The notes under the pieces: model-generated | The model's input: the letters and a program-made list of their open reading frames with translations, nothing else | What the model was told of the DNA's origin: nothing | Databases searched by the model: none | Position numbers and translations under genes: made by a program | Shown: piece after piece, positions 1 through 64,000 of the stretch | Numbering within the stretch: position 1 is the first letter of the stretch | Layout: the number at the start of each line of letters is the position of its first letter | NCBI GenBank assembly: GCA_023898625.1 | Contig: CP060231.1 | Span: forward strand, 148,258 to 212,257 | Reading direction: 5' to 3' | From: Candidatus Nomurabacteria bacterium | GTDB lineage: Bacteria; Patescibacteriota; Saccharimonadia; Saccharimonadales; JAGQNJ01 | Length of the DNA stretch: 64,000 nt

Positions 1-802
1 TTAATACTTTCTTTATTGCGTCAGTTGCAATGTAAAACTTTTTATCACCATATTGCACAAGCGAATATTCAATTGCCGAATTAACGGCAATCGCTACGTT
101 AGCTGGCAAAGTCCAGGGCGTGGTTGTCCAGGCAAGCAAATATTCATCGGTATCTTCTATCTGAAAGTACACAAATACACTTGGGTCTGTATCTACTTGG
201 TAGCTATTTTCCATTGCTACTTCGCTTTTACTAATTGGCGTGGCGTCTTTGGTGCAGTAAATTAGAATTTTCTCACCCTCATAAATCTTGCCCTTTTCAT
301 AAAGCTCTTTAAATGCCCACCAAACCGATTCCATGTATTCGTTATCCATAGTTTTATAGGCACCCTTAAACTCTACCCACCTGCCGATCCGGTCAATCGT
401 GTCTTCCCACTCGGTACCGGTTTTTACCATCGCCGTTCGGCAAGCTTGCACATAATCGGCAATACTAATCTTGGTGCCGATTTCTTTTTTGTTTTTAATG
501 CCTAGTTGGTTTTCTACAAACACTTCGGCTGGCAAACCATGACAGTCCCAACCCCAAACTCGCTCTACACGGTGACCTTGCATAGTTTGGTATCGTGCAA
601 CTGTGTCTTTTATGGCAGAAACCAATAAATGTCCGTGATGAGGCGTGCCAGTCAAAAACGGAGGGCCGTCATAAAACACCCACCGCTTATTCTCTGGCCT
701 TTGCTCAACCGATTTTTCAAAAGTTTTATTCTGCTTCCACTGCTTAATGATATCTTTTTCGTATTCAATTGGCTTGCGTCGTGTGCCTGATTTAAATTTC
801 AT
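1..802 (-). CDS. ileS: Isoleucyl-tRNA synthetase, N-terminal part (gene runs off the left edge of the window)
   Basis: Own translation of the minus strand from ATG at 802-800: MKFKSGTRRKPIEYEKDII...FYDGPPFLTGTPHHGHLL (HIGH motif)...GWDCHGLPAE...TTTPWTLPANVA. This is the class I aaRS core with IleRS-type blocks. AAGGA Shine-Dalgarno lies just upstream. It is absent from the ORF track because it is open at the window edge. Confidence 0.9.
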   Translation of the reverse strand, partial: MKFKSGTRRKPIEYEKDIIKQWKQNKTFEKSVEQRPENKRWVFYDGPPFLTGTPHHGHLLVSAIKDTVARYQTMQGHRVERVWGWDCHGLPAEVFVENQLGIKNKKEIGTKISIADYVQACRTAMVKTGTEWEDTIDRIGRWVEFKGAYKTMDNEYMESVWWAFKELYEKGKIYEGEKILIYCTKDATPISKSEVAMENSYQVDTDPSVFVYFQIEDTDEYLLAWTTTPWTLPANVAIAVNSAIEYSLVQYGDKKFYIATDAIKKVL

Positions 803-961
803 CTCATTCCTTTTCGTTGATTATATTTTATGGCTATGTTATAATTGAAGTATTCAATATTGAAAATACCTCGCTCGTGCGCGTCCTTGCGGGGTTTTTT
901 CATTGCTTGCCTTCCAATTTACGTTGTACTTTAGTTCGTATTTCATCCATAAATAAAATCT

Positions 962-985
962 TACTGCCTGCTGCCTTACGCAGTA
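962..985 (-). terminator. Stem-loop downstream of the MTase/nuclease operon
   Basis: TACTGC (962-967) pairs with GCAGTA (980-985). On the minus strand it is followed by a T-rich tract (AGATTTTATTT) and lies about 60 nt after the stop of the 1042..2148 gene. Confidence 0.35.
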
Positions 986-1041
986 GGCTTGATGAGTATT
1001 TAAGATTCGGCGTTATAACCATTTTAAATTTCATTTTGTTC

Positions 1042-2148
1042 CTATCTATCACTCTTTCTGCGATTATCCTCTTTACATATCATTTGACAGTTTTCACTTA
1101 CGGTTTTGCCGCCTTCACTCCACGGCGTAATATGATCGGCCTCCATTTCGCCGATCTCCCAATGCTTGCCACCACACACTGCGCCTCTAGCTACACAGTC
1201 TCCCTTTTGCCTTTCGTAAGCTTCACGCTTCATCCGATCAGAGAAACTACGCACCGAGAGATATTTCTCATGACCCGTCAAAAGATAAGAATATATCCCC
1301 GACTTGCTAGTAACATCATCATCTTGCATCAGCCGAGAAACTTCCCGCTCTAGCTCGTCGGCATTCAAATCATCGTCTTTATGCTCATTATAAAGCTCGC
1401 CCCACGGCACATTTTTCATCTCACCCCGATAATTTGGGAATATCCGCCGTGCCCACGCTATCACGTCCTGAAAATATCGCCATAATTCATCGGCGTTTTT
1501 GTCGTGTTGATGACGAGCCATGTAGTCACGGATTTCGCCCTTATTTATCCAAGATAAAGCTTTTTCTAGGATTTCCTGACGCAAAGGTGCTCCCGCCACC
1601 AATTGCCCACCATCGCTAGCCAGCAGATACGCTACGCAGTTACTTTTACTAAACTTCAGCTTGGCGTCCGATAGCCATGTCCCAGTATAAACAGCGTTTC
1701 GAATTTCCTGCGGAGTTAGTTTTTCGCCAGCGATATTAATGACCTCAAACCATTTTAATCGCTCGCTATCTGTCCCTTCGCAAAAATAAATCATCAATTC
1801 GTATTCAAGTATTGCCTCTTGCTCCTCGGCAGTTAGATTATGAAAAAATAAATCATCAACCGAAAAATCACCGTTAATATATTGTCCGATGCTAATCGTT
1901 CGTTGCTGCCCATCAAGCACCTCATAACCGCCGTCGCCACGCACCATCCAATACATGACATTGAGCGGGAAGTTTTGGCGAACTGTGCGAATTACTTCAT
2001 CACGCTGTTTGCCACTATAAACAAACTCTCGCTGATATTTTGGGCGAACATCAAGTTCACCATTATATGCAACTACGCCGTGTTCGGCATTGTCCTGAAA
2101 GCCAGCAAGGGCGACACGGATTTTGATACGATGTAAATCAATTTTCAT
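1042..2148 (-). CDS. DUF262 (ParB/GmrSD-like, DGQQR motif) N-terminal domain fused to a C-terminal HNH endonuclease; putative restriction nuclease
   Basis: 368-aa ORF. LDGQQRT motif typical of DUF262. The C-terminus ...EADHITPWSEGGKTVSENCQMICKEDNRRKSDR matches the HNH (H-N-N/H) finger. Start is 5 nt after the stop of the upstream MTase. Confidence 0.75.
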   Translation of the reverse strand: MKIDLHRIKIRVALAGFQDNAEHGVVAYNGELDVRPKYQREFVYSGKQRDEVIRTVRQNFPLNVMYWMVRGDGGYEVLDGQQRTISIGQYINGDFSVDDLFFHNLTAEEQEAILEYELMIYFCEGTDSERLKWFEVINIAGEKLTPQEIRNAVYTGTWLSDAKLKFSKSNCVAYLLASDGGQLVAGAPLRQEILEKALSWINKGEIRDYMARHQHDKNADELWRYFQDVIAWARRIFPNYRGEMKNVPWGELYNEHKDDDLNADELEREVSRLMQDDDVTSKSGIYSYLLTGHEKYLSVRSFSDRMKREAYERQKGDCVARGAVCGGKHWEIGEMEADHITPWSEGGKTVSENCQMICKEDNRRKSDR

Positions 2149-2153
2149 AATAC

Positions 2154-3218
2154 TTATTTCTCTACTTTCTTGTTTTTAATTAAAATACGTGCATAAATTT
2201 TCTTTCCATTTAAGTATGGATATCCGAAGTTAAAATCATCAATTTTTGTTGTTACCATCTGTCCCAAAAGTTTAAATTGACTGGGATTAAATTTATCCAA
2301 AAAAGTTATCGGTACGCCCATCACTCCTGTATAATCTTTGGGTATATCAGCCACTACATTAACATTTATTGCATCATAGTTGTCATAGTGCGGGTACAAT
2401 TCTGGGGTATAGCTACGATACATCTCAAACTCTTCATGTCGTTTGGTTGTGTCTAGATTAGTAAACCAACAGGCCATAATGTGCTTTACTTTTTTGCCGT
2501 CAACCATCTTTTCATAAGCTTGATCCTCCGGTACTTCAAACCACATATCACTATTGATATTACGATAGCCCAACCACAGTTTATTATCTTTTATCAAACT
2601 GAAAGTTTCTTTATAGGTAATCGCATTTTTATTGCCAATTATCAAAAACTTTTTATCGTGCTCCACCAGCTGTGCGATATATTCGCGGAAAAGACTAAAT
2701 GGTGGATTCGTCACCACGATATCTGCTTTTTCTAGTAGCGCTACGCATTCTTTACTGCGAAAATCGCCGGCTGGATAATCTTTGTCACCTTTAAGTGTCA
2801 CCCATTCGTTGTTTTTGTTTATCTGAAGTTGCTTGGCAACATCGGCTAGATTGTATGCTCCATCGCCATCAATATCACCAACATCATTGATAACAAATCG
2901 TTTTGCTTTAACTTTTGGACGACCTTTTTGTTTAGGCATTTTTGGCTCTTCTATCCCCAAAGATAGTGTTAGTTGCACTTCATCTATCGGCGACGGCTTA
3001 TAGCTGGTCGTAATCAGTGATTTTAGCTCTAACTGCTTAAAGTTTAATACAAAGTAACGAAAAAAATTGCTCTCATATGGGTCATCGCAGTTACAATAAA
3101 CAGTTTTACCCTTAAATTGAGCTTTATAATATCGCAACTCGTCTTCAATGTCTTTTGACTGAGTATAAAACTCATCTTTTTTTGACTGTTTAGCTTTTTG
3201 CAGAACTTTTTGAGCCAT
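2154..3218 (-). CDS. N6-adenine DNA methyltransferase, EcoRI-methylase-like family
   Basis: 354-aa ORF. N-terminal KKDEFYT motif and catalytic VVTNPPFS (NPPF) motif. First gene of a two-gene operon with the DUF262-HNH nuclease. Confidence 0.75.
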   Translation of the reverse strand: MAQKVLQKAKQSKKDEFYTQSKDIEDELRYYKAQFKGKTVYCNCDDPYESNFFRYFVLNFKQLELKSLITTSYKPSPIDEVQLTLSLGIEEPKMPKQKGRPKVKAKRFVINDVGDIDGDGAYNLADVAKQLQINKNNEWVTLKGDKDYPAGDFRSKECVALLEKADIVVTNPPFSLFREYIAQLVEHDKKFLIIGNKNAITYKETFSLIKDNKLWLGYRNINSDMWFEVPEDQAYEKMVDGKKVKHIMACWFTNLDTTKRHEEFEMYRSYTPELYPHYDNYDAINVNVVADIPKDYTGVMGVPITFLDKFNPSQFKLLGQMVTTKIDDFNFGYPYLNGKKIYARILIKNKKVEK

Positions 3219-3254
3219 ATATTCGACCTTTCTAAAATTAAAAACACTCCTTTT

Positions 3255-3410
3255 AGCTATCGGAATCCCAGCGTACTAGGACGGTACCATCCGATTTCTA
3301 AAAGAAGTGCTTATCACTTTTTTAGCTCTTATTTAACGGCTGTTACGGGCTTACCCGGCGAGGTCTACTTGTCTAACGACTTTCTTCTTGCTACTTCGTG
3401 GTTGATAGCC
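3255..3410. ncRNA. Candidate structured RNA of unknown class in a 257-nt intergenic gap
   Basis: GC looks higher than the flanks. Closing helix GCTATC (3256-3261) / GATAGC (3404-3409). Internal hairpins: CGGG-loop-CCCG, AAGTG-loop-CACTT and GGATG-GTAC-CGTCC. The only ORF here (3198..3464) has no convincing coding features. Strand undetermined. Confidence 0.25.
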
Positions 3411-3475
3411 ACTCATCCAAACTGGAACGTATTTACACAATCAGTTTACAATAAACAGAGGTAATTAACAAGTTT

Positions 3476-3742
3476 TTACTTAACTTCACCATATGCTGAA
3501 AGTTCATTAATTAACGGTAATGGATTTCCACTCCATTTCTGCAACAAAGACCCACCGTTATCTAATGCCAAAAAAATTGGATGATCTAACACATCGTATA
3601 GCTTCATTTTTGAGATTCCATCTGGAGTATCAATATTTAACAACTCGATATCTTTGCCTGTACGATCGTGAAACTCGCGTACATACTGTTCAACTCCTCG
3701 AGCAAATTCTGAATTTGGTCGATAAAGCACAATCAGTTTCAT
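3476..3742 (-). CDS. Small hypothetical protein downstream of nrdJ (no cysteines)
   Basis: 88-aa ORF, same strand as nrdJ and 88 nt downstream of it. No CxxC motif, so it is not a redoxin. No recognisable motif. Confidence 0.5.
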   Translation of the reverse strand: MKLIVLYRPNSEFARGVEQYVREFHDRTGKDIELLNIDTPDGISKMKLYDVLDHPIFLALDNGGSLLQKWSGNPLPLINELSAYGEVK

Positions 3743-3829
3743 ACAGTTTAGTGTACCACAGATAACTGTAATTATCTGTAAGGTTCGGTGCGACTTTACC
3801 TAAGCACCGAACCTTACTATTTATGTCTT

Positions 3830-6601
3830 CTAGCTACATCCTGTGGTGCTACCACAACTGGTGCACACGTAACAGCTACCTGAACGCTGAGTTTGGTTGC
3901 CACAATTAAAACAAAGTGGAGCATTATCATCCTTGATAGATGCTTGCTTATTACTAGCTTTTGCCTGTTTTACCATTTCGATTGGTAAGCTTATCGTTTC
4001 CGTAGCAACTTCTTTTGAATCTACTGTATCAACTTCTGGTTCGTCAATCAGCGAAGTTTGCTCTTCTGGCATATCATCAATTGACGCTAATCCAAGCTCT
4101 AAGCGATCATCAAATGGCAGATAATCAAGAGCTAATCTTCTAACTATATAATCTGTTATAGAAGTAGCTGTTCGAATATCCACATCATCCGTAATTCCTG
4201 CTGGCGCAAAACTAGTGCCACGCAAAGTCTTAACATAACTCTTTAGTGGAACCCCATACTGCAACCCGTGACTCATAGATATGGCAAACGAATCCATTAA
4301 TCCAGACAGGGTTGAGCCTTGCTTTGAAATGTTCACAAATACTTCACCTGGTGTACCATCGTCGTATTCCCCAACAGTAAAGTATCCGTCCAGGTCGGCA
4401 ATTTCAAAGTGATAGGTCTTACTGGCGCGTACTCGTGGTAGCTTTCGTCTTACGGCACCCTTAACTACAATCTTATCTTCGTTTGACTGAACAGGTGCAG
4501 ATTCTGTTTTTTCGGATCCTTCTTTCTTGGCCATAGATAACGGCTGGGCTACTTTACAGTTATCTCGATAGATTGCCACCGCCTTTAATCCAAGCTTCCA
4601 TGACTCTATATGTAATTGCTCAACATCTTCGACGCTAACATCTTCAGGCATATTTACTGTCTTGCTAATCGCCCCAGACAAGAATGGCTGAACGGCGCCC
4701 ATCATCTTTACATGACCCATATAATGAATAGCATTATCACCCATTGAACAAGCAAAAACAGCCAGGTGCTCCTTCTTGATGTGTGGCGCACCGATAATAG
4801 TTTTTTCGGTATCTATATAGTCGATAATTGCGTCAATTTGCGACTTATTATAGCCTAGTGTTTTTAGTGCTCGCGGAACTGTTTGGTTAACAATATGCAT
4901 GGTACCACCGCCGACTAGCTTCTTGACTTTCACAAGACCTAGGTCTGGTTCGATACCTGTTGTGTCGCAGTCCATCATCAGACCAATGGTTCCTGTTGGA
5001 GCCAAAACGCTAGCCTGCGAATTGCGCACGCCAAACATATTCCCCAGCTCAACTGCATCATCCCATGACTCTGTTGCGGCACTCAAAAGATCTTCAGACA
5101 CTAAACCAGCGTCAATATTTGAAACTTCTGCGCGATGCATCTTAAGGACTTTCAGCATTGCCTCGCGATCTTTATGGAACCCACTGAATGGTCCGACTCT
5201 TCTGGCGATCCTAGCACTCGTTGCATATGCATGACCCGTCATCAGCGCAGTAATTGTTGCAGCCTGAGCACGACCTTCATCAGAGTCATAAGGCAAGCCC
5301 TGTGCCATCAATAATGCCCCAAGATTTGCATAACCTAAGCCAAGTTCTCTGTAGGCACGTGCATTTTTTCCTATACCTTCTGTTGGATATTCCGAATAAC
5401 CAACTAGTATTTCCTGTGACGTAAACATCACCTCTACGGTATGCTTAAAGGCTTCTATATCAAACGTACCGTCTTTATTTAAATATTTAAGCAAGTTAAT
5501 GGAGGCAAGATTACATGCAGAATTATCAAGGTGCATATATTCACTACATGGGTTTGAAGCATTAATGCGCCCGGCGTTTGGTGCAGTGTGCCATTTATTG
5601 ATAGTTGTGTCGAACTGCATACCCGGATCTGCACACTCCCAAGCCGCCTCAGCAAATTGGCGCATCAATTTACGAGCCTTTATCGTTTTAACTGTTTTAC
5701 CAGTTGTAACCGCTTTTAGGTCCCAGTCTGCATCGTCAACCACTGCTTGCATAAATTCATCTGTTACGCGAACAGAATTGTTGGCATTCTGATATTGCAC
5801 AGAAAATGCATCTTTACCATCCAAGCTCATATCAAATCCAGATTCTTGCAGTACCCTAGCTTTCCGCTCTTCAATTGCCTTTGCCCAGATAAATTCTTCT
5901 ACATCTGGATGATCGGCGTTTAAAATAACCATCTTGGCTGCACGTCGTGTTTTGCCACCACTTTTAATAGCTCCAGCAGAAGCATCTGCGCCACGCATAA
6001 AACTCAATGGACCACTAGCCGTACCAGCGCTCTTGCCTAGCTTCTCTGCAGATGATCGAATTGGACTCAGGTTAACACCAGAACCAGACCCACCCTTAAA
6101 GATCATTCCCTCTTCTTTATACCAATTTAAAATTGCTGGCATTGTATCCTCAATACCCAAAATAAAACAAGCACTAGCCTGTTGAGATCTATCCGTAGCG
6201 CCAATATTAAACCAAACTGGTGAGTTAAAAGATGCTCTTTGGGTTGCCAAAATATACTTTAACTCTTGCTTAAAATCTTCTGCTTCCTCTTTAGATTCAA
6301 AGTAATCTTCTTGCAATCCTTGTCTAACTATCGTGTCGGCCACCCGGTTAATCAAATCACGCAGGCTATTTTCGCGCTCATCAGTACCCGGGGTTCCAGA
6401 AAAATACTTTTGCGCAACAATATTTATTGCGTTAACCGACCATCCATCCGGAAATTCAACGCCTCTTTGTTCAAAAACATTGACGTTTGTTATCGGATTA
6501 TTAATAATCGAGTCTCTTTTTACCCATTTTAATTGATCGTATGCTTTAGTTTTGGGCTTCGTAAAGAAGCGACCAACACCCAGTGTAGTTGTTTGTCCCA
6601 T
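3830..6601 (-). CDS. nrdJ: Class II (adenosylcobalamin-dependent) ribonucleotide reductase
   Basis: 923-aa ORF. Blocks NPCSEY, TGTIGLMMDCDTTGIEP and AVAIYRD. Cys-rich C-terminal tail CFNCGNQTQRSGSCYVCTSCGSTTGCS typical of monomeric NrdJ. Confidence 0.95.
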   Translation of the reverse strand: MGQTTTLGVGRFFTKPKTKAYDQLKWVKRDSIINNPITNVNVFEQRGVEFPDGWSVNAINIVAQKYFSGTPGTDERENSLRDLINRVADTIVRQGLQEDYFESKEEAEDFKQELKYILATQRASFNSPVWFNIGATDRSQQASACFILGIEDTMPAILNWYKEEGMIFKGGSGSGVNLSPIRSSAEKLGKSAGTASGPLSFMRGADASAGAIKSGGKTRRAAKMVILNADHPDVEEFIWAKAIEERKARVLQESGFDMSLDGKDAFSVQYQNANNSVRVTDEFMQAVVDDADWDLKAVTTGKTVKTIKARKLMRQFAEAAWECADPGMQFDTTINKWHTAPNAGRINASNPCSEYMHLDNSACNLASINLLKYLNKDGTFDIEAFKHTVEVMFTSQEILVGYSEYPTEGIGKNARAYRELGLGYANLGALLMAQGLPYDSDEGRAQAATITALMTGHAYATSARIARRVGPFSGFHKDREAMLKVLKMHRAEVSNIDAGLVSEDLLSAATESWDDAVELGNMFGVRNSQASVLAPTGTIGLMMDCDTTGIEPDLGLVKVKKLVGGGTMHIVNQTVPRALKTLGYNKSQIDAIIDYIDTEKTIIGAPHIKKEHLAVFACSMGDNAIHYMGHVKMMGAVQPFLSGAISKTVNMPEDVSVEDVEQLHIESWKLGLKAVAIYRDNCKVAQPLSMAKKEGSEKTESAPVQSNEDKIVVKGAVRRKLPRVRASKTYHFEIADLDGYFTVGEYDDGTPGEVFVNISKQGSTLSGLMDSFAISMSHGLQYGVPLKSYVKTLRGTSFAPAGITDDVDIRTATSITDYIVRRLALDYLPFDDRLELGLASIDDMPEEQTSLIDEPEVDTVDSKEVATETISLPIEMVKQAKASNKQASIKDDNAPLCFNCGNQTQRSGSCYVCTSCGSTTGCS

Positions 6602-6682
6602 AATACCCTCACTTTATATTGTTATTTTGTTTTTATTTAGAGTCCTCATCATATCACTTATCGACCAATGATAGATGTTTGA

Positions 6683-6724
6683 GCTCCTCACAATTCTCAA
6701 CTCATATTAAGAGCTGTGAGGAGC
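6683..6724 (-). promoter_or_regulatory. Intercistronic stem-loop between nrdR and nrdJ
   Basis: Perfect 10-bp inverted repeat GCTCCTCACA (6683-6692) / TGTGAGGAGC (6715-6724) with a 22-nt loop. No U-run follows on the minus strand, so it is not a canonical terminator. Confidence 0.35.
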
Positions 6725-6743
6725 CAGAAAAACTACAGTATTT

Positions 6744-7220
6744 CTATGCAGATTTTTCTTGCTCTGTTTGATGTTGACGTATTTGCGATAATTCTTGCTC
6801 AAAACTAGCTATATCTTTGAAGCGTCGATACACACTAGCAAATCGAACGTATGCAACTTCATTAACGTTTGCTAGGTTATCCATAACAAGCTCGCCTATC
6901 TTAGATGAAGAGACATCGGGTTCGCCACAACTATATAACTTTTGTTCTACATTCGAAACAATTTTCTCAATTTGTACACTAGTTATAGTTGTTTTTTCGC
7001 ATGCTCTATGCAACCCACTTAACAACTTATCTCGATTAAAAAGCTCCCGCGTACCATTGTGTTTGATTACTACTAGTTGAGGATACTCAATACGTTCATA
7101 AGTCGTAAATCGATTATTGCATTTCTGACAAGAGCGACGACGACGAATAGATTCACCTTCAGCAACGTCACGCGACTCAATCACCTTTGTGTCGGCGTTT
7201 TGACATTGATTACATCGCAT
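6744..7220 (-). CDS. nrdR: Transcriptional repressor NrdR (zinc ribbon + ATP-cone)
   Basis: 158-aa ORF. MRCNQCQNADTKVIESRDVAEGESIRRRRSCQKCNNRFTTYERIE is the NrdR zinc ribbon, followed by an ATP-cone. Sits directly upstream of nrdJ. Confidence 0.95.
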   Translation of the reverse strand: MRCNQCQNADTKVIESRDVAEGESIRRRRSCQKCNNRFTTYERIEYPQLVVIKHNGTRELFNRDKLLSGLHRACEKTTITSVQIEKIVSNVEQKLYSCGEPDVSSSKIGELVMDNLANVNEVAYVRFASVYRRFKDIASFEQELSQIRQHQTEQEKSA

Positions 7221-7262
7221 TATTTACTCCTATTTCGCAATTTTATGTTTAATAATGTACGA

Positions 7263-7284
7263 ACACTTAATCTATATATAGTGT
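7263..7284 (-). promoter_or_regulatory. NrdR-box-like palindrome in the nrdR-nrdJ promoter region
   Basis: Minus strand reads ACACTATATATAGATTAAGTGT. The first 16 nt match the published NrdR-box consensus acaCwAtATaTwGtgt at about 14/16. Lies about 45-65 nt upstream of the nrdR start and overlaps TATA-rich -10-like sequence. Confidence 0.5.
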
Positions 7285-7362
7285 CTATGCTTACAAGCAT
7301 ACCCCTACAAGTAGCGTAATTCAAGTATTTTCTGCTGTATTATTTATTACGTTAGACTAAGT

Positions 7363-8646
7363 TTACTCAGGGTGCTTATCTGATGATTTTTGGTTGTTCC
7401 GTTTTCTAAATCTGCGTAAAAATGAGGGCTTTTCTAACTCATCATCAATATGCTCTGCCTCGTTTTCGGATGGCTGATTTTGTGTTGCCTCATTGTCGTT
7501 CTCGTGATCTATCGCCCAAATATTTGGCATAGGCGTATCATTATGAAAATCCGATACATCGTGCGTATTTTCAGATTTGTCCTCTAAGTCCATATTTATA
7601 CTCGATATATCCTCATCTTCTTTGGGGCTACTCGACTTATTCGCTTTGGTTGGCTTTTCTTCAATATTTGCCGTTTTTCGGTTAGCAAAATACGAGCTAT
7701 CAAAACCCGTTGCCACAACCGTAATAATAATCTCATCGCCTAAATCTGGACTTATTGTTGCTCCAAATATAATATTTGCGTCTCCGTCAGCTGCATTTGT
7801 GATGGTTTCAGCTGCGGTATTAATCTCGTGCATAGTCATATCATTGCCACCAATAACATTGAACAAAACACCACGAGCGCCATCAATCGAGACTTCTAAC
7901 AATGGAGACTCTATGGCCTGTTGAGCTGCCTTTACGGCTCTGTCTTCGCCACTAGCTCTACCAATACCCATTAATGCCGAGCCAGCATTGCTCATAACCG
8001 CCTTAACATCTGCAAAGTCAAGGTTAATAAGCCCGTGTACGGTTATTAGGTCAGATATCCCTTGAACACCTTGCCTCAAAACATCATCTGCAACCTTGAA
8101 AGCCTCCATTAATGGGGTTTGCCTATCGATTGTTTGTAATAATCTGTCGTTAGGAATAATAATTAGCGTATCTACTGCACTGCGCAAGTTATCGATTGCA
8201 GATTCCGCATTTTTTCGGCGTTTTTCACCTTCAAAAGCAAATGGTTTGGTAGCAAAGCCTACAACCAAAGCATTTTCTTCTTTAGCCACCTTCGCAACAA
8301 TATGTCCCGCTCCACTACCAGTGCCCCCACCGGCGCCAATCGTAACAAATACCATATCAGCACCATGAATTGCTTTTTGAATTTCATCTATTGATTCTTG
8401 AGCGGCGCGCTCACCCACAGAAGGATCTGCGCCGGCGCCTAGTCCTCTAGTAGCATCTTTGCCAATATGAATTTTTTTTGTAGCCTTAGAGTGATGTAAT
8501 GCCTGCGCATCGGTATTGATTGCAATAAACTCCACACCATCAACACCTGACTCTACCATACGGTTAATGGCTGCTCCCCCAGCACCACCAACTCCTACTA
8601 CTTTAATGCTTGCGAATGTTTCAATAGCTGGTTCAACTTGTGGCAT
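7363..8646 (-). CDS. ftsZ: Cell division protein FtsZ
   Basis: 427-aa [16 protein letters not shown] and the tubulin signature GGGTGSGAG. Acidic, disordered C-terminal tail. Confidence 0.97.
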
Positions 8647-8763
8647 TTAATATTTCCTATTCATTATTCTTGCTTACGTAAATTTAGTATACGCGAGTGA
8701 TTGAACAACTGCAATGCTACACACGAATTTTTTGTTTTTTCCTGTGAATAAGTTATGTGTTTA

Positions 8764-10002
8764 TTATTTATTTTTCTTAATTTTGTGCCAAACACCACCT
8801 AAGACACCGAATACATTTCCGTTGTCATGACCACTTCCTGATCTTTGCGAACTTGCTGGTAGTAGTAAGATATCTAATATCATTAATCCTATACTAGTAG
8901 CAAACGCAGGATCGTTAACTGTATCTATTAACCCCCCTATGGGCTGAGCTTTGCCAATACGTGCTGCAAGTTGTAACTTTTCGCGCGCAAAGTCTGCTAT
9001 ACCGGGCATTTTAGCCATACCACCAACAATTACTACGCCACCAGGTAGCTTTTGTGATTTATGAATTCTTTTCAATTCTTTACTAATCAGCTCGAATAAT
9101 TCTTCAACTCTAGCTTCAGTAATCATTGCAACTTCATCTGCATCAAAACTATAATTCTTTTTCTGAATACTAACACTTATAGTACCTATCTTAGCCTGGT
9201 CGCCAAGCCCTGCATGCTGAACTTTAACTGCTTCGGCAATATCTAGGTCGGTTTTTAATCCGATAGCCAAATCGTTAGTAAGATGGATTCCTCCGACTGG
9301 AATAACCCCTACATATTGAACCTCTCCATCCTCCACAACAACCATATTGGTGGTTCCAGCGCCTATATCAATAAGTAATGTTCCCGATTCTTTTTGCTGC
9401 CTAGATAGCACTGCCTCGGCTGATGCCAAGCTAGAAACAGTATAGTTAGTTGGCCTGACATGTGCTTTTTCAAGAACGAGATCAACATTTTTTAAATTAG
9501 AACTTAAAGCCGTAACTATGTGCGTATCTACCTCAAGTCGAATCCCCTGCATCCCTACTGGATCTTTAATGTTATCCTGGCCATCAATCCTATAGTTTTT
9601 CGCGAAAACTTGTATTATTTCCCGATTTGGGGGTAACTTTATAACAGTTGCTGCTTCTTCTACCCTAGAAACGTCTGAAGTTGTTATTTCCTTATTAGCT
9701 GTGCTTATTGCAACTACACCCCTAGAATTTAATCCAGCTATATGTGACCCATTAATATTTACTGTTGCGCTTTGAATGTGTACACCAGATACCTGCTCAG
9801 CCTGATTAATTGCTTTGATTATGGCATCGGTAACATCGTCAATATGAGCAATAACACCTTTACGCATACCAAGGTTTGTAGATAAACCATGACCAATAAT
9901 TGACACTTTACTTTGATCTTGTTGGTCGATAACACCAACAATACACCGCACTGAGCTGGTACCAATATCTATTCCTACATAATGTTGTGGCTGTTCACGC
10001 AT
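8764..10002 (-). CDS. ftsA: Cell division protein FtsA
   Basis: 412-aa ORF. Actin-fold N-terminus VGIDIGTSSVRCIVG and LIDIGAGTTN. Immediately upstream of ftsZ. Confidence 0.9.
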   Translation of the reverse strand: MREQPQHYVGIDIGTSSVRCIVGVIDQQDQSKVSIIGHGLSTNLGMRKGVIAHIDDVTDAIIKAINQAEQVSGVHIQSATVNINGSHIAGLNSRGVVAISTANKEITTSDVSRVEEAATVIKLPPNREIIQVFAKNYRIDGQDNIKDPVGMQGIRLEVDTHIVTALSSNLKNVDLVLEKAHVRPTNYTVSSLASAEAVLSRQQKESGTLLIDIGAGTTNMVVVEDGEVQYVGVIPVGGIHLTNDLAIGLKTDLDIAEAVKVQHAGLGDQAKIGTISVSIQKKNYSFDADEVAMITEARVEELFELISKELKRIHKSQKLPGGVVIVGGMAKMPGIADFAREKLQLAARIGKAQPIGGLIDTVNDPAFATSIGLMILDILLLPASSQRSGSGHDNGNVFGVLGGVWHKIKKNK

Positions 10003-10051
10003 GCAAGCAGTATAACGCTTATACTCTATTTACATCAAGTTATTAAATTAT

Positions 10052-10813
10052 TTATTCAGTAGATCTGGTTAGTATTTCAAATCCATCGTCAGTCACAAGA
10101 ACTGTATCTTCAAAATGCGCAGACAATGAGCCATCACTTGTTGATACAGTCCATCCATCATTTTCAACATAGACTTTTTCATTTCCAAGCATTGCCATTG
10201 GCTCAATAGCTATAGTCATTCCTGAAAGTAGTTCTGGGCCAGTATTCTTTACCCCATAATTTGGGATATTTGGGTTTTCGTGCAATTTATGACCAACGCC
10301 GTGCCCCACATATTCTCTTACTATTCCTAGCTTTGCATCGTCGAGAACATTTTGTATTGCTGAAGATATTGTACCAACTCGAACAGTATTTTTAACAACT
10401 GATATTCCTGATAATAATGCTTGTTCAGTTTTTTCTAATAGAAGTCGCTTTGATGAATTTGTATTTCCTACAACGAAAGTTCTAGCTGCATCAGTAATCA
10501 TGCCCTTGTAATTCACCCCAAAATCAACACTAACAACATCGCCATCATGAAGTATCTTGTTGGGTTTCGGTATACCATGAATTACTTGGTCGTTTACTGA
10601 AACACACATAACGTGCGGAAAGCCATGGTAGTTTAAAAACACAGGTTTTGCATGCTGATGTTCGTTTAGTTTTGATAATGATAAATCAGCAAGATCTTTT
10701 GTCGACATACCGGGTTTTGTGTACTGAACAACAAATTGTATCACATGCTCAAGAATACTACCACTACGTCTAATATTTGAAATCTCTTTAGGTGTTTTAA
10801 TTTTATTATGCAT
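10052..10813 (-). CDS. map: Methionine aminopeptidase type I
   Basis: 253-aa ORF. Metal-ligand blocks DGDVVSVDFG, ITDAARTF, YVGHGVGHKLHE and MTIAIEPM. Confidence 0.95.
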   Translation of the reverse strand: MHNKIKTPKEISNIRRSGSILEHVIQFVVQYTKPGMSTKDLADLSLSKLNEHQHAKPVFLNYHGFPHVMCVSVNDQVIHGIPKPNKILHDGDVVSVDFGVNYKGMITDAARTFVVGNTNSSKRLLLEKTEQALLSGISVVKNTVRVGTISSAIQNVLDDAKLGIVREYVGHGVGHKLHENPNIPNYGVKNTGPELLSGMTIAIEPMAMLGNEKVYVENDGWTVSTSDGSLSAHFEDTVLVTDDGFEILTRSTE

Positions 10814-10819
10814 AAAAAA

Positions 10820-11353
10820 CTAAACCTTTAGTTGCTTGCGAATAGACCGTTGAACAATATCCACCTCTTGATCTGCGGTTATATCATGTATCGGAACACC
10901 TGCATCTTTAAAATGCTCTAAGATAGGTAATATTGAGTTGTTATACTCTTTGAATCGCTCTTCAATTGCAGATTCGGTGTCATCTTGTCGACCTCGCGCC
11001 AGCAAGCGTTTTCGAACAGCTTTTTTATCCGCTTTCAGATTTACGACTGCCGTCAATTTCAGTTGACCATGTTTTGCTTGATTCAACAACCAATCTGCCT
11101 GTGCCACAGTACGCGGAAAGCCATCTAGTATAAACTCATTCTTTGTGTCTACAACATTAAATATTTTTTGAACCAACGAGATTATCTCTTTATCTTCAAT
11201 CAGCTTTCCGGCAAGCATGTCTTTTCGGCGTTCCCCAGAAATAAGCATTCTCAGGAACTCCCCGGTTGAAAGCCAAGGCAAACCTAAATAATCTGCTAGC
11301 ATTTTACCCTGAACACTTTTGCCAGAACCCGCAACTCCGGTAAATATTATCAA
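10820..11353 (-). CDS. adk: Adenylate kinase (short form)
   Basis: 177-aa ORF. P-loop GVAGSGKS, LSTGEFLR and ILDGFPRT motifs. Confidence 0.85.
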   Translation of the reverse strand: MIIFTGVAGSGKSVQGKMLADYLGLPWLSTGEFLRMLISGERRKDMLAGKLIEDKEIISLVQKIFNVVDTKNEFILDGFPRTVAQADWLLNQAKHGQLKLTAVVNLKADKKAVRKRLLARGRQDDTESAIEERFKEYNNSILPILEHFKDAGVPIHDITADQEVDIVQRSIRKQLKV

Positions 11354-11366
11354 AAAACTACCTCCA

Positions 11367-11828
11367 TTATTTGCTACTCAACTGATCTTTAACGATACTA
11401 GCAATCCTTGCGCCATCCGCTCGTCCATCGCTAGATTCTTTAACACTTTTTATAATAACGCCCATATCTTGTATTGAAGCACTGCCATGTTTAGATATTA
11501 TGTTTCTAGTTAATTCGATAAGCTCAGAATCGCTCATCATTTCAGGAAGATATGCTTCAATAACCTTCTTTTCGTCCAACTCTTTTTTTGACCGCTCGAC
11601 AGAGCCTGCCTTAATATATAGATCGGAGGCTTCTTGACGCTTTTTTGCTTCTTTTTGTAAACAGGCAATTACTTCTTGATCGTCTAGCCCAGAATCACGT
11701 TTATTTTGTGCAATCTCTTGATTTAGAATAACGCTCTTTATCATTCGAAGTGTGTCGGCCTTCAGCCGATCACCGGCTAAAAGAGCCTCTTTTAAGTCTT
11801 GATCAATTACCTGTTTCAGGCTCATCAA
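11367..11828 (-). CDS. GatB/YqeY domain protein
   Basis: 153-aa ORF. DLKEALLAGDRLKADTLRMIKS... and ...AYLPEMMSDSELIEL are typical of the YqeY family. Confidence 0.85.
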   Translation of the reverse strand: MMSLKQVIDQDLKEALLAGDRLKADTLRMIKSVILNQEIAQNKRDSGLDDQEVIACLQKEAKKRQEASDLYIKAGSVERSKKELDEKKVIEAYLPEMMSDSELIELTRNIISKHGSASIQDMGVIIKSVKESSDGRADGARIASIVKDQLSSK

Positions 11829-11831
11829 AAA

Positions 11832-12047
11832 CTAACCTAATCTAGTTCGCTTACTGCTACCCTTAATATTTTTACGTTCATTACGAATAATAGCCCTCTG
11901 ACGTCTATCTCGTTTGCTCATTGGTTTTTCAAAATATTGGTTTTGTTTAGCAACAGCTAAAACACCTGATTGCTGTACTTTACGAGTAAACCGGCGCAGT
12001 AAATTTTCGGTCGACTCTTTTGGATCTTTACGTGTTACTTGAATCAT
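11832..12047 (-). CDS. rpsU: 30S ribosomal protein S21
   Basis: 71-aa basic ORF. ...ENLLRRFTRKVQQSGVL...YFEKPMSKRDRRQRAI... matches the S21 pattern. Confidence 0.9.
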   Translation of the reverse strand: MIQVTRKDPKESTENLLRRFTRKVQQSGVLAVAKQNQYFEKPMSKRDRRQRAIIRNERKNIKGSSKRTRLG

Positions 12048-12080
12048 ATCGATGTATTGTACATTAACAGAGTGGAATTA

Positions 12081-12374
12081 TCAAGAATTACTTTTCTTTC
12101 TTGCCTGACTGGCTCTTTGAGACTTCAAAACTATACTCTGAAGCTCTTTAAAAATAATAAAATGCTTATTTGTATAGTAAACTTTTGTGTTACCCTGTTT
12201 CTCGGATATTAGAAAGCCAATTTTCTCTAGTTTTTTCAGCTCTCTCTGAATATTGCCAGCGTCCTCTTTGATTAGCTTTGCAAGCCCACGGACATGAGTT
12301 TTAAAGTCGGGGTACTTGGCGTACACGACTACAATCTTCCTTCTAACTCGTGATGTTATAAACGTATCTAGCAT
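12081..12374 (-). CDS. Small winged-helix (ArsR/MarR-like) DNA-binding protein
   Basis: 97-aa ORF. ...HVRGLAKLIKEDAGNIQRELKKLEKIGFLISEKQGNTKVY... is an HTH-plus-wing pattern. Confidence 0.6.
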   Translation of the reverse strand: MLDTFITSRVRRKIVVVYAKYPDFKTHVRGLAKLIKEDAGNIQRELKKLEKIGFLISEKQGNTKVYYTNKHFIIFKELQSIVLKSQRASQARKKSNS

Positions 12375-12480
12375 AAGCTTCTATATTGTCATTAGAACAA
12401 CGTCGTATACTAGTATATCTAGTTCGTAAAGAATTTCAAGTCTTTATTTGTTTTCTTTATTATCTTCTATAATATTTAGT

Positions 12481-14427
12481 ATGTACTGTTATGAAATATG
12501 GGTTCGAAGCAATAAATACCACAGTAGTCTCCCGTTAACATATACCTCTCCTGTAAAATTATCTGCAGGCACAATAGTTAAGATTGATCTACGCAATCAA
12601 AGTTGCGTGGGCATAATTCGACGTGCGGCACCTGCCCCAAAAGGCGTCGCAATGAAACCCATATCAGACACACTTCTTGATGGCAGTCATCACTTGCCAA
12701 TAGAAAGCCTTAAGTTGCTGAGTTGGCTTCTATTCTATTACCCTTCTGGAAGTGGCCAAATAACTCAACTATTCCTACCGCCCTCGTGGCCCAGAACAGA
12801 AGATATTTACTCTACAAACCCTAAAGAAAATAACCACAAACTAGCCACCCCACCCATCCTAACATCTGAGCAAACAAATATTCTGCAATCAATCCAAACA
12901 AATCCTGGTAGTTTTATTCTCCACGGTGACACTGGAACTGGCAAGACCAGGGTTTACTTAGAGCTAATAAGTAAAACTATCTCTTCGGGTAGATCCTGTA
13001 TGATTTTAGTACCAGAAATTGGTCTTGCTCCGCATTTATACTCAAATTTGGCTCCATACTTAGATACAAATATTCAGATATTACATTCTGGGTTATTGCA
13101 AACCGAGAGACGCAAAACCTGGACCCAAACATTAACAAACCCGAATCCTCAGATTATTATCGGAACACGTTCTGCTTTATTTGCTCCTATGATAAATATT
13201 GGATTGATAGTTGTTGACGAATGTCATGATGACGGATATAAGCAAGAAAATACTCCAAGGTATCACGGACTAAGAGTCGCTTCGAGACTAGCTCAGCTTC
13301 ATGACTCCACTTTAATATTCGGTTCGGCAACTCCTTCAATAAGTGATCTGTATATTGCCCAAGAAAAGAAGATACCGATACTTAGGATGACAAAATTAGC
13401 CAAAAAAAATAATAAAAACAGTAGACTTTTATTAATTAACAGGCGAGATAATAAAGAGTTTACCCAATCGAATTTTTTAAGCAATACATTAATTAATGAA
13501 CTACACAAACAACTTAAAACGGGTCGCCAATCACTACTATTTCTGAATAGAAGAGGTAGCGCCAAAATAGTTGCTTGTACGGAATGTGGATGGAGAAACC
13601 TTTGCTCTTCTTGTGAGTTGCCGTTAACTTTTCATGAAGATAAGTTTATTTTGCGCTGTCATACTTGTGGAAGATCCGAAAAAACACCAACCAGCTGTCC
13701 TGATTGCAACAACACAAATATTATCTACTCAGGCCCCGGCACTAAGAAGGTTGAAAATGAAATACAAAAACTCTTTCCTGGTGCAGTAATTGCTCGCTTC
13801 GACAAAGACAACCTTACTCAAGATAGACTAGATAAAAAGCTGGCACATATACAAAACAATCAAATTGACATCATAATTGGTACCCAGATTCTCATAAAGG
13901 GGTTCGACATACCAAATCTGGGATTAGTCGGAATATTAGATGCAGATAGCTCGCTCTCTTTCCCGGATTTTACAACGGACGAAAAAACCTACCAAATTCT
14001 TACACAAACTATTGGTAGAGTTGGTCGTGGTCATACTGATAGCGTAGCGGTAATCCAAACACTTCAACCCGAAAGTAAACTCTTAGCTCAAGTAATGACA
14101 AAAAACTGGGAACAATTCTACAATCAACAAATTAAAGTTCGGCAAGAGCACAAGTTTCCACCATTTACTTTTCTATTAAAACTTGAATATAGCAAAAAGA
14201 AGTATGAAAACGTCATTAAATCAACCGAAAAACTCAAGACATTACTACTTGATAAATACCCTGGAATAACACTGCTAGGCCCTTCACCAGCTTTTAAAGA
14301 AAAAAGAGGTGGCACATATACCTGGCAATTGATCGTCAAATCATCCCGTCGCTCTATACTTCTACAGATTGTAAAAAGACTACCGAGTGGATGGAAGTAT
14401 GATATCGATCCAACACATTTGTTATAA
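12481..14427 (+). CDS. priA: Primosomal protein N' (replication restart helicase PriA)
   Basis: Walker A GDTGTGKT, DECHD box and Cys-rich zinc insertion CTECGW...CSSCELPL...CHTCG...CPDC. Start moved to the internal ATG (MYCYEIWV...) of ORF 12448..14427. Confidence 0.9.
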   Translation: MYCYEIWVRSNKYHSSLPLTYTSPVKLSAGTIVKIDLRNQSCVGIIRRAAPAPKGVAMKPISDTLLDGSHHLPIESLKLLSWLLFYYPSGSGQITQLFLPPSWPRTEDIYSTNPKENNHKLATPPILTSEQTNILQSIQTNPGSFILHGDTGTGKTRVYLELISKTISSGRSCMILVPEIGLAPHLYSNLAPYLDTNIQILHSGLLQTERRKTWTQTLTNPNPQIIIGTRSALFAPMINIGLIVVDECHDDGYKQENTPRYHGLRVASRLAQLHDSTLIFGSATPSISDLYIAQEKKIPILRMTKLAKKNNKNSRLLLINRRDNKEFTQSNFLSNTLINELHKQLKTGRQSLLFLNRRGSAKIVACTECGWRNLCSSCELPLTFHEDKFILRCHTCGRSEKTPTSCPDCNNTNIIYSGPGTKKVENEIQKLFPGAVIARFDKDNLTQDRLDKKLAHIQNNQIDIIIGTQILIKGFDIPNLGLVGILDADSSLSFPDFTTDEKTYQILTQTIGRVGRGHTDSVAVIQTLQPESKLLAQVMTKNWEQFYNQQIKVRQEHKFPPFTFLLKLEYSKKKYENVIKSTEKLKTLLLDKYPGITLLGPSPAFKEKRGGTYTWQLIVKSSRRSILLQIVKRLPSGWKYDIDPTHLL

Positions 14428-14456
14428 ATTAGACTTCTAAGATATAATTTACAGAT

Positions 14457-15026
14457 ATGAGCAGTAAGTTAATTACATTACCGAATAAACATCTCAGGCA
14501 GAGGTCAAAAAAAGTAGGCATTATTGATGATTCAATAAAACAGATTATTGAAGACATGAAGAAAGCTACCCTAGATTGGGAAGATTCACGCGAGCACGAG
14601 GTTGGTGTTGCACTTGCGGGAGTTCAGATAGACCAATTATTACGAATTGTGATCATACGAGAGAATATTGATCAAAAACAAAACAAGAATTTTATTGTAT
14701 TCATTAACCCTGAAATAACTAAATATGAAGGTGAAATACTTGAAGACTATGAAGGTTGCCTGAGTATTAAAGATATTTACGGTAAAGTACCAAGATATAG
14801 CAAAGTAAAAGTTAAAGCACTCGACCAAAATGGAAAGCAATTTAGAGTTACGGCTGAAGGTTTCTTGGCACGAATTTTTCAGCATGAGATTGATCACACC
14901 AAAGGTATAGTCTTTATCGATCATATTAAGGACGATCCAGATGCATTCTATCGACTTGAAAATAATGGCAACTTAAAACAACTTAACTACACAAATGAAA
15001 TCCAGTCCAATAGTATTCTTTGGTAG
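14457..15026 (+). CDS. def: Peptide deformylase
   Basis: 189-aa ORF with GVALAGVQI, EGCLS and QHEIDH motifs. Confidence 0.93.
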   Translation: MSSKLITLPNKHLRQRSKKVGIIDDSIKQIIEDMKKATLDWEDSREHEVGVALAGVQIDQLLRIVIIRENIDQKQNKNFIVFINPEITKYEGEILEDYEGCLSIKDIYGKVPRYSKVKVKALDQNGKQFRVTAEGFLARIFQHEIDHTKGIVFIDHIKDDPDAFYRLENNGNLKQLNYTNEIQSNSILW

Positions 15027-15915
15027 TGGGCCTGTTGCGGGCAAGTCTTTGGAGTTCCTTGCTAATCATTTCAATATACACACTGTTATAACTAAACCCA
15101 GGCCCCCCCATCATAAAGGGGACGTTCCAGTTATTAGAATAGCTGAGTCCAAAAAAATACCAATAATTACCGTTAATAATCGGCAGGATTTAGATCTGCT
15201 AATCAAACAAAAATTAATCCCGAATGAGTTAGGAATACTGATAGATTTTGGTATTATTATTTCCCAAGAAGTAATCAGTTATTTTCATAAAGGAATTGTT
15301 AACAGCCACTTCTCTCTTTTGCCTGAATGGCGAGGTGCTGACCCAATTTCTTTTGCTATATTAAATGGCGACAAGAAAACAGGTGTAAGCCTTATGTTAA
15401 TTGATGAAGGAATGGATACGGGCAAACTATTGACTCAAAGGACATTCCATATACCTCCAAACATGACTACACCAGAATTAACGGAAAGCCTTATCGAGCT
15501 CAGTAATGAACTTCTTCTCCAGGCAATTCCAAAATACCTCATGAATCTGATAACCCCCAAGCGACAACCCCATCCAGACAGAGCCACATACTCACGAAAA
15601 CTTAGTAAAAACGACAGTATTATTGACTGGAATAAATCAGCAAACGCACTACATAATGAGATAAGAGCGTATTCAGGCTGGCCTGGTAGTAAGACCACTA
15701 TATTTAACAAAGATGTAATCCTTATCAAGACAAATATAATTCAAAAAGTATCGGATCAGCCAGGAACAATAAAGGTCGACAAGAAACAAGGTCAACTTAT
15801 GGTTCATACTGGTCATAATATTCTTGATATCTTATATCTAAAACCAGTTGGCAAACGTACAATGACTGCAAAAGAATTCATTGCGGGCTACTATACTAAA
15901 AAAATGACATCGTAG
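14995..15915 (+). CDS. fmt: Methionyl-tRNA formyltransferase
   Basis: 306-aa ORF. ...NSHFSLLPEWRGADPI... is the formyltransferase core. Overlaps def by 32 nt. Confidence 0.93.
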   Translation: MKSSPIVFFGSGPVAGKSLEFLANHFNIHTVITKPRPPHHKGDVPVIRIAESKKIPIITVNNRQDLDLLIKQKLIPNELGILIDFGIIISQEVISYFHKGIVNSHFSLLPEWRGADPISFAILNGDKKTGVSLMLIDEGMDTGKLLTQRTFHIPPNMTTPELTESLIELSNELLLQAIPKYLMNLITPKRQPHPDRATYSRKLSKNDSIIDWNKSANALHNEIRAYSGWPGSKTTIFNKDVILIKTNIIQKVSDQPGTIKVDKKQGQLMVHTGHNILDILYLKPVGKRTMTAKEFIAGYYTKKMTS

Positions 15916-15918
15916 TAA

Positions 15919-16278
15919 TTACTGAATTTGCGTTGTATTATCCTGACTAGCAGATAGTATTTGAGGAGCTGCTTGTTTAATCTCGTTTTTTAGACCTTCT
16001 AACTCATCCGCCACAACTTGTTTATAGTTAGGAAAGTTTGTTTCAAGCCAAGAAAATGCACTTCTTTCTTTATTCTGCTTTTCTTCTGTCGAATCTTCTT
16101 GACGTGGCATAAGTTGCTCAAACTCTGCTAGCTGATCGCTACTCATACGTTCAGCAAGCTTCATGCCAACCCTCAACTCTAACGTTTCATAAATATGATG
16201 TAGCATCATGTTTTTTTCAGCAACTGGCAATGTCCCCAAACCCAGTTCTTCAAGAAGTTGATTATTTAATTTAAACAT
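15919..16278 (-). CDS. Hypothetical small acidic protein
   Basis: 119-aa ORF with good codon continuity and no motif I can name. Confidence 0.5.
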   Translation of the reverse strand: MFKLNNQLLEELGLGTLPVAEKNMMLHHIYETLELRVGMKLAERMSSDQLAEFEQLMPRQEDSTEEKQNKERSAFSWLETNFPNYKQVVADELEGLKNEIKQAAPQILSASQDNTTQIQ

Positions 16279-16316
16279 ATCTCCTCATTTCTATCCTTAT
16301 TGTATCAATAATATTA

Positions 16317-17918
16317 CTAATTTAACAAACTCCAAATAAACGCAACAAGTCCTAACGATACTAGCATTATAATACCAGTATTGATGCCGGTTTTGATCGC
16401 CTTTCTATATTCATCTGTAGCATTTCGAGATTCTTGATGGCGACGTTCAAGTAAAGAAATCTTATTATCTAAACTCTTAATTTTTGTTACTTGATGATGA
16501 TGATCATCACCGTAACTACTTGATTTTGATCCTTCTAAACCGATCCCAGGCTCGTCGTGAGTCTTTATATGCATTACTGTCTGAAATTTTTCATCGCTAT
16601 CTTTAGCTTCTATTTTTCTATGTAACATACTGTCGCTATCCATCGCTTCATTTGACACCAAATACTCACTGAGATTCTGGTAGGTAGTTGGCGTATTTAT
16701 CGCTATTTCAGGCTTGTTTTCATTATTTATCCTTTTATACCGATCATTGTACCTCTGCTCTCTTTCTGAGTATCTACTATCATTACCTACTGTTTGTCTG
16801 TCATGAGCTCGTTTGCCATACACTTCATCTTTCGCTTCTTTGTATATATTTGACCCATCAGGACTTTGTGAGCCTATATTGTATTTAGTTGCAAAAATTG
16901 CGCCAGATTTTTCTGAATTGTTTTTGTTATTGATTTTTTGTGGTACTTCTCTTGGCGAATAAAGCTCTCTCTTTCCCATAGCCAATAATTCAGCATCCTG
17001 GCTTATTTCTTGTTTTTGTAAATTTTCTAATTTTTTTTGATGAGATTCCTGTTTTGAATGCAAATCATCAATGCGCTTTCTTAGCTTTCGTGTCTGCCTT
17101 TTTAATCTTCTTCTACTCTCTCGTTCTTTTTGCAGTGAGTCCTTATCGGCATAGTCTTTATTATGCGCTACACCTCTAGAAATAGGCTCCTCTCTTGTAC
17201 TATTTTTTTCATATCCGGTGTGATGTATATCCTGAGGAACTTGTTGGTCATCCATGACATCTCTTGTAGTATCGTATAAACTAACCTCTTCTTGATTATG
17301 TTGAGTATGTATTTCGTCATCCGTCACCCTTAATGCTGTTGGGCGTGGTTCATAGGCATCTAGGTCAGATAATTGCGATACATCGGCAATATTGTCAAAA
17401 TCACTTTGTCCTTCAACAAAAACATCGTTCGAGTCGCGAGATCTAACGTCGGGTATTGTTGTTTGATCTAAAACTTTATCATGTAGCTCTAGTACCGTGC
17501 CTACTTCGTCTTTTTCTGTGCCGTATTCTCTTCTCGGGTCATCTTCTGTTCCTGTGTAGTTACCACCATTAATTACTGTATCGTCGACATTAACTACCTC
17601 TGTAGTATTAACAAGCGGGATATTGAATGAATTAACGTGTGTTTCTTCAGCGTATTCTTGACTCCCCTTCTCGCCTTCATTACTGTCTCTATCGACCCCA
17701 ATTAACCTACCAAATAGAGAGCTAAATGATTCGACAAAACTTTTTTGATTTTCGTCAGGCTCATCAGATTCACGACTAAATAGCTTCTTCCATATTTCAC
17801 TAACTTTACTTTTTTTCTTTTTATCAGAAGATATCTCTAGGTCTGATTCATTAGTTGAATCGTAACCTTGTTCATCAAACTCTGATTCCGCTACTCCGAA
17901 TGGTGATTTGTTCTCCAT
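16317..17918 (-). CDS. Hypothetical highly charged, low-complexity protein with a single C-terminal transmembrane helix
   Basis: 533-aa ORF rich in D/E/K/S/N, with a coiled-coil-like RRRLKRQTRKLRKRIDDLHSKQESHQKKLENLQKQE segment. Ends GINTGIIMLVSLGLVAFIWSLLN (tail anchor). Confidence 0.55.
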   Translation of the reverse strand: MENKSPFGVAESEFDEQGYDSTNESDLEISSDKKKKSKVSEIWKKLFSRESDEPDENQKSFVESFSSLFGRLIGVDRDSNEGEKGSQEYAEETHVNSFNIPLVNTTEVVNVDDTVINGGNYTGTEDDPRREYGTEKDEVGTVLELHDKVLDQTTIPDVRSRDSNDVFVEGQSDFDNIADVSQLSDLDAYEPRPTALRVTDDEIHTQHNQEEVSLYDTTRDVMDDQQVPQDIHHTGYEKNSTREEPISRGVAHNKDYADKDSLQKERESRRRLKRQTRKLRKRIDDLHSKQESHQKKLENLQKQEISQDAELLAMGKRELYSPREVPQKINNKNNSEKSGAIFATKYNIGSQSPDGSNIYKEAKDEVYGKRAHDRQTVGNDSRYSEREQRYNDRYKRINNENKPEIAINTPTTYQNLSEYLVSNEAMDSDSMLHRKIEAKDSDEKFQTVMHIKTHDEPGIGLEGSKSSSYGDDHHHQVTKIKSLDNKISLLERRHQESRNATDEYRKAIKTGINTGIIMLVSLGLVAFIWSLLN

Positions 17919-17948
17919 AACAATAACACCTTCTGTCCTCTAACCCAC

Positions 17949-19718
17949 CTAGAGCGAACGAGCCACCTCTTCTCTTGTATAAACTTCAATCCGGTCGCCT
18001 TCCTTGATGTCAATTTTTGATGATATCTGAAGATGGACGCCACACATTTCGCCTTCTTGAACCTCTTTCGTATCAGTGGGTCCACGTTTTAGCCCAATAA
18101 CTGTCGCATCTGCAAACTTCTCCCCATCTCTGATAATCCTAGCTAAAGCTGGAGCAACCAACTTACCTTTTGTAACTTCACCCCCCACAATGAGATCACT
18201 TTTTGTAGTCTTAAATATACCCTTAACAACTAATCTACCCATGTCGGTTTCTTTCACTTCCGGAGCAAGACGCAACGTTAGCTCATGCTTTACGTCATCA
18301 AGCAGTTCATAAATCACCTTATAAATACGAACATCGACTTTATCTCTAATAGCGACCTGTCGTAAACCCTTAGAAAGCTCGATATTAAAACCGTAAATAA
18401 CAGCATTACTGGTCATTGCTAGCTGTAAATCGTTCTCAAAAATATTGCCAACACCACTGCCAACAATCCGTACTCCAACTTCTTCATTGTTTAATGTCTT
18501 GAGACTGTCAATGACCGAAGTTAACGATCCTTGTACGTCGGCTTTAACAATGACATTAAATTCTGATAGTTCTGTATTCCGATTAATTATGTGCAATAAC
18601 TGACTACTTGTTGTGATATTCGATTTGGAAGTATTTGTTGATTGCCTAATTCTAGCCTCGACGATTTTCTTCGCCTCTTTGTCATTTGCCACAGCCATAA
18701 ACTCTTGTCCAAACTCTGGTAATTCTCTAAATCCGGTTAATATTACGGGTGTTGATGGACCAGCTTCGGTGATAGGTGAGCCGAGTGTAGTTTCAAGATT
18801 TCGAATTTTTCCATATGTTTGACCCACAACAACCACTGAACCGTTCTTGAGTGTGCCTGTTTCTACCAAGGCAATAGCCACCGCACCCCTACCTTTCTCC
18901 ATGTGAGATTCAATAATTAAACCCTTGGCGGGTGTATCTACATCGGCCTTAAGCTCTTCGACATCAGCAACTAATAATGTCATGTCTAATAATTCCTTAA
19001 CTCCTTGCTGAGTTTTAGCCGAAACTGGAAGAATAATAGCATCACCACCCCAATCTTCTGGTATGATATTTTGTTCTGCTAACTGTTGCTTTACTCGATC
19101 TATATTTGCTTCAGGCTTGTCGGCTTTATTAATGGCAAAGATCATTTTAACGTTAGCTTTATTGGCAAATCTAATAGCTTCCAAGGTTTGTGGTTTTATT
19201 CCATCATCAGCGGCCACCACAATAATAGCCAAATCTGTAAGTTGTGCGCCATGCTCCCTAAGAGCCGTAAACGCTTCGTGCCCAGGTGTATCCAAAAAGG
19301 TTATTTTACGATCGCCATGAGATATTTGATATGCAGATATGTGCTGTGTTATTCCTCCTGCTTCTTGCTTGGCAACACCCGCACCACGTATTGCATCCAA
19401 TAACGATGTCTTTCCATGATCAACATGACCCATAACCGCAACCACAGGAGCTCTCAGAGATGCGTTATCACTTATTTCATGCTGTCTCTTTTTAGGTACA
19501 GTAGTTGACTCGTCTTGTTTTCTGACCAACTCAATATCTGTTAGCTTTAATTCTTCAGTAATTATTTGAGCCGTATCAAAGTCAATACGCTCATTAACGG
19601 TCACCATAATACCGTTCTTCATGAGTTCGCCAATCAATTTCGTGACTGGAATCATAAGCTTATCGGCAAGATCGCCAACTGTAACCATGCCTTCTATTTC
19701 AATCTTCGCACGTGGCAT
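17949..19718 (-). CDS. infB: Translation initiation factor IF-2 (short N-terminus)
   Basis: 589-aa ORF. GTPase motifs GHVDHGKTSLLD, DTPGH and NKAD. C-terminal IF2 domains. Confidence 0.95.
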   Translation of the reverse strand: MPRAKIEIEGMVTVGDLADKLMIPVTKLIGELMKNGIMVTVNERIDFDTAQIITEELKLTDIELVRKQDESTTVPKKRQHEISDNASLRAPVVAVMGHVDHGKTSLLDAIRGAGVAKQEAGGITQHISAYQISHGDRKITFLDTPGHEAFTALREHGAQLTDLAIIVVAADDGIKPQTLEAIRFANKANVKMIFAINKADKPEANIDRVKQQLAEQNIIPEDWGGDAIILPVSAKTQQGVKELLDMTLLVADVEELKADVDTPAKGLIIESHMEKGRGAVAIALVETGTLKNGSVVVVGQTYGKIRNLETTLGSPITEAGPSTPVILTGFRELPEFGQEFMAVANDKEAKKIVEARIRQSTNTSKSNITTSSQLLHIINRNTELSEFNVIVKADVQGSLTSVIDSLKTLNNEEVGVRIVGSGVGNIFENDLQLAMTSNAVIYGFNIELSKGLRQVAIRDKVDVRIYKVIYELLDDVKHELTLRLAPEVKETDMGRLVVKGIFKTTKSDLIVGGEVTKGKLVAPALARIIRDGEKFADATVIGLKRGPTDTKEVQEGEMCGVHLQISSKIDIKEGDRIEVYTREEVARSL

Positions 19719-19751
19719 ACTTGCTCCTTTCTTACGATTAATCTACATGTT

Positions 19752-20825
19752 TTATTTAGATGATTTTTTACTATCTTTTAAGCTCAAAGCAATCTTACGT
19801 CCTTCTGTATCAACATCAATTACTTTAAATTGCTTCTTTTCGTTTAACTGGAATAACTTCTCTGGATCAATACTGTCGTCATCTCCCATTTCTGAGACAT
19901 GAACAAGTGCCTCAACAGATGGGCTTAATTGCACAAAAGCACCAAATGGTGTTATTCGGGTAATCTTACCTTCTACTACATCATTCTTCTTGAATGTTTT
20001 AACTTCCTTTAACCAAGGATCTTCAGTAGTCTGCTTAAGACTTAGACTTAGCCTATCCTTATCGATACCAATTATTTTAGCAGTGATCACTTGTCCAGTT
20101 TTCACATAATCTTTCGGATTCTCGACCCGTTCCCAAGAAATCTCTGAAATATGGATCAATCCTTCTATGCCGTCAACGTTAACAAAGGCCCCGAAATCAA
20201 TGACCCCCGTAATGACACCTTCTATTGTGTCTCCAACCTTGAGTTTAGAAAACCTATTCTGAAGCTCATCGCGTACCGCCTCTTTCTCGGAAACGATCAA
20301 TTTATTATCTTTCTTGCTGACATCTAGTACTCGAACTTTTATAGGCTTGTCCTTTAACGAATTAAGCTTCTGTAAAATCTCATCTTTATCAGCACCCGAA
20401 ACACGAGGATAATGGCCAGCGGCTAATTGACTTACGGGCAAGAAACCTCGAATGCCTTCTACCTCGATCAGTAGACCTCCCCGATTCGCATCATATGGAT
20501 AAACATCGATTATCTCTTGTGATTCTTGTAGACGCTTTAGTTCATCCCAGCCTCTGTCTTTAGCTGCGCGTCGCATACTTAACAAAACATAGCCTTCATC
20601 AAGCTCTGGCTCTAATACACTAACCGTAACCTTGCTACCGACCTCGAGCTTTTGGGCGCCACTTATCTCGCGACGAAAGACGACACCCACACCATTAGCG
20701 CCAAGATCTATCCAGACCTCTTGCTTCTTGATATCGGTTACTACGCCGTCTATGACGTCACCTGTTTTTAATTGTTTGATTGTTGATGACTCTAATAGTT
20801 CATCCATTGTTATGGCTTTAGACAC
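19752..20825 (-). CDS. rpsA: 30S ribosomal protein S1 (four S1 domains)
   Basis: 357-aa ORF with repeated S1-domain pattern (G.V..G.V..I...GAFV.L....G..H.SE). Confidence 0.9.
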   Translation of the reverse strand: MSKAITMDELLESSTIKQLKTGDVIDGVVTDIKKQEVWIDLGANGVGVVFRREISGAQKLEVGSKVTVSVLEPELDEGYVLLSMRRAAKDRGWDELKRLQESQEIIDVYPYDANRGGLLIEVEGIRGFLPVSQLAAGHYPRVSGADKDEILQKLNSLKDKPIKVRVLDVSKKDNKLIVSEKEAVRDELQNRFSKLKVGDTIEGVITGVIDFGAFVNVDGIEGLIHISEISWERVENPKDYVKTGQVITAKIIGIDKDRLSLSLKQTTEDPWLKEVKTFKKNDVVEGKITRITPFGAFVQLSPSVEALVHVSEMGDDDSIDPEKLFQLNEKKQFKVIDVDTEGRKIALSLKDSKKSSK

Positions 20826-21022
20826 GTCTAAAAACCTCCTTATAATGTATTTTCTTGTCAGGAATACTTAAACACAAACTTATTGTTGCGTATACCTGGA
20901 AGATTACCGTAATTATATCTGTTAACTAACAAAAAGTAAAGTATTCTAATTCATGCGCTATGCATTTTTATGATAGTATATACGTATTAAGGTTTAAAAC
21001 TGTTGAGGGGAATTTCTTAGGA

Positions 21023-21844
21023 ATGTTTTTAGCGATTGATGTTGGGGGCACAAAAACATTAGTAGCAGTCTTCACTAATGATGGAAAACTTAAACAGACC
21101 ATAAAGCTCAAAACACCTAAAGATTATGCTAAGTTTATTGGGGCAGTTCATGCTACAGTTAGTCGTCTTGATAACTATAAGTTTCAACAAGCATGCGTAG
21201 CCATACCAGGAAAAATAGATCGAAACTCTGGTGTAGGATTAGCATTCGGTAATCTAGATTGGAAAAATGTAAATATTAAACAGGACTTAAAGAAGTTTAT
21301 CTCTTGCCCAATAGTAATTGAGAATGACGCAAACTTAGCTGGTTTATACGAAGCAAGAAACATCAAAAATGATTATAATCGTGTATTATTTTTGACTGTA
21401 AGTACTGGTATTGGGTCAGGTATTATCATAGACGATATTATTGATTCAGATTTTCAAGATAGTGAAGCTGGTCATATGATGGTCCAGTTTGGTGACAACA
21501 TGATTCCATGGGAAGATGTAGCATCTGGTAGTGCAATCAAAGCTAAGTATAATAAAATGGCTAAAGATATCACCGACCGTCAAATCTGGAAGGATATCAG
21601 TTTTCGTTTGGCTATAGGGATCATGAATCTCATTGCCACAATACAGCCGGAAGTAATCGTGATTGGTGGTGGTGTTGGAACTCATTTTAATAAATTCAAA
21701 ACACCACTCAATCAAGCCTTAAAGAAAATGAGCACTCCTCTCACCCCTATTCCTCCAATAATTCAAGCCAATAAACCCGAGGAAGCTGTTATTTATGGAT
21801 GCTACGAGATGGCGAAAGATACTTATGGTCAAGCTAATAAATAA
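21023..21844 (+). CDS. ROK-family sugar kinase (glucokinase-like)
   Basis: MFLAIDVGGTKT N-terminus, IENDANLAG and GSGIIID blocks. Start trimmed to the internal ATG of ORF 20960..21844. Confidence 0.8.
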   Translation: MFLAIDVGGTKTLVAVFTNDGKLKQTIKLKTPKDYAKFIGAVHATVSRLDNYKFQQACVAIPGKIDRNSGVGLAFGNLDWKNVNIKQDLKKFISCPIVIENDANLAGLYEARNIKNDYNRVLFLTVSTGIGSGIIIDDIIDSDFQDSEAGHMMVQFGDNMIPWEDVASGSAIKAKYNKMAKDITDRQIWKDISFRLAIGIMNLIATIQPEVIVIGGGVGTHFNKFKTPLNQALKKMSTPLTPIPPIIQANKPEEAVIYGCYEMAKDTYGQANK

Positions 21845-22295
21845 GCTATCTAAAGATTTCCCGGATATTCGTTTTATTAGAGGAACTACGTTTATGTGGT
21901 CGCCCTCAAAGAATGCCGTTTATTATCAAGAACAAGGCATTTCCAGAAGCACAGGAATATGGACATTGCTTCATGAACTTGGTCATGCACTAAATAAACA
22001 TAAGAAATACACCTACGATATAGAGCTGATTGAAATGGAAGCTGAAGCTTGGCAAACTGCCCAATATTTATCAAATAAATACAACCAACAAATCAACTAC
22101 AACCATATACAGAACTGTTTGGATACTTATAGAGACTGGGTTCACCTTCGTAGTACCTGCCCTATGTGCGATTCGGTATGTGCGCAAAACACTAAAACCG
22201 AATATTCCTGTCACAACTGTGGACATAGATGGATGGTCTCAAGTGTAAAATTTTGTAGACCCTACCGTCTATCATTGAATTCAACTATTGAATAA
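21825..22295 (+). CDS. Putative zinc metallopeptidase-like protein (HExxH) with C-terminal Cys4 zinc ribbon
   Basis: LLHELGHAL (HExxH) plus CPMCDSVC...CHNCGH. The start is uncertain; the ORF opens at 21795 and overlaps the preceding gene. Confidence 0.5.
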   Translation: MVKLINKLSKDFPDIRFIRGTTFMWSPSKNAVYYQEQGISRSTGIWTLLHELGHALNKHKKYTYDIELIEMEAEAWQTAQYLSNKYNQQINYNHIQNCLDTYRDWVHLRSTCPMCDSVCAQNTKTEYSCHNCGHRWMVSSVKFCRPYRLSLNSTIE

Positions 22296-22356
22296 TTAAT
22301 ATCAAAAATCCACCCACATAAAGTGAATGGATTTTAGATTATTAGCTTATCTTTTT

Positions 22357-22551
22357 CTAAGCTTTTTTTGTACGACGGCTAATGCGTCCACCTTTTGCGC
22401 CTGCAATACGTGCTAGCTCTCGGTTGGCAAAGAACCCGCCAGTGCGACCTTTTTTACCACCAACAGCACCAATCTTTGCATAAAAATCAGAGCCGTATTT
22501 AGCTTTGTTTGTTGCAGCGGCAGCCTTACCGCCAGCTTTTGTTCCAGCCAT
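22357..22551 (-). CDS. KGG-repeat general stress protein
   Basis: Small basic Gly/Ala/Lys-rich ORF with AGGKAAA, GGKKGRTGGF and GAKGGR repeats, like stress-induced KGG-repeat proteins. Start set at the second Met. Confidence 0.7.
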   Translation of the reverse strand: MAGTKAGGKAAAATNKAKYGSDFYAKIGAVGGKKGRTGGFFANRELARIAGAKGGRISRRTKKA

Positions 22552-22734
22552 ATAATGACCTCCCACTTTGATAAATTATTTAGTCTCTCCCACCATTTTT
22601 ACCCTAAAGAAACAAAAAAGTCCCACAAAATGGAACCCTCGTTTCTTTCGAATATGCTTATGATATCACTTCATCTAGTTAATGTCAATAGCTCCAATAA
22701 CTTCATGGTGTTTTGTACATATTAAATTGATAAT

Positions 22735-24765
22735 TTGTTTAACGGTTTACATAATGATAGAATTAATCTGAGTCGTAAAAACAAAAACATTATTAAATCT
22801 ATGGTTACTATACCAACCCCAATAACACCCGTATCGGCAAGTTCGTCGGGCGTTATTCTACACAACAAACGCAAGGCATTTATCAAAACATTGATTATTG
22901 CCGTCTTTATTGTTGTAGGAATAATAACGTTAGCATACAACGCCAGTCTTGTCTTACCTAGGTCAATCAATTTTGCTTTTTCAGAAACAACATGCTTTTT
23001 TCAGCCTATTGCTCTCCCTAACGTCTTCGGTGCGCAATCAAATGACTTTAACATAGAGTTCTCAGACGGCATTAGTATCAGTAATAAAGATATTTTTACA
23101 ACAAAAGTATGTGCGTCTCCAAAAAATGCCCCTCAAGAAAACTCAAAGTCAACTGTAACTATAGCCCTTTTTAACTTAGTACCTATAAAAAAGATAACTA
23201 TTAACTCTGGTAAATATCCTTCAATCGACACCAGTGCGCTTAATTCACCAATAGCAACCACAAAGCCAATTCAACTGAGCACCAACAAAGAAACTTCCAT
23301 ATTTTCATACCAATTAGTTTCCGAGAGTAACAGAACTAACTGCTCCATACAACAGCTAACCATTCTGTGTCCGTTGCAAGAGTTAAGCCTAACCCCTGGA
23401 TCAAAACCTACTTTGAAAATCAACCGAACCTATAGTGGAAATCTTGTTGATTCTGTATTCAACAATCAGATACAAACTCTAGACCCAATTAACATTGTTG
23501 GTGGCAATATACTCAATAATTCAACAATTTATGATAAAGCAGAGACTCTAGAAATAGCATTTGATAAACCCCTAAGCAAAGTAGATAAGCCACTACTATC
23601 GCTTATAGATAAAAACTCAACAACTCCACTAGAGACATCATACACCATCAATAATAATAAGCTTATTATTAAGCCGAAAGACCCTTTAAAACGTCGTAGC
23701 AAATATTCATTCAAACTAGACCAAGCCATTTCAACAACCGATAACACCTTGCTTTCTGCTTACAGTTCTGAATTTAATGTTTCAGGTGGTCCAAGCGTTA
23801 TCGGCAACAATACAGGATCCTATGGGTTTAACCCATCAAGTAATATTACTATTAAATTCAATCAAAATATAAATTCATCTACCAAACTAACTGATGTAAT
23901 CGATGTATCTGGCGTTAATCAAGCTCTACTAAAAATTTCTGCTACAAACAATATGATCACCATTAATCCCACTACTAATTTACCAAGTTGTACGAGTATA
24001 AATATAAAAATAAATGGATCAATTCAAAACCAATACGGTGTAGATGGCGACTCCGCCTGGAATCACACCTTCCGAACTTTATGTAGAAGAACCAGTCAAA
24101 TTGGTACCAGCGCTCAAGGTAGAGCAATACTTGCACACTGGTATGGTTCAGGATCCAGTATGGTTATGTTTGTTGGTGGAATTCACGGAAATGAAAAAAG
24201 CTCAACGCTAACTATGGAGTCTTGGCTCGATGAACTTGAGAGATATGCCGACCGAATACCCGCAAACAGAACAATAGTCGTAATTACTAATGCCAATCCC
24301 GATGGATACGCCGGTAATTCTCGATTTAACGCCAACGGAGTAGATCTAAACAGGAATTTCCCTTCAGATAACTGGAGTGCAAATGTTACTGGCCCAGGAT
24401 ACACAAATAAGATTAACGGGGGTGGAACATCTCCGCTATCTGAACCAGAATCTTCATCTCTGGCAAATTTCGTTAATCAATACCGCCCCAGAGCAGTATT
24501 GTCTTTTCATGCTGTGGCATCCATAGTTAGTCCAAATGGAACAGCCGACTCCACTGCCATTGCCCAACTTTACACCTCAAAAGCACCTTACAGATATGCA
24601 GACGCATCTCAAACAGACGCAACTCTAGGTTACACAACTACTGGTGATTTTGAATTTTGGCTACGAGACAAAGGTATACCAAATATTTTGATTGAACAGT
24701 CGACTTTTGCTAAAAATGAATTTTCTAAAAATCGCGACGCACTTTGGCTTATGGTTAGATTGTAA
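22735..24765 (+). CDS. Membrane-anchored protein with Ig-like repeats and a C-terminal M14 zinc carboxypeptidase domain
   Basis: 676-aa ORF. N-terminal TM helix IIAVFIVVGIITLAY. C-terminal GGIHGNEKSS...NANPDGY...VDLNRNF...LSFHA motifs of the M14 family. An alternative start at 22801 is possible. Confidence 0.75.
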   Translation: MFNGLHNDRINLSRKNKNIIKSMVTIPTPITPVSASSSGVILHNKRKAFIKTLIIAVFIVVGIITLAYNASLVLPRSINFAFSETTCFFQPIALPNVFGAQSNDFNIEFSDGISISNKDIFTTKVCASPKNAPQENSKSTVTIALFNLVPIKKITINSGKYPSIDTSALNSPIATTKPIQLSTNKETSIFSYQLVSESNRTNCSIQQLTILCPLQELSLTPGSKPTLKINRTYSGNLVDSVFNNQIQTLDPINIVGGNILNNSTIYDKAETLEIAFDKPLSKVDKPLLSLIDKNSTTPLETSYTINNNKLIIKPKDPLKRRSKYSFKLDQAISTTDNTLLSAYSSEFNVSGGPSVIGNNTGSYGFNPSSNITIKFNQNINSSTKLTDVIDVSGVNQALLKISATNNMITINPTTNLPSCTSINIKINGSIQNQYGVDGDSAWNHTFRTLCRRTSQIGTSAQGRAILAHWYGSGSSMVMFVGGIHGNEKSSTLTMESWLDELERYADRIPANRTIVVITNANPDGYAGNSRFNANGVDLNRNFPSDNWSANVTGPGYTNKINGGGTSPLSEPESSSLANFVNQYRPRAVLSFHAVASIVSPNGTADSTAIAQLYTSKAPYRYADASQTDATLGYTTTGDFEFWLRDKGIPNILIEQSTFAKNEFSKNRDALWLMVRL

Positions 24766-24779
24766 TAAAATCTGGCCGA

Positions 24780-25151
24780 TTATTGCGGTATTGAGTTCCA
24801 AAAACACAGCTTATATCCATCAGGGTCTTTTAAGATAAACTCTCTGTTTCCCCATTCCCAGTTACGAGGTTTTGTGGCTGGTTTTAGCCCAATTTTTTCC
24901 TGACGATTATATTCGGCATCAACATCATCTACTTTAATATAAACATACATCCCCTTACCTTTAATGCCCGATAGAGAATCTCCATTAAACTCATCTTCAT
25001 CACGCATATTTACAAGTGTTATACTGAACTCCCCTAGCTGTATCTCGGAATATGTATCCGTTGATACTAAAACTTCAAACCCGAGCTTTTTATAAAACTT
25101 CTCTGATATTTTATTCTCTTGAACCCACAATAATATATTCGTAAATCTCAT
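24780..25151 (-). CDS. VOC/glyoxalase-bleomycin resistance family protein
   Basis: 123-aa ORF. ...FYKKLGFEV... and ...FILKDPDGYKLCF... are typical VOC fold ends. Confidence 0.8.
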   Translation of the reverse strand: MRFTNILLWVQENKISEKFYKKLGFEVLVSTDTYSEIQLGEFSITLVNMRDEDEFNGDSLSGIKGKGMYVYIKVDDVDAEYNRQEKIGLKPATKPRNWEWGNREFILKDPDGYKLCFWNSIPQ

Positions 25152-25609
25152 TGGTTTTCTCCTATGAACCCACCTACATATTTAAAAAAATACACCTTTT
25201 CATTATTGACATAAATTTCTTCTGTTCCGGAGAGCTTATCAAGTGTACCGTTAGCATCGCAAATATACATAAAATTGCCGTAATCTTTTTCAACATGATT
25301 ATAAATTCGAGTAGTTTCCCATAAATCAATCAGTGCTTTTCTAAGCATCGTGTCAGTCTGCTCCTCTGTCATCCCTGAAAAATCCCCAAAATATGACATT
25401 GACCATACTGGTCTACTTTTATAAAACACCGTTTCTAACCCCGGAAATATGCCATTGCCTATATAATAGATATCCTGATAGGAATAATCCCCCTCTTGGA
25501 ATTCATACTGAACGGAATCAGGCAAAAGTGGTTTTGATGTGCCCGTGCCTGTGGCATACGTCTTGGTTCTTGCCTTCAGCAAGAACTTCTCTAGTTCTCG
25601 TTTATTCAT
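25148..25609 (-). CDS. Hypothetical protein
   Basis: ORF 25148..25645 trimmed to MNKRELEKFLLKARTKTYATGTG.... ATGA stop/start overlap with the VOC gene. Confidence 0.55.
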   Translation of the reverse strand: MNKRELEKFLLKARTKTYATGTGTSKPLLPDSVQYEFQEGDYSYQDIYYIGNGIFPGLETVFYKSRPVWSMSYFGDFSGMTEEQTDTMLRKALIDLWETTRIYNHVEKDYGNFMYICDANGTLDKLSGTEEIYVNNEKVYFFKYVGGFIGENQ

Positions 25610-25688
25610 GACCCCTATTCTGATAAACTTCAGTAACCATTTCACTGTCTCTTTAACAACACATGTATTTGTCTGTTATGATATGTAT

Positions 25689-26081
25689 ATGAAGAATCAG
25701 GTCATATCAAGCAAGGCGCCTCAAGCTCCAAATATTTTGTCTCAAGCCATTGAGTCTAATGGATTAATTTTTGTTTCTGGTCAGATTCATAATACTCATA
25801 CCGGGACTCTTATAGAAGGCTCGGTTAACAAGAAAATGGAGCAGATATTTCAGAATATTAAAGAAATTCTTTCTGAAGCTAATTCAAACCTAAACAACAT
25901 TGTAAAGGTTACTATTTATGTAACAGAAATGTCGCAAATGGAAGAAATCAATGATATATACCCAACCTTTTTTACTGAGCCATACCCCGCAAGAGAAGCA
26001 ATTTGTGTTAAAGAATTACCCCTGAATGCAACGATTGAGATTAGTGTAATTGCGACTACCCCGTTTAATCCCCACGGGTAA
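25689..26081 (+). CDS. ridA: RidA/YjgF family reactive-intermediate deaminase
   Basis: MKNQVISSKAPQAPNILSQAIESNGLIFVSGQI...PAREAICVKELPLNATIEI is the YjgF signature. The N-terminal extension of ORF 25539..26081 overlaps the divergent gene and was trimmed. Confidence 0.9.
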   Translation: MKNQVISSKAPQAPNILSQAIESNGLIFVSGQIHNTHTGTLIEGSVNKKMEQIFQNIKEILSEANSNLNNIVKVTIYVTEMSQMEEINDIYPTFFTEPYPAREAICVKELPLNATIEISVIATTPFNPHG

Positions 26082-26103
26082 AAATAAAATCTGCAAAAAG
26101 AAA

Positions 26104-26124
26104 AACCACCCTTTAAGGGTGGTT
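26104..26124 (-). terminator. Rho-independent terminator of the 23S-5S unit (also follows ridA on the other strand)
   Basis: AACCACCC / GGGTGGTT stem with a TTTAA loop. On the minus strand it is followed by TTTTTCTTTTT. Confidence 0.7.
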
Positions 26125-26134
26125 ATTTCTATAA

Positions 26135-26251
26135 TTCGGCACCGTGCTATTTTCCCAGGGCTTGATGACCCAAGTATTGTAACCGCAGAGAGGCTTAACT
26201 GCTGTGTTCGGCATGGGAACAGGTGTTTCCCTCTCGCTATGGGCACCGACC
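26135..26251 (-). rRNA. rrf: 5S ribosomal RNA
   Basis: Reverse complement reads TCGGTGCCCATAGCGAGAGGGAAACACCTGTTCCCATGCCGAACACAGCAGTTAAGCCTCTCTGCGGT...GCACGGTGCCGAA. It carries the CCCATGCCGAACACAG and GTTAAGC 5S blocks, and the terminal helix pairs. Confidence 0.9.
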
Positions 26252-26756
26252 TGGTATTTTGTACCGTTTATATCTGTTTCCAGCAAAGCTAAAACTCTGA
26301 TATAAGCTCTGAGTAAATCGCTTCATCAGTAACGCTCGTCACTCGCTTCTCGCTACTTCCTTGCGCTTCATCTCAGTACAAAAATCCAGGACTGATGTCC
26401 AAATTACATTTTGCATGATAGATTGTTAACAAACACGGATATGTACACGTTGTGTGATACACACCAATAACTAGCCAATTGTCCATATTTTCTAAAGTCA
26501 CACCTCTGTTAAATTACTTTAACATTGATTGTGGCTTTAGTTCATAAAAAGTCGATGGATCTATTAGTACGCTTTGGCTGAATGTATTGCTACACGTACA
26601 CCTTGCGCCTATCAACCTGATCGTCTTTCAGGGATCTCCATAGGGAAATGCAATCTTGGGATTAGTTTCGCGCTTAATATGCTTTCAGCGCTTATCTAGA
26701 CCGCACTTAGCTACCCAGCAATGCCTGTAGGTCAGACAACTGGTACACCAGCGGTG

Positions 26757-26789
<33 letters not shown>

Positions 26790-26825
26790 TTCCCTCACAT
26801 TTCCTATTGTCCACATCGGATATAA

Positions 26826-26859
<34 letters not shown>

Positions 26860-26887
26860 ACGTACCTCTTTAACCGGCGAACAGCCG

Positions 26888-26918
<31 letters not shown>

Positions 26919-26977
26919 AGATGAGCCGACATCGAGGTGCCAAACAGCGCCGTCTATGTGAACTATTGGGCGCTATA

Positions 26978-27010
<33 letters not shown>

Positions 27011-27688
27011 TGCGTTGCCGATTCCACACTCATATACATAATGTATGGACAACGGGTCACTTACTCCCACTTTCGTGCCTGCTTGGCTTGTAGGCCTCAC
27101 AGTCAAGCTGGCTTATGCGTATGCACTATCACTACGATTTCCATCCGTAGCTAGCCAACCTTTGAACGCCTCCGCTACTCTTTAGGAGGCAACCGCCCCA
27201 GTTAAACTACCCACCAGACACTGTCCTCGAACCGGATAACGGTCCAAGTAAGAACAAAGTAACAACAAGGGTGGTATTTCACTGAAGACTCCACCATCGC
27301 TAGCGCGTTGGCTTCATAGTCTCCCACCTATGCTACACATGTTGTCACCCAGCTCAATGTCAAGCTGTAGTAAAGCTCCACGGGGTCTTTTCGTCCTGAT
27401 GCGGACAGACGGCATCTTTACCGCCAATGCACTTTCACCGAGTCCCTTCTTGAGACAGTACCCATATCATTACTCCATTCGTGCGGGTCAGAACTTACCT
27501 GACAAGGAATTTCGCTACCTTAGGACGGTTATAGTTACCGCCGCCGTTCACTGGGGCTTCAGTTCGCACCGTGAAGCGCTCCCCTTAACCTTCCAGCACC
27601 GGGCAGGAGTCAGCCCCTATACATCCACTTTCGTGTTAGCAGAGACCTGTGTTTTTGGTAAACAGTTGCTTGGGTTCTTTCGCTGCGG

Positions 27689-27835
27689 CCCCGTCACCAT
27701 ACTTACAAGTCGGTTAACGAAGCACAAGCTTCCAGAATTAATTTGTTTTGTCTCGATTTATCTCGATAGAATCATATATTTTAACTCTATTAATCTTGAA
27801 AACTTGGCTAGTCACTTATAAACATAGTGACGGGG
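27689..27835 (-). other. 23S insertion/expansion at the helix-63-equivalent site (about 147 nt, AT-rich)
   Basis: Bounded by CCCCGTCACCATA / TATGGTGACGGGG-type pairing (rc: GCCCCGTCACTATG...TATGGTGACGGGGC). Located between the conserved CCGTAACTT...AGG and CAACTGTTTACCAAAAACACAG blocks, where E. coli has about 50 nt. Confidence 0.8.
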
Positions 27836-28848
27836 CAGACCTTATCCCTAAGTTACGGTCGCTGTATTGCCGAGTTCCTTGACGAAGAATCACTCGTACA
27901 CCTTGGTCTTCTCGACCTGAGCACCTGTGTCGGTTTGCGGTACGGGCGGCCATAGACACACGCTTGGAAGCTTTTCTAGTCAGTACTTTCACAAGAATCA
28001 AGCCCGTAAGGGCCCTTTCATTCCCACTTATTAAGGTGGTTAGACGGGTATAACCATGAACCCGCTCTTACTAATATACCGCGCACTCCAAGCAATCTAT
28101 AACCGGTACAGGAATATTAACCTGTTGTCCATCGCCTACGCTACGCGCCTCGGCTTAGGCCCGACTAACCCTGGGACGATTACCGTGGCCCAGGAAACCT
28201 CGCTCTTTCGGTGGGCAGGATTCTCACCTGCCTTATGGTTACTCATTCCAGCATTCTCACTTGATACCACTCCACCAGACCTCGCAGTCTGACTTCAGCG
28301 CTGATATCAACGCTCCTCTACCACTGTACAAAGTACAGTCCACAGCTTCGGTAATACACTTAGCCCCGTTACATTTTCCGCGCGGGATCTCTTGACGAGT
28401 GAGCTGTTACGCACTCTTTAAATGAATGGCTGCTTCTAAGCCAACATCCTCGTTGTCCAAGAAATCCTACCTCGTTTCCCACTTAGTGTATATTTAGGGA
28501 CCTTAGCTGGTGGTCTGGGCTGTTTCCCTTTTGAGCGTGGAGCTTAGCCCCCACGTTCTAACTGCCGTAGTTCCACATTCCGTATTCGTAGTTTGTCAAG
28601 GGTGGGTAATCTTGCGACCCCCAGTCCGAAACAGAGCTCTACCCCAGAATGCTACCGTACGACGCTAGCCCTAAAGCTATTTCGAGGAGAACCAGCTATC
28701 TCCAGGTTCGATTGGCATTTCACCGCTAACCACAGGTCATCCGGGCGTGTTGCAACTCGCTACGGTTCGGTCCTCCACGCAGTTTTACCTGCGCTTCAAC
28801 CTGCCCATGGTTAGGTCACCTGGTTTCGGGTCTACTCCTATATACTCT

Positions 28849-29010
28849 AGGCATATCCTCGCTGGACAAAATATGTCTGTGAGCACAGATCACAAGGTTT
28901 TGACTTTGTAAAAGTTTTTTAACGTATTGACTTATACGTTTCAAAAATTTTACTTTGTCAAAATCAGTGTTATGCGTTCACAGGCTGTTTTGCTCAGTGA
29001 GGATATGCCT
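28849..29010 (-). other. 23S intervening-sequence-like insertion at the helix-25 site (about 160 nt)
   Basis: Inserted between GAATAGGGCG and AGTAGACCCGAAACC. Closed by AGGCATATCCTC...GAGGATATGCCT. An internal long hairpin is GACTTTGTAAAAGTTTTTT...AAAAATTTTACTTTGTC. Confidence 0.8.
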
Positions 29011-29439
29011 TCGCCCTATTCAGGCTCGCTTTCACTACGCCTCCGCCAAATGGCTTAAGCTCGCATATAAGAATAACTCGCTGGATCGTTCTACAAAAAG
29101 CACGCCATCACCCCGAAGGGCTCTGACTCCTTGTACGCACATAATTTCAGGTTCTATTTCACTCCCCTCCCGGGGTTCTTTTCGCCTTTCCCTCACGGTA
29201 CTTGTTCACTATCGATCATAAGATATATTTAGCCTTGGAACGTGGTCGTCCCAGATTCAAACAGGGTTTCTCGTGTCCCGTTCTACTCGACAATAATAAA
29301 TATAAGGTTGCGAATACTTAACATACCGGGCTATCACCGTCTTTGGCTAGTCTTTCCAGACTATTCTGCTCGCTTCGCAATTTCTGACCTTATGCAAGTT
29401 CGTGGTAGCACTTGCTTCCACTACGGATTTCCTAAATAA

Positions 29440-29640
29440 TTTAGGCTCTCCGTAGTAGTTGTTTACTATGTCACAACCCCTGTAATACATTCGTCTACCA
29501 ACTTATCGGATATAAGACAAAACCTACGGTTTTTTCTTATCGCGCCAGGCAAAAAATGCGATTTTTGCTTGGGCTTATCTTATTCCCTATAACAGGACCA
29601 TAAGCTTAATCCCATATCCGAAGTATTAAAGGTTTGGGCT
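29440..29640 (-). other. 23S domain I insertion (about 170 nt extra)
   Basis: Lies between GTAGTGGCGAGCGAAACTGGAATAGCCCAAACC and TCTGGAAAGACTAGCCAAAGACGGTGATAGCCCGGTA (rc). E. coli has about 80 nt here, this gene about 250. Confidence 0.75.
29513..29578 (-). repeat. Two-hairpin module, copy inside the 23S domain I insertion
   Basis: Plus strand TAAGACAAAACCTACGGTTTTTTCTTATCGCGCCAGGCAAAAAATGCGATTTTTGCTTGGGCTTATC aligns with 34232-34295. Confidence 0.7.
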
Positions 29641-30122
29641 ATTCCAGTTTCGCTCGCCACTACTCCCAGAATCATTGGTTATTTTCTCTTCCTCGAGGTA
29701 CTAAGATGTTTCAGTTCCCCCGGTTCCCTCTTCTTACCCTATGTGTTCAGATAAGAGTTACTAGGCATGACCCCAGTAGGGTTTCCCCATTCGGAAATCT
29801 TCGGTTCAAAGCTTGTTTGACAGCTCCCCGAAGCTTATCGCAGTCTACTACGTCCTTCATCGGTATCTTATGTCAAGGCATCCATTGTGTGCGCTTGAGT
29901 AACTTTTTATGAATATATGTATGCATTTGGCTAGTTATTGGTTAGTACCAATAAATGCCGTGCTTGTCTTTACATCTATCTCTAAATCTCTAAAATCTTG
30001 ATTGTTAAGTTTCTAAACTCACGCTAATCATACCCATACAATAATGATTATGATCGTTTCTTGAGTTTACATTTGAAGTCGATTCCTCTAGACCTCTGAT
30101 CTAAACTCAAGATAGCTATACA

Positions 30123-30151
30123 AGTTTATCAACTAAAACAGAGGTAGTCAA
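30123..30151 (-). promoter_or_regulatory. Sigma-70-like promoter candidate for the 23S-5S unit
   Basis: Minus strand TTGACT (30151-30146), 17-nt spacer, TAAACT (30128-30123), about 180 nt upstream of the 23S processing stem. Confidence 0.4.
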
Positions 30152-30220
30152 CCATATTTTAATGTAATCATTACCACACTATAACTACTGTTAATTACTT
30201 TTCTAGCACGACTCCTGGAA

Positions 30221-31378
30221 TTATTGCTCCCAACAAGCCCAAAGTATTTTTTCTGTAACTGCATAGTTTTCAGGCTTCTTCATTGCCATTCTACCCTTAC
30301 TCTTAGCATCCGGACAAGCACCAGTTGCATTACCTCTGTATTCTACCTGACCAACCCACAATCCTTTGTTCGTGGCTGGATTCAAATCATCGCATTCACC
30401 GTATTGCTGACATTCTTCATTAAGAATCCCGTCTGGCACACACAGACCTGGTTTACAATAGACAATACCAGTAGGTTCTGTCACCTGTTGGTCTGTTAAT
30501 TCCACGCCATTCTTGCTAATGGCAGTTAACCCTCTTTGGTGAGCTTGATAATAATACTCACGATACAGTCGTAATGAATGAGCTTCAGTAATATTAAAGG
30601 TTTTATCGTTTCCGTAACTATTAATCTGATCGCCCTCAACACCATCACAGCCAATTTTTTTTGCTACATCAAGACGAGCCCACATAATCGGTGCCCAATA
30701 TTGCCAAGAATTTTCTTTAATATCCATCCAATACTCACCCTCAAAAGTACCGCCGGCTGAATCTTCTGATGTTCCACCAATAACATCTACATTTGCATAT
30801 GATGCTGGCCCATTGTATGGAATACTCCCCCGGCTATTATTTCCTGAGCCCCACTTTCCAGGAAATAGCGAAGCATCTGGCTCATATGTCTCATAAGCCC
30901 CTATATCCATATAACAAATAACCTTTTTTCCAGATGACTTAAGAGCTGTAAATGCATCTGCATTCTTGCCTTTTGGCCAAGTTACTGTTCTTGTCTCTCC
31001 ATTAGCCCAAGTTACCGTTTGGGTAGTATTGCCTGGGATTGCATCAGTAAGATCAATATCCCACATATCGAAGCGATTAAGATTAGCTGCATCTACGGTA
31101 ATACCACCTTCAAGAACCCACTGCCAGCGGGTATTTTGAGCTGGTTTCCACCAAGAGCTTTGAGATGCTTGTCCAAATTTTATAGCTTTTCCGCCAGAAG
31201 CAGACGAATCTGCAATTACTAATTTACTGTCAGCCCCTTTTTCTGCTTCAATTTCAATCGAATATGTTCCAGCTTTAGCGACTAAAATGGCAATAAATCC
31301 AATTATGGCAATGAATAATATTACAAAAATCTTCTTATTTTCTATTAATTTTCTAAGGCTAATTTTAACTTTTTTCAT
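30221..31378 (-). CDS. Secreted/membrane-anchored glycoside hydrolase family 114 (endo-alpha-1,4-polygalactosaminidase-like)
   Basis: 385-aa ORF with N-terminal TM helix. GH114 blocks RWQWVL, MWDIDL, KKVICYMDIGAYETYEPD, GEYWMDIK and GCDGVEGDQINSY. Confidence 0.78.
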   Translation of the reverse strand: MKKVKISLRKLIENKKIFVILFIAIIGFIAILVAKAGTYSIEIEAEKGADSKLVIADSSASGGKAIKFGQASQSSWWKPAQNTRWQWVLEGGITVDAANLNRFDMWDIDLTDAIPGNTTQTVTWANGETRTVTWPKGKNADAFTALKSSGKKVICYMDIGAYETYEPDASLFPGKWGSGNNSRGSIPYNGPASYANVDVIGGTSEDSAGGTFEGEYWMDIKENSWQYWAPIMWARLDVAKKIGCDGVEGDQINSYGNDKTFNITEAHSLRLYREYYYQAHQRGLTAISKNGVELTDQQVTEPTGIVYCKPGLCVPDGILNEECQQYGECDDLNPATNKGLWVGQVEYRGNATGACPDAKSKGRMAMKKPENYAVTEKILWACWEQ

Positions 31379-31505
31379 AATCTCTATGACTAGCTTTATT
31401 ACCGAAATTTATTTATCGTATAATAATATAGTATCACGCTCAAGCTAAAATAGTCACTACTATTGTTTTAGTGGTCAAATTGATGTAAAATTACTCGAGT
31501 AATTT

Positions 31506-31582
31506 GGGGCGTTAGCTCAGTTGGCTAGAGCACCTGCTTTGCAAGCAGGGGGTCCGGGGTTCGAGTCCCCGACGCTCCACCA
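31506..31582 (+). tRNA. tRNA-Ala (anticodon UGC), CCA encoded
   Basis: GGGGCGTTAGCTCAGTTGGCTAGAGCACCTGCTTTGCAAGCAGGGGGTCCGGGGTTCGAGTCCCCGACGCTCCACCA. Cloverleaf folds, with the G3:U70 Ala identity pair. Confidence 0.95.
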
Positions 31583-31601
31583 AATTACTATTTATGATTT
31601 A

Positions 31602-31678
31602 GGGCGATTAGCTCAGCTGGTTAGAGCGCGTCACTGATAATGACGAGGTCGGAGGTTCAAGTCCCTCATCGCCCACCA
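31602..31678 (+). tRNA. tRNA-Ile (anticodon GAU), CCA encoded
   Basis: GGGCGATTAGCTCAGCTGGTTAGAGCGCGTCACTGATAATGACGAGGTCGGAGGTTCAAGTCCCTCATCGCCCACCA. Cloverleaf folds with one A-C mismatch in the T stem. Confidence 0.92.
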
Positions 31679-31687
31679 TTTAAAGAA

Positions 31688-31708
31688 GCCACCCTAGGGT
31701 GGTTTTTT
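31688..31708 (+). terminator. Rho-independent terminator after tRNA-Ile
   Basis: GCCACC-CTAG-GGTGGT hairpin followed by TTTTTT. Confidence 0.7.
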
Positions 31709-31710
31709 AA

Positions 31711-31862
31711 ATGGTCGGTGCTGTGGCTTGAATATTCGACACTTGAGGTCGGAGGGGAGAACTGCCTGTGGCAGTTTGGACGGCAATCTTCTCTTGAAAA
31801 CTTGTTTTCAAAGATGAAGTTGTGGGGTCGCCAGAGGTGACCGAGTCCCTCATCGCCCACCA
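31711..31862 (+). ncRNA. tRNA-Ile-derived pseudo-tRNA carrying a conserved ~95-nt three-hairpin module (copy 1)
   Basis: GAGGTCGGAGG (identical to the tRNA-Ile variable/T-stem region), then the module, then GTCCCTCATCGCCCACCA (identical to the tRNA-Ile 3' end). The module aligns with the reverse complement of 54569-54700. A plus-strand terminator follows at 31885-31908. Confidence 0.45.
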
Positions 31863-31884
31863 TCAAATGGATTTTTTAAGAATT

Positions 31885-31908
31885 GTCGCTTTCACGAGCG
31901 ATTTTTTT
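31885..31908 (+). terminator. Rho-independent terminator downstream of the tRNA-like element
   Basis: GTCGCT-TTCACG-AGCGAT hairpin followed by TTTTTTT. Confidence 0.6.
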
Positions 31909-31947
31909 CTTTTGAATTTAGAAGTAGCCTGATCGGGTCACCTAGAC

Positions 31948-33045
31948 TTACAGCCCAAAGCATTCCATTGACTGTGCCAAATGGGTTTTGCCAGTTTCAA
32001 TTTTCTCACGCATAAAGTCGGTAGGTTCCCAAGAATAACGACGCAAACGCAGTGTCATTTTTGACACAACATAGCGCAAGCGCAGTAACTCAAACTTGTC
32101 ATCAAAGTCGTTAGACTTTTGGACAACCGAAAAATAACCGTCCAAGAAACCTTTTAGACGCTCAGGTTCAAAAAAGGTACTCCAACAAGCAATGTCACTC
32201 TCTGGTATTCCGCCAACACACTCGTCCCAATCCAAAATACCCGTAATACCCTGCCCATCAGTCAATAAGTTCCAGTCAGCAAAATCATTGTGTACCAAAA
32301 TCGCTTCGTTCGAGTCTAGTAAAGGATTGCTATCAAATAATTTTGCTATTGCTTCGGCTTGTTGCTCGGTCAATATGCCGTATTGCTTCAATACATCAAT
32401 ATTAAATGGCAAACCTGCGCGGACGGCTTCGCCAAAAGTCTGGTGTAAACCAACCAATTCGCCATTTTTGGCTTTTTCATTATCAAATGCACCAAAACCA
32501 CTAACTTTTATTTGATGTAGTCGTGCCATCTCCTTGCCAATTTCTGGCAATAGTTTGGCCTCGTCGTCAGGATGTGTTTCCAACCATTTTTTAATTGCGT
32601 ACCCAGGCAATTTATCTATCACTTGAAAAGCAAAATCATCTCCGCCTTCATAATCGTGAATAGCGAGCGTGTCATAACTAGGCGAACCTGCTTCTTTGGC
32701 TTTTCGTGCGGCGACCGCTTCGGCATGGAAGTAGCCGTTTTTGACACCTCTAGGGTGGCAACGGATCACTACTTCTTTGCCAGTCGCCAAGCGACCAACT
32801 CGCACAGAATTTACATTGCCCAGATTTGTTTGTGCATCTAGGTCTAGTGGTTCAATATCGGTCAAACCGTCACGCCCGAGCACTCCATTTACTTTATTGA
32901 GCAGTTCATCATCTGTAAAATATCGATGACGGTCTGCCCAGATATGTCCAGCCTGTTCAGGCTCAATAGCTCGGTCAGTCTGCCAGTAAAAGACATCGTG
33001 CCTGTCGGCAATTTGGGCGTTTATTTTATCCATATCAAGATTCAT
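31948..33045 (-). CDS. Aminoglycoside/choline-kinase-type phosphotransferase (APH family) protein
   Basis: 365-aa ORF. The catalytic loop LVHNDFADWNLL and GILDWDE are the Brenner / DxD motifs of APH-like kinases. GC looks higher than neighbouring genes. Confidence 0.75.
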   Translation of the reverse strand: MNLDMDKINAQIADRHDVFYWQTDRAIEPEQAGHIWADRHRYFTDDELLNKVNGVLGRDGLTDIEPLDLDAQTNLGNVNSVRVGRLATGKEVVIRCHPRGVKNGYFHAEAVAARKAKEAGSPSYDTLAIHDYEGGDDFAFQVIDKLPGYAIKKWLETHPDDEAKLLPEIGKEMARLHQIKVSGFGAFDNEKAKNGELVGLHQTFGEAVRAGLPFNIDVLKQYGILTEQQAEAIAKLFDSNPLLDSNEAILVHNDFADWNLLTDGQGITGILDWDECVGGIPESDIACWSTFFEPERLKGFLDGYFSVVQKSNDFDDKFELLRLRYVVSKMTLRLRRYSWEPTDFMREKIETGKTHLAQSMECFGL

Positions 33046-33054
33046 ATTTACAAC

Positions 33055-33855
33055 TCATTTCAAAGTAAACCCGCCGTCAACAGCAAGAATTTGCCCAGTT
33101 ATAAAAGAAGCATCGTCTGATAGTAGAAAAGCAACAGCGGAAGCTATTTCTTCGGGCTTTCCCATGCGTTTAATGATAGAAAGGTCTGTTGTCCAGCTAG
33201 GGTCTTCGCCTGTGCTTTTGGTCAGGGGAGTATCGACCAAACCGGGGGCAACCGCATTGACACGAACAAGCGGCTCATTGTACTTGCGAGCAAACGATTT
33301 TGTAAGTGAGATAATACCCGCTTTGGTAGACGAGTAAATTACTCCGTAAGGCTCGCCAATTATGCCGTCAACTGATGTTAGCGCAACAATAGCACCGTCT
33401 TTAGATGTTTCTTTGATTAGCGCACCAAGTAGCTTTAAGGTGCTGAAAGTACCTTTCAGATTTACATCTATAGTGCGACTTATATTTTCGTCTGTAATGT
33501 CGTCAATTCCAGCGGGGAGTGGTAGTACCCCCGCATTTGCTACAAGCAAATCAAGATGACCAAACTCATCTTTTATATGTTGCCTCACTCGTTCCAGCTC
33601 AGCTTTATTGGAGATGTCGGCAGCAACGAAGCGGACTCTTGCTAAGTCATTAAATTGCTCCAAAACCGATTTATCTGATTCACTTGGCGAATTCAGAATT
33701 ACGGTAGCACCGTCATTAAAAAGTCTGTGTGCTATCGCTAAGCCGATGCCTTGTGTTGAACCTGTTACTAACGCTACTTTATTTAGAAAACTCACATCCC
33801 AATTATAACACATTTCAACCCTGTTATAATTCACAAACATAATCATGAGAGCCAT
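33055..33855 (-). CDS. Short-chain dehydrogenase/reductase (FabG-like SDR)
   Basis: VALVTGSTQGIGLAIA (TGxxxGxG), NAG and the YSSTKAG catalytic motif. The true start is probably the internal Met near 33813. Confidence 0.85.
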   Translation of the reverse strand: MALMIMFVNYNRVEMCYNWDVSFLNKVALVTGSTQGIGLAIAHRLFNDGATVILNSPSESDKSVLEQFNDLARVRFVAADISNKAELERVRQHIKDEFGHLDLLVANAGVLPLPAGIDDITDENISRTIDVNLKGTFSTLKLLGALIKETSKDGAIVALTSVDGIIGEPYGVIYSSTKAGIISLTKSFARKYNEPLVRVNAVAPGLVDTPLTKSTGEDPSWTTDLSIIKRMGKPEEIASAVAFLLSDDASFITGQILAVDGGFTLK

Positions 33856-34231
33856 CTACAAAATAATCAACCTCAGAAAACCATCTATAACTAAAAGGAA
33901 TTCGGCGAAAAAGGATCTAAAAGATACAAAAAAGACTTATTCAGAAAGGCTTGTGTTTTTTTAGTTATTCTACATATTGAATTTGTACAACGTTATAAAA
34001 TCTACCAAATCCTCATAATAATCTGTCTGAATACCTTTAACTTTAAGAATACTTGATTTTAAAAAAGAGCCCTCTCGCAAATGGGCTCTTTTTAGTTATT
34101 TAAAAACTGGGTAGTGCAATTATCAACGCAAGATCTGGTTAGCACTGCGGATCGTCCTGCTTGCAGGAAAATACATTGTCAGTACTGATCACAATGTATC
34201 GATATCGACCTAGCTATCACGCTTCGCTAAT

Positions 34232-34295
34232 GAAACAAACCTACGGTTTTTCTCATCACGCCGGCAAAATGGTTCACATTTTGTCGGGTTGCTCT
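34232..34295 (-). repeat. Two-hairpin module, copy in the 16S 3' trailer
   Basis: Plus strand GAAACAAACCTACGGTTTTTCTCATCACGCCGGCAAAATGGTTCACATTTTGTCGGGTTGCTC aligns with 29513-29578. Both hairpins are retained with compensatory changes. Confidence 0.7.
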
Positions 34296-34338
34296 TTCCC
34301 CTTTTAAAAGGAACAAAACGGATGCTAGAAACTCCCTA

Positions 34339-35837
<1,499 letters not shown>

Positions 35838-35925
35838 AATTTGAAGCAAATCACTGACTTAAAATGAACCTAAAATAAACGCTGACGGCGACGCCGTACT
35901 ACGATTACCATGCCTTCGACATGAG

Positions 35926-35963
35926 GTTCATCCTGAGCCAGGATCAAACTCTCCAAAAAAATT
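35926..35963 (-). repeat. Perfect 38-nt duplicate of the 16S 5' terminus, located in the leader
   Basis: GTTCATCCTGAGCCAGGATCAAACTCTCCAAAAAAATT occurs at 35804-35841 (the true 5' end) and again at 35926-35963. Confidence 0.95.
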
Positions 35964-36171
35964 CATAAATTAATATGAGAATTGACCTGATACTGTTTTA
36001 TTAAAGTAAAACATTCAGTCAAAATGAACTGACGTTGATAATACAATCCACGAGATTAAAAATCTATGAATTATATCGTGTCCCCATAAGGGGACAAAAA
36101 TTGCACTACTCAACTTTTAAAGTTCGTTTTTTAAAGACACTATAATACAAGAATCCTCAAAAGCTCGTATA

Positions 36172-36200
36172 ATCTTATCCGTTAAATGAATCTATGTCAA
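36172..36200 (-). promoter_or_regulatory. Sigma-70-like promoter candidate for the 16S gene
   Basis: Minus strand TTGACA (36200-36195), 17-nt spacer, TAAGAT (36177-36172), upstream of the 16S processing stem. Confidence 0.45.
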
Positions 36201-36273
36201 GATAATATATACATATTTTGATGTGATTTAATCTACGTTATTATTTATGCAAGATCTATTTCTTTGATTAATC

Positions 36274-38774
36274 TTATTCGGACTGCTTATCATCTTCAGG
36301 CTTATCAACCAAAGCTAGCGAGGCGACAGTGTCACCGTCATTTAAGCGCATAATGCGCACGCCCTGTGTAGCGCGACCAAGTTGAGGAATATCCTTTAGG
36401 CCCAAGCGTATGGTCTGTCCTTGAATCGATATGATAATCACCTCTTTCTCTCCATTTGTTAGAGACTTAACCCCCATTAGATCACCGGTCTTGGTATTTA
36501 CTACCGCCGAGCGAATCCCAACGCCACCTCTTGCGTGTGCAGTAAACTGATCAACTTTAGTACGCTTTCCATAACCCTGTTCGCTGATAACAAAAATACT
36601 ACTTCCCTCTTCAACAATATCCATGCCAATAACCTGATCATTAGTTCTTAATCTAATTCCTCTGACTCCCCTGGCTGTTCTTCCCATTGGACGAACATCT
36701 TTTTCGTCAAATCTAATAGCCTGCCCTTTAGAAGTAGATATTAAAACTTCGTTGCTACCGTTGGTCATCTTAACCCACTTAAGTTCATCTCCGTCATCCA
36801 GATTGATAGCAATAAGTCCGGTACTTCTGACATTCTTGTATTGCTCGAAAGGAGTCTTCTTAACAACACCCTTGATTGTACACATAAATAAATTACCAAC
36901 ATTATTTGTTTTCGAAATATTTATTACTGAGCTAACTTTTTCTTCGGGCTGAAGTTGTAACAGATTTACAATTGCTACGCCTTTAGCAGTAAGGCTAGCA
37001 GAAGGAACTTCATATGTTTTTATTCTAAACACTCTACCCTTATTTGTGAAGAATAGTAAGTAATCGTGTGTTGAGGCATTAACAACGTGTTCAATCACAT
37101 CTTCTTCTCGTGTTGTCATGCCGCGCCGACCTTTACCGCCACGCCCTTGCCTCTTGTATTCACCTACTTGGCTTCGTTTGATATAGTTCGCTGATGTTAG
37201 GGTTACTACAACTTGTTCATCAGGAACAAGATCTTCGTCACTCATTTTTCCTAATTCTTGGGGTACAATTTTTGTTCGTCTTACATCACCAAATTGTTTT
37301 TTGATTTCTTTAAGTTCGTCCTTAATAATCTTCAGGATTCTCTTTTCATCTGCCAAAATAGCCTCAAGTTCAGCAATTAATTTCAATAGTTCCGCTAACT
37401 CATCTTCGATTTTCTTTCTTTCCAAACCTGCTAATGTTCGAAGTTGCATAGCTAATATCGCCTTAGCTTGAATCTCGCTAAGATTAAATTTTGCCATTAG
37501 ATTTATTTGGGCTTCATCGGTAGTTTGACTAGCACGAATAATAGCTATGACTTCGTCTATATTATCAAGTGCGATTTTAAGTCCTTCTAATATGTGGGCG
37601 CGTTCTTTAGCCTTCTTTAGTTCAATCTCGGTTCTTCTACGAACAACTGATTGACGATGTTTGATATATTCACTCAATATATCTTGCAATCCCAAAACTC
37701 TTGGCTGTATTCCATCAATCAGGGCCAACATATTATAATGAAAACTACTCTGCAAAGGTGTAAGCTTATAAAGCTGATTCAAGATCTTCTTAGGATAAGC
37801 ATCTTTCTTGAGATCGATAACGAAATTCTGACCGTTCCTCTAGCGCTTTCATCACGAAGATCAGCAATACCAACTATCTTCTTCTCTTTAACCAGATCAG
37901 CAATCTTTTCTATTAAACTTGCCTTATTTGAAGGCGTATGGTATTTCAGAAATGACGATAGAATGCCTACCCTTCTTATTTTCGACAATATCAGCGAGCA
38001 GCACGTATAACAATTCCACCTCTTCCAGAAGAATATGCTGACCTGATGGATTCTTTTCCAAAACTATACCACCTGGGAAAGTCTGGACCCTTGACATAAT
38101 TCCAACAGATCATCTGTTGTGGATTCTGGGTGATCAATCAAGTGCGTAGTTGCATCAACTAATTCGCCAAGATTATGGGGTGGAATATTTGTTGCCATAC
38201 CAACTGCAATACCCATCTGACCATTAAGTAATAGGTTTGGTAACTTTGCCGGCAAAACTGTAGGCTCTTTTCTTGTTCCATCGTAGTTATCCCGAAAATC
38301 AACGGTTTCCTTTTCAATATCATCAAGCAAAGCTTCTGCAGACTTAGCCATCTTAGCCTCTGTATATCTATGAGCGGCTGGCGGATCACCATCCATAGAG
38401 CCAAAGTTACCCTGACCTTGTACTAATTCATATCGCATTGACCAATCTTGAGCCATACGTACCATAGAATCATAAATCGCACCGTCGCCATGTGGGTGAT
38501 ACTTACCCATAACTTCACCGACAATTTGAGCGCTCTTTACGGTCTTGCCACCCGAACGAATACCCATTCTGTCCATTACGTAAAGAATACGCCTATGTAC
38601 CGGTTTCAAGCCATCTCTAACATCAGGTAATGCCCTGGCAATGATCACGCTCATTGAGTACCTTAAGTAACTGTCTTCCATTACATTCTCAACAGTACGA
38701 TTTTCTATCATACGTGAATGATTCTGTTCTTGCACAACAGCTATTTCTTCTTGATTATCTATATCTTTATTCAT
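36274..38774 (-). pseudogene. gyrA: DNA gyrase subunit A with its reading frame broken by at least 4 frameshifts between ~37.82 and ~38.10 kb
   Basis: Three track ORFs are pieces of one GyrA: 38064..38774 (N-terminus with RRILY..., HPHGD and [10 protein letters not shown] catalytic Tyr), 37779..37988 (...[31 protein letters not shown]...) and 36274..37782 (C-terminal beta-pinwheel). My manual translation recovers [26 protein letters not shown] and [10 protein letters not shown] only by switching frames. Confidence 0.85.
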
Positions 38775-38777
38775 AAT

Positions 38778-40760
<1,983 letters not shown>

Positions 40761-40906
40761 TTAAAATATACATCTATAAATCATCCCTCATCTTTTTGAT
40801 ACTCTATATTGTATCTGAAAATGTGGTGTTAGACAAATAATAACCTTGTAAGCATTAGTGCTTATGTGTTTAAATAAGTCTGGTTATTAAATAAATACAA
40901 AATAAA

Positions 40907-42565
40907 ATGTTCAAAAAACTCCTTTCAAACTTGCCATTTAATCCAAGCTTAATCACAGAAGTATCCTTTTATGCAAAAAGATTAAATAGAGAGTCCAGTA
41001 TACGTAGGATTGGATTTGTATTTGTCGCGTTGACGCTAGTAGTTCAGGTTTTTGCTGTCATATCCCCCGCAGAAGCCAGTAATCAGTGTAGTAGTAATGA
41101 CATTATACGGTGTGGATTTAAATCAAAATCTGAGGCAGTACAAAGGTGTAACAATAACACTCAAGGATTTCGAACAATCGTTGAACACTACGGAATAAAT
41201 TGCACTACTCTGGCGAACTCTGGGGTTCAAACTATAAATTCTCGCGCCTATAATAATCAGCTTTATTCAATGGGTCGTAACCCTTATCAAAAACCCGGAG
41301 AATACCCAGTCAACATACAAGGAGCCGGAACATTTTACTTGAGACCACTATCGAGTTGGGGCAATACATCATATAAGATGCTCGTAACGAAAACCCCAGA
41401 TGGTATGCCATTCATGGTTATGTATGATTGTGGAAATATCGTTATACAAAATGGCTATAAACCACCCGCACCTAAACCTGAACCTCCAGCTGTATTAAAA
41501 GTTGCTAAAGTGAATGAACCTACCGGCAGCGTAAAGCCTGGCGATACAATTAAGTACACAATTGCCTTCTCTAACACTGGAGGCACAGCGGCATTCTTCT
41601 CAGTAAATGATAGATTAGATCCTGAGCTTGAGTATGTTAGCTCACAATATAATGGGTGGATATTTACCAATAACGGCCAAAGCCTTAAATGGTCAAATAA
41701 TACACCTCCATTCTATACTTTCGGAAATACCGATGTATTTGGTACACCTGGATTCATAACAATCACCGCCAAAGTAAGAGAAGGTACACCATCGGGTAAA
41801 AGTGTATGTAATACGGCCTGGCTAGAAGATGTAGATATTCCAACCAAACAAGTAAGAAAAACAAACGAATCAACAGTATGTAATAAAATTATTGTTGATT
41901 GCCCACCAAATACGATAGCTCAACCCAATGGCGATTGCAAAACTCCTCCACCTGTTAAAACAGAGGATAAAAAACCAATACTAGCAATTGAAAAGAAAGC
42001 TAAAAACGTAACAAAGAACATTGATGATGCAAACGGCACAACCGCATCTGCTGGTGATATTATCGAATACTCACTAACGACTAAAAATTATGGTGATGGC
42101 GAGTCAAAAGACACTATTCTTAAGCAAGAAGAATTGGCTGATGTGTTGGAATATGCAGATCTAGACTTCAACTCGCTTGACGGCGCTGTTTTTGATCAAG
42201 ACACTCAAACCTTAGCATGGAATAAGCCTATATCTATTAAGCCGGACCAATCAGTTACTAAGACTTTTAGGGTGAAAATAAAAAACCCTGTACCACAAAC
42301 CCCTACACCGTCAGGAAATCCAGGATCATTTGACTTATTGCTTACAAACGTCTACGGAAACACCATACAGATCAAACTCCCGGGTGGTGTACCAAAACAA
42401 ACCGAAAAAGTCATTACCCAGACACTACCTAATACTGGACCGGGCGAGGCACTAATTATTGGCGGGATATTGACTACTTTCGTAGGTTACTTCTTTACCC
42501 GAACACGACTTATGGCTAAAGAATTAGAATTAGTAAAACAAGAATACTCTTCAGGAGGCCAGTAG
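40907..42565 (+). CDS. Cell-surface protein with DUF11-type repeat domains and an LPXTG sortase anchor
   Basis: 552-aa ORF with N-terminal signal/TM. Two segments fit the conserved-repeat-domain pattern (GDTIKYTIAFSNTGG; GDIIEYSLTTKNYG). C-terminal LPNTG, a hydrophobic helix, then RTR. Confidence 0.75.
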   Translation: MFKKLLSNLPFNPSLITEVSFYAKRLNRESSIRRIGFVFVALTLVVQVFAVISPAEASNQCSSNDIIRCGFKSKSEAVQRCNNNTQGFRTIVEHYGINCTTLANSGVQTINSRAYNNQLYSMGRNPYQKPGEYPVNIQGAGTFYLRPLSSWGNTSYKMLVTKTPDGMPFMVMYDCGNIVIQNGYKPPAPKPEPPAVLKVAKVNEPTGSVKPGDTIKYTIAFSNTGGTAAFFSVNDRLDPELEYVSSQYNGWIFTNNGQSLKWSNNTPPFYTFGNTDVFGTPGFITITAKVREGTPSGKSVCNTAWLEDVDIPTKQVRKTNESTVCNKIIVDCPPNTIAQPNGDCKTPPPVKTEDKKPILAIEKKAKNVTKNIDDANGTTASAGDIIEYSLTTKNYGDGESKDTILKQEELADVLEYADLDFNSLDGAVFDQDTQTLAWNKPISIKPDQSVTKTFRVKIKNPVPQTPTPSGNPGSFDLLLTNVYGNTIQIKLPGGVPKQTEKVITQTLPNTGPGEALIIGGILTTFVGYFFTRTRLMAKELELVKQEYSSGGQ

Positions 42566-42571
42566 TATACT

Positions 42572-43138
42572 ATGAGTGAAAAATTACATAACCAATCACA
42601 AGAACATATTAAGTCTCACGAGGCTCATAGCAGTGACCATGAAAAAAAACACCTAAAAGATTTGCACGAGAAAGCAAAGAACGCTCATGAAATATCTCAA
42701 GATTCTATTGACGCCATAAAAGACAGTATCGATAGAACGGCCCTAAAAAGTGAAGATTACCAGTTAGCAGAAAAGGAAACAAAACAACCACACTCAGTAA
42801 CAATAACTAAACATATTAAGCATGATGCCTATAAAAAAGTTCTTAGAAAAACTCAAAAACAACTAAGCACCACTGACAGGGCTTTCAGTAAAATTATTCA
42901 TCGTCCAGCTATCGAAAAAGCTAGTGATATCGGCTCAAAAACTGTAGCAAGACCTAGTGGCATATTATTTGGAGGAGTTGGAGCATTTATTGGTAGTTTA
43001 GTTGTCTTCATTATCAGTAAACGAAGTGGATTCACCTACAACTATATACTTTTTGTGCTGATTTTCATCTGCGGATACATGATGGGTTTATTGATAGAAT
43101 TGGTCTACAGATTGCTGACTATCAAAAAGAATAATTAA
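42572..43138 (+). CDS. Hypothetical membrane protein (charged His/Lys-rich N-terminus, two C-terminal TM helices)
   Basis: 188-aa ORF starting 6 nt after the LPXTG gene. The hydrophobic segments are GILFGGVGAFIGSLVVFII and YILFVLIFICGYMMGLLIELV. Confidence 0.5.
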   Translation: MSEKLHNQSQEHIKSHEAHSSDHEKKHLKDLHEKAKNAHEISQDSIDAIKDSIDRTALKSEDYQLAEKETKQPHSVTITKHIKHDAYKKVLRKTQKQLSTTDRAFSKIIHRPAIEKASDIGSKTVARPSGILFGGVGAFIGSLVVFIISKRSGFTYNYILFVLIFICGYMMGLLIELVYRLLTIKKNN

Positions 43139-46100
43139 CCCTGCTTGTTTGAGATATTGCCATCATTATCGATAGTTATCTCGTCATTTCCCAGTTTACT
43201 TAAGTCGATCTCTCCTGTTCCCTTGTCGACATCTTTAGCGTCCTCTTCGCCCTGAGTATTTGAAATACCTGGATTTGTTGTCAACCTAGATTTATCCTCG
43301 ATACCTACTTCATCCTTTCTTGGTTGAATAGGTGTAAATACCTGACCTGCACTAGTTGGTGGTTTGGATAATAATGAATCCTGTTGAGGTTGAGGTTGAG
43401 GTTGAGGTTGAGGTTGAGGTTGAGGTTGAGGTTGAGGTTGAGGTTGAGGTTGAGGTTGAGGTTGAGGTTGAGGTTGAGGTTGAGGTTGAGGTTGAGGTTG
43501 AGGTTGAGGTTGAGGTTGAGGTTGAGGTTGAGGTTGAGGTTGAGGTTGAGGTGCGACCTTCTTCTTGGCCAACCATTCATCAAGGAATGACTTCGGTTGT
43601 ACTGCTTTAGGAGCTGTAGCTTGCTGAGGTGATGCCATCTGATTATTCGAACCAAATTGACCACCTACCCCAGATGCTGGCCTTGATCTAGGTATGCTAG
43701 ATGACGATCCGAACGCTGTTTTGGGAGGTTCCTTGGTGGATAATCGTGCAAAGATCTCCTCTTCTACTTTTGCTTTTGGACGCCCGTATTTAGCCGCTGA
43801 CAACTGTTTTAAGGCGCTTGATAGCTTTTCATTAGGTTTTCCTAGTGTTGGCAGTGTAGCCATACTAAACGGTTGTGTAGGTACTCCGCTGATCAATGTT
43901 CTAACAATGGTATTGAAATTTGGGACACGTAGCAAATCATCACCATCAAATAATGGCTGAAAGTATCTAGACAGCGTATCTACGTCATTCTGACCAATCC
44001 TAAACGAAACAATTGTACCAATATTACCAAAAACTGCTTCTCGAATCTCATCTGTTAATTGGGTTGTAAACTGGTTGGCAACAACCAAATTAAGGTGATA
44101 CTTTCGCGCCTCTGACATAATTGTAGCAAATGAGTCTGTTGAGAAGTTCTGAAACTCATCTACATACAAACAAAAATCTTGTCGTTGATCTTCAAGAATA
44201 TTAGCTCTACTCATAGCTGCTGCCTGAAATTTCATAACAAAAATCATACCTAACAACCTAGAGTTTAATTCACCTGTCTTTCCTTTACTGAGATTAACTA
44301 ATAGAATCTTTTTGTTGTCCATAATATCCCGTAAATCAAACGAGCTTTTAGTCTGACCAATGATATTTCGCATCATTTCATTACTTAAGAACGCTCCGAA
44401 CTTGCTGACAACCCAAGCAATGACTTCGCCTGAATCATTTGATCTCTGTGAATTAGGCCATTCTTTGGTCCAAAAATCGATAACATTTTGATCTTCAACA
44501 TACTGAAGTTTCTCCTTCATGAATGGAGGGTCAATTAACAATTTAGGAATATCTACAAAAGTACCACCTTTAGGGTCAGACATAAGTAGTAGCGCCGCAT
44601 TGGTATATATCCTCTCAAAGCGTGGCCCAACAATACCTTGTCGTTGTGGGTCATACAACTTATATAGCATATTCAATGTCTCTTGAACTAGGAAATCCTT
44701 CTGTTCAGGAGTATAGAATTCAAATAGATTTAGGCCCATAGGGTACTCCATATCTGATGGACAAAAATACATAATGTCTTCGGTCCTCTCCTTTGGAACC
44801 ATTGACAGTAACTTCTCTGCTGTATCGCCATGAGGATCAACAAAAGCAAAGCCATCACCATTTAACATGTCTTGTAATGCTAGATTTTCGAGAAATGTTG
44901 ATTTACCAGTACCTGTTTGTCCAACAACATACATATGTCTTTGTCGGTCACTCAAACTTAACCTAATCGGCTTTTTGGCGCCCCTAAACAAGTTGTATCC
45001 TAGCAATAAGCCATCATCAGGCATATTCCTTGGCGCATCAACCTGCTTCGATGCTTGTCTCTCTAGCTGTGAAGTTGGGATGTTTTTTTGATCTGGGAAG
45101 TGAAAGATACCAGCAAGCTCTACTGAGTTTAAAATATTCTTAGTCATTGATGGAGGAAAAAATCTGAGTATGTACGATGTTACAAAACTATCAATATCTT
45201 TTGCTTGCGTAAATTTAAATCCATTCCTGCCTGGTGCATCATACAATGAGAATGATGCTACGACATGATTCAAGATTGTCTGTGACTTCTGCGAGACATT
45301 AGATGATGCTACGATACGAATAAGAGTTTCATATCCAGGATGCCTAGTCTTATCATCAATGGCATCAAGTACAGACTGCTCCATGTTTGATAGATCAGGT
45401 TTGTCAGATCCACTATCTTTATTACCTTTATCTTCTGGTGGCTTCCATAAGGCAACAAATATTTGCTTAATCCACCAAAAAGCTTCTTCTTTTGGCTTGT
45501 TGCCTCCCTTACCCTTTCTTTTTGAGCTGGCAATTTCAGATGCTTGTTTACGCCAATTTGGGTTTGCTGGCCTCATTAATATCTGTATTCCTACGCCATC
45601 TTCATTATCCAATTCAGCTAAAGCATTTAGTAATGACTGAATGGGGTCTCTTTTTATATCTTGATAGGTTGCTATCGGATAAGCAAATGACTCTTTAAGC
45701 GTTAATTCACCTCCAGTTGTAGCAGCAATTTTTCCAACCGGGCTAAATATATTATGTTCCTCCACCTCTTCTAATCGCGCTGTAGGATACGAGCTAATTA
45801 CAGCCTGCTTAACTACATCAACTAAAGCAACCGGAACAGCGGCATAAAAATTAACGAAACCCTTAACCCCAATAATTTCGAAAGCAAAGTGTCTCTGTCC
45901 ATAGAATTTTGATTTCAACCCCTTTTTCATGGTACTTGCAATAATTCCGTACATAATCTGAGCTTTTGATATATTCTCATCAATAACTTCTCGATCATCA
46001 CGCCCACCCGAATCTTTGTCGTCGCTGGATGGAGGAAGATGGATTAGTAACGGGACCATTTTGAGTCCACGCTCATAATTCTTTTGTTCACGCAATAAAT

Positions 46101-46182
46101 TTCGCGAATGAACAAAGACAATAGGAACCACAATAACGACAATGGCAACCAATACCGCTATAATAAACAAAAAACCACTCAT
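43135..46182 (-). CDS. Membrane-anchored VirD4/TraG/TrwB-like (type IV secretion coupling-protein-like) P-loop ATPase with a C-terminal (PQ)28 tract
   Basis: 1015-aa ORF with N-terminal TM helix. Walker A VVGQTGTGKST, FVDPHGD and Walker B CLYVDEFQNF, then LNLVVANQF. The architecture resembles T4SS coupling / DUF87-type ATPases. Confidence 0.65.
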   Translation of the reverse strand: MSGFLFIIAVLVAIVVIVVPIVFVHSRNLLREQKNYERGLKMVPLLIHLPPSSDDKDSGGRDDREVIDENISKAQIMYGIIASTMKKGLKSKFYGQRHFAFEIIGVKGFVNFYAAVPVALVDVVKQAVISSYPTARLEEVEEHNIFSPVGKIAATTGGELTLKESFAYPIATYQDIKRDPIQSLLNALAELDNEDGVGIQILMRPANPNWRKQASEIASSKRKGKGGNKPKEEAFWWIKQIFVALWKPPEDKGNKDSGSDKPDLSNMEQSVLDAIDDKTRHPGYETLIRIVASSNVSQKSQTILNHVVASFSLYDAPGRNGFKFTQAKDIDSFVTSYILRFFPPSMTKNILNSVELAGIFHFPDQKNIPTSQLERQASKQVDAPRNMPDDGLLLGYNLFRGAKKPIRLSLSDRQRHMYVVGQTGTGKSTFLENLALQDMLNGDGFAFVDPHGDTAEKLLSMVPKERTEDIMYFCPSDMEYPMGLNLFEFYTPEQKDFLVQETLNMLYKLYDPQRQGIVGPRFERIYTNAALLLMSDPKGGTFVDIPKLLIDPPFMKEKLQYVEDQNVIDFWTKEWPNSQRSNDSGEVIAWVVSKFGAFLSNEMMRNIIGQTKSSFDLRDIMDNKKILLVNLSKGKTGELNSRLLGMIFVMKFQAAAMSRANILEDQRQDFCLYVDEFQNFSTDSFATIMSEARKYHLNLVVANQFTTQLTDEIREAVFGNIGTIVSFRIGQNDVDTLSRYFQPLFDGDDLLRVPNFNTIVRTLISGVPTQPFSMATLPTLGKPNEKLSSALKQLSAAKYGRPKAKVEEEIFARLSTKEPPKTAFGSSSSIPRSRPASGVGGQFGSNNQMASPQQATAPKAVQPKSFLDEWLAKKKVAPQPQPQPQPQPQPQPQPQPQPQPQPQPQPQPQPQPQPQPQPQPQPQPQPQPQPQPQQDSLLSKPPTSAGQVFTPIQPRKDEVGIEDKSRLTTNPGISNTQGEEDAKDVDKGTGEIDLSKLGNDEITIDNDGNISNKQG
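43384..43551. repeat. Perfect hexanucleotide microsatellite (TTGAGG)28, i.e. (CCTCAA)28 on the coding strand
   Basis: 168 bp with no interruption, counted directly from the sequence. It encodes (Pro-Gln)28 in the ATPase. Confidence 0.99.
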
Positions 46183-46604
46183 TATTCACTCTTTGATAAA
46201 TCTTTATTATATCTCTTCTTGATATAATCAGTCTTTATTTCACTTATTGCTTTATTCTGAAGGTATGGATTATCTTTGGTCTTGTTGACAATCTCCTTAG
46301 CCTTTTCTACCCACTCCTTTTCAATAAGATCAACATCGTCAGCTATCATTGGAGAATTAGTTGTCGAACTTACTGAAGAACTTGAAGCCACGCCAGTCTG
46401 ATTTTCCAGACTTGCTGTATTTGAGCGATCATTCAGGGTTATTGATTTGTCATCACTATCTGTAGCTTGTGTTGTAATTGCCGGCATAGCTGTCGTAGGG
46501 GCTTTTCTATCTTCATTATTAACAACACCACCAGAATTACTGGATTCTGGTTTTACGTCTGGAAGCTCTAGGTTATTTGGGGTTTGTGTTCCATCCTGAT
46601 TCAT
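46182..46604 (-). CDS. Hypothetical protein (Ser/Thr/Asn-rich N-terminal half, conserved-looking basic C-terminus)
   Basis: 140-aa ORF. Its stop overlaps the start of the ATPase gene (ATGA), implying translational coupling. Confidence 0.5.
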   Translation of the reverse strand: MNQDGTQTPNNLELPDVKPESSNSGGVVNNEDRKAPTTAMPAITTQATDSDDKSITLNDRSNTASLENQTGVASSSSVSSTTNSPMIADDVDLIEKEWVEKAKEIVNKTKDNPYLQNKAISEIKTDYIKKRYNKDLSKSE

Positions 46605-46668
46605 TAAAACAATTATACCAATAACTTATTGTTTACTCTAGATAAAATATACAAAAGCCAGACATCCT

Positions 46669-47028
46669 CTATTTATCTGATGACGTTTTAGATGTGTACC
46701 AAAGAATTATTATCGTAATTAACACACACAAGATGATGTCTCGAATTGTTAATTGTGTGATAGATTGAATTAATAGTAAAACAACAGGCATAACGCTTGT
46801 GGTTAAAGATATTATTCGCTTCTTTGACTTAGACAAGGTAAAAAATGCTTCCAAGAACATATCAATAGTCAAAAAAAACGCCATAAAAATCAGTAAAAAC
46901 GGTGCTAATACGACAATTAATGGCAACCTTTCGGGATTTGTAAACAGTAAGAGAACCACGATTAAGGAATATAGCAATACAACTACAGTAAGTTTTTTTC
47001 GAGATTTATTCACATAACAATTATACAA
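46669..47028 (-). CDS. Hypothetical small integral membrane protein (3-4 TM helices)
   Basis: 119-aa ORF made almost entirely of hydrophobic segments. Confidence 0.5.
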   Translation of the reverse strand: MYNCYVNKSRKKLTVVVLLYSLIVVLLLFTNPERLPLIVVLAPFLLIFMAFFLTIDMFLEAFFTLSKSKKRIISLTTSVMPVVLLLIQSITQLTIRDIILCVLITIIILWYTSKTSSDK

Positions 47029-48271
47029 GTAAAAACGTAAACAACTAAAAAGCTGGACGACAAATCCGCTCTATTTTTATGACTTATTTAGCGCTTGCCG
47101 TCCTTAGCTATGACTGACCGCTCATGTTTGTGATAAACAAACAGTGAGCGCCGACACACATGTTTTGTTTTTACTCCACTGTCTTTAATGCTACACCATT
47201 TTGTAGTAATAGTCAATACTTTTCGTTGTAAATATGATTTTTTTATCTTAGAATATTGATTTGATATTCATATTTGTTGTTATATATATGTTGTGAATAT
47301 AATTACGTTTGCTATAAATATTCTCTATTTTTTAATCAAATATTTTGTTCATAAGAAAATATTCATAGATCTAATAGCTTTTCATGATCATGTATTCAGA
47401 GTTAAGCTCAATACTTCAGCAAAACATATCTCAAAGCCTATATAGACATAACCATTGTTTCAATAAGCAATAACGTACTTGGTAATGTTCTTGTTACACA
47501 GTGTTCACTAAAGTACTTAACGTAGAGTCATATTCGAAACCACAACATTCTATCTCAAAAAAAGATGAATATATATAATTCTAAGCATGTCTCAAGTTTC
47601 ACTAAAAAAATTACTCTGCAAAGAATTAAGCCAGAGTAACACTACTTGGCTAAAATCACTTATTAGACTTCATAATTGATTACCTCACTAAAACAACAAA
47701 CTAATAACATTACTTAAAACATGAACAACAAAACTACTAGTCCAGTATATATAATACCCCGATTAACTTTATGCAGAATATATAGATTGTTGCAATAACT
47801 AAACATAAACTTATATCATGAGAATCTTATAGGCACAGATTTGAAAACACACAAGGAATGCGGGATTCACGTTGACTATGAGGTCTTTATGTTTACCGTA
47901 ATTTACTCAATTTTCACAGACTTATATGCTTTTATCTAATTGATGTGATACTTATTCAAGAGCCTTGTATGATTTTTATAATACTCCATAGATTACTGAA
48001 TCTAGTACTATAAGGCTAGTAGCTCGTTAGTCATAAAAAACATACTATACGCAAATTACATATCGCTCTCCATGAGTTAACCCCCAGCATTAAATCGCCA
48101 CATAAGAATTTTGTTGAAGTAACTATACAATCTCACAAATTCGTCCAAAAATTTATCATTAATAAACATTTAAACTGCCCATATTGCAACAAACAACAGG
48201 TTTTTTAGTAATGATCTGTATACTCAAAAAAAAGTTATACACAGCTTTGTTCAATTTAAAGCATATTCTTG

Positions 48272-48300
48272 TTGACATGTATTTTAGTAATTTATAAGAT
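48272..48300 (+). promoter_or_regulatory. Sigma-70-like promoter candidate
   Basis: TTGACA (48272-48277), 17-nt spacer, TAAGAT (48295-48300). This is the same -35/-10 pair as the 16S promoter candidate. Confidence 0.4.
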
Positions 48301-48306
48301 GTATTT

Positions 48307-48475
48307 AGCACTTGAATAAAAAAAGTGCTCAAAAACAAAAACGACTCAACAACAACGGCTTCTCGCAAGCCGTTGTTCCAATAAGAATAATAAACACTCA
48401 AAACCTTAACAAACACAACCTTCCAATAACTAACAACCCATCAAAAAGTTTTTGATGGGTTGTTGCTTTTGTTTA
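48307..48475 (+). ncRNA. Candidate ~170-nt sRNA or attenuator-type leader upstream of comM
   Basis: Three hairpins: AGCACTT...AAGTGCT (48308-48330), AACAACGGCTT-CTCG-AAGCCGTTGTT (~48349-48375) and the terminator AACAACCCATCAAAAA-GT-TTTTTGATGGGTTGTT followed by GCTTTTGTTT (48436-48475). CA-rich single-stranded linkers. Confidence 0.35.
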
Positions 48476-48488
48476 ACTCAAACTCAGT

Positions 48489-50036
48489 ATGTACAATCAG
48501 AATATTATTATGAAAAATGTCATCCACAGTGTTTTAGATCTTGGGTATGATGGAATACTTTTAGATATCGAGTGCCAGCTTTCGAACGGACTTCCAAACA
48601 TAGTTATTGTTGGGCACGTAGGTAGGCCCATAGACGAATCAAAAGAACGCATACGCAGTGCATTCGCCAACAATTCAATCCACCTACCCAGAAAACGAAT
48701 CACGATCAATATAGCACCTGCTGATACTCCGAAAGTAGAAACTAGCCTAGATTTAGCAATTGTTGCTTCAATAATGACTGCAAGCAAGCTAGTTAATGCA
48801 CCACAAAACCCCTCTGTATTTATGGGCGAAATTGGTCTTGATGGTTCGGTTAGACCAATTAGAGGTATTATTGGAAAAATCTTAATTGCTAAAAAATCTA
48901 AAAATATTTTAGATTATTATATCCCCAGAGAAAACCTAAGACAGGCCGAGTTGCTGGAAGGAATCAATATCTACCCTATCTCTTCTATTAAGGAACTTTA
49001 CCTCCATTTATCTGGTCATAAATTGATACAAAAACACAAGGGTATGCCTAGCCTCTCACAAACACACCCAAAACAAAATGATTCTTATTCTTATACTTTT
49101 GAATATATTGCTGGACAAAAAGTTGCGAAAAGAGGTTTAGAAATTTCTGCGGCTGGAGGTCACAACATACTACTAAATGGGCCTCCCGGAACTGGCAAAA
49201 GTATGCTTGCGAAAGCTATGATTAGCATTCTTCCGAATCTAACTATAGATGAGTCACTTGAAGTAACTCATCTGCACAGCCTAATAAGCCACGACTTTGA
49301 CGACATAGTTACAAGCAGACCATTTAGATCCCCTCACCACACTGCAAGTAATACAGCAATAATTGGCGGAGGAAACTATCCAATGCCAGGAGAGATTAGT
49401 CTTAGCCATAAAGGAGTTCTGTTCTTTGATGAGTTGCCTGAATTCAAGCGATCATCACTAGAGGCGCTCCGCCAACCTCTTGAGGATAATATGATTACCG
49501 TAACTCGCACCAAAGGAACTGCTACTTACCCAGCAAACTTTATTTTGGTTGCGACCTCCAACCCTTGCCCATGTGGGTACTATAATACACACCAGGAATG
49601 CCATTGTAGCCCTCAACAGATAGCTAAATACCAACAAAAAATGTCTGGACCAATACTGGACAGAATAGACATATTTTCAAATGTAGACAATATAGAGCAC
49701 AAAAGTTTACTCGCTGGCAAAAGCACAGAAGAATCGAGTGCAGTAATTGCTAAAAGAGTTGCCGACGCAAGACTAATTCAAAAAGTACGCTTTGCGAAAA
49801 CCAAGACAAATAGCGAAATGAATAATCAGGATATCAAAGATACTGCTTGTCTGTCGCCAAGCGCCAAATCTCTTCTCGATAGTGCTTCAAAAAAGCTTCA
49901 TATTTCACCGAGAAGTTACATGAGAACAATAAAGGTAGCGAGGACCATTGCCGACCTAGATCAATCAAAGAGCATTGAACCAATGCATATTGCCGAATCA
50001 TTACAATTCAGACCAAAGTTATCCCATCAACTCTAA
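48489..50036 (+). CDS. comM: YifB/ComM-family Mg-chelatase-like AAA+ ATPase
   Basis: 515-aa ORF. Lon-like N-terminal domain, Walker A GPPGTGKSMLA, LFFDELPEF, and a Cys cluster NPCPCGYY...CHCS. Confidence 0.9.
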   Translation: MYNQNIIMKNVIHSVLDLGYDGILLDIECQLSNGLPNIVIVGHVGRPIDESKERIRSAFANNSIHLPRKRITINIAPADTPKVETSLDLAIVASIMTASKLVNAPQNPSVFMGEIGLDGSVRPIRGIIGKILIAKKSKNILDYYIPRENLRQAELLEGINIYPISSIKELYLHLSGHKLIQKHKGMPSLSQTHPKQNDSYSYTFEYIAGQKVAKRGLEISAAGGHNILLNGPPGTGKSMLAKAMISILPNLTIDESLEVTHLHSLISHDFDDIVTSRPFRSPHHTASNTAIIGGGNYPMPGEISLSHKGVLFFDELPEFKRSSLEALRQPLEDNMITVTRTKGTATYPANFILVATSNPCPCGYYNTHQECHCSPQQIAKYQQKMSGPILDRIDIFSNVDNIEHKSLLAGKSTEESSAVIAKRVADARLIQKVRFAKTKTNSEMNNQDIKDTACLSPSAKSLLDSASKKLHISPRSYMRTIKVARTIADLDQSKSIEPMHIAESLQFRPKLSHQL

Positions 50037-50102
50037 GCAAAAGCTTGACCCCTGTTTTAATATCTGTTAAAATTCTCCAGAGTATTAATTTATTAAAAGG
50101 AG

Positions 50103-50639
50103 TTGAGTATTAGCAAAGAAACCCGCCTGAACGAGTCGATTCGGGCACCACAGCTTCGAGTCATAACCGAGGACGGAAGACAGCTGGGTATCATGAGTCG
50201 AGTTGAGGCTCTGAACGTTGCAAGAAATGAAGGACTTGACCTAGTTGAGTTGTCTCCAAATGCAAACCCTCCCGTAGCGAAGATAATTGATTGGGGTAAA
50301 TACAACTACCAAAAGACCAAACAATTACAAAAAAATAAGCGCAACGCCAAAGCATTGGATGTTAAACAAATCAGATTGGGGCTTAAGATAGGACAGCACG
50401 ACTTAGAGGTTAAACTTAAGAAAGTATTTACATTTCTTTCAGAAGGACATAAAGTAAAGTTTGCGATCTTCTATAGGGGGCGCGAACTAGCGCATAAAGA
50501 TCTCGGCTTCAAACTTGCAGAAAAAATCATCGAAGCACTTGGTGAACAAGCAATAATTGACCAAAAGCCTCAATTCAGCGGAAAACAACTAATATTCACA
50601 ATAAGGAGTAATACAAATGCCAAAGTTAAAGACGCATAG
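50103..50639 (+). CDS. infC: Translation initiation factor IF-3 (TTG start)
   Basis: 178-aa ORF. ...RLNESIRAPQLRVITEDGRQLGIMSRVEALNVARNEGLDLVE... Non-ATG start, as is common for infC. Confidence 0.93.
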   Translation: MSISKETRLNESIRAPQLRVITEDGRQLGIMSRVEALNVARNEGLDLVELSPNANPPVAKIIDWGKYNYQKTKQLQKNKRNAKALDVKQIRLGLKIGQHDLEVKLKKVFTFLSEGHKVKFAIFYRGRELAHKDLGFKLAEKIIEALGEQAIIDQKPQFSGKQLIFTIRSNTNAKVKDA

Positions 50640-50811
50640 CGGTACAAAAGATCGTTTTAAAGTAACAAAGAGTGGCAAGGTTATGCATGGACATTCATTC
50701 AAAGGACATAACCTTTCAAAGAAAGGTGCTGCTCGTAAACGTAACTTCGCCGTGCCACAAACAGCATCAGGCAAGTCAGTTAAATCAATTAAGAGAAACT
50801 TAGGAGTGTAG
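50617..50811 (+). CDS. rpmI: 50S ribosomal protein L35
   Basis: MPKLKTHSGTKDRFKVTKSGKVMH.... Overlaps the infC 3' end by 23 nt. Confidence 0.93.
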   Translation: MPKLKTHSGTKDRFKVTKSGKVMHGHSFKGHNLSKKGAARKRNFAVPQTASGKSVKSIKRNLGV

Positions 50812-50816
50812 ATATT

Positions 50817-51170
50817 ATGCGCGTAAAAAGAGGAACCGCATCCAGGCAAAAACATAACAAGATTCGTAAATCGACTCGTGGCATGACTCATGGCAATAGA
50901 GTAAGTATTAAGAGAGGTAAACAAGCGATAGTACGATCCTTGCAAAATGCCACCCGTGACCGCAAAAACAGAAAACGAACTTTTAGGCAGCTTTGGAATA
51001 CTCGAATTAATGCAGGAGCACGCTTAAACGGTACGACTTATAGTAAGCTCATAGCAAACCTAAAAACTGCTAATATCAGCCTTGACCGCAAGATACTGGC
51101 AGAGCTTGCCGTTAATGAACCTGTGGCCTTTAGCGAAGTTGCAAAGATAGTATCAAAAAACGGCAAGTAA
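50817..51170 (+). CDS. rplT: 50S ribosomal protein L20
   Basis: MRVKRGTASRQKHNKIRKSTRG...FRQLWNTRINAGAR.... Confidence 0.95.
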   Translation: MRVKRGTASRQKHNKIRKSTRGMTHGNRVSIKRGKQAIVRSLQNATRDRKNRKRTFRQLWNTRINAGARLNGTTYSKLIANLKTANISLDRKILAELAVNEPVAFSEVAKIVSKNGK

Positions 51171-51203
51171 TCTTCAGACAATTAGGGGTTGGGTTAAACT
51201 TAC

Positions 51204-51230
51204 AAAATCACACTTAATAAGTGTGATTTT
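51204..51230. terminator. Bidirectional hairpin terminator between rplT and rnpB
   Basis: AAAATCACAC-TTAATAA-GTGTGATTTT. Confidence 0.65.
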
Positions 51231-51232
51231 GT

Positions 51233-51672
51233 ATGCCAGCCTATCTATAAGCCGGGTTCTGTTATTACTAGTCATCTATCTAGTCTACAAATTGCTTTGC
51301 AGATCAAGCGGGTTTCACGCGCATATCTAGCAGGATACTAATGTACAAAACGCACAATATGATACGCTACCTTGCAACAGACAGGGTTTACCTTTTGGTT
51401 ATGTCGCCATAATCAACTGTAGGCTCTTACCCTACTCTTTTCAACTTTACCTCGTATCCATTACTGGTATTCTACTCAATATATAACCGATATCAGCAAA
51501 GGATACGAGGCCGTCTTGTTTCTGTGGCACTTTCCCTAGAGTTACCTCTGGTTGCTGTTAGCAACTGCCCTTCCTTATGTTGCCCGGACTTTCCTCTCTG
51601 TACTTATGACCATCAAGCTAATTCCATCATTAATAGCCTTAAGTACAGAGCGACTAGTCGATAACCTGGCAG
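51233..51672 (-). ncRNA. rnpB: RNase P RNA (bacterial type A)
   Basis: Reverse complement contains CAGAGAGGAAAGTCCGGGCAACA (P4 5' strand), GGGAAAGTGCCACAGAAA, GGGTAAGAGCC and ACAGAACCCGGCTTATAGATAGGCTGGC (P4 3' strand plus P1 pairing with the 5' GCCAGGTTATC). Confidence 0.9.
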
Positions 51673-51678
51673 TGATGA

Positions 51679-52482
51679 TTATACCAGATTTTGATTAGCA
51701 TCTAGTATTCGATTTACTTCTGCATCTGCCAATTTATTATATTCTCGAGGTACGTGGGTAAAATCAACACTACGGAATTTATAGGTAAGCTCTTTAACAG
51801 CTCTATAAACCCCAAGAAGATCTTTGTTTTTTACTTTAAAGATACCTTTCATTTGGTTTATAACTAGCATACTATCCATATAAACATGAACAATTTCAGC
51901 CCCTAATTGATGAGCTCTCTCCAACCCCAATCGCAGAGAATGATATTCTGCTTGATTGTTGGTAGTTATATTTAAAAACTCTCCGTTTGTTTCAATCACA
52001 TGATTGTTCATATCGATTATCACGTATCCACTAGCTGAAGGACCTGGATTACCTCTAGAGCCACCATCCCCAAAAAGCTGTATTTCGACATATTTCGTTG
52101 TAGCATTGTCATCATTAGATTTTGCATTAATCTGCACATTTCTTGGCGTGAAGTCGAATTCAATTACCTTTACATGAGTATCCTCGTTTACGATATCACC
52201 GTAAAATAATGCCATTTGTTCATATAGCTCGGAAGTAGAGCCAAATTTTTCAAAATTTCCTTGTTCAAGATCCAGGTCGCCAATCCTTTGCAATGATACC
52301 TTATTAACACTGGCTACTCCTATATCAATCCATGTCTCTGGTTGATCTTCTCGTACTTTATCAATTACAACTATTTTGTCATCGACAGTTATACTTTTAT
52401 CGTCATCTATTCTTAGTGTAGCTGTCTGAATTCCATTTTTAATATTATCCGCTTCAATATGATTAAACTTTAGGCTTTTCAT
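51679..52482 (-). CDS. ASCH-like N-terminal domain fused to an RNase H (RNase HI-type) domain
   Basis: 267-aa ORF. The C-terminal half GDGGSRGNPGPSASGYVI...NNQAEYHSLRLGLE...VYMDSMLVINQM...REYNKLADAEVN has the DEDD RNase H pattern. Confidence 0.7.
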   Translation of the reverse strand: MKSLKFNHIEADNIKNGIQTATLRIDDDKSITVDDKIVVIDKVREDQPETWIDIGVASVNKVSLQRIGDLDLEQGNFEKFGSTSELYEQMALFYGDIVNEDTHVKVIEFDFTPRNVQINAKSNDDNATTKYVEIQLFGDGGSRGNPGPSASGYVIIDMNNHVIETNGEFLNITTNNQAEYHSLRLGLERAHQLGAEIVHVYMDSMLVINQMKGIFKVKNKDLLGVYRAVKELTYKFRSVDFTHVPREYNKLADAEVNRILDANQNLV

Positions 52483-52512
52483 TATTATCTATTCTACCTT
52501 AGAATACCATCT

Positions 52513-53535
52513 ATGCATATCAACGATTTTACTTATACATTGCCTAACAAACAAATAGCGATCCATCCACCATTAATACGTGGTAATAGTAAATTACTTA
52601 TTCTAAATAAGAATGATGGAAGTATTGAGCACAGCGAATATAGCAACTTTGATCAATGCATCAATCCAGGAGATGTTATAGTCGTAAATGATACTAGGGT
52701 GATTAAAGCAAGAATTATAGCAAAATGTGGTGCTAAGACGAGAGAATTTGTATTACTTGAGAGGCACTCTAATGCTATTGATGTACACAAATGGAAAGCA
52801 CTACACAAAGGAAAAGTACACGAAGGCGAAATATATCAACTTGGTGATAGTTATATAAAAATAGAACAAGTTCACGACAATGGAATTGCAGACATTAGTT
52901 GCGACGATGACATTATTACAATTTGTAGTAACTATGGCAACGTTCCTCTGCCGCCATACATGCATAGGTCATCCAACAAACAAGATATTGAAAGATATCA
53001 AACAGAGTTTGCAAAGACAGATGGGTCCGTTGCCGCACCAACTGCATCACTAAACTTAACAAATCACCTTATTAGAAGAATAACATCCAAAGGTGGTGTT
53101 GTTGCTTTTATAACGTTACATGTTGGTTTGGGTACCTTTTTGCCTATCAGAACAGAGGTAATAGAACAGCATGAAATGCATAGTGAGTACTTTGAAGTCC
53201 CTTCTAAAACAATTAAATCGATTAATGAAGCAAAAACCCGTAACAACCGAATTTTTGCTGTTGGCACAACTGTAACTAGAACATTAGAATACTTGTATAA
53301 AACGGAGACGCCGAAAGAAAAAGATTATTCTGGAGAAGCAGATATCTTTATATACCCTGGGTACAAATTTGGGGTTGTAGATGCAATGATTACCAATTTT
53401 CATGCACCTAAATCAACGGTTCTGATGATGGCCTCAGCCTTTGCAGGATGGAATAATCTAATGCACGCTTATGAAGTAGCGCTAGCAAACGACTACAAAT
53501 TTTTAAGTTATGGAGACTCGATGTTAATCATCTGA
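52513..53535 (+). CDS. queA: S-adenosylmethionine:tRNA ribosyltransferase-isomerase
   Basis: 340-aa ORF. DFTYTLPNKQIAIHP, VPLPPYM, AAPTASLN, AVGTTVTRTLE and FHAPKSTVLMM blocks. Confidence 0.93.
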   Translation: MHINDFTYTLPNKQIAIHPPLIRGNSKLLILNKNDGSIEHSEYSNFDQCINPGDVIVVNDTRVIKARIIAKCGAKTREFVLLERHSNAIDVHKWKALHKGKVHEGEIYQLGDSYIKIEQVHDNGIADISCDDDIITICSNYGNVPLPPYMHRSSNKQDIERYQTEFAKTDGSVAAPTASLNLTNHLIRRITSKGGVVAFITLHVGLGTFLPIRTEVIEQHEMHSEYFEVPSKTIKSINEAKTRNNRIFAVGTTVTRTLEYLYKTETPKEKDYSGEADIFIYPGYKFGVVDAMITNFHAPKSTVLMMASAFAGWNNLMHAYEVALANDYKFLSYGDSMLII

Positions 53536-53580
53536 CAACTATATAATGCCCAGTCTATAACTCTGTTATTTTGATGTAAC

Positions 53581-54369
53581 TTATGCTCTTTGTCTTCTAG
53601 TTGCGTGTTTGGCTAAAACCACTGCTAAACGACCCAGGGTATATATACCCTGGCCAGAAATGACAGAAACATATTCGCCAGTTTTTGGGTCAAATATTTT
53701 GGGAACTTTTCCCTCACGCTTTCCGTATCTAGTTGTACCGAAAAACGGCGTTGCAACTTCGTTGGCATTTTTTTGTAAAGTACGCGATAGCCCAGAAAGT
53801 TTTGTTGCATCAACAATCTCTCTTACATAGGATTCTGTGCTTTTGTCCTCATCTTTATAGATTCTTAGAGAGTTGCCAGATTTTATTGACAAAAAATGAT
53901 TTTTGCCAACAATTGGACCTACTGATATCTGACCACCCGGTTTTGTGACCATGACCATAGCCTCTGCTACTCGTTCAGCAGGTTCAACATTGTCCAATGA
54001 TAGGTGTGGCATTAACCAATAAGAAAAAACGATATTAAAACTCTCTGCCCCGAATACCTCATCTAGTCTAGTAGCATCTCCAAAAATACACTCTACATTA
54101 TCTGGCGCACCCTGTTCTGCCTCTTTTAGAATATCTGGATCTTGATAGCTAAAATCGAAATTAACCCAACTTATATCAGGCCGTAATTTTGCGACTTCCT
54201 TGCCAAAAGGTGAAGCACCTGCACCGACATCAAGTACTCTTGCGCCCTCTGGGAGCTCTTCTGCAAGCTGGGCGATACTATCATATCCATGCTTACGAGC
54301 CAGCAATTCTGCAGACCTATCGGTAGTAATTGCTTTTTCATATATGTTGCTATTTTTATTATCAATCAT
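53581..54369 (-). CDS. Class I SAM-dependent methyltransferase
   Basis: VLDVGAGASPFG (motif I). ORF 53581..54537 trimmed to MIDNKNSNIYEK because the upstream extension runs through a terminator. Confidence 0.75.
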   Translation of the reverse strand: MIDNKNSNIYEKAITTDRSAELLARKHGYDSIAQLAEELPEGARVLDVGAGASPFGKEVAKLRPDISWVNFDFSYQDPDILKEAEQGAPDNVECIFGDATRLDEVFGAESFNIVFSYWLMPHLSLDNVEPAERVAEAMVMVTKPGGQISVGPIVGKNHFLSIKSGNSLRIYKDEDKSTESYVREIVDATKLSGLSRTLQKNANEVATPFFGTTRYGKREGKVPKIFDPKTGEYVSVISGQGIYTLGRLAVVLAKHATRRQRA

Positions 54370-54521
54370 TATTTTATAATTAAGTTTTACAGTAGTTAAG
54401 CTTATGGCATAGTATAGCTCAACCAGACTCTTTATGCAACCAGATGAACCAATAAATATACAGACCCCTACACTGTTTCTCCCTCCCCCAAGAATATTTG
54501 GTCGGCACACCGTGCCGCCAA

Positions 54522-54546
54522 AGAAAAAACGGCGCATTTGCGCCGC
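54522..54546 (-). terminator. Rho-independent terminator of the tRNA-Pro transcription unit
   Basis: GGCGCA-TT-TGCGCC hairpin (54531-54544), followed on the minus strand by GTTTTTTCTTT. Confidence 0.7.
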
Positions 54547-54568
54547 AATTCTGAAATGAGTCCATTTT

Positions 54569-54717
54569 TGGTCAGGGTAAGAGGACTTGAACCTGCGACC
54601 TCACGGTCACCTCCGGCGACCCCGAAACTTCTGCCTTGACAGCATAGCTGTCAGGTGAAGATTTCCTTGCAAACTGCCACTGGCAGTTCTCACCCCAGCC
54701 GTAAAAGGGGTCCCTAT
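54569..54717 (-). ncRNA. Degenerate tRNA-Pro-like gene carrying the ~95-nt three-hairpin module in its anticodon loop (copy 2)
   Basis: Reverse complement: TAGGGACCCCTTTTACGGCTGGGG-[module]-CCGTGAGGTCGCAGGTTCAAGTCCTCTTACCCTGACCA. The last 26 nt are identical to tRNA-Pro. No D-arm. There is no terminator between it and tRNA-Pro. Confidence 0.45.
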
Positions 54718-54730
54718 GAAAATTTATAAA

Positions 54731-54807
54731 TGGTCAGGGTAAGAGGACTTGAACCTCCGATCTCCGGACCCCCAGCCCGGCGCTTTAGCCAACTAAGCTA
54801 TACCCTG
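54731..54807 (-). tRNA. tRNA-Pro (anticodon GGG), CCA encoded
   Basis: Reverse complement CAGGGTATAGCTTAGTTGGCTAAAGCGCCGGGCTGGGGGTCCGGAGATCGGAGGTTCAAGTCCTCTTACCCTGACCA. Cloverleaf folds, with the C1:G72 pair and G37 typical of tRNA-Pro. Confidence 0.9.
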
Positions 54808-54823
54808 TTATCCATTTATAAAT

Positions 54824-54866
54824 CTTCATGGGATGAATGCGTGCTAGCCAACTGCGCCACACCCTG
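54824..54866 (-). pseudogene. Orphan tRNA 5' fragment (acceptor 5' strand + D-arm + short hairpin)
   Basis: Reverse complement CAGGGTGTGGCGCAGTTGGCTAGCACGCATTCATCCCATGAAG. The acceptor strand could pair with the TACCCTG at 54573-54579. No T-arm or 3' acceptor strand follows. Confidence 0.5.
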
Positions 54867-55038
54867 ATAAGACAAAAGTCAAGCTATCACCCTTGATTAA
54901 TCTGATTTATCTAGGTGGGTCTTCGCACACATAAACCACGATTTATATGATATAAAAATCCCTATCAGATGGTGTTAGATAATCATAGACGGATGATAAC
55001 CTGACAAACAATATTATACCCCTATACCAGCATCCTTT

Positions 55039-55665
55039 CTATAGTAATACTTGAAAGAAAAAATTGTTTAAGTAGTTCACGACTGGAACAAGTAAAGGAA
55101 ATAGCACAAACATGAAGATAAAAATACCAATTAAACCAAAAGATTCAATCTGTTGCATTACCTTTCTTAGTGGATCTGGAGCAAACGCATACAGAACACG
55201 AGATCCATCAAGTGGCGGAAAAGGAATCATATTGAACACAAAAACTGCAATATTTAGCTGAATAAACATACTGCAAAATTGATAAATTGTTGTACCTACT
55301 GCAACACCCGAAAGGCGTATTATAGACACACCAACAATAGCAAGCAAAAAGTTACTTAACGGACCAGCCAGCCCTACAAGTGCCGCCCCGTAGTCACCAT
55401 ACTTAACTCTATACGGATTGAATGGCACTGGTTTTGCGATTAAGAATGGTGGCATTCCGAGCAATAATAAAACTAAAGGTAATATTATTGTTGTAAATGG
55501 ATCTACGTGCTTTAATGGATTTAACGTTAGCCTACCCAAATCTTTTGCTGTTGTATCGCCTAGCCAATGAGAAGCAAAGGCGTGCATTGCTTCATGAAAA
55601 CTCAGAGAAATTATAAGCATGAGCAAGAAAATTAGTATTCCGGATAAACCAAGTTCTGTAAGCAT
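55039..55665 (-). CDS. Site-2 protease family (M50) membrane metalloprotease
   Basis: 208-aa polytopic ORF with HEAMHAFASHWLGD (HExxH within a TM helix) and PLDGSRV. Confidence 0.8.
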   Translation of the reverse strand: MLTELGLSGILIFLLMLIISLSFHEAMHAFASHWLGDTTAKDLGRLTLNPLKHVDPFTTIILPLVLLLLGMPPFLIAKPVPFNPYRVKYGDYGAALVGLAGPLSNFLLAIVGVSIIRLSGVAVGTTIYQFCSMFIQLNIAVFVFNMIPFPPLDGSRVLYAFAPDPLRKVMQQIESFGLIGIFIFMFVLFPLLVPVVNYLNNFFFQVLL

Positions 55666-55704
55666 TATAGATAGAGTATATCAGTTATTCTTCATGAACA
55701 ACAG

Positions 55705-55733
55705 TTGACTTGTAAACAATCATTGTGTACAAT
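55705..55733 (+). promoter_or_regulatory. Sigma-70-like promoter candidate for rpmB
   Basis: TTGACT (55705-55710), 17-nt spacer, TACAAT (55728-55733), 12 nt before the rpmB start. Confidence 0.45.
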
Positions 55734-55744
55734 ATACCCCTGTT

Positions 55745-55963
55745 ATGCAAAAATGTGAATTAACTGGTAAAGGAAAGCAATTTGGAAGCAATATTAGCTT
55801 TTCTCAACGCCATACAAAAAAGGTATGGAAACCCAACCTTCAGACCAAAACATTAATAATTGACGGTAAAAAAGTACGAATGAAACTAAGCACTCAAGCA
55901 ATTAGAACTCTAAAGAAAAAAGGTGTTATTACCAATAGGCACCTGAACCAAGAAGCCAAATAA
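55745..55963 (+). CDS. rpmB: 50S ribosomal protein L28
   Basis: MQKCELTGKGKQFGSNISFSQRHTKKVWKPNLQ.... Confidence 0.93.
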   Translation: MQKCELTGKGKQFGSNISFSQRHTKKVWKPNLQTKTLIIDGKKVRMKLSTQAIRTLKKKGVITNRHLNQEAK

Positions 55964-56025
55964 GATATTCTCGTATAACTCCTTTACTTGTATGCAATTT
56001 GCTTAGTGTATGTATGTAAGAATTA

Positions 56026-56652
56026 TCATTGCCTTTCAAGTATAACTACTTGAGTGCCCTCAAATAAATCACTACCCTTTATCTTGAGTTTTGAGACTGA
56101 CTCTTTAGCCTCCATACCCATGGACTGTAAAACCACACTTAGCTCTTGCTGAGCTACGGGATACTTGATTTGGTCGTCAGCATAATGCACTGGCAATATT
56201 AGCTTTGGTTCTATACTCTTGATAATCTTCAGGGCGCCAACTCCATCCAACGTAAAGCCGTTCCCGCCCACTGGAACAACCATCACATCTATTAAACCTA
56301 TTGATTCGAGTTGATCATCTGACAGTTCCGGGTAAATATGTCCTGTAATCAAAACCCTTATGTCGTCTGCAACTAACTTAAACATGGTTGCAGTTTTTTG
56401 ATTTTCTTCATCCATGTGTGCCCTAGCAGAAATACCCATTATTGATATTTTTGACACCTCGAACTCTCCTGGTTGGTCAATTGTTATCTTCGTATCAACA
56501 TGTGTATCTGCATGAGCACCCGTAAAGATTGCTATATCTCCTGATTTTGTTTGGCTTTTTTTACCAAGCTCTGACAAATTATCATCTACTATTACAACTG
56601 CATCTTTTGTTGATATTCGAACACAATTGCCACCAAAATACTGAAATTCCAT
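56026..56652 (-). CDS. MBL-fold metallo-hydrolase-like protein
   Basis: 208-aa ORF. N-terminal FGGNCVRIS...VVIVDD and later ILPVHY resemble UPF0173-type MBL-fold proteins. The metal motif is degenerate. Confidence 0.6.
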   Translation of the reverse strand: MEFQYFGGNCVRISTKDAVVIVDDNLSELGKKSQTKSGDIAIFTGAHADTHVDTKITIDQPGEFEVSKISIMGISARAHMDEENQKTATMFKLVADDIRVLITGHIYPELSDDQLESIGLIDVMVVPVGGNGFTLDGVGALKIIKSIEPKLILPVHYADDQIKYPVAQQELSVVLQSMGMEAKESVSKLKIKGSDLFEGTQVVILERQ

Positions 56653-56656
56653 TATA

Positions 56657-57262
56657 TTACCTTTCTCTTTTGTTAAAACGGCTATTCTTATCTATTAAAA
56701 TTTGGTTCTTTGACGCCAATAAACTATTTAGAAATCTATCGTTGATCTGTTGCCTGTATTCGAATTCACTCGGCGAAAAAACGGCGTATCTGATATCCTT
56801 GCCTTCTTTGGCTTCTAGCTGAGCTATGTATTTATTAAGCTTCGCCTGACTAACATCACCCACAACCAACATATCAATACCAGAAGATTCGTCTCTGGTA
56901 AATTGACCTGTCAAAATCGCTACTTCTATATTTCCCGTCTTCTTTAATTCTGCAATATCATCGCCACCATGCTCTACTACGTCATCTCTTGATAACTGTA
57001 CCACTGAACCCTTGCCAAAAATACTAGAAAGAGCCCGATAATGCTCATACTTCTGGTTTACCTCGTAATATAAACGATTATTGTTATTATCCGAGGAAAT
57101 TATACCTATACTTAGTAAGTTTGCTAGTTCTCTGCGTACTGAATTTATTTGCTCATCTATCTTTCTAGTTATTTCTCTGACATAGAATGACCTATTCGGG
57201 TTAGATAAAAATAGCTGTAATAGCTTTACTCTAGTTTTAGACCCAAACAATTGTTCAACCAT
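56657..57262 (-). CDS. Winged-helix DNA-binding protein with an uncharacterised C-terminal domain
   Basis: 201-aa ORF. KTRVKLLQLFLSNPNRSFYVREITRKIDEQINSVRRELANLLSIGII is an HTH pattern. Confidence 0.55.
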   Translation of the reverse strand: MVEQLFGSKTRVKLLQLFLSNPNRSFYVREITRKIDEQINSVRRELANLLSIGIISSDNNNNRLYYEVNQKYEHYRALSSIFGKGSVVQLSRDDVVEHGGDDIAELKKTGNIEVAILTGQFTRDESSGIDMLVVGDVSQAKLNKYIAQLEAKEGKDIRYAVFSPSEFEYRQQINDRFLNSLLASKNQILIDKNSRFNKRER

Positions 57263-57291
57263 ATATTAATTGTATCAGAAAAGCATTCAAA

Positions 57292-58071
57292 TTAACGTAA
57301 TAGCGTTGTTACAAGCTCAACAGCCTCACTTTGAGTTTTTATCCAGTGAATACTTTTGTTGCGCTTAAACCAAGTGCGTTGTCTCTTTGCTAGATACATA
57401 TCACCTCTAATATATTCCTCTCTTAGCCTATCGATATCTATTTCTCCATTAATGTATCTCACAAACGTCTTGTAACCAATCCCTGACAAAACATCATTAT
57501 CCGATCCGTACCTATTTAATAGTTCAGAAACCTCATCTATAACACCTCCGTCAAGCATTTCTTCAAACCGTTGAGCTATCCTAGATTTCAACTCTTCTTT
57601 GGATCTAGAAATTCCAATAATTAATGTGTTGTCTCTAATTTCATTTATACAGTCCACCTTGTTATCCGTCTGAGCGTGACGTGGATTAACTAAGCTACGT
57701 ATGTCTGGATTACTATCGAATTGATAGTCAAATACTACCGCATCAATATACAACCCCGAGCCCCCGACCATAATTGGCAATTTACCCCTGTTCGTAATAT
57801 CATTAATTATTTCTTTGGCATCATTCTTAAATCTTAATACTGAATATTTTTCGCCTGGATTGATGATATCAATCAAATGATGCTTTATTTTTTCTTGGTC
57901 TTGCTTAGATGGTTTTGCTGTACCGATATCCATGCCCCTATAGATTGCACGTGAATCAGCCGAAATAATCTCGCCCTTAAATTGTTGTGCTAATGACATC
58001 GCTAAGTCACTTTTACCACTGGCTGTTTCACCAACAATAACAACCAGAGGGCTTAATGTTTTGGCCACCAA
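57292..58071 (-). CDS. miaA: tRNA dimethylallyltransferase
   Basis: 259-aa ORF. P-loop GETASGKS, SADSRAIYRGMDIGTAKP and ...AKRQRTWFK. Confidence 0.9.
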   Translation of the reverse strand: MVAKTLSPLVVIVGETASGKSDLAMSLAQQFKGEIISADSRAIYRGMDIGTAKPSKQDQEKIKHHLIDIINPGEKYSVLRFKNDAKEIINDITNRGKLPIMVGGSGLYIDAVVFDYQFDSNPDIRSLVNPRHAQTDNKVDCINEIRDNTLIIGISRSKEELKSRIAQRFEEMLDGGVIDEVSELLNRYGSDNDVLSGIGYKTFVRYINGEIDIDRLREEYIRGDMYLAKRQRTWFKRNKSIHWIKTQSEAVELVTTLLR

Positions 58072-58367
58072 ATTATCCTTTCAATATCAACCATATAGTT
58101 GTTAACACCATATCCATCCCGCTCAAGTACTTGCTTATGACCAGCCTTACCACCTGGATAACCAGACGCTAAACCACCATTTTTGTTTACTACTCGGTGC
58201 CACGGTAGTGCTGGGTCGCCAAAATGAGCAATTCCACCAACAATTCTTGCGGATCTAGGATTGCCACAGAGACTGGCAATTTGACCATATGTCATAGCTC
58301 TGCCTTTTGGGATTTGAGACACTAGAGATTCTACTTTTTGCCTAAAACTTATTTCTTCAGACATCAA
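58053..58367 (-). CDS. Alkyltransferase-like (ATL/MGMT-family DNA-binding) protein lacking the acceptor cysteine
   Basis: 104-aa ORF. IPKGRAMTYGQIA...LPWHRVVN has PWHR in place of the PCHR active site. Confidence 0.8.
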   Translation of the reverse strand: MMSEEISFRQKVESLVSQIPKGRAMTYGQIASLCGNPRSARIVGGIAHFGDPALPWHRVVNKNGGLASGYPGGKAGHKQVLERDGYGVNNYMVDIERIIWWPKH

Positions 58368-58947
58368 AGTGCCTCAAGACTCCGCCCCAGTTAGAATACC
58401 GAATTACGCCATCTGGCAACGAATTAACCCTATTCCATGGATAGTCACCAAATAATATTCCAGTAATTCCAACCTCAACACATTCTGATACGTGTTTGGT
58501 TGAATCATCAATCAGAGCAATAGCACCAACCTCAAGGCAAACTTCTGCTTTAGTTCTAACCTGGTTCATTGTTGCCTCTGTGCCTACTAATGTTATCTCT
58601 ACAATATTATTAGTAAAATAACGTAACAAATAGTCACGAGTAACCCCTTCAAACTGGGGATGTCTAGCTGTTATTGCCTTAAGGCTATACTCACCACTAA
58701 GCTTAGAAATGGCCGACATAGAATACTCCAAGGGCTCAACACCTCGAAGAACATGATCCATAGACAGAAATTGATGAACTCGATGTACGGTCTCTGGAAC
58801 CGAAACACCTAAAGTATCGTTAAACTCATAACTATTAAAATCATTCCTACTCAAGTTGGTCCCGTATTCTTGATTGTGCCACCTAGAAAACTCATCAACA
58901 AATGGAAACAGTACCTCGTCTATATCAACAGCAATAACTTCTTTCAT
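58357..58947 (-). CDS. HAD-superfamily 5'(3')-deoxyribonucleotidase-like phosphatase
   Basis: 196-aa ORF. IAVDIDEVL (DxDxV/T motif I) and ...ALIDDS... (motif IV). Confidence 0.7.
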   Translation of the reverse strand: MKEVIAVDIDEVLFPFVDEFSRWHNQEYGTNLSRNDFNSYEFNDTLGVSVPETVHRVHQFLSMDHVLRGVEPLEYSMSAISKLSGEYSLKAITARHPQFEGVTRDYLLRYFTNNIVEITLVGTEATMNQVRTKAEVCLEVGAIALIDDSTKHVSECVEVGITGILFGDYPWNRVNSLPDGVIRYSNWGGVLRHFDV

Positions 58948-58992
58948 TATCTGCTAATTATATCAAATAGATTAGCTATTGGGTTTACCTAC

Positions 58993-59283
58993 TTACACTA
59001 ACTTTTGCTTATGTTGCTTATTTTTCTTGTCTATACTTTTTGGTTTTGATTTGTTCCCGATAACCAACAATACAACGCCAACTACAGGCAAAATTGCAAC
59101 TAAACAAAGCATTGTATTGATTATTAACACCTTAACTTCAAAAAATCTAACAACTTGCTGGCCACCTACCGTATTGTTGCCGACCAGCCCATAAATCTGT
59201 ATTAATATTATTGGGATGCCTACAAACAACAATATAGCCATTAACACAAAACAAATTATCCCCAATTTTGTAAATTTATTCAT
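58993..59283 (-). CDS. Hypothetical small membrane protein
   Basis: 96-aa ORF with 2-3 hydrophobic helices. Stop/start is adjacent to thrS. Confidence 0.45.
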   Translation of the reverse strand: MNKFTKLGIICFVLMAILLFVGIPIILIQIYGLVGNNTVGGQQVVRFFEVKVLIINTMLCLVAILPVVGVVLLVIGNKSKPKSIDKKNKQHKQKLV

Positions 59284-59284
59284 T

Positions 59285-61105
59285 CTAGTGCTTGTTTATT
59301 GAATCTTCAACAATACAGTTAAGTAACTCGTTTGTATTTATTGAACTATTATACCTACCTGAAGCTCCCAAATCTTGTCGCACCCTAGGAGTTACTTCGC
59401 CTGAATCTATCTCTTTTTGACCTATCACAATAGATAGTGGAACCTTCTGTAACTCTGACTGACGAATTTTCTTGCCAACAGATTCATTATCGTTATCCAA
59501 ATAAACTCTAACGCCCAATTCTTTAGCTTTATTAACAATGCTCTCAGCAAAATCTACTGTTTCTTTTTCTTGATTAACTGTGATTATTCTAAGCTGTTCA
59601 GGCGCAAGCCAAATAGGAAATCTACCAGCTGTATGCTCAATAAGAATCCCCATAAATCGCTCTAGCGATCCGTAAATAACTCTATGTATGGCTATGGGGG
59701 TTTTTTCTTCTCCGTTATTATTTACATAACTCAAATCAAAACGAATAGGCTGTTGGAAATCTAGTTGTATTGTACCCATTTGCCAAGAACGACCAAGTAC
59801 ATCTTTCATATAAATATCGACTTTTGGACCATAAAATGCACCGTCACCCTCCTCGATACTATATTTCCTACCACTTTCGCTAAGTATTTCTTTAAGAGTA
59901 TTCTCTGCGCTATCCCAAAGCTTTTTCTCTCCCATGTACTTGTCGGGCCTTGTCGCTAGTACAAACGAGTAATCCATGCCAAAAATAGAATAAAATCTTT
60001 CGGTTATTTCAAAAATCCGCTCATATTCTGCTTTTATTTGGTGTTCTTCGACAAAGATATGAGCATCGTCCTGCCTGAATTCACGAACCCGTAGTAAGCC
60101 ATTCAAACTACCTGATAGTTCATTCCGATGCAAAGTATCTGTATCACTTAACCTTAAAGGTAGGTCCCTGTATGAGCGTGGCTTATGTTTATATACCAAC
60201 ATGGCGTTTGGGCAGTTCATTGCTTTGACCCCATATTCGTCATCGCCATCCGATTTTGTTACGAACATATCATCCCAATAATGATCAAAGTGCCCGGAAG
60301 TAACATACAAATCCTTACGGTTCAACAAGGGTGATACTATTTCATTATAATCCCTAACCCTATGTTCTTCCCTCCACCAATTAATCAATTCATTATAAAT
60401 AATCACCCCTTTGGGTAGCCAATATGGCATTCCGGGTGCAGTCTCATGAAAAAAGAACAAATCCAGTTCTTGACCCAATTTACGATGATCGCGCTTTTTA
60501 GCTTCCTCAAGCATATTCAAGTATGTCCTAAGTTCTTTGTCTGTCTTGAATGCAACGCCATAGATACGTTGCATTTGAGGATTATCTTCTTTGCCACGCC
60601 AATATGCACCACTAACACGCATCAATTTAAATGCGCCCACCTTGCCAGTACTGGCTACATGAGGCCCTCGACATAAATCAGTAAAGTCACCATTCCTGTA
60701 AAAAGAGACGCTGTCTATGACAGAATCTTCTCCGGCAATTGTTCCTAGCTCATCTTTATTCAACTCTTTTGCAACTGTGGTTCCGGAACGCTTTAAGTCA
60801 TTCAATAATTCTTGCTTATAAGGTTGCTTGTTATCCTTTGCCCAATCAATTGCTTTATCTACCGGCAATTCGAATTTTTCGAAAGTATCGTTAGCTTCGA
60901 CTATTTTGTGCATTTCTTTTTCTAATGTCGCAAAATCTTCATCAGAGATCTTTATGTTACCCAGGTCAACATCATAGTAAAACCCATTTTCTACAACTGG
61001 GCCTACACCGAATTTGGCATCTGGCCACTTGCCTTTTATCGCTGTAGCCATAATATGCGCTAATGAGTGCCTCATCGCGTATAGTTCGTCTATTTTATCC
61101 TTCAT
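59285..61105 (-). CDS. thrS: Threonyl-tRNA synthetase (no N-terminal TGS domain)
   Basis: Editing-domain MRHSLAHIMA, class II motifs FRNELSGSLNGLLRVREFRQDDAHIF and GAFYGPK. The ATG at 61105 is preferred over the TTG at 61111. Confidence 0.95.
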   Translation of the reverse strand: MKDKIDELYAMRHSLAHIMATAIKGKWPDAKFGVGPVVENGFYYDVDLGNIKISDEDFATLEKEMHKIVEANDTFEKFELPVDKAIDWAKDNKQPYKQELLNDLKRSGTTVAKELNKDELGTIAGEDSVIDSVSFYRNGDFTDLCRGPHVASTGKVGAFKLMRVSGAYWRGKEDNPQMQRIYGVAFKTDKELRTYLNMLEEAKKRDHRKLGQELDLFFFHETAPGMPYWLPKGVIIYNELINWWREEHRVRDYNEIVSPLLNRKDLYVTSGHFDHYWDDMFVTKSDGDDEYGVKAMNCPNAMLVYKHKPRSYRDLPLRLSDTDTLHRNELSGSLNGLLRVREFRQDDAHIFVEEHQIKAEYERIFEITERFYSIFGMDYSFVLATRPDKYMGEKKLWDSAENTLKEILSESGRKYSIEEGDGAFYGPKVDIYMKDVLGRSWQMGTIQLDFQQPIRFDLSYVNNNGEEKTPIAIHRVIYGSLERFMGILIEHTAGRFPIWLAPEQLRIITVNQEKETVDFAESIVNKAKELGVRVYLDNDNESVGKKIRQSELQKVPLSIVIGQKEIDSGEVTPRVRQDLGASGRYNSSINTNELLNCIVEDSINKH

Positions 61106-61437
61106 AATCAATATAATACACCATATTCAACAGAGGTGGAAATAAAAAGTACCGCTTTAATGTTCTCGCAAATACATTCAAACGGTACTAATAAGTGTGT
61201 TTTTTATAACACACCTCGGCAAAAAGCCACCTTACAAATAGATAGTATACATAAGCTAGTATTAAAATGCTAGTACTTTATTATTGTTATAATAACACCG
61301 GGTTTGCATCTGTTTTTTGAACTGTTTGGCGATAAATATGCACGCAACATCAACACTTAATCAGTAAGCTGTAGTGCTTTTGATGGACAGTTTTGCAATT
61401 CCAGACATAGTTGATATATGTTCATCGTTATATTAAA

Positions 61438-61467
61438 ACCAGTCGCCTATCAACTCCGGCGACTGGT
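61438..61467 (-). terminator. Hairpin terminator after tRNA-Val
   Basis: ACCAGTCGCC / GGCGACTGGT 10-bp stem, followed on the minus strand by TTTTAATAT. Confidence 0.6.
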
Positions 61468-61484
61468 TGATGAATTTTCGCAAT

Positions 61485-61561
61485 TGGTGGGCGGTACAGG
61501 ATTCGAACCTGTCACCTCAACAACGTCAATGTTGCGCTCTAGCCAAATGAGCTAACCGCCC
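61485..61561 (-). tRNA. tRNA-Val (anticodon GAC), CCA encoded
   Basis: Reverse complement GGGCGGTTAGCTCATTTGGCTAGAGCGCAACATTGACGTTGTTGAGGTGACAGGTTCGAATCCTGTACCGCCCACCA. Cloverleaf folds. Confidence 0.93.
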
Positions 61562-61575
61562 CACTACTAACTAAC

Positions 61576-61601
61576 AGATGTAATTTTACAGAATTACATC
61601 T
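61576..61601 (-). terminator. Hairpin downstream of the NUDIX gene
   Basis: AGATGTAATT-TTACAG-AATTACATCT 10-bp stem. Confidence 0.5.
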
Positions 61602-61607
61602 AGTTAT

Positions 61608-62180
61608 TCAATTGTAATTATTGATCTTAAAATTCTGGCTTTCCAAAAAATTGTTGAGTTTCTGAATAGCTAAACGAGCGCCTGGTTCAAAAACTTCCGG
61701 TTGTTGCTCGCTCAATTCTATAACATCGTTGGGGCACATCCAGGTAACTTCTTGAACTTCATCATTTGGCTTAACCTCACCGTCTGTTTTTTCATCGTAT
61801 GGAGCAATATAAAGCTTTGTCCACTCAGGAATTTCAACAGCACCCCTCAATAGATAATGGCCAATAACCTGCAATTTTTCACCTACCTCAATACCGAGCT
61901 CTTCTTGTGTTTCACGTCTTGCGGCAACCAAATAGTCACCAACTTCGCCTTCTTCTGATAAATCAGTTGTATCAACCCAGCCATCCGCACTACAATCAAT
62001 TAACCCAGGATTATTCACACTTCCGCTACGCTTTTGTAACAGTATCTCACCATCGTCATTAAGCATGAATACTCTGGCAACTCGTGCTGGCAGTTCTAGT
62101 TCTCTAATAACACTCAGTTGTGCCTCTCCAACAACTTTATCGCTCCAAGTAATAAGAGGCACATCTGGGTATTTACTCAT
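61608..62180 (-). CDS. NUDIX hydrolase
   Basis: 190-aa ORF. The Nudix box is visible around ...AARRETQEELGIE.... Confidence 0.85.
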   Translation of the reverse strand: MSKYPDVPLITWSDKVVGEAQLSVIRELELPARVARVFMLNDDGEILLQKRSGSVNNPGLIDCSADGWVDTTDLSEEGEVGDYLVAARRETQEELGIEVGEKLQVIGHYLLRGAVEIPEWTKLYIAPYDEKTDGEVKPNDEVQEVTWMCPNDVIELSEQQPEVFEPGARLAIQKLNNFLESQNFKINNYN

Positions 62181-62198
62181 GAACTTTATAATAACATA

Positions 62199-63332
62199 CT
62201 ATGGGCATTTATACAAGTTTTGTTTATTAATTCCTCTAATAACCCGGTATTCTTCACAAATACGCTGGAGATAACGAATATTATGGATTGACGCTAAGGT
62301 ACCGGCTAAAGGCTCACCAGATTTAAATTGATGTCGTAAAAAGCCCTTACTAAACCCTTGTTTACAAGTGTAACAATCGCAAGCATCATCAACGACTGAA
62401 TCATCATTATTGAATTTTTTATTTGTTAAATGAATACGCTGATCGCCCGTAACCCAAACAGTTGCATGACGAGCATTTCTGGTTGGCAACACACAATCAA
62501 ACATATCAATTCCATGCTCAATACCATACCTAACATCAATAGGATCGCCTACACCCAGTAAGAATCTTGGCCTAGGTGAGTTGTCGTATAGAGTTGATAG
62601 GTATGAAATCATACTATGCATCTCTTCGCGCGACTCCCCTACCGATAAACCACCTATGGCTATTCCGTCAACTTCACTTGCTTGAATTAGCTCCAGGCTT
62701 TTCTTGCGCAAATCTTTATTTAATCCACCCTGAACAACACCGAACAACAAAGGCTTTTCTTGAGGACTCATATCTTTAGTAAGTTTCTTGAATTCAGCAA
62801 TATTTCTTTCTAACCACCGATGAGTACGTTCAAAAGCTTCTAGAGTTCTATCTCTGCCCTTATCATCAAGAGCGGTAACATCATCAAACACCACCATCAT
62901 ATCAGCCCCTAATTTAAGCTGTATTTGAATAGACTTTTCTGGCGACAAAAATATTGTATCTCCCGTTTTGGGATCTTTGAAAGTTACGCCTTCCTCTGTA
63001 ATCTTGTTTATATGAGCCAAAGAAAAAACCTGAAACCCACCAGAATCAGTAAGTAGTGGTAGTGATTGATTTGTAAAACTATGCAAGCCCCCCAGGCGCT
63101 CAATGGTGTCCTCACCAGGCTGTAAATGAAGATGGTACGTATTGGCTAGAACGGCTTGCACCCCTGTAGACTGTACCATTTCTGGAGTTAAACTTTTAAC
63201 TGCACCACGAGTTCCGTCTGGCATAAAAGTTGGCGTAAGAATATCTCCAGCGCGGGTAGATAAAACACCAGATCTTATACCATTTATGGTATTTGTTACT
63301 TTAAATACTCTGTTTGTTGTGGTGGGTTTCAT
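62199..63332 (-). CDS. tgt: Queuine tRNA-ribosyltransferase (tRNA-guanine transglycosylase)
   Basis: 377-aa ORF. TPTFMPDGT, LTDSGGFQVFSL, FGVVQGG and the zinc site CDCYTC...H. Confidence 0.95.
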   Translation of the reverse strand: MKPTTTNRVFKVTNTINGIRSGVLSTRAGDILTPTFMPDGTRGAVKSLTPEMVQSTGVQAVLANTYHLHLQPGEDTIERLGGLHSFTNQSLPLLTDSGGFQVFSLAHINKITEEGVTFKDPKTGDTIFLSPEKSIQIQLKLGADMMVVFDDVTALDDKGRDRTLEAFERTHRWLERNIAEFKKLTKDMSPQEKPLLFGVVQGGLNKDLRKKSLELIQASEVDGIAIGGLSVGESREEMHSMISYLSTLYDNSPRPRFLLGVGDPIDVRYGIEHGIDMFDCVLPTRNARHATVWVTGDQRIHLTNKKFNNDDSVVDDACDCYTCKQGFSKGFLRHQFKSGEPLAGTLASIHNIRYLQRICEEYRVIRGINKQNLYKCP

Positions 63333-63365
63333 TAATCAAATTATATCATTTTTTACCCACAATTG

Positions 63366-63394
63366 TTGACAGTTTGTGGGTAGCCTGATAAACT
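63366..63394 (+). promoter_or_regulatory. Sigma-70-like promoter candidate (divergent from tgt)
   Basis: TTGACA (63366-63371), 17-nt spacer, TAAACT (63389-63394). Confidence 0.4.
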
Positions 63395-63399
63395 ATTTA

Positions 63400-63632
63400 G
63401 GTTAAACGAGGCACTCTATTTTGAGTAGCAATAAGCAAAAGTCCCCGTTAGAGGACTTTAAGCTGTTCTACGAGGAGCTCGTATTTATAACAGGTCGAAA
63501 GTCTGTTAATCGCATACAGCGACCCCGTTTAGCAGTGGCTGACTCGAAGTAACAACGAAGTTAGCTAATAAAGACCCTTTTGTGAGTTTTGAGAGACCCC
63601 ACAAGAGGGTTTTTTGTTTGCCCACAGAAATT
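63400..63632 (+). ncRNA. Candidate ~230-nt structured RNA, or riboswitch-like leader of the NrdR-like gene; class unknown
   Basis: Hairpins AAGTCC...GGACTT, TACGAG-GAG-CTCGTA and AACAGGT-CGAAA-GTCTGTT, enclosed by GCTGT...ACAGC. A further GCTGACT...AGTTAGC helix. Terminator ACCCTTTTGTG...CACAAGAGGGT followed by TTTTTT (63583-63630). Confidence 0.35.
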
Positions 63633-63737
63633 TTGGAGTTTTCCACTAGACTTTTTATAAGCGTTATGACAATATGTTGTTATGGTTGGGACTTATGTAC
63701 AAATAATTAAACAAAATATGGTAGGGAGCGAGCTAAG

Positions 63738-64000
63738 ATGAAATGTCTCTATTGCAAAGGGACTACTCGGGTAACAAACAGTCGCTCTCAAAAACGCTCT
63801 AACACCATCTGGAGGCGCAGGAAGTGCCTGCAATGCGGTAATGTTATTTCTACCATTGAATCAATAAACTATGAATCTACGCTTCGTGTGAAGCTCACAG
63901 ATGGTAAATTTACTGTGTTCGACCCCAATATTTTGATGATAAGTATCTATGAGTCTGTTAGGCATCGCTCAAACCCTATAAAAGATGCCTCTGAACTGAC
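63738..64000 (+). CDS. Second NrdR-like protein (zinc ribbon + start of ATP-cone), truncated by the window edge
   Basis: Own translation from ATG 63738: MKCLYCKGTTRVTNSRSQKRSNTIWRRRKCLQCGNVISTIESINYESTLRVKLTDGKFTVFDPN.... It has the same CxxC...RRRxCxxC architecture as nrdR at 6744..7220. Confidence 0.75.
   Translation, partial: MKCLYCKGTTRVTNSRSQKRSNTIWRRRKCLQCGNVISTIESINYESTLRVKLTDGKFTVFDPNILMISIYESVRHRSNPIKDASEL

Follow-up and report, generated by a model that had tools for sequence, protein, structure and literature searches.

When the gene for 16S rRNA stands kilobases away from those for 23S and 5S rRNA, with protein genes in between, the question arises whether an operon has been caught in the course of breaking up or whether the locus is built in a way that accommodates such separation. 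This question is raised by the window, a stretch of 64,000 nucleotides from a Saccharibacteria genome, in which the 16S and 23S genes both lie on the minus strand and are 4,430 bp apart. The rRNA genes were located by Rfam covariance models, tRNAs by ARAGORN and protein domains by Pfam, and the resulting rRNA and tRNA coordinates agree to within 1 nt with those of the original prediction. Its claim that 4.4 kb with protein genes separates 16S from 23S-5S was thereby borne out, as was its inventory of the former spacer:

34340..35837, minus strand: 16S rRNA gene, full length (Rfam RF00177, 1486 bits)
33055..33855, minus strand: SDR (short-chain dehydrogenase/reductase) gene (Pfam adh_short_C2, E 3e-58)
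31948..33045, minus strand: APH-family (aminoglycoside/choline-kinase-fold) phosphotransferase gene (Pfam APH, E 5e-18)
31885..31909, plus strand: terminator-like hairpin 3' of the tRNA-like element (hairpin scan)
31710..31863, plus strand: tRNA-like element (repeat D4)
31602..31678, plus strand: tRNA-Ile (GAU) (ARAGORN, Rfam)
31506..31582, plus strand: tRNA-Ala (UGC) (ARAGORN, Rfam)
30221..31378, minus strand: GH114 glycoside hydrolase gene with an N-terminal membrane/signal segment (Pfam Glyco_hydro_114, E 1e-40)
26543..29909, minus strand: 23S rRNA gene (Rfam RF02541, 2514 bits)
26134..26250, minus strand: 5S rRNA gene (Rfam RF00001, 88 bits)

The true start of the SDR gene probably lies a few codons downstream of the call at 33855. 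The 23S gene exceeds its model by about 440 nt, which three hairpin insertions would account for, judging by gaps in blastn hits to relatives and by the hairpins themselves. ARAGORN also confirmed that the spacer retains its tRNAs on the strand opposite the rRNAs, in the order Ala then Ile along their own strand.

This layout had been regarded as a visible intermediate of operon splitting, a view that the comparison with related Saccharibacteria rRNA loci contradicts, since the window is not exceptional among 21 of them. The gap between 16S and 23S measures 1.8 to more than 8 kb in 17 of the 21 related loci, which are thus unlinked (gap above 1.5 kb), and 846-1000 bp in the other four, in a biased set of short-read MAG contigs that were picked by GyrA similarity (78-95%) and whose rRNA regions are error-prone in assembly. 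Some of these relatives carry opposite-strand genes within a gap of more than 8 kb. By contrast, the position of 16S after gyrA is conserved in almost every one of 80 Saccharibacteria loci. Among the 21 loci with tRNAs, the Ala>Ile pair lies on the opposite strand in nine (the window and eight other Saccharibacteria species) and on the rRNA strand in six; the remaining six show the canonical Ile>Ala order. Sister pairs that differ in this state are joined with bootstraps for 16S/gyrA of 100/100 (L068/L079), 100/85 (L023/L018) and 100/95 (L024/L039) in simple neighbour-joining trees of these two markers. Hence, the layout is one more case of a kind already known in the group and not a rare intermediate. 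It was argued that the window's arrangement cannot be reached from a canonical Ile>Ala unit by a single inversion, which is formally correct; one inversion suffices, however, if the starting point is the rRNA-strand Ala>Ile pair of the six relatives. We infer that the window's state arose in this manner, the Ala>Ile order itself having presumably come about by tandem duplication and loss.

The signals around the rRNA and tRNA genes suggest how such variability is tolerated. In the window they comprise the following elements:

36172..36200, minus strand: candidate 16S promoter TTGACA-17-TAAGAT (motif scan and alignment of relatives)
36026..36121, minus strand: 5' strand of the 16S flanking (processing) stem (pairing and covariation)
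35926..35963, minus strand: 38-nt duplicate of the 16S 5' end within the 16S leader (100% repeat of 35804-35841)
34099..34135, minus strand: 3' strand of the 16S flanking stem (pairing and covariation)
34055..34093, minus strand: intrinsic-terminator-like hairpin AAAAAGAGCCC...GGGCTCTTTTTT, directly past the 16S stem arm (inverted repeat I17)
31463..31491, plus strand: candidate tRNA-pair promoter TTGTTT-17-TAAAAT, ending 14 nt before tRNA-Ala (motif conserved in relatives)
31683..31709, plus strand: putative tRNA-pair terminator CCACCCTAGGGTGG followed by T6 (hairpin and T-run)
30123..30151, minus strand: candidate 23S promoter TTGACT-17-TAAACT (motif scan and alignment of relatives)
29997..30112, minus strand: 23S leader with a conserved hairpin (30059-30112), then the boxA-like GAAACTTAACAATCAAG (29997-30013) (repeat I6, alignment)
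29924..29950, minus strand: 5' strand of the 23S flanking stem (repeat I2)
26455..26481, minus strand: 3' strand of the 23S flanking stem, within the 292-nt 23S-5S spacer (pairing)
26104..26124, no strand assigned: bidirectional terminator hairpin past 5S (hairpin scan)

The separate flanking stem and promoter-like element predicted for both 16S and 23S-5S are thus present, yet the stems are no evidence of splitting, since canonical operons have them too. A scan of the single sequence for TTGACx-type promoters yielded no excess over chance (21 found, 19.4 expected), whereas the same motifs at equal relative positions in relatives lie far above it. All 23 loci compared have TTGACN-N16-18-TAnnnT upstream of 16S, and 19 of 21 have TTGnnn-N16-18-TAnnnT no more than 70 nt before the first tRNA; each of the two motifs occurs in 4% of control segments. 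The stricter form TTGAC(C/T)-(A/G)CCTCTGTT...-TAnnnT, 206-326 nt before 23S, is conserved in 10 of 13 loci, all four linked ones among them, and is missing in three (controls 2.5%). The promoter spacers vary among loci while the TAnnnT pattern of the -10 element is kept.

Concerning stop signals, a hairpin with a T-run follows 16S in 19 of 22 loci, all four linked ones included, against a detector background of 33% in controls; the case for a 16S terminator thus rests on position and on changing stem sequences. The hairpin adjoins the 3' stem arm in 18 of those 19 loci (that of L068 lies further downstream) while its stem sequence differs among loci, which points to selection for the hairpin itself. 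Terminators follow the tRNA pair in about 11 of 21 loci, among them the linked L018 and L039, and 5S in all five loci that reach it. The arms of the 16S stem (36099-36121 with 34099-34121, and 36026-42 with 34119-35) are divided on the 5' side by a lineage-specific 61-nt insertion, and their covariation across 21 loci is evident from the stronger duplexes formed with the own partner (-36.5 versus -30.1 kcal/mol with non-own partners; permutation p<1e-4). Duplicates resembling the 38-nt copy of the 16S 5' end also occur in L035, L053 and L059. The 23S stem has 27-nt arms that are 85% complementary, with an extended duplex of -46 kcal/mol. The boxA-like element, which resembles the E. coli boxA, CUUUAACAA, is the sole clear one and sits after the 23S promoter; the 16S leader has no clear counterpart.

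Taken together, the rRNA locus of this lineage is likely to be composed of three adjacent, self-contained transcription units instead of one operon. The first would comprise a promoter, 16S within its flanking stem of about 30 bp and an intrinsic terminator; the second a promoter, the tRNA-Ala/tRNA-Ile pair and, in roughly every second locus, that of the window among them, a terminator; the third a promoter, the leader hairpin with the boxA-like element, 23S in its own stem, 5S and a terminator. If the motifs act as promoters and terminators, as their sequence and conservation suggest, 16S, the tRNAs and 23S-5S would be transcribed separately. This three-unit appearance holds even in the linked relatives, and because the units keep their own promoters, and 16S its terminator, even where they are adjacent, insertion did not create separate units. 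Moreover, since each unit has its own start signals and usually its own stop signals, the junctions between them tolerate change. In the window, the SDR and APH-like kinase genes would accordingly occupy the 16S/tRNA junction and the GH114 gene the tRNA/23S junction, while the whole tRNA unit would have been inverted along with its promoter and terminator. The window therewith presents what is probably the single, stably split rRNA locus of its genome.

The spacer genes had been described as cargo, though nothing marks them as foreign. Their GC content equals that of the surroundings, and the APH-like kinase comes from a family that is common among Saccharibacteria, with more than 100 homologue clusters at 65-88% identity, which elsewhere stand in different gene neighbourhoods. 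The inserted genes are unlike in every locus compared: in the closest relative, L001 (95% GyrA identity), the place of SDR and APH is taken by an HAD hydrolase and an AIR-synthase-like gene, and the differing region starts exactly at the tRNA-Ile 3' end.

The tRNA-like element, a decayed copy of tRNA-Ile, carries a 94-nt three-hairpin core (31753-31845) in place of the T-loop, and its last 20 nt repeat the 3' end of tRNA-Ile exactly, 184 nt further downstream. Partial tRNA copies within the tRNA-pair region are also present in L031, L035, L068 and L079. The core matches no Rfam family and forms a family of 39 metagenomic copies in which 97% of pairs are formed and 25 of 33 pairs are compensatory. 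Its hosts are partial copies of many different tRNAs, in which its position varies (about 17, 25, 37, 46 and 55); as each such copy is partial and stands beside an intact one, the core is not a functional intron. Its nearest known likenesses are Rickettsia palindromic elements or MITEs, the attachment sites of islands in tRNAs and non-canonical archaeal tRNA introns, with which it shares being short, repeated and hairpin-rich, its position inside RNA genes, the flanking tRNA 3'-end copies and insertion points in tRNA loops. It differs from these in having no associated transposase or integrase, in the strong conservation of sequence and structure, and in its hosts being partial tRNA copies. 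This undescribed core within partial tRNA copies of many metagenomes is the most unusual item encountered.

Other readings of the locus have to be weighed against the three units. That 16S and 23S-5S were misjoined to unrelated DNA, the real locus being a normal operon, would be in keeping with rRNA genes as classic break and mis-join points of short-read metagenome assemblies and with the ending of most related contigs inside 16S. Yet an 11.5-kb contig of a different strain from another sample (L081) is 99.15% identical to and colinear with window positions 39858-28338, a span that runs from gyrA through 16S, SDR, APH, the tRNAs and GH114 to 1.57 kb into 23S, and the 16S-SDR and APH-tRNA junctions recur in seven additional contigs from other samples. 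Moreover, the inverted tRNA layout recurs in eight other species, and the conserved 16S trailer with its terminator and the 23S promoter with its leader run unbroken into the spacer genes. The split locus is therefore no misassembly; a chimera is largely refuted and extremely improbable. Integrase-mediated arrival of the spacer genes on a recent genomic island aimed at the tRNA-Ile 3' end, with the tRNA-like element as leftover attachment site, would fit the 20-nt repeat (D4), the status of tRNA 3' ends as classic island targets and the point at which the window and L001 begin to differ. The direct repeat, though, bounds only 164 bp and not the SDR-APH block, and the occurrence of the same core at varied positions in many tRNAs is a misfit with a single attachment site. 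Genes for an integrase, an excisionase or a transposase are absent from the window's spacer and its borders, as judged by Pfam, and from the spacers of 20 relatives. As the GC content and the typically Saccharibacterial kinase also speak against it, an island is distinctly improbable.

Continued function as one operon, in which antiterminated transcription from the 16S promoter passes the hairpin and the three protein genes to produce 23S-5S, so that the rRNAs stay co-regulated and internal promoters are auxiliary, is a further alternative. With SDR, APH and GH114 all on the same strand as the rRNAs, transcription from the 16S promoter may read through to some extent; antitermination, suggested by the boxA-like element of the 23S leader, could read through hairpins, and E. 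coli is known to override terminator-like hairpins inside its rRNA operons. Such transcription would, however, have to run antisense over two highly expressed tRNA genes and a palindromic terminator hairpin, and in relatives across gaps of more than 8 kb holding opposite-strand genes; the only clear boxA-like element follows the 23S promoter instead of standing in the 16S leader, and the 16S terminator keeps its position in 18 loci despite its changing stem. A single operon is thus unlikely. A programmed switch, in which a site-specific recombinase flips the tRNA pair, could draw on the three orientation and order states scattered over the tree, on the well-supported sisters that differ and on a weak inverted repeat joining the 23S and tRNA promoters (I3; 24 nt, 75%). 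But no recombinase gene lies nearby, no conserved inverted repeats surround the pair, all strain-level contigs show one orientation, and the genes on either side are not the same in the different states, a pattern that suits rare evolutionary rearrangements better than switching; such a switch is very improbable.

With regard to known systems, the locus in the window retains the gene set of the canonical rrn operon of E. coli or B. subtilis and, by position along the rRNA strand, its order 16S, Ile, Ala, 23S, 5S, and both have a long stem around each large rRNA, a boxA-like element before 23S and the 23S-5S linkage. It departs from this scheme by tRNAs on the other strand with a promoter and terminator of their own, the terminator after 16S, the conserved promoter before 23S and three spacer protein genes, and co-transcription is unlikely. 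Split rRNA genes are known from reduced or slow-growing bacteria such as Rickettsia, Helicobacter, Buchnera, Wolbachia, Thermus and Borrelia (PMC8172020, 10.1101/705046), which likewise have small genomes, one or few rRNA copies and a 16S gene apart from a retained 23S-5S pair; these splits are usually long-range with the spacer tRNAs lost from between the genes, whereas here the whole set fits into 10 kb and close relatives differ in state. Unlinked rRNA genes are common in CPR bacteria (Brewer et al. 2019/2020, 10.1101/705046; Lui et al. 2021, PMC8172020), and the window, with 16S more than 1.5-2 kb from 23S-5S and tRNA and protein genes between, some of them on the opposite strand, falls into the class 'unlinked by distance' of Lui et al. 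Many of the published cases have hundreds of kb between the genes; here, by contrast, the distance is short, and both the canonical spacer tRNAs and the order from 16S to 23S persist. While both Saccharimonadia genomes of Lui et al. were operonic (PMC8172020), 17 of 21 Saccharibacteria loci are unlinked here. A further parallel is the cultured Saccharibacteria isolate Nanosynbacter lyticus TM7x, whose non-contiguous operon holds pyrD and a hypothetical gene between 16S and 23S and gives a 7-kb 16S-23S amplicon (PMC12424978); protein genes intervene in both, though the inserted genes are different. With such genes already published for Saccharibacteria, and unlinked rRNA for CPR, the window adds a member to a known kind.

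The rRNA genes of the window are split: the 16S gene and the 23S-5S pair lie on the minus strand and are separated by 4,430 bp (34340 to 29909), a gap that holds three Pfam-supported minus-strand genes for a short-chain dehydrogenase/reductase (SDR), an aminoglycoside/choline-kinase-fold phosphotransferase (APH) and a GH114 glycoside hydrolase. The tRNA pair within this gap is encoded on the plus strand, opposite to the rRNAs, and is transcribed in the order Ala then Ile according to ARAGORN, while gyrA is located immediately upstream of 16S.

Genes of the rRNA locus (window positions)
34340-35837, minus strand: 16S rRNA (Rfam covariance model)
33055-33855, minus strand: SDR gene (clear Pfam match)
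31948-33045, minus strand: APH-family kinase gene (clear Pfam match)
31602-31678, plus strand: tRNA-Ile(GAU) (Rfam, ARAGORN)
31506-31582, plus strand: tRNA-Ala(UGC) (Rfam, ARAGORN)
30221-31378, minus strand: GH114 hydrolase gene (clear Pfam match)
26543-29909, minus strand: 23S rRNA (Rfam covariance model)
26134-26250, minus strand: 5S rRNA (Rfam covariance model)

The rRNA and tRNA map of the original prediction agrees with Rfam and ARAGORN to within one base, and its taxonomic guess was correct, because all relatives of the window GyrA are Saccharibacteria MAGs. The split which it described is thereby confirmed; of the interpretation attached to it, the separate start signals are supported, and the significance given to the processing stems and the inserted genes is not.

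The exact kinase protein of the window is present on 11 public contigs. One of the fetched metagenome contigs (L081, 11.5 kb, from another sample) is colinear with window positions 39858-28338 at 99.15% identity, covering gyrA, 16S, SDR, APH, the tRNAs, GH114 and then the first 1.57 kb of 23S. Moreover, the 16S-SDR and APH-tRNA junctions are repeated on seven shorter contigs from other runs (99.7-100% identity). Since L081 and these seven contigs show the same junctions, misassembly of the locus was rejected, and a chimeric assembly as the source of the split is essentially excluded.

For comparison, 80 Saccharibacteria loci were fetched around GyrA homologues of 78-95% identity, and the order of gyrA followed by 16S is kept almost everywhere among them. 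The state of the tRNA pair was scored by ARAGORN in the 21 loci, window included, that were long enough to show tRNAs. Only four of these 21 have a 16S-23S gap of 846-1000 bp and are termed linked here, while the gap ranges from 1.8 kb to more than 8 kb in the other 17.

States of the tRNA pair
Canonical pair, Ile>Ala on the rRNA strand: 6 of 21 loci
Ala>Ile on the rRNA strand: 6 of 21 loci
Ala>Ile opposite to the rRNA strand (state of the window): 9 of 21 loci

None of the 21 loci shows the remaining combination, a canonical pair in inverted orientation. The state has changed several times, because well-supported sister genomes differ in it (neighbour-joining bootstraps on two markers, 16S and GyrA: L068/L079 100/100, L023/L018 100/85, L024/L039 100/95). 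A single inversion separates the layout of the window from the same-strand Ala>Ile pair of its relatives, and the promoter and leader of the pair (TAnAAT, then ..CGAGTAATTT) are common to the same-strand and the inverted Ala>Ile versions.

Single-sequence scans for promoters and terminators are uninformative alone, as they returned 21 promoter-like sites versus 19.4 expected; because they perform at chance level, positional conservation across loci was adopted. Flank alignments revealed the same unit signals in loci with adjacent and with separated genes.

Putative signals of the three units in the window
36200-36172, minus strand: 16S promoter
36121-36026 and 34135-34099, minus strand: arms of the 16S stem
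34093-34055, minus strand: 16S terminator
31463-31491, plus strand: tRNA promoter
31683-31709, plus strand: tRNA terminator
30151-30123, minus strand: 23S promoter
30112-29997, minus strand: 23S leader
29950-29924 and 26481-26455, minus strand: arms of the 23S stem
26124-26104: 5S terminator

Upstream of 16S, an invariant TTGACA-like -35 and a TAnnnT -10 at a spacing of 16-18 nt occur in 23/23 loci, compared with 4% of control segments. The gene is enclosed by a stem of ~30 bp with arms from both flanks; in a pairing test for which the arms were picked by hand from alignments, arms paired with their own partners reached -36.5 kcal/mol versus -30.1 kcal/mol with those of other genomes (permutation p<1e-4). 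Downstream, a GC-rich hairpin with a T-run is found 3' of 16S in 19/22 loci (detector background 33%), directly after the 3' stem arm in 18 of those 19; its stem sequence varies by genome, and none of the four linked loci lacks it. For the tRNA pair, a TTGnnn-N16-18-TAnnnT motif ends 11-41 nt upstream of the first tRNA in 19/21 loci (4% of controls), and about 11/21 have a terminator after the second tRNA, the linked loci L018 and L039 among them. The 23S unit features TTGAC(C/T)-(A/G)CCTCTGTT...-TAnnnT 206-326 nt upstream of the gene in 10/13 loci, all four linked ones included, versus 2.5% of controls. This motif is followed by a conserved hairpin, a boxA-like CTTAACAAT and then the flanking stem of 23S, and a terminator is located 3' of 5S in 5/5 loci. 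The leader element resembles the E. coli boxA consensus.

Several peculiarities accompany these units. In the 16S leader, 35926-35963 is an exact copy of 35804-35841 (minus strand), i.e., of the first ~34 nt of 16S and 4 nt upstream, and lies 122 nt upstream of the original. The ~84 nt between the duplicates hold a stretch complementary to 16S positions 29-44 (35875-35890 versus 35794-35809), and at least three further genomes have a similar duplicate (L035, L053, L059). The 23S gene exceeds the bacterial model by about 440 nt, which is accounted for by three hairpin-shaped insertions that look like intervening sequences or expansion segments, the first two being found in no relative examined. 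In addition, RNase P RNA (class A, 248 bits; 51232-51669, minus strand) carries extra sequence, because it spans 438 nt versus 367 model positions. Upstream of tRNA-Ala, the 23S promoter region recurs in inverted, degenerate form (30125-30148 versus 31456-31479; ACTACyWyTGTTTTAGTkG, 24 nt, 75%), and the 23S and tRNA promoters thus flank GH114 as a weak inverted repeat.

Insertions in the 23S gene (minus strand)
about 29508-29627: 23S positions about 283-402
about 28838-29010: 23S positions about 900-1072
about 27698-27797: 23S positions about 2113-2212

Given the conserved promoters and the 16S terminator, we infer that 16S and 23S derive from separate primary transcripts, and the locus would most likely constitute three independently transcribed units, namely 16S, the tRNA pair and 23S-5S. 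The separate processing stems, which had been taken as evidence for the split, do not argue for it, because ordinary operons carry separate stems too; what they show is why the split is tolerated. The arrangement of the window probably arose by insertions at both unit junctions and inversion of the whole tRNA unit, while the Ala>Ile order would be earlier, probably generated by tandem duplication and loss. Putative litter of such duplication and loss comprises partial tRNA copies, a duplicated 3' flank of tRNA-Ala in L079, tRNA-Ala minihelices and the decayed tRNA-Ile copy of the window.

Partial tRNA copies and minihelices in loci of relatives
L031 13690-13709, L035 16095-16113, L079 16604-16622: 5'-end fragments of 19-20 nt, identical to positions 1-19 or 1-20 of tRNA-Ala or tRNA-Ile, upstream of the intact tRNAs
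L035 16115-16148 (minus strand), L068 16126-16160 (minus strand), L079 16467-16501 (plus strand): tRNA-Ala minihelix, 34-35 nt

The 5'-end copies precede the intact gene by about 100-125 nt, in pairs whose inter-tRNA spacers are unusually long. The minihelices (GGGGGCGC-hairpin-GCGTCTCCACCA) are located between tRNA-Ala and tRNA-Ile and keep the G3:U70 pair and the CCA end; they may be remnants of a decaying tandem copy of tRNA-Ala or, alternatively, small functional RNAs. The window contains no such sequence.

Continuous transcription of a single operon from 16S into 23S is unlikely, as the polymerase would need to pass the conserved 16S terminator and would run antisense across two tRNA genes. 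Two further explanations lack their defining parts. If an integrase-borne, tRNA-targeted island had brought the spacer genes, an integrase would be expected, yet none is found in any spacer, and the 20-nt repeat of the tRNA 3' end bounds just 164 bp, with SDR and APH outside. A programmed invertible switch flipping the tRNA pair, on the other hand, would call for a recombinase gene, which is absent nearby, and for inverted repeats, a search for which gave only the weak 24-nt match of 75% between the two promoters. Three units with their own start signals remain the preferred reading.

The genes between the units are different in every genome. Even the closest relative (L001, 95% GyrA identity) carries a HAD hydrolase and an AIR-synthase-like gene in place of SDR and APH, while other spacers hold GNAT, GH10, FAD oxidase, a polysaccharide-lyase/GSDH fusion, a PadR regulator, an S51 peptidase, giant ORFs without assigned function and a recurring trio of genes with no Pfam match. 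Integrase, transposase and homing endonuclease genes are absent among the spacer genes examined in the window and its relatives. Since the kinase family is common in Saccharibacteria (more than 100 clusters at 65-88% identity from sources so named) and its homologues elsewhere reside in unrelated, variable neighbourhoods, what the original prediction called cargo is the ordinary flexible-genome content of the phylum, turning over at unit junctions. A conserved spacer gene set was dropped, as SDR, APH and GH114 had no tblastn match in the other spacers when searched against 80 related loci. Likewise, the kinase has no detectable relation to a choline-kinase-like ORF in the spacer of L027 (E 0.05), and a conserved SDR-APH pair was discarded because identity is only 33% for the SDR next to the most similar kinase homologue (L123).

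Recurring ORFs in spacers of relatives
L024 14071-17491, L042 14927-17667, L079 17958-21479, L080 14897-18206: three-gene set (about 680, 195 and 170-207 aa), L042 without the third gene
L016 14083-20625, L028 14332-19695, L059 14499-19727: giant homologous ORFs, 1742-2180 aa, directly 3' of the tRNA pair

The three-gene set, seen in four genomes that differ in tRNA state, lies on the strand opposite the rRNAs, immediately upstream of the 23S promoter; none of its genes reaches the Pfam threshold, the third having a sub-threshold Glucodextran_B match only. The one giant ORF scanned, that of L028, gave no Pfam match.

A further element follows the tRNA unit of the window, i.e., a decayed tRNA-Ile copy with a 94-nt three-hairpin core in place of the T-loop and, at its end, an exact 20-nt copy of the 3' end of tRNA-Ile.

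Copies of the 94-nt core
31710-31863, plus strand: tRNA-like element, core at 31753-31845
about 54570-54720, minus strand: second copy, after tRNA-Pro, core at 54602-54695
L079 16835-16970: third copy, after tRNA-Ile
L089-L122: further copies in metagenome contigs

The core consensus reads GGGUGAGA-[nnnGCC AGU GGCnnn]-UUGCAAGG-[long hairpin]-CGGG-[hairpin]. A pattern search retrieved 34 metagenome contigs and no match among viral contigs, while a covariance model yielded 39 metagenomic matches (69-102 bits) with 97% of pairs formed and compensatory changes in 25/33 pairs; shuffled and slid controls score far lower. Nearly all copies lie beside some tRNA gene, of many specificities, on the same strand. 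In one layout, an intact tRNA is followed by a terminator, the core and a repeat of the tRNA 3' end. In the second layout, the core resides inside a 5' partial tRNA copy just upstream of the promoter of the intact gene. Insertion points at about positions 17, 25, 37, 46 and 55 correspond to tRNA loops. Six divergent genomes share an orthologous tRNA-Pro locus with the core, and no protein gene travels with it, the only recurrent neighbours reflecting synteny around tRNA-Pro. Only the three seed copies occur in 1.09 Mb of Saccharibacteria gyrA-rRNA loci, and in L096, a canonical, linked Saccharibacteria rRNA locus, the core follows tRNA-Ala. Rfam 15 families left the core unmatched at gathering threshold in the window, with nothing credible at E<=10 in 31480-31960, and a literature search found nothing relevant; the element thus appears to be undescribed so far. 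It may be a miniature mobile element or a functional RNA, and a connection with the reshuffling of the tRNA pair can only be suggested. In an unlikely reading, the Saccharibacteria rRNA locus would be a hot spot of recombination and gene capture composed of three insulated units; the repeated reordering and flipping of its tRNA pair would be seeded by partial tRNA duplications linked to the 94-nt element, a candidate tRNA-associated mobile element or structured RNA.

The practical value of the main finding is modest. Long-amplicon methods spanning 16S-ITS-23S will miss or mis-size Saccharibacteria, and adjacency is no safe assumption for joining 16S to 23S in their bins. As sites of accessory-gene turnover between close relatives, the unit junctions are useful for strain typing of these very small, otherwise syntenic genomes. 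The tRNA-associated structured 94-nt element is the part that may most merit separate study.

[quoted passage not shown] In TM7x, a cultured Saccharibacteria isolate, 16S and 23S are separated by pyrD and a hypothetical gene (2025 preprint, PMC12424978). Hence, the split locus is already known in kind: its 4,430-bp separation makes the rRNA genes unlinked in the sense of Brewer et al., and the plus-strand tRNAs between minus-strand rRNAs place it in class D (unlinked by distance) of Lui et al. 2021. What is added here is that unlinked loci are the majority in the Saccharibacteria sample studied, that the tRNA pair occurs in three states, and that the units appear insulated by promoters and the 16S terminator even in linked loci; this arrangement of signals, in which adjacent genes too have promoters at each unit and a terminator after 16S, would explain the ease with which unlinking is tolerated. 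Compared with the canonical rrn operon, the window locus retains the long stems enclosing 16S and 23S (RNase III-type, putatively for processing) as well as the adjacency of 23S and 5S (292-nt spacer, terminator at 26104-26124), whereas it departs from the one-strand order 16S-Ile-Ala-23S-5S and from the short spacer of 1.5 kb or less without protein genes; in having protein genes between 16S and 23S, it resembles TM7x.

Follow-up and report, generated by a model that had tools for sequence, protein, structure and literature searches.

Why should an intact tRNA gene be accompanied by a broken copy of itself in which a folded insert interrupts the tRNA sequence? The question is raised by positions 31711-31862 of the window, the 64,000-nt stretch of contig CP060231.1 analyzed here (positions 148,258-212,257, forward strand; assembly GCA_023898625.1). 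A first-pass annotation had described this segment, which follows an intact tRNA-Ile gene and its terminator, as a module of three hairpins set within a copy of the tRNA-Ile 3′ half, and the sequences it cited are present where it placed them. The features of the locus are as follows.

31506-31582, plus strand: tRNA-Ala(TGC), just 5′ of tRNA-Ile (ARAGORN).
31602-31678, plus strand: intact tRNA-Ile(GAT) (ARAGORN; Rfam tRNA, 67.1 bits).
31689-31708, plus strand: terminator 1, a hairpin and T-run after the intact tRNA-Ile, with the sequence GCCACCCTAGGGTGGTTTTTT.
31712-31740, plus strand: antisense arm, a diverged reverse complement of tRNA-Ile from about 47 to 77 (local alignment, predicted fold).
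31745-31755, plus strand: short sense flank, the tRNA-Ile variable loop and T-stem 5′ strand (about 44-54), GAGGTCGGAGG.
31756-31841, plus strand: module copy 1, 86 nt (covariance model, 99.8 bits, E 6e-19), with hairpins predicted at ~31759-31777 (hairpin 1), ~31783-31823 (hairpin 2) and 31826-31842 (hairpin 3).
31842-31862, plus strand: long sense flank, the remainder of the T-loop, the T-stem 3′ strand, the acceptor 3′ strand and CCA (junction table).
31885-31909, plus strand: terminator 2, an intrinsic-terminator-like hairpin and T-run after the copy 1 unit (terminator scan).

From left to right, 31711-31862 reads as an inverted tRNA-Ile 3′ half, a loop, tRNA-Ile 44-53, the module, and tRNA-Ile 56-77; judged from its sequence, it appears to be a truncated, nonfunctional tRNA-Ile copy with the module in its T-loop. 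The identity to tRNA-Ile recognized earlier at both ends holds, with 11 of 11 nt at the start (31745-31755) and, at the 3′ end, 19 of 19 nt including CCA (31844-31862, the last 19 nt of the tRNA, positions 59-77). The insert is smaller than had been claimed: the T-loop sequence TTCAA is not swapped for ~95 nt, as only T54 and T55 are replaced, together with an A57G change, and the module proper occupies 31756-31841. The inverted tRNA arm at 31712-31740 lies inside the coordinates of the first-pass annotation and had gone unrecognized there. Its local alignment to the tRNA-Ile 3′ half scores 24, against 11.8 ± 2.4 in shuffles (p = 0.0004), and the sense-orientation control scores 12, which is background. 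In the minimum free energy fold the arm pairs with the 3′ end of the tRNA-Ile copy, so that TGG faces CCA and CTTGAA faces the T-loop, and 31745-31755 is predicted to pair with 31735-31740 as a hairpin. The stem of terminator 1 is palindromic, and the terminator scan reported it on the minus strand only. No promoter for the unit was detected between terminator 1 and the module.

The insert had been aligned with the reverse complement of a region near tRNA-Pro, and that alignment stands. The window contains exactly two occurrences of each of the two longest shared blocks, GAGAACTGCCNGTGGCAGTTTG and GGGGTCGCCRGAGGTGACCG, with zero expected from shuffles, and the two copies can be aligned through the module and onward into 'AAATGGA..AGAATTG' and the terminator hairpin. 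To speak of copy 1 of 2 is correct for the 64-kb window, where an unfiltered covariance-model run found only these two, and mistaken as a statement of family size, since the family, for which we use the name M (~86-nt modules with three hairpins), is large. One pattern scan of 185,579 species, each represented by one genome, returned 64 loci; one was a chance match in Streptomyces, and the 63 real loci are almost all labeled Saccharibacteria or Saccharimonadales, with a few short contigs in other bins. A covariance model built from 65 module copies and applied to the scanned loci then gave 76 copies at E < 1e-6, including divergent ones outside the reach of the pattern. Module identity averages 0.84 within a genome and 0.74 between genomes. 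M is a multicopy, noncoding family of ~86-nt modules that is specific, in nearly all of its loci, to Saccharibacteria.

The suggestion that no described RNA class has this architecture also survives. No Rfam family matched the module, whether in the window at gathering scores, at the locus at E values up to 10, or at 12 further loci; ARAGORN found no tmRNA in the window; and a literature search did not find the element described. Three pattern scans of IMG/VR viral contigs, with the covariance model run on the matches, gave only chance matches in coding sequence, and BLAST searches of phage and plasmid collections with the module gave no match.

What does the conservation of M reflect? RNAalifold, run on a MAFFT alignment, predicts three hairpins comprising 32 pairs in all, and compensatory double changes are seen in 19 of these. 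In the alignment of all 76 copies 97.9% of cells are paired and double changes occur in 30 of the 32 pairs, counts that lean towards structure since this alignment was fitted to the covariance model; the MAFFT-based result agrees. The covariation score for the 76 copies is 0.505, compared with 0.138 in shuffles (0 of 500 reach the observed value) and 0.08 or less when partners are slid. Even the stems that were fixed by the search pattern covary in divergent copies (AATGTCC/GGACATT, GTTGTGCC/GGCACAAC, GGTCCGCC/GGCGGAT). The structure of the module is under selection for pairing. The presence of three hairpins is confirmed, as are the compensatory differences from which selection on a folded module was originally proposed, those of the middle hairpin and of the CAA(T)CTTC/GAAGTTG helix; both extend to 76 copies, with covariation well above that of shuffles. 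A lack of homologs, or homologs devoid of covariation, was to count against that proposal; what we find is many homologs that covary. One part of the earlier description fails as a feature of the family. RNAalifold predicts no helix that corresponds to the closing stem TCGG/CCGA versus ACGG/CCGT; in copy 2 this apparent stem is the anticodon stem of the old tRNA-Pro, and in copy 1 it consists of tRNA variable-loop and T-loop sequence.

We assign the fold to the strand that is in sense with the tRNA, because hairpin 3 contains an invariant G-T and G-T is found in excess over A-C mismatches. At the copy 1 locus the covariance model scores 99.8 bits on the sense strand and 14.5 bits on the opposite strand. 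When the module is folded alone, the sense strand gives -33.5 kcal/mol as RNA (z -3.65) and -18.4 kcal/mol as single-stranded DNA (z -4.40), and the complementary strand gives -25.3 kcal/mol as RNA (z -3.07). Strong, strand-specific covariation of this kind is what a functional structured noncoding RNA domain would display, be it a decoy, a sensor, or a processing element linked to tRNA biology. Duplicated tRNA promoters may drive the expression of such an RNA, or its transcription may run up to tRNA terminators, and its three-way junction may be held together by sense and antisense arms. The arrangement of M relative to tRNA genes bears directly on this idea.

A tRNA gene is found within 300 nt of 62 copies, and every one of these copies shares the strand of that gene; 40 are downstream of it and 22 upstream, the median distance is 72 nt, and 21 isoacceptors are involved. 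Each copy sits inside a partial tRNA copy, and the module flanks repeat parts of the neighboring intact tRNA. The tRNA segments repeated beside the intact gene are 21-37 nt long, and at locus L020 the repeat additionally takes in at least 23 nt of upstream flank. Units of the downstream type, type B, come after the intact tRNA, usually with a terminator in between. Their first element is the tRNA 3′ part in diverged, reverse-complement form; a short loop and 8-13 nt of sense sequence lead to the module, and the unit is completed by what remains of the tRNA, through CCA, and by a terminator. Units of the upstream type, type A, lie directly 5′ of the intact tRNA with no terminator in between and consist of the tRNA 5′ part, the module, ~8-12 nt of the tRNA sequence that follows, its reverse complement, and a spacer that leads to the intact tRNA. 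The 5′ part is the only tRNA part present in 22 copies. Whole units measure ~170-200 nt and contain no ORF, the bounded DNA amounts to ~100-190 nt, and several tRNA genes are flanked by a unit on either side or accompanied by arrays of units. A perfect hairpin no shorter than 6 bp adjoins M on the side facing the intact tRNA in 19 type B and 8 type A copies and on the other side in none of either type; at random positions, perfect stems of at least 7 bp occur at 1.5%. The arm is truly inverted, because the T-loops involved (TTCAAGT, TTTGAGT) are not palindromic. Extra lesions typical of pseudogenes mark the flanking tRNA pieces, and none of the copies found places the module inside a complete tRNA gene.

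For a functional RNA, then, one can cite the invariable co-orientation with tRNA genes, the terminator that closes type B units, the direct passage of type A units into an intact tRNA, and an antisense arm that, in the predicted fold, clamps both flanks. We regard such an RNA as a serious rival to the explanation that we prefer, since covariation, strict orientation and clamping arms would also serve an RNA. Several observations weigh on the other side. Close relatives, and even near-identical strains, differ in whether M is present, genomes differ in copy number and in host tRNA, the tRNA flanks carry the pseudogene-like lesions just described, no partner gene is conserved among the 63 loci, and the copy 1 unit lies behind a terminator with no promoter detected. 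The patchy distribution argues against an essential role, and on balance we think it unlikely that M is a functional RNA. The narrower suggestion that M mimics a tRNA, is processed by RNase P and has a free CCA at its end is not supported: 22 copies have only a tRNA 5′ part, and in copy 1 the CCA is predicted to pair with the upstream TGG.

Where M enters the tRNA sequence is tightly constrained. In 27 of the 32 copies that could be scored, with both junctions mapped onto the neighboring tRNA, the module replaces exactly 2 nt, a regularity missed by the first-pass annotation. The positions are these.

T-loop 54-55: TT replaced (GT at 53-54 in tRNA-Glu); most type B copies.
Anticodon arm 38-39: GC, AG or TG replaced; only tRNA-Pro(GGG) and tRNA-Leu(TAG/CAG).
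Positions 26-27: CA or CG replaced; type A copies.
D-loop after G18G19: TT replaced; L052 3694-3784, by eye.

The left flank ends in RG, mostly GG. Modules at different tRNAs of the same genome can be 97-99% identical, and this identity stops exactly at TGAGAAC... and ...GGTGAC, which therefore define the boundaries of the unit. These ends are not inverted repeats, and there is no target duplication. Hairpin 1 begins ~4 nt from the left end of the module, and hairpin 3 closes at its right end.

M might instead be an intron-like element that is mobile at the level of RNA, entering exposed tRNA loops by reverse splicing or by ligation to tRNA halves. In favor of this, its sites lie at loops or junctions of the folded tRNA and coincide with the classes of position known for archaeal tRNA introns and split tRNAs (PMC4033280). 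The resulting chimeras would be reverse-transcribed, snap-back synthesis would produce the fold-back arm, and the product would be recombined beside the tRNA gene. The limitation of anticodon-arm cases to tRNA-Pro(GGG) and tRNA-Leu(TAG/CAG) fits this scheme, and partial copies and fold-backs are typical cDNA artifacts. The scheme fares poorly when excision is attempted. In-silico removal of the module, with nothing or one of 11 short fillers in its place, restores a predicted tRNA that spans the junction in 1 of the 76 copies, namely L031, a tRNA-Tyr that lacks the acceptor 3′ strand; the flanks are always partial, and an intron of a tRNA, the intron-like option first listed, is not supported. 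No bulge-helix-bulge (BHB) is evident by eye at the tRNA-Pro 37/40 junction, no known intron or ribozyme family is matched in Rfam at gathering scores or at E values up to 10, and no reverse transcriptase is linked to M. Group II introns are reported to be absent from Patescibacteria (PMC13011429). In addition, the antisense arm lacks the module, which is unexpected from simple snap-back copying of a chimeric RNA; for this reason simple cDNA snap-back was set aside. Mobility through an RNA-level, intron-like route strikes us as improbable.

The tRNA-Pro locus, which holds the second copy in the window, preserves more of its history.

54840-54866, minus strand: resident ancestral tRNA-Pro(GGG) 5′ fragment, positions 1-26, on the ancestral upstream flank (compared with the empty-site orthologs L074 and L085).
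54808-54839 and 54703-54730, minus strand: X1 and X2, respectively, ~20-bp inverted repeats flanking the replacement tRNA-Pro.
54731-54807, minus strand: intact replacement tRNA-Pro(GGG), of another sequence lineage (ARAGORN, Rfam).
54693-54702, minus strand: short sense flank, resident tRNA-Pro 28-37 (ACGGCTGGGG).
54606-54692, minus strand: module copy 2, 87 nt, in place of resident tRNA-Pro 38-39 (covariance model, 99.8 bits; junction table).
54569-54605, minus strand: resident tRNA-Pro 40-77, its last 26 nt converted to the replacement tRNA sequence.
54529-54546, minus strand: ancestral terminator after resident tRNA-Pro 40-77.

The gene order here (miaA, a hypothetical gene, a metallo-beta-lactamase fold protein, L28, an M50 protease, tRNA-Pro, queA) is kept in relatives. 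L085 and L074, whose M50 proteases are 95% and 88% identical to that of the window, each have a single intact tRNA-Pro and no module; L074 shares both outer flanks with the window, and L085 shares the upstream flank. In relatives at 86%, 85% and 84% M50 identity the tRNA is inverted, again with no module. The order in the window is resident tRNA-Pro 1-26, 31 nt of new sequence, the intact new-lineage tRNA-Pro, 28 nt of new sequence, resident 28-37, the module, resident 40-77, and the ancestral terminator, and the replacement tRNA-Pro has a D-arm and anticodon stem unlike those of the orthologous tRNA in L074 and L085. Since the ancestral tRNA is split around the new-lineage tRNA, the module-bearing segment is what is left of the resident tRNA, which the intact tRNA has replaced. 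The status of this piece as a resident remnant had also been overlooked at first. By BLAST, the last 26 nt of the resident piece match the new tRNA at 26 of 26 positions, and strains L086, L089 and L091 have the unconverted ancestral form.

Loci of this kind differ even between strains. Among strains with 100% identical M50 proteases there are four structural variants at the tRNA-Pro locus: (i) the window form; (ii) the window form with the ancestral, unconverted 3′ end; (iii) a form in which the module is mosaic and is succeeded by a fold-back and by another intact tRNA-Pro, of ancestral type; and (iv) a form from which the module unit is absent. At L031, L004 and L064 the fragment and the intact tRNA differ by compensatory changes, and at L041 the module has its left flank from one tRNA and its right flank from a different one. 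Chimeric units such as this one show that recombination takes place through the module. An empty-site ortholog of the tRNA-Ile locus was sought via the neighboring kinase-like gene; synteny was lost there, or the contigs stopped at the rRNA operon.

Could the tRNA fragments be ordinary att remnants of integrase-mediated integration, with the module as the terminal arm of a deleted island? In 2002 Williams reportedly named the anticodon loop and the T-loop as preferred crossover sublocations. Partial tRNA copies near an intact copy are a classic sign of integration into tRNA genes (PMC9897764), and M resembles the remnants left by phages, ICEs and islands in its combination of an intact tRNA with a nearby partial direct repeat, in its anticodon-loop and T-loop junctions, and in arrays of the kind that repeated events can give. 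No tyrosine or serine recombinase gene was found inside the bounded element, and no uninterrupted block of identity was found at the junction. M is a bounded segment of less than 200 nt, the units of ~170-200 nt have no ORF, and no integrase lies near any of the 63 loci. The 86-nt module is inside the repeated tRNA segment, where it replaces 2 nt, and interrupts that segment rather than flanking it; 5′ fragments are as frequent as a two-sided process would lead one to expect (22 copies have 5′ tRNA parts); and there is an inverted tRNA arm. The module is itself conserved by covariation, and the viral (IMG/VR), phage and plasmid collections contain nothing like it. The att explanation, and with it the earlier idea of a scar left by an integrase-bearing element, is largely refuted, and we give it next to no credence.

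Candidate machinery was sought more widely. Neither copy in the window has an integrase, transposase or reverse transcriptase nearby, as judged from ORFs and from Pfam matches of neighboring genes. Clustering of ORFs over the 63 loci revealed housekeeping synteny as the only shared linkage, no Y1 HUH transposase or RAYT occurs within these loci, and no autonomous version of M was found. The junctions lend no support to a serine-recombinase 2-bp crossover or to hairpin-forming transposases, and both mechanisms were dropped.

How does M compare with small repeats that move without genes of their own? Rickettsia palindromic elements and the Correia, BOX, RUP, ERIC and REP/BIME repeats are short, noncoding, multicopy, lineage-restricted and strongly folded, and have no gene of their own; such bacterial small repeats and MITEs are patchy between strains, and the Rickettsia elements can sit inside genes. 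M is likewise short, noncoding, multicopy and variable between strains. Unlike a classical MITE, it has no terminal inverted repeats and no target-site duplication and it replaces 2 nt, and it differs from the small repeats in general in having defined tRNA positions as its target and a fold-back copy of the target alongside. IS200/IS605 elements insert after a fixed tetra- or pentanucleotide, with no deletion or replacement of target bases. With the hairpin derivatives of these elements (PATEs, and REPs associated with RAYT) M has in common a strand-specific fold, hairpins near both ends, a single orientation relative to the target, and the absence of target duplication, but its left flank is only RG, 2 nt of the target are replaced, and its two end hairpins are dissimilar.

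Systems that are tied to tRNA genes match no better. The RtT repeats of the E. coli tyrT locus lie downstream of the tRNA gene, each with a copy of the tRNA 3′ end, at one enterobacterial locus; M has no match to them in sequence or structure and is dispersed at fixed intra-tRNA positions. As in structured noncoding RNAs, covariation supports a secondary structure, and no Rfam match connects M to the known tRNA-like RNA families (tmRNA, RtT, Y-RNA-like). In Thermoproteales and Nanoarchaeum, tRNA introns and split tRNAs involve similar short sequences in different tRNAs, at canonical and noncanonical positions, and the split and intron-containing genes yield complete tRNAs after BHB-dependent splicing; the table in the same source lists no bacterial split or multiple-intron tRNA genes (PMC4033280). 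M resembles these archaeal transposed introns and split tRNAs in that tRNA halves are encoded apart and the organisms are ultrasmall and symbiotic, but its flanks are incomplete (hence the single restorable copy in 76) and an intact tRNA stands alongside. The group I introns of Patescibacteria insert in tRNA anticodon loops, mostly without homing endonuclease genes, and self-splice in complete tRNA genes at 35/36 (PMC13011429). M, in contrast, is 86 nt long, has no Rfam match to group I introns, lies at other positions, and occurs in partial copies. M shares single features with att remnants, MITE/REP-like repeats, IS200/IS605 elements and archaeal introns and matches none of them. Because it fails a defining test of each known system, we place it among the small structured nonautonomous repeat elements.

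Taking the sequence evidence together, we lean, with modest confidence, towards the view that M is a selfish, nonautonomous element, mobile and recombinogenic, that persists in the remnants of tRNA genes. Of the options raised in the first-pass annotation, a mobile insertion that targets tRNA loops is the best fit. We suggest that machinery encoded elsewhere would recognize M in the form of a folded single strand of DNA or RNA, and that M would insert at defined positions of tRNA sequence. An insertion into the only functional copy of a tRNA in the cell would be lost, which may be why M is kept solely in tRNA remnants; such remnants would be products of partial duplication or replacement of tRNA genes. 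The copies would then recombine with their siblings and keep the loci in flux. Replicative template switching, in the order sense, antisense, sense, is our best guess for the origin of the fold-back arm and the partial duplication. We infer true transposition, as opposed to spread by recombination alone, along with a single-strand substrate and a trans-acting enzyme; on transposition we go no further than this, because gene conversion could explain the near-identical copies in a genome.

The covariation, the strict co-orientation with tRNA genes, and the nearby promoters and terminators are also compatible with an RNA that is transcribed and functional. Neither the fold-back arm nor the replacement of 2 nt matches any known transposition chemistry. 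A bolder proposal, which we put forward tentatively and would not ourselves expect to prove correct, is that M is the recognizable part of a new mobile system that acts on single strands in their folded form, has tRNA sequences as its target, and uses a new mechanism of mobility. In such a system insertion would replace two bases and yield a fold-back copy of the target through an RNA- or single-stranded DNA-based chemistry that is possibly catalytic, and M, together with mobile replacement tRNA genes, would be a selfish driver of tRNA-gene turnover in these very small symbionts.

The genomes of Saccharibacteria are very small and contain most tRNA genes only once, yet beside many of these genes there are truncated copies with a conserved insert that folds. 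The family accounts for tRNA pseudogene calls and for assembly breaks at tRNA genes in these genomes; M is a marker of strain-level variation, and the covariance model is directly usable for annotation. If M is a functional RNA, it represents a widespread class that has gone unannotated. If M is mobile, it would follow a new target rule, in which fixed tRNA positions, a 2-nt replacement and a fold-back of the target are combined, and it would represent a new way in which genomes of the candidate phyla radiation are rearranged and their tRNA genes replaced.

The tRNA-Pro locus of the window, in which an intact tRNA-Pro (54731-54807, minus strand) has replaced a broken-up resident tRNA-Pro(GGG), contains a pair of inverted repeats:

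54808-54839 and 54703-54730, minus strand: inverted repeats of about 20 bp (TCCCATGAAGATTTATAAATGG / CCATTTATAAATTTTCATAGGGA) bordering the replacement tRNA-Pro

These repeats extend into the acceptor stem of the replacement gene. The replacement tRNA-Pro looks like a discrete tRNA cassette whose insertion point would be position 26/27 within the old tRNA. Orthologous sites in relatives vary: at three loci the sole tRNA-Pro has the reverse orientation with respect to the conserved genes on either side (L075 3328-3404, L082 2300-2375 and L083 2338-2414), and at a fourth (L077) tRNA-Pro is missing from the site. Two further contigs, L072 and L073, from strains 94% identical in the M50 protease protein, end about 27-30 nt into tRNA-Pro, as expected if the 5′ part of the tRNA were duplicated there. 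Module units, in which the three-hairpin module is accompanied by partial tRNA flanks and an antisense arm, are probably the cause of assembly breaks at tRNA genes.

Two features in the surroundings of this locus are retained in relatives:

about 54880-55010, minus strand: conserved region of about 140 nt in the interval from the M50 protease gene to the tRNA-Pro locus, kept across relatives
51679-52482, minus strand: 267-aa protein with an ASCH domain and an RNase H-like (RVT_3) domain

The protein keeps its position beside queA. Upstream of the 140-nt region lies an invariant TATAAT, and the closing stem of the region carries compensatory changes (CAGGTTATCA/TGATAGCTTG versus TGGATCGTCG/CGACGATCCA). 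Its match to the 6S RNA family (RF00013) is weak, at 22 bits and an E value of 0.007, below the gathering score; we consider this region probably to be a divergent 6S RNA.

In the rRNA region (26134-35837), the rRNA genes lie on the minus strand, with 16S and 23S standing 4.4 kb apart; an SDR, an APH-like kinase and a GH114 glycoside hydrolase occupy this gap. The usual position of tRNA-Ala and tRNA-Ile between 16S and 23S is retained, yet both are inverted onto the plus strand. Two structural RNAs of the window are oversized:

26543-29909, minus strand: 23S match spanning 3367 nt, against a model of 2925 positions
51232-51669, minus strand: RNase P RNA spanning 438 nt, against 367 positions

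Both carry extra sequence, for which the Rfam search of the window reported no intron family.

Elsewhere, at L065 1520-1700, a tRNA-Ala 5′ half that reaches as far as the anticodon loop adjoins the antisense arm of a module unit of tRNA-Ile without any spacer, and neither an intact tRNA-Ala nor an intact tRNA-Ile is present on that contig; the junction represents a deletion variant or else an assembly artefact. A longer module subfamily, about 105 nt in length, with hairpin 3 extended and a different middle part, was also found:

L060 6674-6778: a member of this subfamily
L052 5652-5756, minus strand: the same subfamily, inserted the opposite way round in a tRNA-Met fragment that bears a module, where it separates the T-stem from the acceptor strand
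L019 688-779, minus strand: the same subfamily

At L063 7219-7575, where Rfam found no RNA gene, three diverged modules, each preceded by a copy of AAGAGCTCTAGAGGG, form a tandem array that precedes a non-tRNA hairpin, itself uninterrupted (CTCTAGAGGGGGTGGGCACCGCTAGAGG), which indicates that the target of the module is not strictly tRNA.

Follow-up and report, generated by a model that had tools for sequence, protein, structure and literature searches.

DNA gyrase subunit A is represented by the protein families TIGR01063 and NF004043, which combine the PF00521 domain with C-terminal repeats. The locus described here is like it in possessing the RYTE motif, in matching profile positions 310–797, and in having gyrB upstream. 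Mosaic gyrA and parC alleles, generated by homologous recombination between related species, occur in streptococci and Neisseria. If the patch described below, which resembles the gyrA of a sister species (genome G004), is a real allele, then this locus is similar to those, as it carries a short inter-lineage tract in gyrA and as the genome-wide identity to G004 is mosaic. It is unlike them in that the differences within the patch are almost all synonymous, with no sign of selection, and in that the tract is only putatively recombinant. The patch (codons ∼202–337) also lies outside the quinolone-resistance region.

A second comparison is with errors of metagenome assembly. The assembler Flye is described as collapsing related strains into consensus contigs, and indels as leading to frameshifts and missing marker genes (PMC8302730), and consensus indels in Nanopore data are described as a source of frameshift errors (PMC9262707). 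The indels reported below are similar to the errors of collapsed haplotypes in long-read metagenomes: they are local, they lie in a patch of coexisting haplotypes where the consensus carries alleles of both, and each of the haplotypes is itself intact. They differ from the usual long-read errors, which are scattered and found in homopolymers, since a homopolymer (the T run of 38060–38063) accounts for only one of the six places. Nor are broken frames unusually common in the remainder of this genome. The bubble also departs from typical strain variation, being far more divergent (∼18%) and far shorter (∼407 bp).

The gyrA locus

The window, a stretch of 64,000 nucleotides, corresponds to positions 148258–212257 of a genome assembled as one contig (G000:C1; 876,243 bp, estimated to be 97.77% complete). 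Its gyrA gene is in pieces, and the features of the locus, in window coordinates, are as follows.

36274..38774, minus strand: gyrA, in pieces, identified by PF00521 and the NCBIfam gyrA equivalogs
38064..38774, minus strand: N-terminal open reading frame (ORF), 236 aa, in which the catalytic RYTE is found (NF004043 positions 2–208, 382 bits)
36274..37782, minus strand: C-terminal ORF, 502 aa, out of frame with the N-terminal ORF (NF004043 positions 310–797, 612 bits)
38778..40751, minus strand: gyrB, intact and directly upstream of gyrA (963 bits on NF004189, the cut-off of which is 740)
34340..35837, minus strand: 16S rRNA gene, near gyrA

The N-terminal ORF contains the catalytic tyrosine motif AAHRYTEAK, and PF00521 matches it over positions 1–176 with 292.9 bits. 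Both large pieces obtain their best or near-best scores on the NCBIfam gyrA equivalogs. For the C-terminal ORF the bit scores are 612 for NF004043, 574 for TIGR01063, 265 for parC_Gpos and 197 for parC_Gneg; the gyrA models outscore the parC models, and the C-terminal domain is of the gyrase type. This ORF also includes the sequence QGRGGKG, which resembles a GyrA box. These results bear out an earlier note on this DNA, made from the sequence only, which had described the N-terminal 236 aa with RYTE and the C-terminal ∼500 aa as intact, and the neighboring gyrB likewise.

Between the two large ORFs, ∼95 codons consist of short conserved pieces in alternating frames, again as the note had read them. 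Profile positions ∼209–309 are therefore legible in the window merely as fragments, and the pieces of the gene occupy three frames. The two large pieces, at 382 and 612 bits, each fall below the whole-protein cut-off of the NCBIfam gyrA model (902 bits), and no single frame in the window exceeds it, the frame being interrupted six times.

PF00521 matches are confined to the gyrA locus in the 876-kb, 97.77%-complete contig, where no second gyrA or parC was found. This gyrA is thus the sole type IIA topoisomerase A-subunit gene of the genome. On the far side of gyrB, a 552-aa ORF (40907–42565, plus strand) is hydrophobic near its N terminus, while near its C terminus an LPNTG precedes a hydrophobic stretch and basic residues; it looks like a sortase-anchored surface protein.

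gyrA in related genomes

A search for gyrA gave a match in 36 of 41 genomes, a tally that includes G000 itself and the unpublished G007, which enters no other result. A search for related loci with the N-terminal ORF returned 80 loci, of which the best has just 84% protein identity, so that none of them is from the same species. A single open gyrA frame of 841–881 codons (stop to stop) is present in 18 of 19 relatives' loci, and the remaining one, that of G004, is cut by a contig end. This sister-species gyrA (locus L007, on G004:C53) ends with its 3.3-kb contig at about window position 37268, in a stretch that is ∼91% identical between the two lineages. Difficulty in assembling this locus may thus extend beyond a single data set.

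Six frame-changing indels

The indels were placed by alignment with five same-genus gyrA genes (four full-length, and that of G004, cut by the contig end) and with public contigs from runs labeled X1, X5, X6 and X13, described in the next section. The version of the gene found in X1 is hereafter referred to as native. Six frame-changing indels were identified, between positions 37822 and 38103.

38100..38103 (38102/38103), minus strand: indel 1, +1; G (the G004 allele, GAT) and A (the native allele, AAT) in tandem; 38102 is omitted by the public contigs
between 38076 and 38075, minus strand: indel 2, −2; inside the PDFPTGG codons, at a haplotype-variable site; contigs add TT behind 38075 in three of three covering runs
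38059..38063 (38059/38060), minus strand: indel 3, −1; at the end of a T run, the lost base being a C/T haplotype difference; contigs add G or A behind 38059
37996..37998, minus strand: indel 4, +1; X1-like contigs omit 37998, the G004-like X6 contig omits 37996
37929..37930, minus strand: indel 5, +1; C (G004) and A (native) in tandem; X1-like contigs omit 37930, the G004-like X6 contig omits 37929
37822..37823, minus strand: indel 6, +2 (an extra TC); two bases are omitted at 37822 in four of four runs, and by both X6 contigs

The net change is +2, and consequently the N- and C-terminal ORFs lie in different frames. The six indels span 282 bp, and none is found elsewhere in the 2.5-kb gene. 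The note had reported a cluster of at least four frameshifts; the cluster is confirmed, and the number is corrected to six by the alignment with gyrA of close relatives that the note had proposed, together with the contigs. It had also read PDFPRWYSF, in place of PDFPTGG, as a compensated double indel, which corresponds to the −2 of indel 2 plus the −1 of indel 3.

At two of the indels (38102/03 and 37929/30) the two alleles of a single-nucleotide polymorphism (SNP) stand in tandem, and indels 2 and 3 delete letters that are themselves variable between haplotypes. The extra TC of indel 6 is no simple tandem of two alleles. All six indels lie within two columns of a SNP site, but this proximity is not decisive (P = 0.087 for the random expectation), and it is weak as a statistic because variable sites are dense here (72 of 410 columns).

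Public contigs carry an intact gyrA

At least half of the sampled gyrB–gyrA words occur in 17 public DNA runs, from wastewater or activated sludge, and in none of these does the fraction exceed 0.82; three RNA runs (X18–X20) contain 6–8% of the sampled words. The contigs of four runs from four studies (X1, X5, X6 and X13) were compared with gyrA; these are contigs and not raw reads, and contigs drop rare variants. X1, X5 and X6 cover all six indel places, while X13 covers only that at 37822 (its contigs do not cover 37954–38121). Every contig lying over any of the six places removes the indel there, with a depth for the change equal to the total depth, and no contig of the four runs carries the window's version of any of them.

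Record 1 of X1 spans 36274–38774 in 2499 nt. When the changes listed for X1 are applied to the window, a single frame of 832 codons is obtained, in which PDFPTGG and the other conserved motifs are restored. This frame-restored public haplotype is like the gyrA of the relatives, and frame-changing indels elsewhere in gyrA were found in neither of the public haplotypes seen.

Run X6 holds both pure haplotypes as separate contigs, each of which removes the indels within its cover. The two omit different letters in doing so (37930 versus 37929, and 37998 versus 37996). The second X6 contig (record 29) ends in a loose stretch of 23 letters which, read by eye, is the reverse complement of G004 sequence. 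The native path of X6 is split into two contigs (records 27 and 28) exactly at 37764.

The contigs of X5, X6 and X13 all break at the same place in gyrA, where they end at 37429 and 37456. This shared break hints at a further branch or variant in natural populations. A 29-base pattern taken from the conserved flank had no exact match in the metagenome contigs, and no independent full haplotype sequences were obtained.

A patch of mixed ancestry

Substitutions relative to the contigs and to G004 delimit one further feature.

37765..38171, minus strand: patch of ∼407 bp, a site-by-site mixture of native (X1-like) and G004-like alleles, holding all six indels

The window differs from the contigs by 42 substitutions. 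Of the 40 that are listed for X1, 39 lie inside 37765–38171. On either side the window follows X1 almost exactly, with 100% identity in 38172–38774 and 99.8% in 37270–37764. Within the patch, and among the listed substitutions, the window has the G004 allele at all 39 of its differences from X1. Considering instead the 70 patch sites at which X1 and G004 differ from one another, the window agrees with G004 at 39 and with the native haplotype at 31, and nowhere has a third letter. The order of these alleles forms 31 runs, against 35.6 ± 4.1 in shuffles, i.e., they are randomly interleaved. At the X1/G004-differing sites outside the patch (14 on one side and 19 on the other), the window is always X1-like. 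The limits of the patch are accordingly sharp: one falls between 38171 and 38184, the other between 37765 and 37762.

No private window substitution is present in the patch. This is the expectation for a mixture, while a real third lineage, 31 and 39 changes away from the two others, would have changes of its own. The identities in the patch, 92.3% between the window and G004 and 90.3% between the window and the public haplotype, both exceed that between the public haplotype and G004, which is 82.2%. Of the 40 listed differences, 35 are at codon position 3, indicating that these are real alleles and not noise, and that both haplotypes are under purifying selection.

Frame breaks elsewhere in the genome

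As a background for the gyrA cluster, an open-frame test between G000 and G004 identified 30 frame-changing indel clusters in which the frame is closed in G000 and open in G004, and 26 in which the reverse holds. The near-equal numbers in the two genomes argue for a local accident at gyrA, and not for scattered long-read noise. Clustering of indels at the nucleotide level against G004 had yielded 243 clusters, with noise from paired +1/−1 gaps in diverged stretches, and the open-frame test was used in its place.

Several multi-indel clusters besides gyrA were flagged by this test, including G000 330195–330437 and 444484–445436. One of them, G000 203080–203260, is in the window (54823–55003); it has three frame-changing indels relative to G004, contains no ORF of at least 50 aa, and is located between two minus-strand genes. 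These indels appear to be ordinary intergenic variation and not gene damage. Another multi-indel cluster, at 659845–659965, also appears to be outside genes.

In a tblastn census of ORFs, for which the relative G011 (also a single contig) was used, single-junction candidates numbered ∼5 in G000 and 3–4 in G011; it is only a rough background, as it missed gyrA itself, the two high-scoring pairs of which overlap in the query. Among the G000 candidates, a G011 ORF of ∼815 aa matches G000:C1 in adjacent frames (510676–511353 in frame 1 and 511367–513025 in frame 2), and the junction at ∼511353–511367 is a candidate for a single frameshift in this large protein, or for a split gene. Other candidates of the single-junction kind are near 738150, 796817 and 802195 and within a repeat-protein region (444.3–445.4 kb).

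A probable consensus of two intact haplotypes

The six gyrA frameshifts are very probably an artefact of assembly or consensus, arising from two blended intact haplotypes, and not a feature of a living cell. Intact haplotypes exist, and within the patch the window is a mixture of them. In the contigs of four runs, which are data independent of the assembly, intact versions of the gene are found and the assembly's version is found in none; the alleles of the patch all come from two haplotypes, finely interleaved and with no private changes. Among the explanations offered by the note, the one that the contigs and the patch support is a problem of local assembly or consensus, such as mixed strains could cause.

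For ∼407 bp of gyrA (codons ∼202–337), nature holds two intact versions that differ at ∼18% of sites, one native to the lineage and the other like that of the sister species G004. In the mechanism that I propose, reads of both versions would have been piled onto one backbone during assembly or polishing, and the consensus would have taken one allele or the other wherever the two differ. Beside such sites, at six places, both letters may have been kept, a letter dropped, or the alignment mis-gapped. The real organism would then possess a normal GyrA of 832 aa. The process was presumably the long-read consensus, or the polishing, of collapsed haplotypes; a long-read origin of the assembly is itself suggested by the single contig and the metagenome habitat. 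The confinement of the mixing to 407 bp is explained only if the second haplotype shares its flanks with the native one.

Origin of the second haplotype

This last point bears on the nature of the G004-like sequence. It may be a real allele, i.e., a ∼407-bp tract (codons ∼202–337) imported from the sister lineage and segregating beside the native allele in wastewater populations of a bacterium whose genome is small, as one case of very frequent short-tract exchange. I put this forward tentatively, as a proposal with a good but less than even claim to be correct. A recombinant allele would share flanks with the native one, so that reads of the two would pile onto a common backbone with differences confined to the patch, which would produce its sharp limits.

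G000 and G004 are 91.3% identical, with 518 kb of G000 aligned against the 713 kb of G004. The profile of identity along this alignment is strongly mosaic, with many blocks of several kb at 98–100% and other stretches at 80–86%. One of the 98–100% blocks starts ∼2 kb away, in gyrB, while the flanks in gyrA are at 83–86%. This mosaic profile suggests frequent recombination between the lineages, or else composite genome bins.

Alternatively, the artefact may be the same but the source of the G004-like letters may be a sister species in the same community, the reads of which were mis-recruited in polishing, and not a recombinant allele. At 91.3% identity over 518 kb, the two genomes are close enough for reads to cross-map. 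Consistent with this, the second X6 contig is about as far from the window as G004 is, with 22 differing sites in 37763–38073 against 23 for G004. In addition, record 29 has three unaligned letters just below 37763, and G004 differs from the window at 37762, which hints that this contig stays G004-like past the patch. However, the identity between native and G004 sequences is lower in the patch (82.2%) than in its flanks (86.2% and 83.4%), and cross-mapping should not favor the patch. Long reads of another species would also disturb the flanks, which are clean, and a branch with a shared flank would break the native path just as X6 has it, exactly at 37764. The observations point in both directions, and I regard mis-recruited reads as a rather unlikely source of the second haplotype.

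Is gyrA a pseudogene?

A different possibility is that the sequence is right for one real strain, in which gyrA was recently destroyed by six indels and is a true pseudogene. The deposited sequence does read as a broken gyrA and, since contigs drop rare variants, a rare strain with the exact sequence of the window could escape the comparison made here. Nonetheless, none of the six indels is backed by any contig of the four runs. The note had suggested that a pseudogene could be backed up by another copy, but the search for a second gyrA or parC returned the single PF00521 locus, with no replacement for it and with gyrB intact, which makes a real pseudogene implausible. Nor are there signs of decay: the patch has no private substitution, the third codon position accounts for 35 of the 40 differences, and six indels within 282 bp, with none in the remainder of a 2.5-kb gene, are unlike gene decay. 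The pattern of alleles is that of a random mix of two living haplotypes. A pseudogene is consequently very improbable.

Recoding, in which several programmed frameshifts or transcript editing would read through gyrA, is scarcely credible, as the sole point for it is that the conserved peptides are legible in alternating frames, while the DNA of natural populations is already in a single frame and makes it unnecessary, the six different shifts (+1, −2, −1, +1, +1, +2) have no common signal, and the gyrA frame is plainly open in 18 of the 19 relatives' loci, the other being cut by a contig end; nothing in the evidence demands the something stranger that the note had also allowed for.

Significance

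The probable blending of two haplotypes in this gyrA is a caution, as a complete-looking, single-contig genome of 97.8% completeness can have an essential gene broken by an artefact. An annotation pipeline would label such a gyrA as a pseudogene, or miss the marker. The locus also provides a signature that can be reused to recognize this kind of artefact without raw reads, namely indels confined to a patch, alleles that all come from two known haplotypes, and no private changes.

The biology that is left is modest, and consists of possible short-tract recombination between sister wastewater lineages. If the G004-like patch is indeed a real allele, then the assembly error marks a live recombination polymorphism between lineages that are ∼91% identical.

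Follow-up and report, generated by a model that had tools for sequence, protein, structure and literature searches.

The T-loop and the anticodon loop of tRNA genes are classical crossover sublocations of integrases, and archaeal tRNA introns are found at position 37/38, in the D-arm, in the variable loop, and in the T-loop. For genomic islands in tDNA, a regenerated target gene together with a displaced fragment is the defining hallmark (Islander, PMC4383910), and a model developed for Caldiarchaeum ascribes intron gain and gene disruption to the integration of mobile elements (PMC3293823). The tRNA genes of Patescibacteria host group I introns, i.e., ribozymes of at least 200 nt at positions 33/34 to 36/37, which have been shown to be self-splicing (PMC13011429).

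Here, we analysed a window of 64,000 nt from a Candidatus Nomurabacteria bacterium of the Saccharimonadales (assembly GCA_023898625.1, contig CP060231.1, positions 148,258 to 212,257), in which a module of ~90 nt occurs twice, each time within the remnant of a tRNA gene. We lean with moderate confidence towards the view that this module forms the core of a family of small, non-autonomous mobile insertion elements that is spread across the Saccharibacteria. The units formed by the module and its tRNA-derived flanks work most like tDNA-integrating islands but lack the feature that defines the latter, an integrase.

The module interrupts the ancestral tRNA-Pro gene of the locus

The copy from which the analysis started, copy 2, was matched by a covariance model at 54603-54694 on the minus strand (cmsearch 101.9 bits, E=4.5e-22). 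The module proper spans ~86-92 nt at about 54692-54607 on the same strand and comprises the hairpins H1 (AACUGCC-AGU-GGCAGUU), H2, which is long, irregular, and has a bulged A, and H3 (GGUCGCC-GGA-GGUGACC). Upstream of it on this strand lie TAGGG (54716-54712), ACGG (54702-54699), which is the 5' strand of an anticodon stem, and CTGGGG (54698-54693), which represents loop positions 32-37. ACGG and CTGGGG together make up positions 27-37 (54702-54693) of an ancestral tRNA-Pro(GGG), designated Pro-2, and are identical to the intact Pro-2 genes of the loci L141, L003, and L110. Downstream of the module, positions 39-77 of Pro-2 (CCGTGAGGTCGCAGGTTCAAGTCC...ACCA, 54569-54606, minus strand) begin with CCGT (54606-54603) and continue as GAGGTC-GCAGG-TTCAAGT-CCTCT-TACCCTG-ACCA to 54569. 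This 3' part stands in its native context, with its native terminator next and the same downstream sequence as in L141. The first-pass annotation had read ACGG, CTGGGG, and CCGT to ACCA in this way and had placed the module in the anticodon loop of a degenerate tRNA-Pro(GGG)-like gene; both statements hold, the position being 37/38 of what L141 identifies as the ancestral gene of the locus.

L141, where the neighbouring protease is 88% identical, is an empty site. It carries the upstream conserved RNA, one intact Pro-2 without the module, and the same terminator as the window. Alignment with this locus placed positions 1-26 of Pro-2 (CAGGGTGTGGCGCAGTTGGCTAGCACGC), comprising the displaced 5' acceptor strand and the D-arm, at 54839-54866 on the minus strand, upstream of the working tRNA-Pro. 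The D-arm that had been thought to be missing is therefore present at a distance. Pro-2 is split at position 26/27 by a second insertion of 136 nt (54703-54838, minus strand), which is absent in L141 and bears the working tRNA-Pro(GGG); imperfect inverted repeats of ~20 nt flank it (TCCCATGAAGATTTATAAAT at 54833-54814 and ATTTATAAATTTTCATAGGGA at 54731-54711). Joining the three Pro-2 pieces and restoring one G yielded a tRNA-Pro(GGG) that was recognised by ARAGORN. Because of this reconstruction and the alignment to L141, the host is identified as the ancestral tRNA-Pro of the locus, which has been broken twice, by the module at 37/38 and by the 136-nt insertion at 26/27. The opposite scenario raised in the first-pass annotation, a decaying duplicate with unrelated filler, fails as well, since the "filler" is a conserved and covarying module.

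The working gene, Pro-1 (54731-54807, minus strand; ARAGORN; Rfam tRNA 63.4 bits), is an allele that differs from the split gene, is separated from ACGG-CTGGGG by a spacer of 28 nt, and is the only tRNA-Pro(GGG) that ARAGORN and Rfam called in the region of copy 2. As noted previously, the final 26 nt of the stub are identical to this gene (26/26, 54731-54756). Because the sister strains L001, L004, L006, and L007 retain the Pro-2 ending CCTGTCACCCCGACCA, the identity is a secondary conversion of the stub to the sequence of the neighbouring working tRNA-Pro. The stem mismatches of Pro-2 are strain-specific: the window has the single T-stem mismatch described earlier, C50·C64 in GCAGG/CCTCT, and L001 has A2·C71. 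On account of these mismatches, the Pro-2 host shows no sign of selection as a tRNA; by now it is a pseudogene split into three pieces.

Strains with an identical neighbouring M50-protease protein have the arrangement in common and differ just beyond it. At L001, an insert of 1.6 kb sits exactly 3' of the ACCA of the stub, and Pfam detected no recombinase domain in its ORFs. At L003, a second tRNA-Pro(GGG), which is an intact Pro-2, follows downstream of the module, and a transposase-bearing segment adjoins the stub. There is no tRNA at the corresponding site of L144 and L145, and at L189 and L208 the Pro-1 allele type adjoins Pro-2 stubs. The order of a 6S-like RNA, a Pro stub with the module, and a real tRNA-Pro recurs in several species, with either Pro-2 or Pro-1 as the real gene.

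A promoter-like site (TAGAAA-17-TATAAT, 55013-55041, minus strand), located by pattern scan, lies ahead of the complex of 6S-like RNA and tRNA-Pro, and its -10 box is invariant across five orthologous loci. The pattern scan of the minus strand revealed neither a terminator nor a promoter between tRNA-Pro and the module. A single intrinsic terminator (54529-54546, minus strand; terminator scan) ends the unit, and it also follows the intact gene in L141. This agrees with the earlier statement that no terminator separates the element from tRNA-Pro and renders the suggested co-transcription plausible. Judging from the promoter and terminator scans, transcription of the 6S-like RNA/tRNA-Pro unit probably includes copy 2 as a passenger.

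A second copy lies in a tRNA-Ile stub

Copy 1 (31754-31844, plus strand; cmsearch 93.9 bits) is 80% identical to copy 2 over 91 nt (blastn) and occupies the T-loop position of a 3' stub of tRNA-Ile, between positions 44-54 and 59-77; the first-pass annotation had likewise placed this copy in a T-loop. On the plus strand, the intact tRNA-Ile(GAU) (31602-31678; ARAGORN, Rfam) is directly followed by a palindromic, terminator-like hairpin (31689-31702). Local alignments then identified a degenerate inverted copy of tRNA-Ile positions 77-47 (TGGTCGGTGCTGTGGCTTGAATATTCGAC, 31712-31742; z=4.1 against shuffles) and a sense copy of positions 44-54 (GAGGTCGGAGG, 31745-31755). Behind the module, positions 59-77 (GTCCCTCATCGCCCACCA, 31845-31862) complete the stub, and a terminator (31885-31902) stands 3' of it. 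Copy 1 hence represents the downstream type of unit described below. An empty site for copy 1 was not found in the relatives, where the synteny of tRNA-Ile is not conserved. The covariance model detected only these two copies in the window, the next match scoring 12 bits; two of the four window tRNAs have a unit and the other two have none.

The module belongs to a structured, RNA-like family of the Saccharibacteria

The family was sampled by scanning one genome per species for the exact pattern of the first hairpin, which returned at least 120 stretches. The great majority of the pattern matches listed were in metagenome-assembled genomes of Saccharibacteria/Saccharimonadales, and the rest were chance matches inside genes of unrelated bacteria. 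Among the matches listed, 89 were genuine copies, nearly all from Saccharibacteria (about 100 loci). Loci sampled in this way are subject to ascertainment bias, as the H1 pattern was required; copies found with the covariance model, which is free of this bias, also contained compensatory variants of H1.

The covariance model and the consensus were built from 59 aligned type A copies, which share a fold of three hairpins. In this alignment, 96% of cells were paired compared to 79% in shuffles, the covariation score was 0.457 versus 0.149 for shuffled alignments with none of 500 shuffles reaching the observed value, and compensatory changes were present in 19 of 31 pairs. H1 has a near-invariant loop and closing pairs, H2 is long with a bulged A, and H3 contains a wobble pair that was G·U in 53 copies, G-C in 6, and A·C in none. 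The occurrence of G·U without A·C indicates that the fold is selected on the tRNA-sense strand, either as RNA or as single-stranded DNA. Sibling classes share an H1-type hairpin, namely the longer type B as well as types C and D; a type C module was found behind tmRNA at no fewer than six loci (at least 6).

Neither window copy had a match in Rfam 15, at the gathering threshold or at E<=10, other than tRNA hits. Phage and plasmid collections contained no match, and viral contigs gave chance hits only. Literature searches by sequence and topic retrieved neither the sequence nor a description of the element, the only related work being that on tRNA group I introns of Patescibacteria. The ~90-nt fold is a well-supported RNA motif of a previously undescribed family.

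Units pair a module-bearing stub with an intact tRNA gene

The combination of an intact target and a displaced fragment recurred in 56 units among the matches listed, in which both flanks of the module match the adjacent intact tRNA, and in the tmRNA cases. Wherever the neighbour could be scored, the module-bearing stub was accompanied by an intact gene. Among the matches listed, the stub lay downstream of the intact gene in 39 units, which displace the 3' part, with the module in the T-loop (37 units) or in the anticodon loop of tRNA-Pro (2 units). It lay upstream in 17 units, which displace the 5' part, with the module in the D-arm (13 units), the T-loop (3 units), or the anticodon loop of tRNA-Pro (1 unit). 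The three anticodon-loop units among the matches listed are all in tRNA-Pro. Two further units, with insertions in the variable loop of tRNA-Val (p = position 46), were read by hand and stand outside the count of 56. More than 20 different tRNAs, with four sublocations between them, contain modules of this one family.

For a target tRNA X, the order in downstream units is intact X, palindromic terminator, inverted X(77..~43), X(~43-54), module, X(56-77), and terminator, and the outer 21 nt are usually identical (21/21) to the real tRNA. In upstream units, X(1..p) and the module are followed by 8-14 nt that continue X, then by a fold-back, a spacer resembling a promoter, and intact X. The module replaces 1-3 nt of the target. 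An inverted copy of a tRNA segment is frequent, though not present in every unit (median z 4.2, maximum 12, some undetectable with z 0). It is complementary to the uninterrupted tRNA sequence and is positioned between the stub and the real tRNA. Most units measure 150-250 nt and are free of genes.

Of 108 tRNAs at module-bearing loci, 62 had part of their own end repeated within 330 nt, compared to none in reversed-sequence controls; among tRNAs not adjoining the index module, 13 of 38 had such a copy. About a third to a half of the tRNA genes across Saccharibacteria are affected.

Excision of the module does not restore a tRNA

The first-pass annotation had considered the module as a tRNA intron of a kind other than group I. 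Its distinctness from group I introns stands: the module of 86-92 nt consists of three independent hairpins and lacks an Rfam match, also at E<=10. The intron interpretation itself fared poorly. If the module were a genuine small tRNA intron, it would excise itself from the precursor or be removed by a protein, leaving a functional tRNA, and the insertion sites do match the archaeal repertoire of canonical and non-canonical intron positions. In addition, every scorable insertion is in sense orientation, the host stem closes the module, and Patescibacteria are rich in introns (PMC13011429). However, in silico excision of the module alone, with all plausible boundaries and ARAGORN, restored a tRNA in 0 of the 136 pattern matches listed, and a complete host was seen in none of them and in none of the 56 scored units among those listed. 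Hosts are truncated and have strain-specific stem mismatches, 1-3 host nucleotides are replaced rather than merely separated, and the stub is accompanied by an intact copy of the gene wherever this was scored. In the window, the host is split by a further 136 nt, its T-stem is broken, and a separate intact tRNA-Pro(GGG) is present; besides excision of the module, a complete gene demands removal of the 136-nt insertion and addition of one G. Signatures of group I or group II introns are absent. We therefore regard an intron as highly improbable.

The units nonetheless resemble archaeal tRNA introns in being related short inserts at 37/38 and in the D-arm, variable loop, and T-loop, with tRNA fragments nearby. 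They differ in being bacterial and in having truncated or dead hosts beside an intact gene, and a bulge-helix-bulge motif was not evident by eye at the junctions (..GG/UGAGAAC and GUGAC/C..). With the group I introns of Patescibacteria they share the phylum and the tRNA anticodon loop as host, but the module is ~90 nt long, has three hairpins, occurs at 37/38 as well as in other arms, and has no Rfam match.

Other known classes were compared and set aside. A search by eye for ribozyme cores (hammerhead, group II, and others) found CUGAUGA in some H2 variants only, and the 5' end of the module, GUGAG, is not accompanied by a domain V or VI. A guide-RNA scaffold of the TnpB/IscB/Cas12 type, with a guide that matches the tRNA, does not fit, since the flank derived from the tRNA may stand on either side of the module and both flanks are contiguous in the tRNA. 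An element of the IS110 type with a bridge-like RNA would require a recombinase, which is absent, and would have shorter and less regular flanks.

The units resemble genomic islands without an integrase

The split target with an intact gene regenerated and a displaced fragment at the boundary is shared with Islander-type islands, as are the use of the T-loop, the anticodon loop, and tmRNA and the piling up of fragments in tandem behind one gene. We accordingly considered whether the units are scars of integrase-driven islands in tRNA and tmRNA genes. Integration would have regenerated the gene and displaced a fragment, the island would later have been deleted, and the module would be a leftover arm beside the attachment core. 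In favour of such an origin, the T-loop and anticodon loop are classical crossover sites, and tmRNA is targeted. The units also show the hallmark combination of regenerated target and displaced fragment (PMC4383910). Variable DNA abuts the stubs (the 1.6 kb insert of L001, the transposase-bearing segment of L003, and cargo at L157), and an archaeal precedent ties island integration to intron gain (PMC3293823).

The details of the units speak against it. Most are gene-free at 150-250 nt and contain no ORF, hence no integrase or recombinase within the element, and one module family occurs at more than 20 tRNAs and four sublocations. Both 5' and 3' fragments are displaced, and the 5'-fragment units would require an island that carries a promoter and the 5' part of a tRNA. 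Instead of adjoining the would-be core, the module is located within it, with one half of the T-stem or anticodon stem on each side. The inverted target copy, the conservation of the fold on a single strand (G·U 53, A·C 0), and an insertion nested in another module are likewise foreign to islands, and the lack of matches in phage and plasmid collections, with chance hits only in viral contigs, points the same way. Island scars are thus an unlikely explanation for the family.

The units also share features with other small repeats. Like REP/BIME, rickettsial RPE, BOX, and Correia elements, they are multi-copy, gene-less, hairpin-rich, non-autonomous, and modular, and RPEs, too, can occur within tmRNA. 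They differ from these elements in that they lack terminal inverted repeats and target duplications, are nearly exclusive to sequence derived from tRNA or tmRNA, and partially duplicate the target. A direct search for MITE/REP hallmarks found neither terminal inverted repeats, nor a target-site duplication, nor a REP palindrome with a linked RAYT in the units; H1 and H3 are unrelated in sequence. A further parallel, by analogy only, may be the integron attC sites and the hairpin attP of CTX-phi used by XerCD: structure is conserved above sequence, features are strand-specific, and two inverted arms with a spacer of ~90 nt would mimic a duplex target. The units differ from them in having no R/L boxes, no dif-like sites, and no linked IntI. 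The stub nearest to the tRNA was the best preserved in two arrays examined by eye, which would be expected if new units enter beside the primary site.

Arrays, nesting, and recombinant copies favour a mobile element

Several loci display repeated or composite insertions. Tandem arrays of stubs lie behind single tRNAs, and at L023 and L037 the tRNA-distal stub is, by eye, more decayed. Two or three modules are present within one pseudo-tRNA at L113 and L100, and at L027 a type A module is nested in a type B module. At L005, whose strain otherwise matches the window at 100% identity, two module types have recombined, and the H2 hairpin has been swapped between the near-identical strains of L003 and the window. 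Cargo of 1.3-1.6 kb is flanked by partial unit repeats or abuts a stub (L157/L214 and L001). The arrays, the nesting, the multiple modules per pseudo-tRNA, and the recombinant copies favour a mobile element. Relatives in which the site is empty (L141) or lacks any tRNA (L144 and L145) count in the same direction.

We found no transposase, integrase, or reverse transcriptase linked to the units. The units contain no ORF, the neighbouring genes are housekeeping genes, and Pfam searches of stub-adjacent ORFs were uninformative. We know of no insertion chemistry that explains the regular short inner flank (8-15 nt) together with the inverted arm. Spread by homologous recombination through the conserved T-arm and D-arm motifs was discounted, given that the flanks match the local tRNA past the motif. 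An origin by fork U-turn (DUP-INV-DUP) was discounted as well: a simple triplication does not fit, given that no sequence relationship exists between the two terminators of a unit.

In the mobile-element model, the elements would colonise the exposed loops of tRNA and tmRNA genes, i.e., the D-arm/26 junction, 37/38, the variable loop, and the T-loop, and their three-hairpin single-strand fold would presumably be recognised by a putative trans-acting machinery. Insertion would leave or regenerate an intact target gene. As the insertion itself would destroy its target, only configurations that keep an intact gene would survive. The usual survivor would be a partial duplication, in which the outer gene end, along with the promoter or terminator native to it, is retained by the stub, and the inverted "antisense" copy may mark the join of this duplication. 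Copy 2 of the window would go back to an old insertion at position 37/38 of the ancestral tRNA-Pro(GGG), with the intact gene supplied by another tRNA-Pro(GGG) that was inserted into this ancestral gene.

Some observations could be accommodated differently. The positions common to several species (37/38 of tRNA-Pro behind the 6S-like RNA and the variable loop of tRNA-Val) could equally reflect the retention of something useful over long periods, and the persistence of many units in streamlined genomes of ~1 Mb is surprising for junk. The units may, then, be functional RNAs acting in cis on tRNA genes, which we treat as a tentative possibility. The stub would serve as a decoy half-tRNA, and within a read-through transcript the antisense arm would have two alternative partners, the decoy and the real tRNA. 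This would tune how the tRNA (or an upstream 6S-like RNA) is folded, processed, or turned over, and the module would be a domain that binds a protein or a ligand. The strong covariation of the module, which is strand-specific, would fit such a role, as would the constant placement of the antisense arm between decoy and real tRNA and the contrast between decaying antisense arms and outer flanks that usually match the real tRNA at 21/21 positions. A -10 box of their own is present in upstream units, the order of 6S-like RNA, module-bearing Pro stub, and real tRNA-Pro recurs across species, and roughly a third to a half of the tRNAs are affected. Yet decaying arrays, nested insertion, and two to three modules per stub are ill-suited to a regulator. 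Downstream units stand behind a strong terminator-like hairpin without a promoter of their own, antisense arms range from near-perfect to undetectable (z 12 to 0), relatives manage without the unit (none at L141, no tRNA at all at L144 and L145), and half of the four window tRNAs do without one.

It is also conceivable, if rather doubtful, that the family represents either a mobile element that mimics its own target or a lineage-wide cis-regulatory layer on tRNAs. In the first case, the inverted arm and the sense flanks would fold like a T-arm/acceptor duplex in which the module occupies the point of crossover. By analogy, this would make the unit a self-contained, folded attachment site or homing guide that passes through a single-stranded RNA or DNA intermediate, and a bacterial counterpart to the mobile archaeal tRNA introns. 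In the second case, decoy, antisense arm, and tRNA would form a three-way switch on a third to a half of the tRNAs. Either would be a new kind of system, if true.

Implications for Saccharibacteria and their tRNA genes

If mobile, as we are inclined to believe, the units would constitute a compact element that hits the most conserved genes of the cell and leaves an intact copy beside each insertion. Much of what is seen as tRNA "fragments" and assembly breaks in Saccharibacteria would be accounted for, and knowledge of the family would improve tRNA annotation in Patescibacteria. It would also offer a bacterial model of the ways in which tRNA genes are interrupted, are split, or gain introns, a question that has been discussed mostly on the basis of archaeal data until now. 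Should the units be functional RNAs instead, the tRNA supply of these episymbionts would be under a previously unseen cis-acting layer. On either reading, the 92-nt fold is a new RNA motif with a ready covariance model and many testable loci.

Module classes and a possibly recombinant junction

Classes of the module other than the three-hairpin type A also have the H1-type (first) hairpin. The type C module lies downstream of the tmRNA gene, of which it duplicates the 3' end (L011, L034, L069, L086, L103 and L109; L-numbers denote loci from other genomes that were compared with the window). Type D (L023, L074 and L075) has no inner flank, and the module directly joins the inverted arm, i.e., an inverted copy of a tRNA segment, to the 3' stub. 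The L005 contig matches the window at 100% identity as far as the first hairpin of the module; past this hairpin, it carries a type B module, after which comes the 3' end of another tRNA (GAATCCCTCCTCCTCCGCCA). This junction region (3974-4100) indicates either that module copies at different loci have recombined or that the assembly is chimeric.

Variable DNA adjoins the stubs (partial tRNA copies that carry the module beside an intact gene), or is bounded by them, in L001 (4098-5706), L003 (2650-5095), L157 (11259-12664) and L214. The 1.6 kb insert of L001, with two ORFs of unknown function, starts exactly after the CCA of the stub, and the variable segment of L003 carries an rve-type transposase. 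The cargo of L157 and L214 (1.3-1.6 kb) encodes a putative acetyltransferase, recognized by sequence motifs only, and a zinc-finger-like ORF, and is flanked by direct repeats. Each repeat comprises tRNA-Lys positions 69-77, the terminator, the inverted arm and the module's first 30 nt.

Ribosomal RNA genes and other repeats of the window

The first 38 nt of the 16S rRNA gene together with its leader (AATTTTTTTGGAGAGTTTGATCCTGGCTCAGGATGAAC) are repeated exactly 122 nt upstream (35804-35841 and 35926-35963), with 84 nt of unrelated filler between the copies. This duplication resembles the tRNA units in pairing a stub with an intact gene, but differs from them in lacking a module. The rRNA genes (26134-35837) are unlinked and unusual: a 4.4 kb stretch with three protein genes (SDR, APH-like kinase and GH114) separates 16S from 23S, and tRNA-Ala and tRNA-Ile are encoded on the opposite strand. 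The 23S gene spans 3367 nt compared to 2925 nt for the model, implying insertions of ~440 nt, and the RNase P RNA (51232-51669) spans 438 nt compared to a 367-nt model. Elsewhere, at 43383-43550, the hexamer GTTGAG forms a perfect tandem array of ~28 copies.

A possibly mobile tRNA-Pro gene behind a 6S-like RNA

A 6S-like RNA of ~130-150 nt (54880-55005, minus strand), preceded by an invariant TATAAT, separates the M50-protease gene from the tRNA-Pro complex. Its best Rfam stretch (54894-54985) matches 6S RNA below threshold (22.2 bits, where the gathering score is 46.4; E=0.008). The RNA is kept in L141-L145, L189 and L208, and probably represents the lineage's 6S RNA. In many Saccharibacteria, tRNA-Pro(GGG) comes after a 6S-like RNA.

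The working tRNA-Pro(GGG) of the window is itself carried by an insertion (54703-54838, minus strand) at position 26/27 of the old, now broken tRNA-Pro gene, bounded by imperfect inverted repeats of ~20 nt (TCCCATGAAGATTTATAAAT and ATTTATAAATTTTCATAGGGA). L189 and L208 carry an allele of the same type downstream of position 48 in the old gene, and in L189 short inverted repeats again bound it. The insertion may represent a portable tRNA gene cassette. L142 has an inverted tRNA-Pro gene at the orthologous locus (3330-3410), and L144 and L145 have none there; among related species, therefore, even the tRNA-Pro(GGG) gene that follows the 6S-like RNA is unstable.
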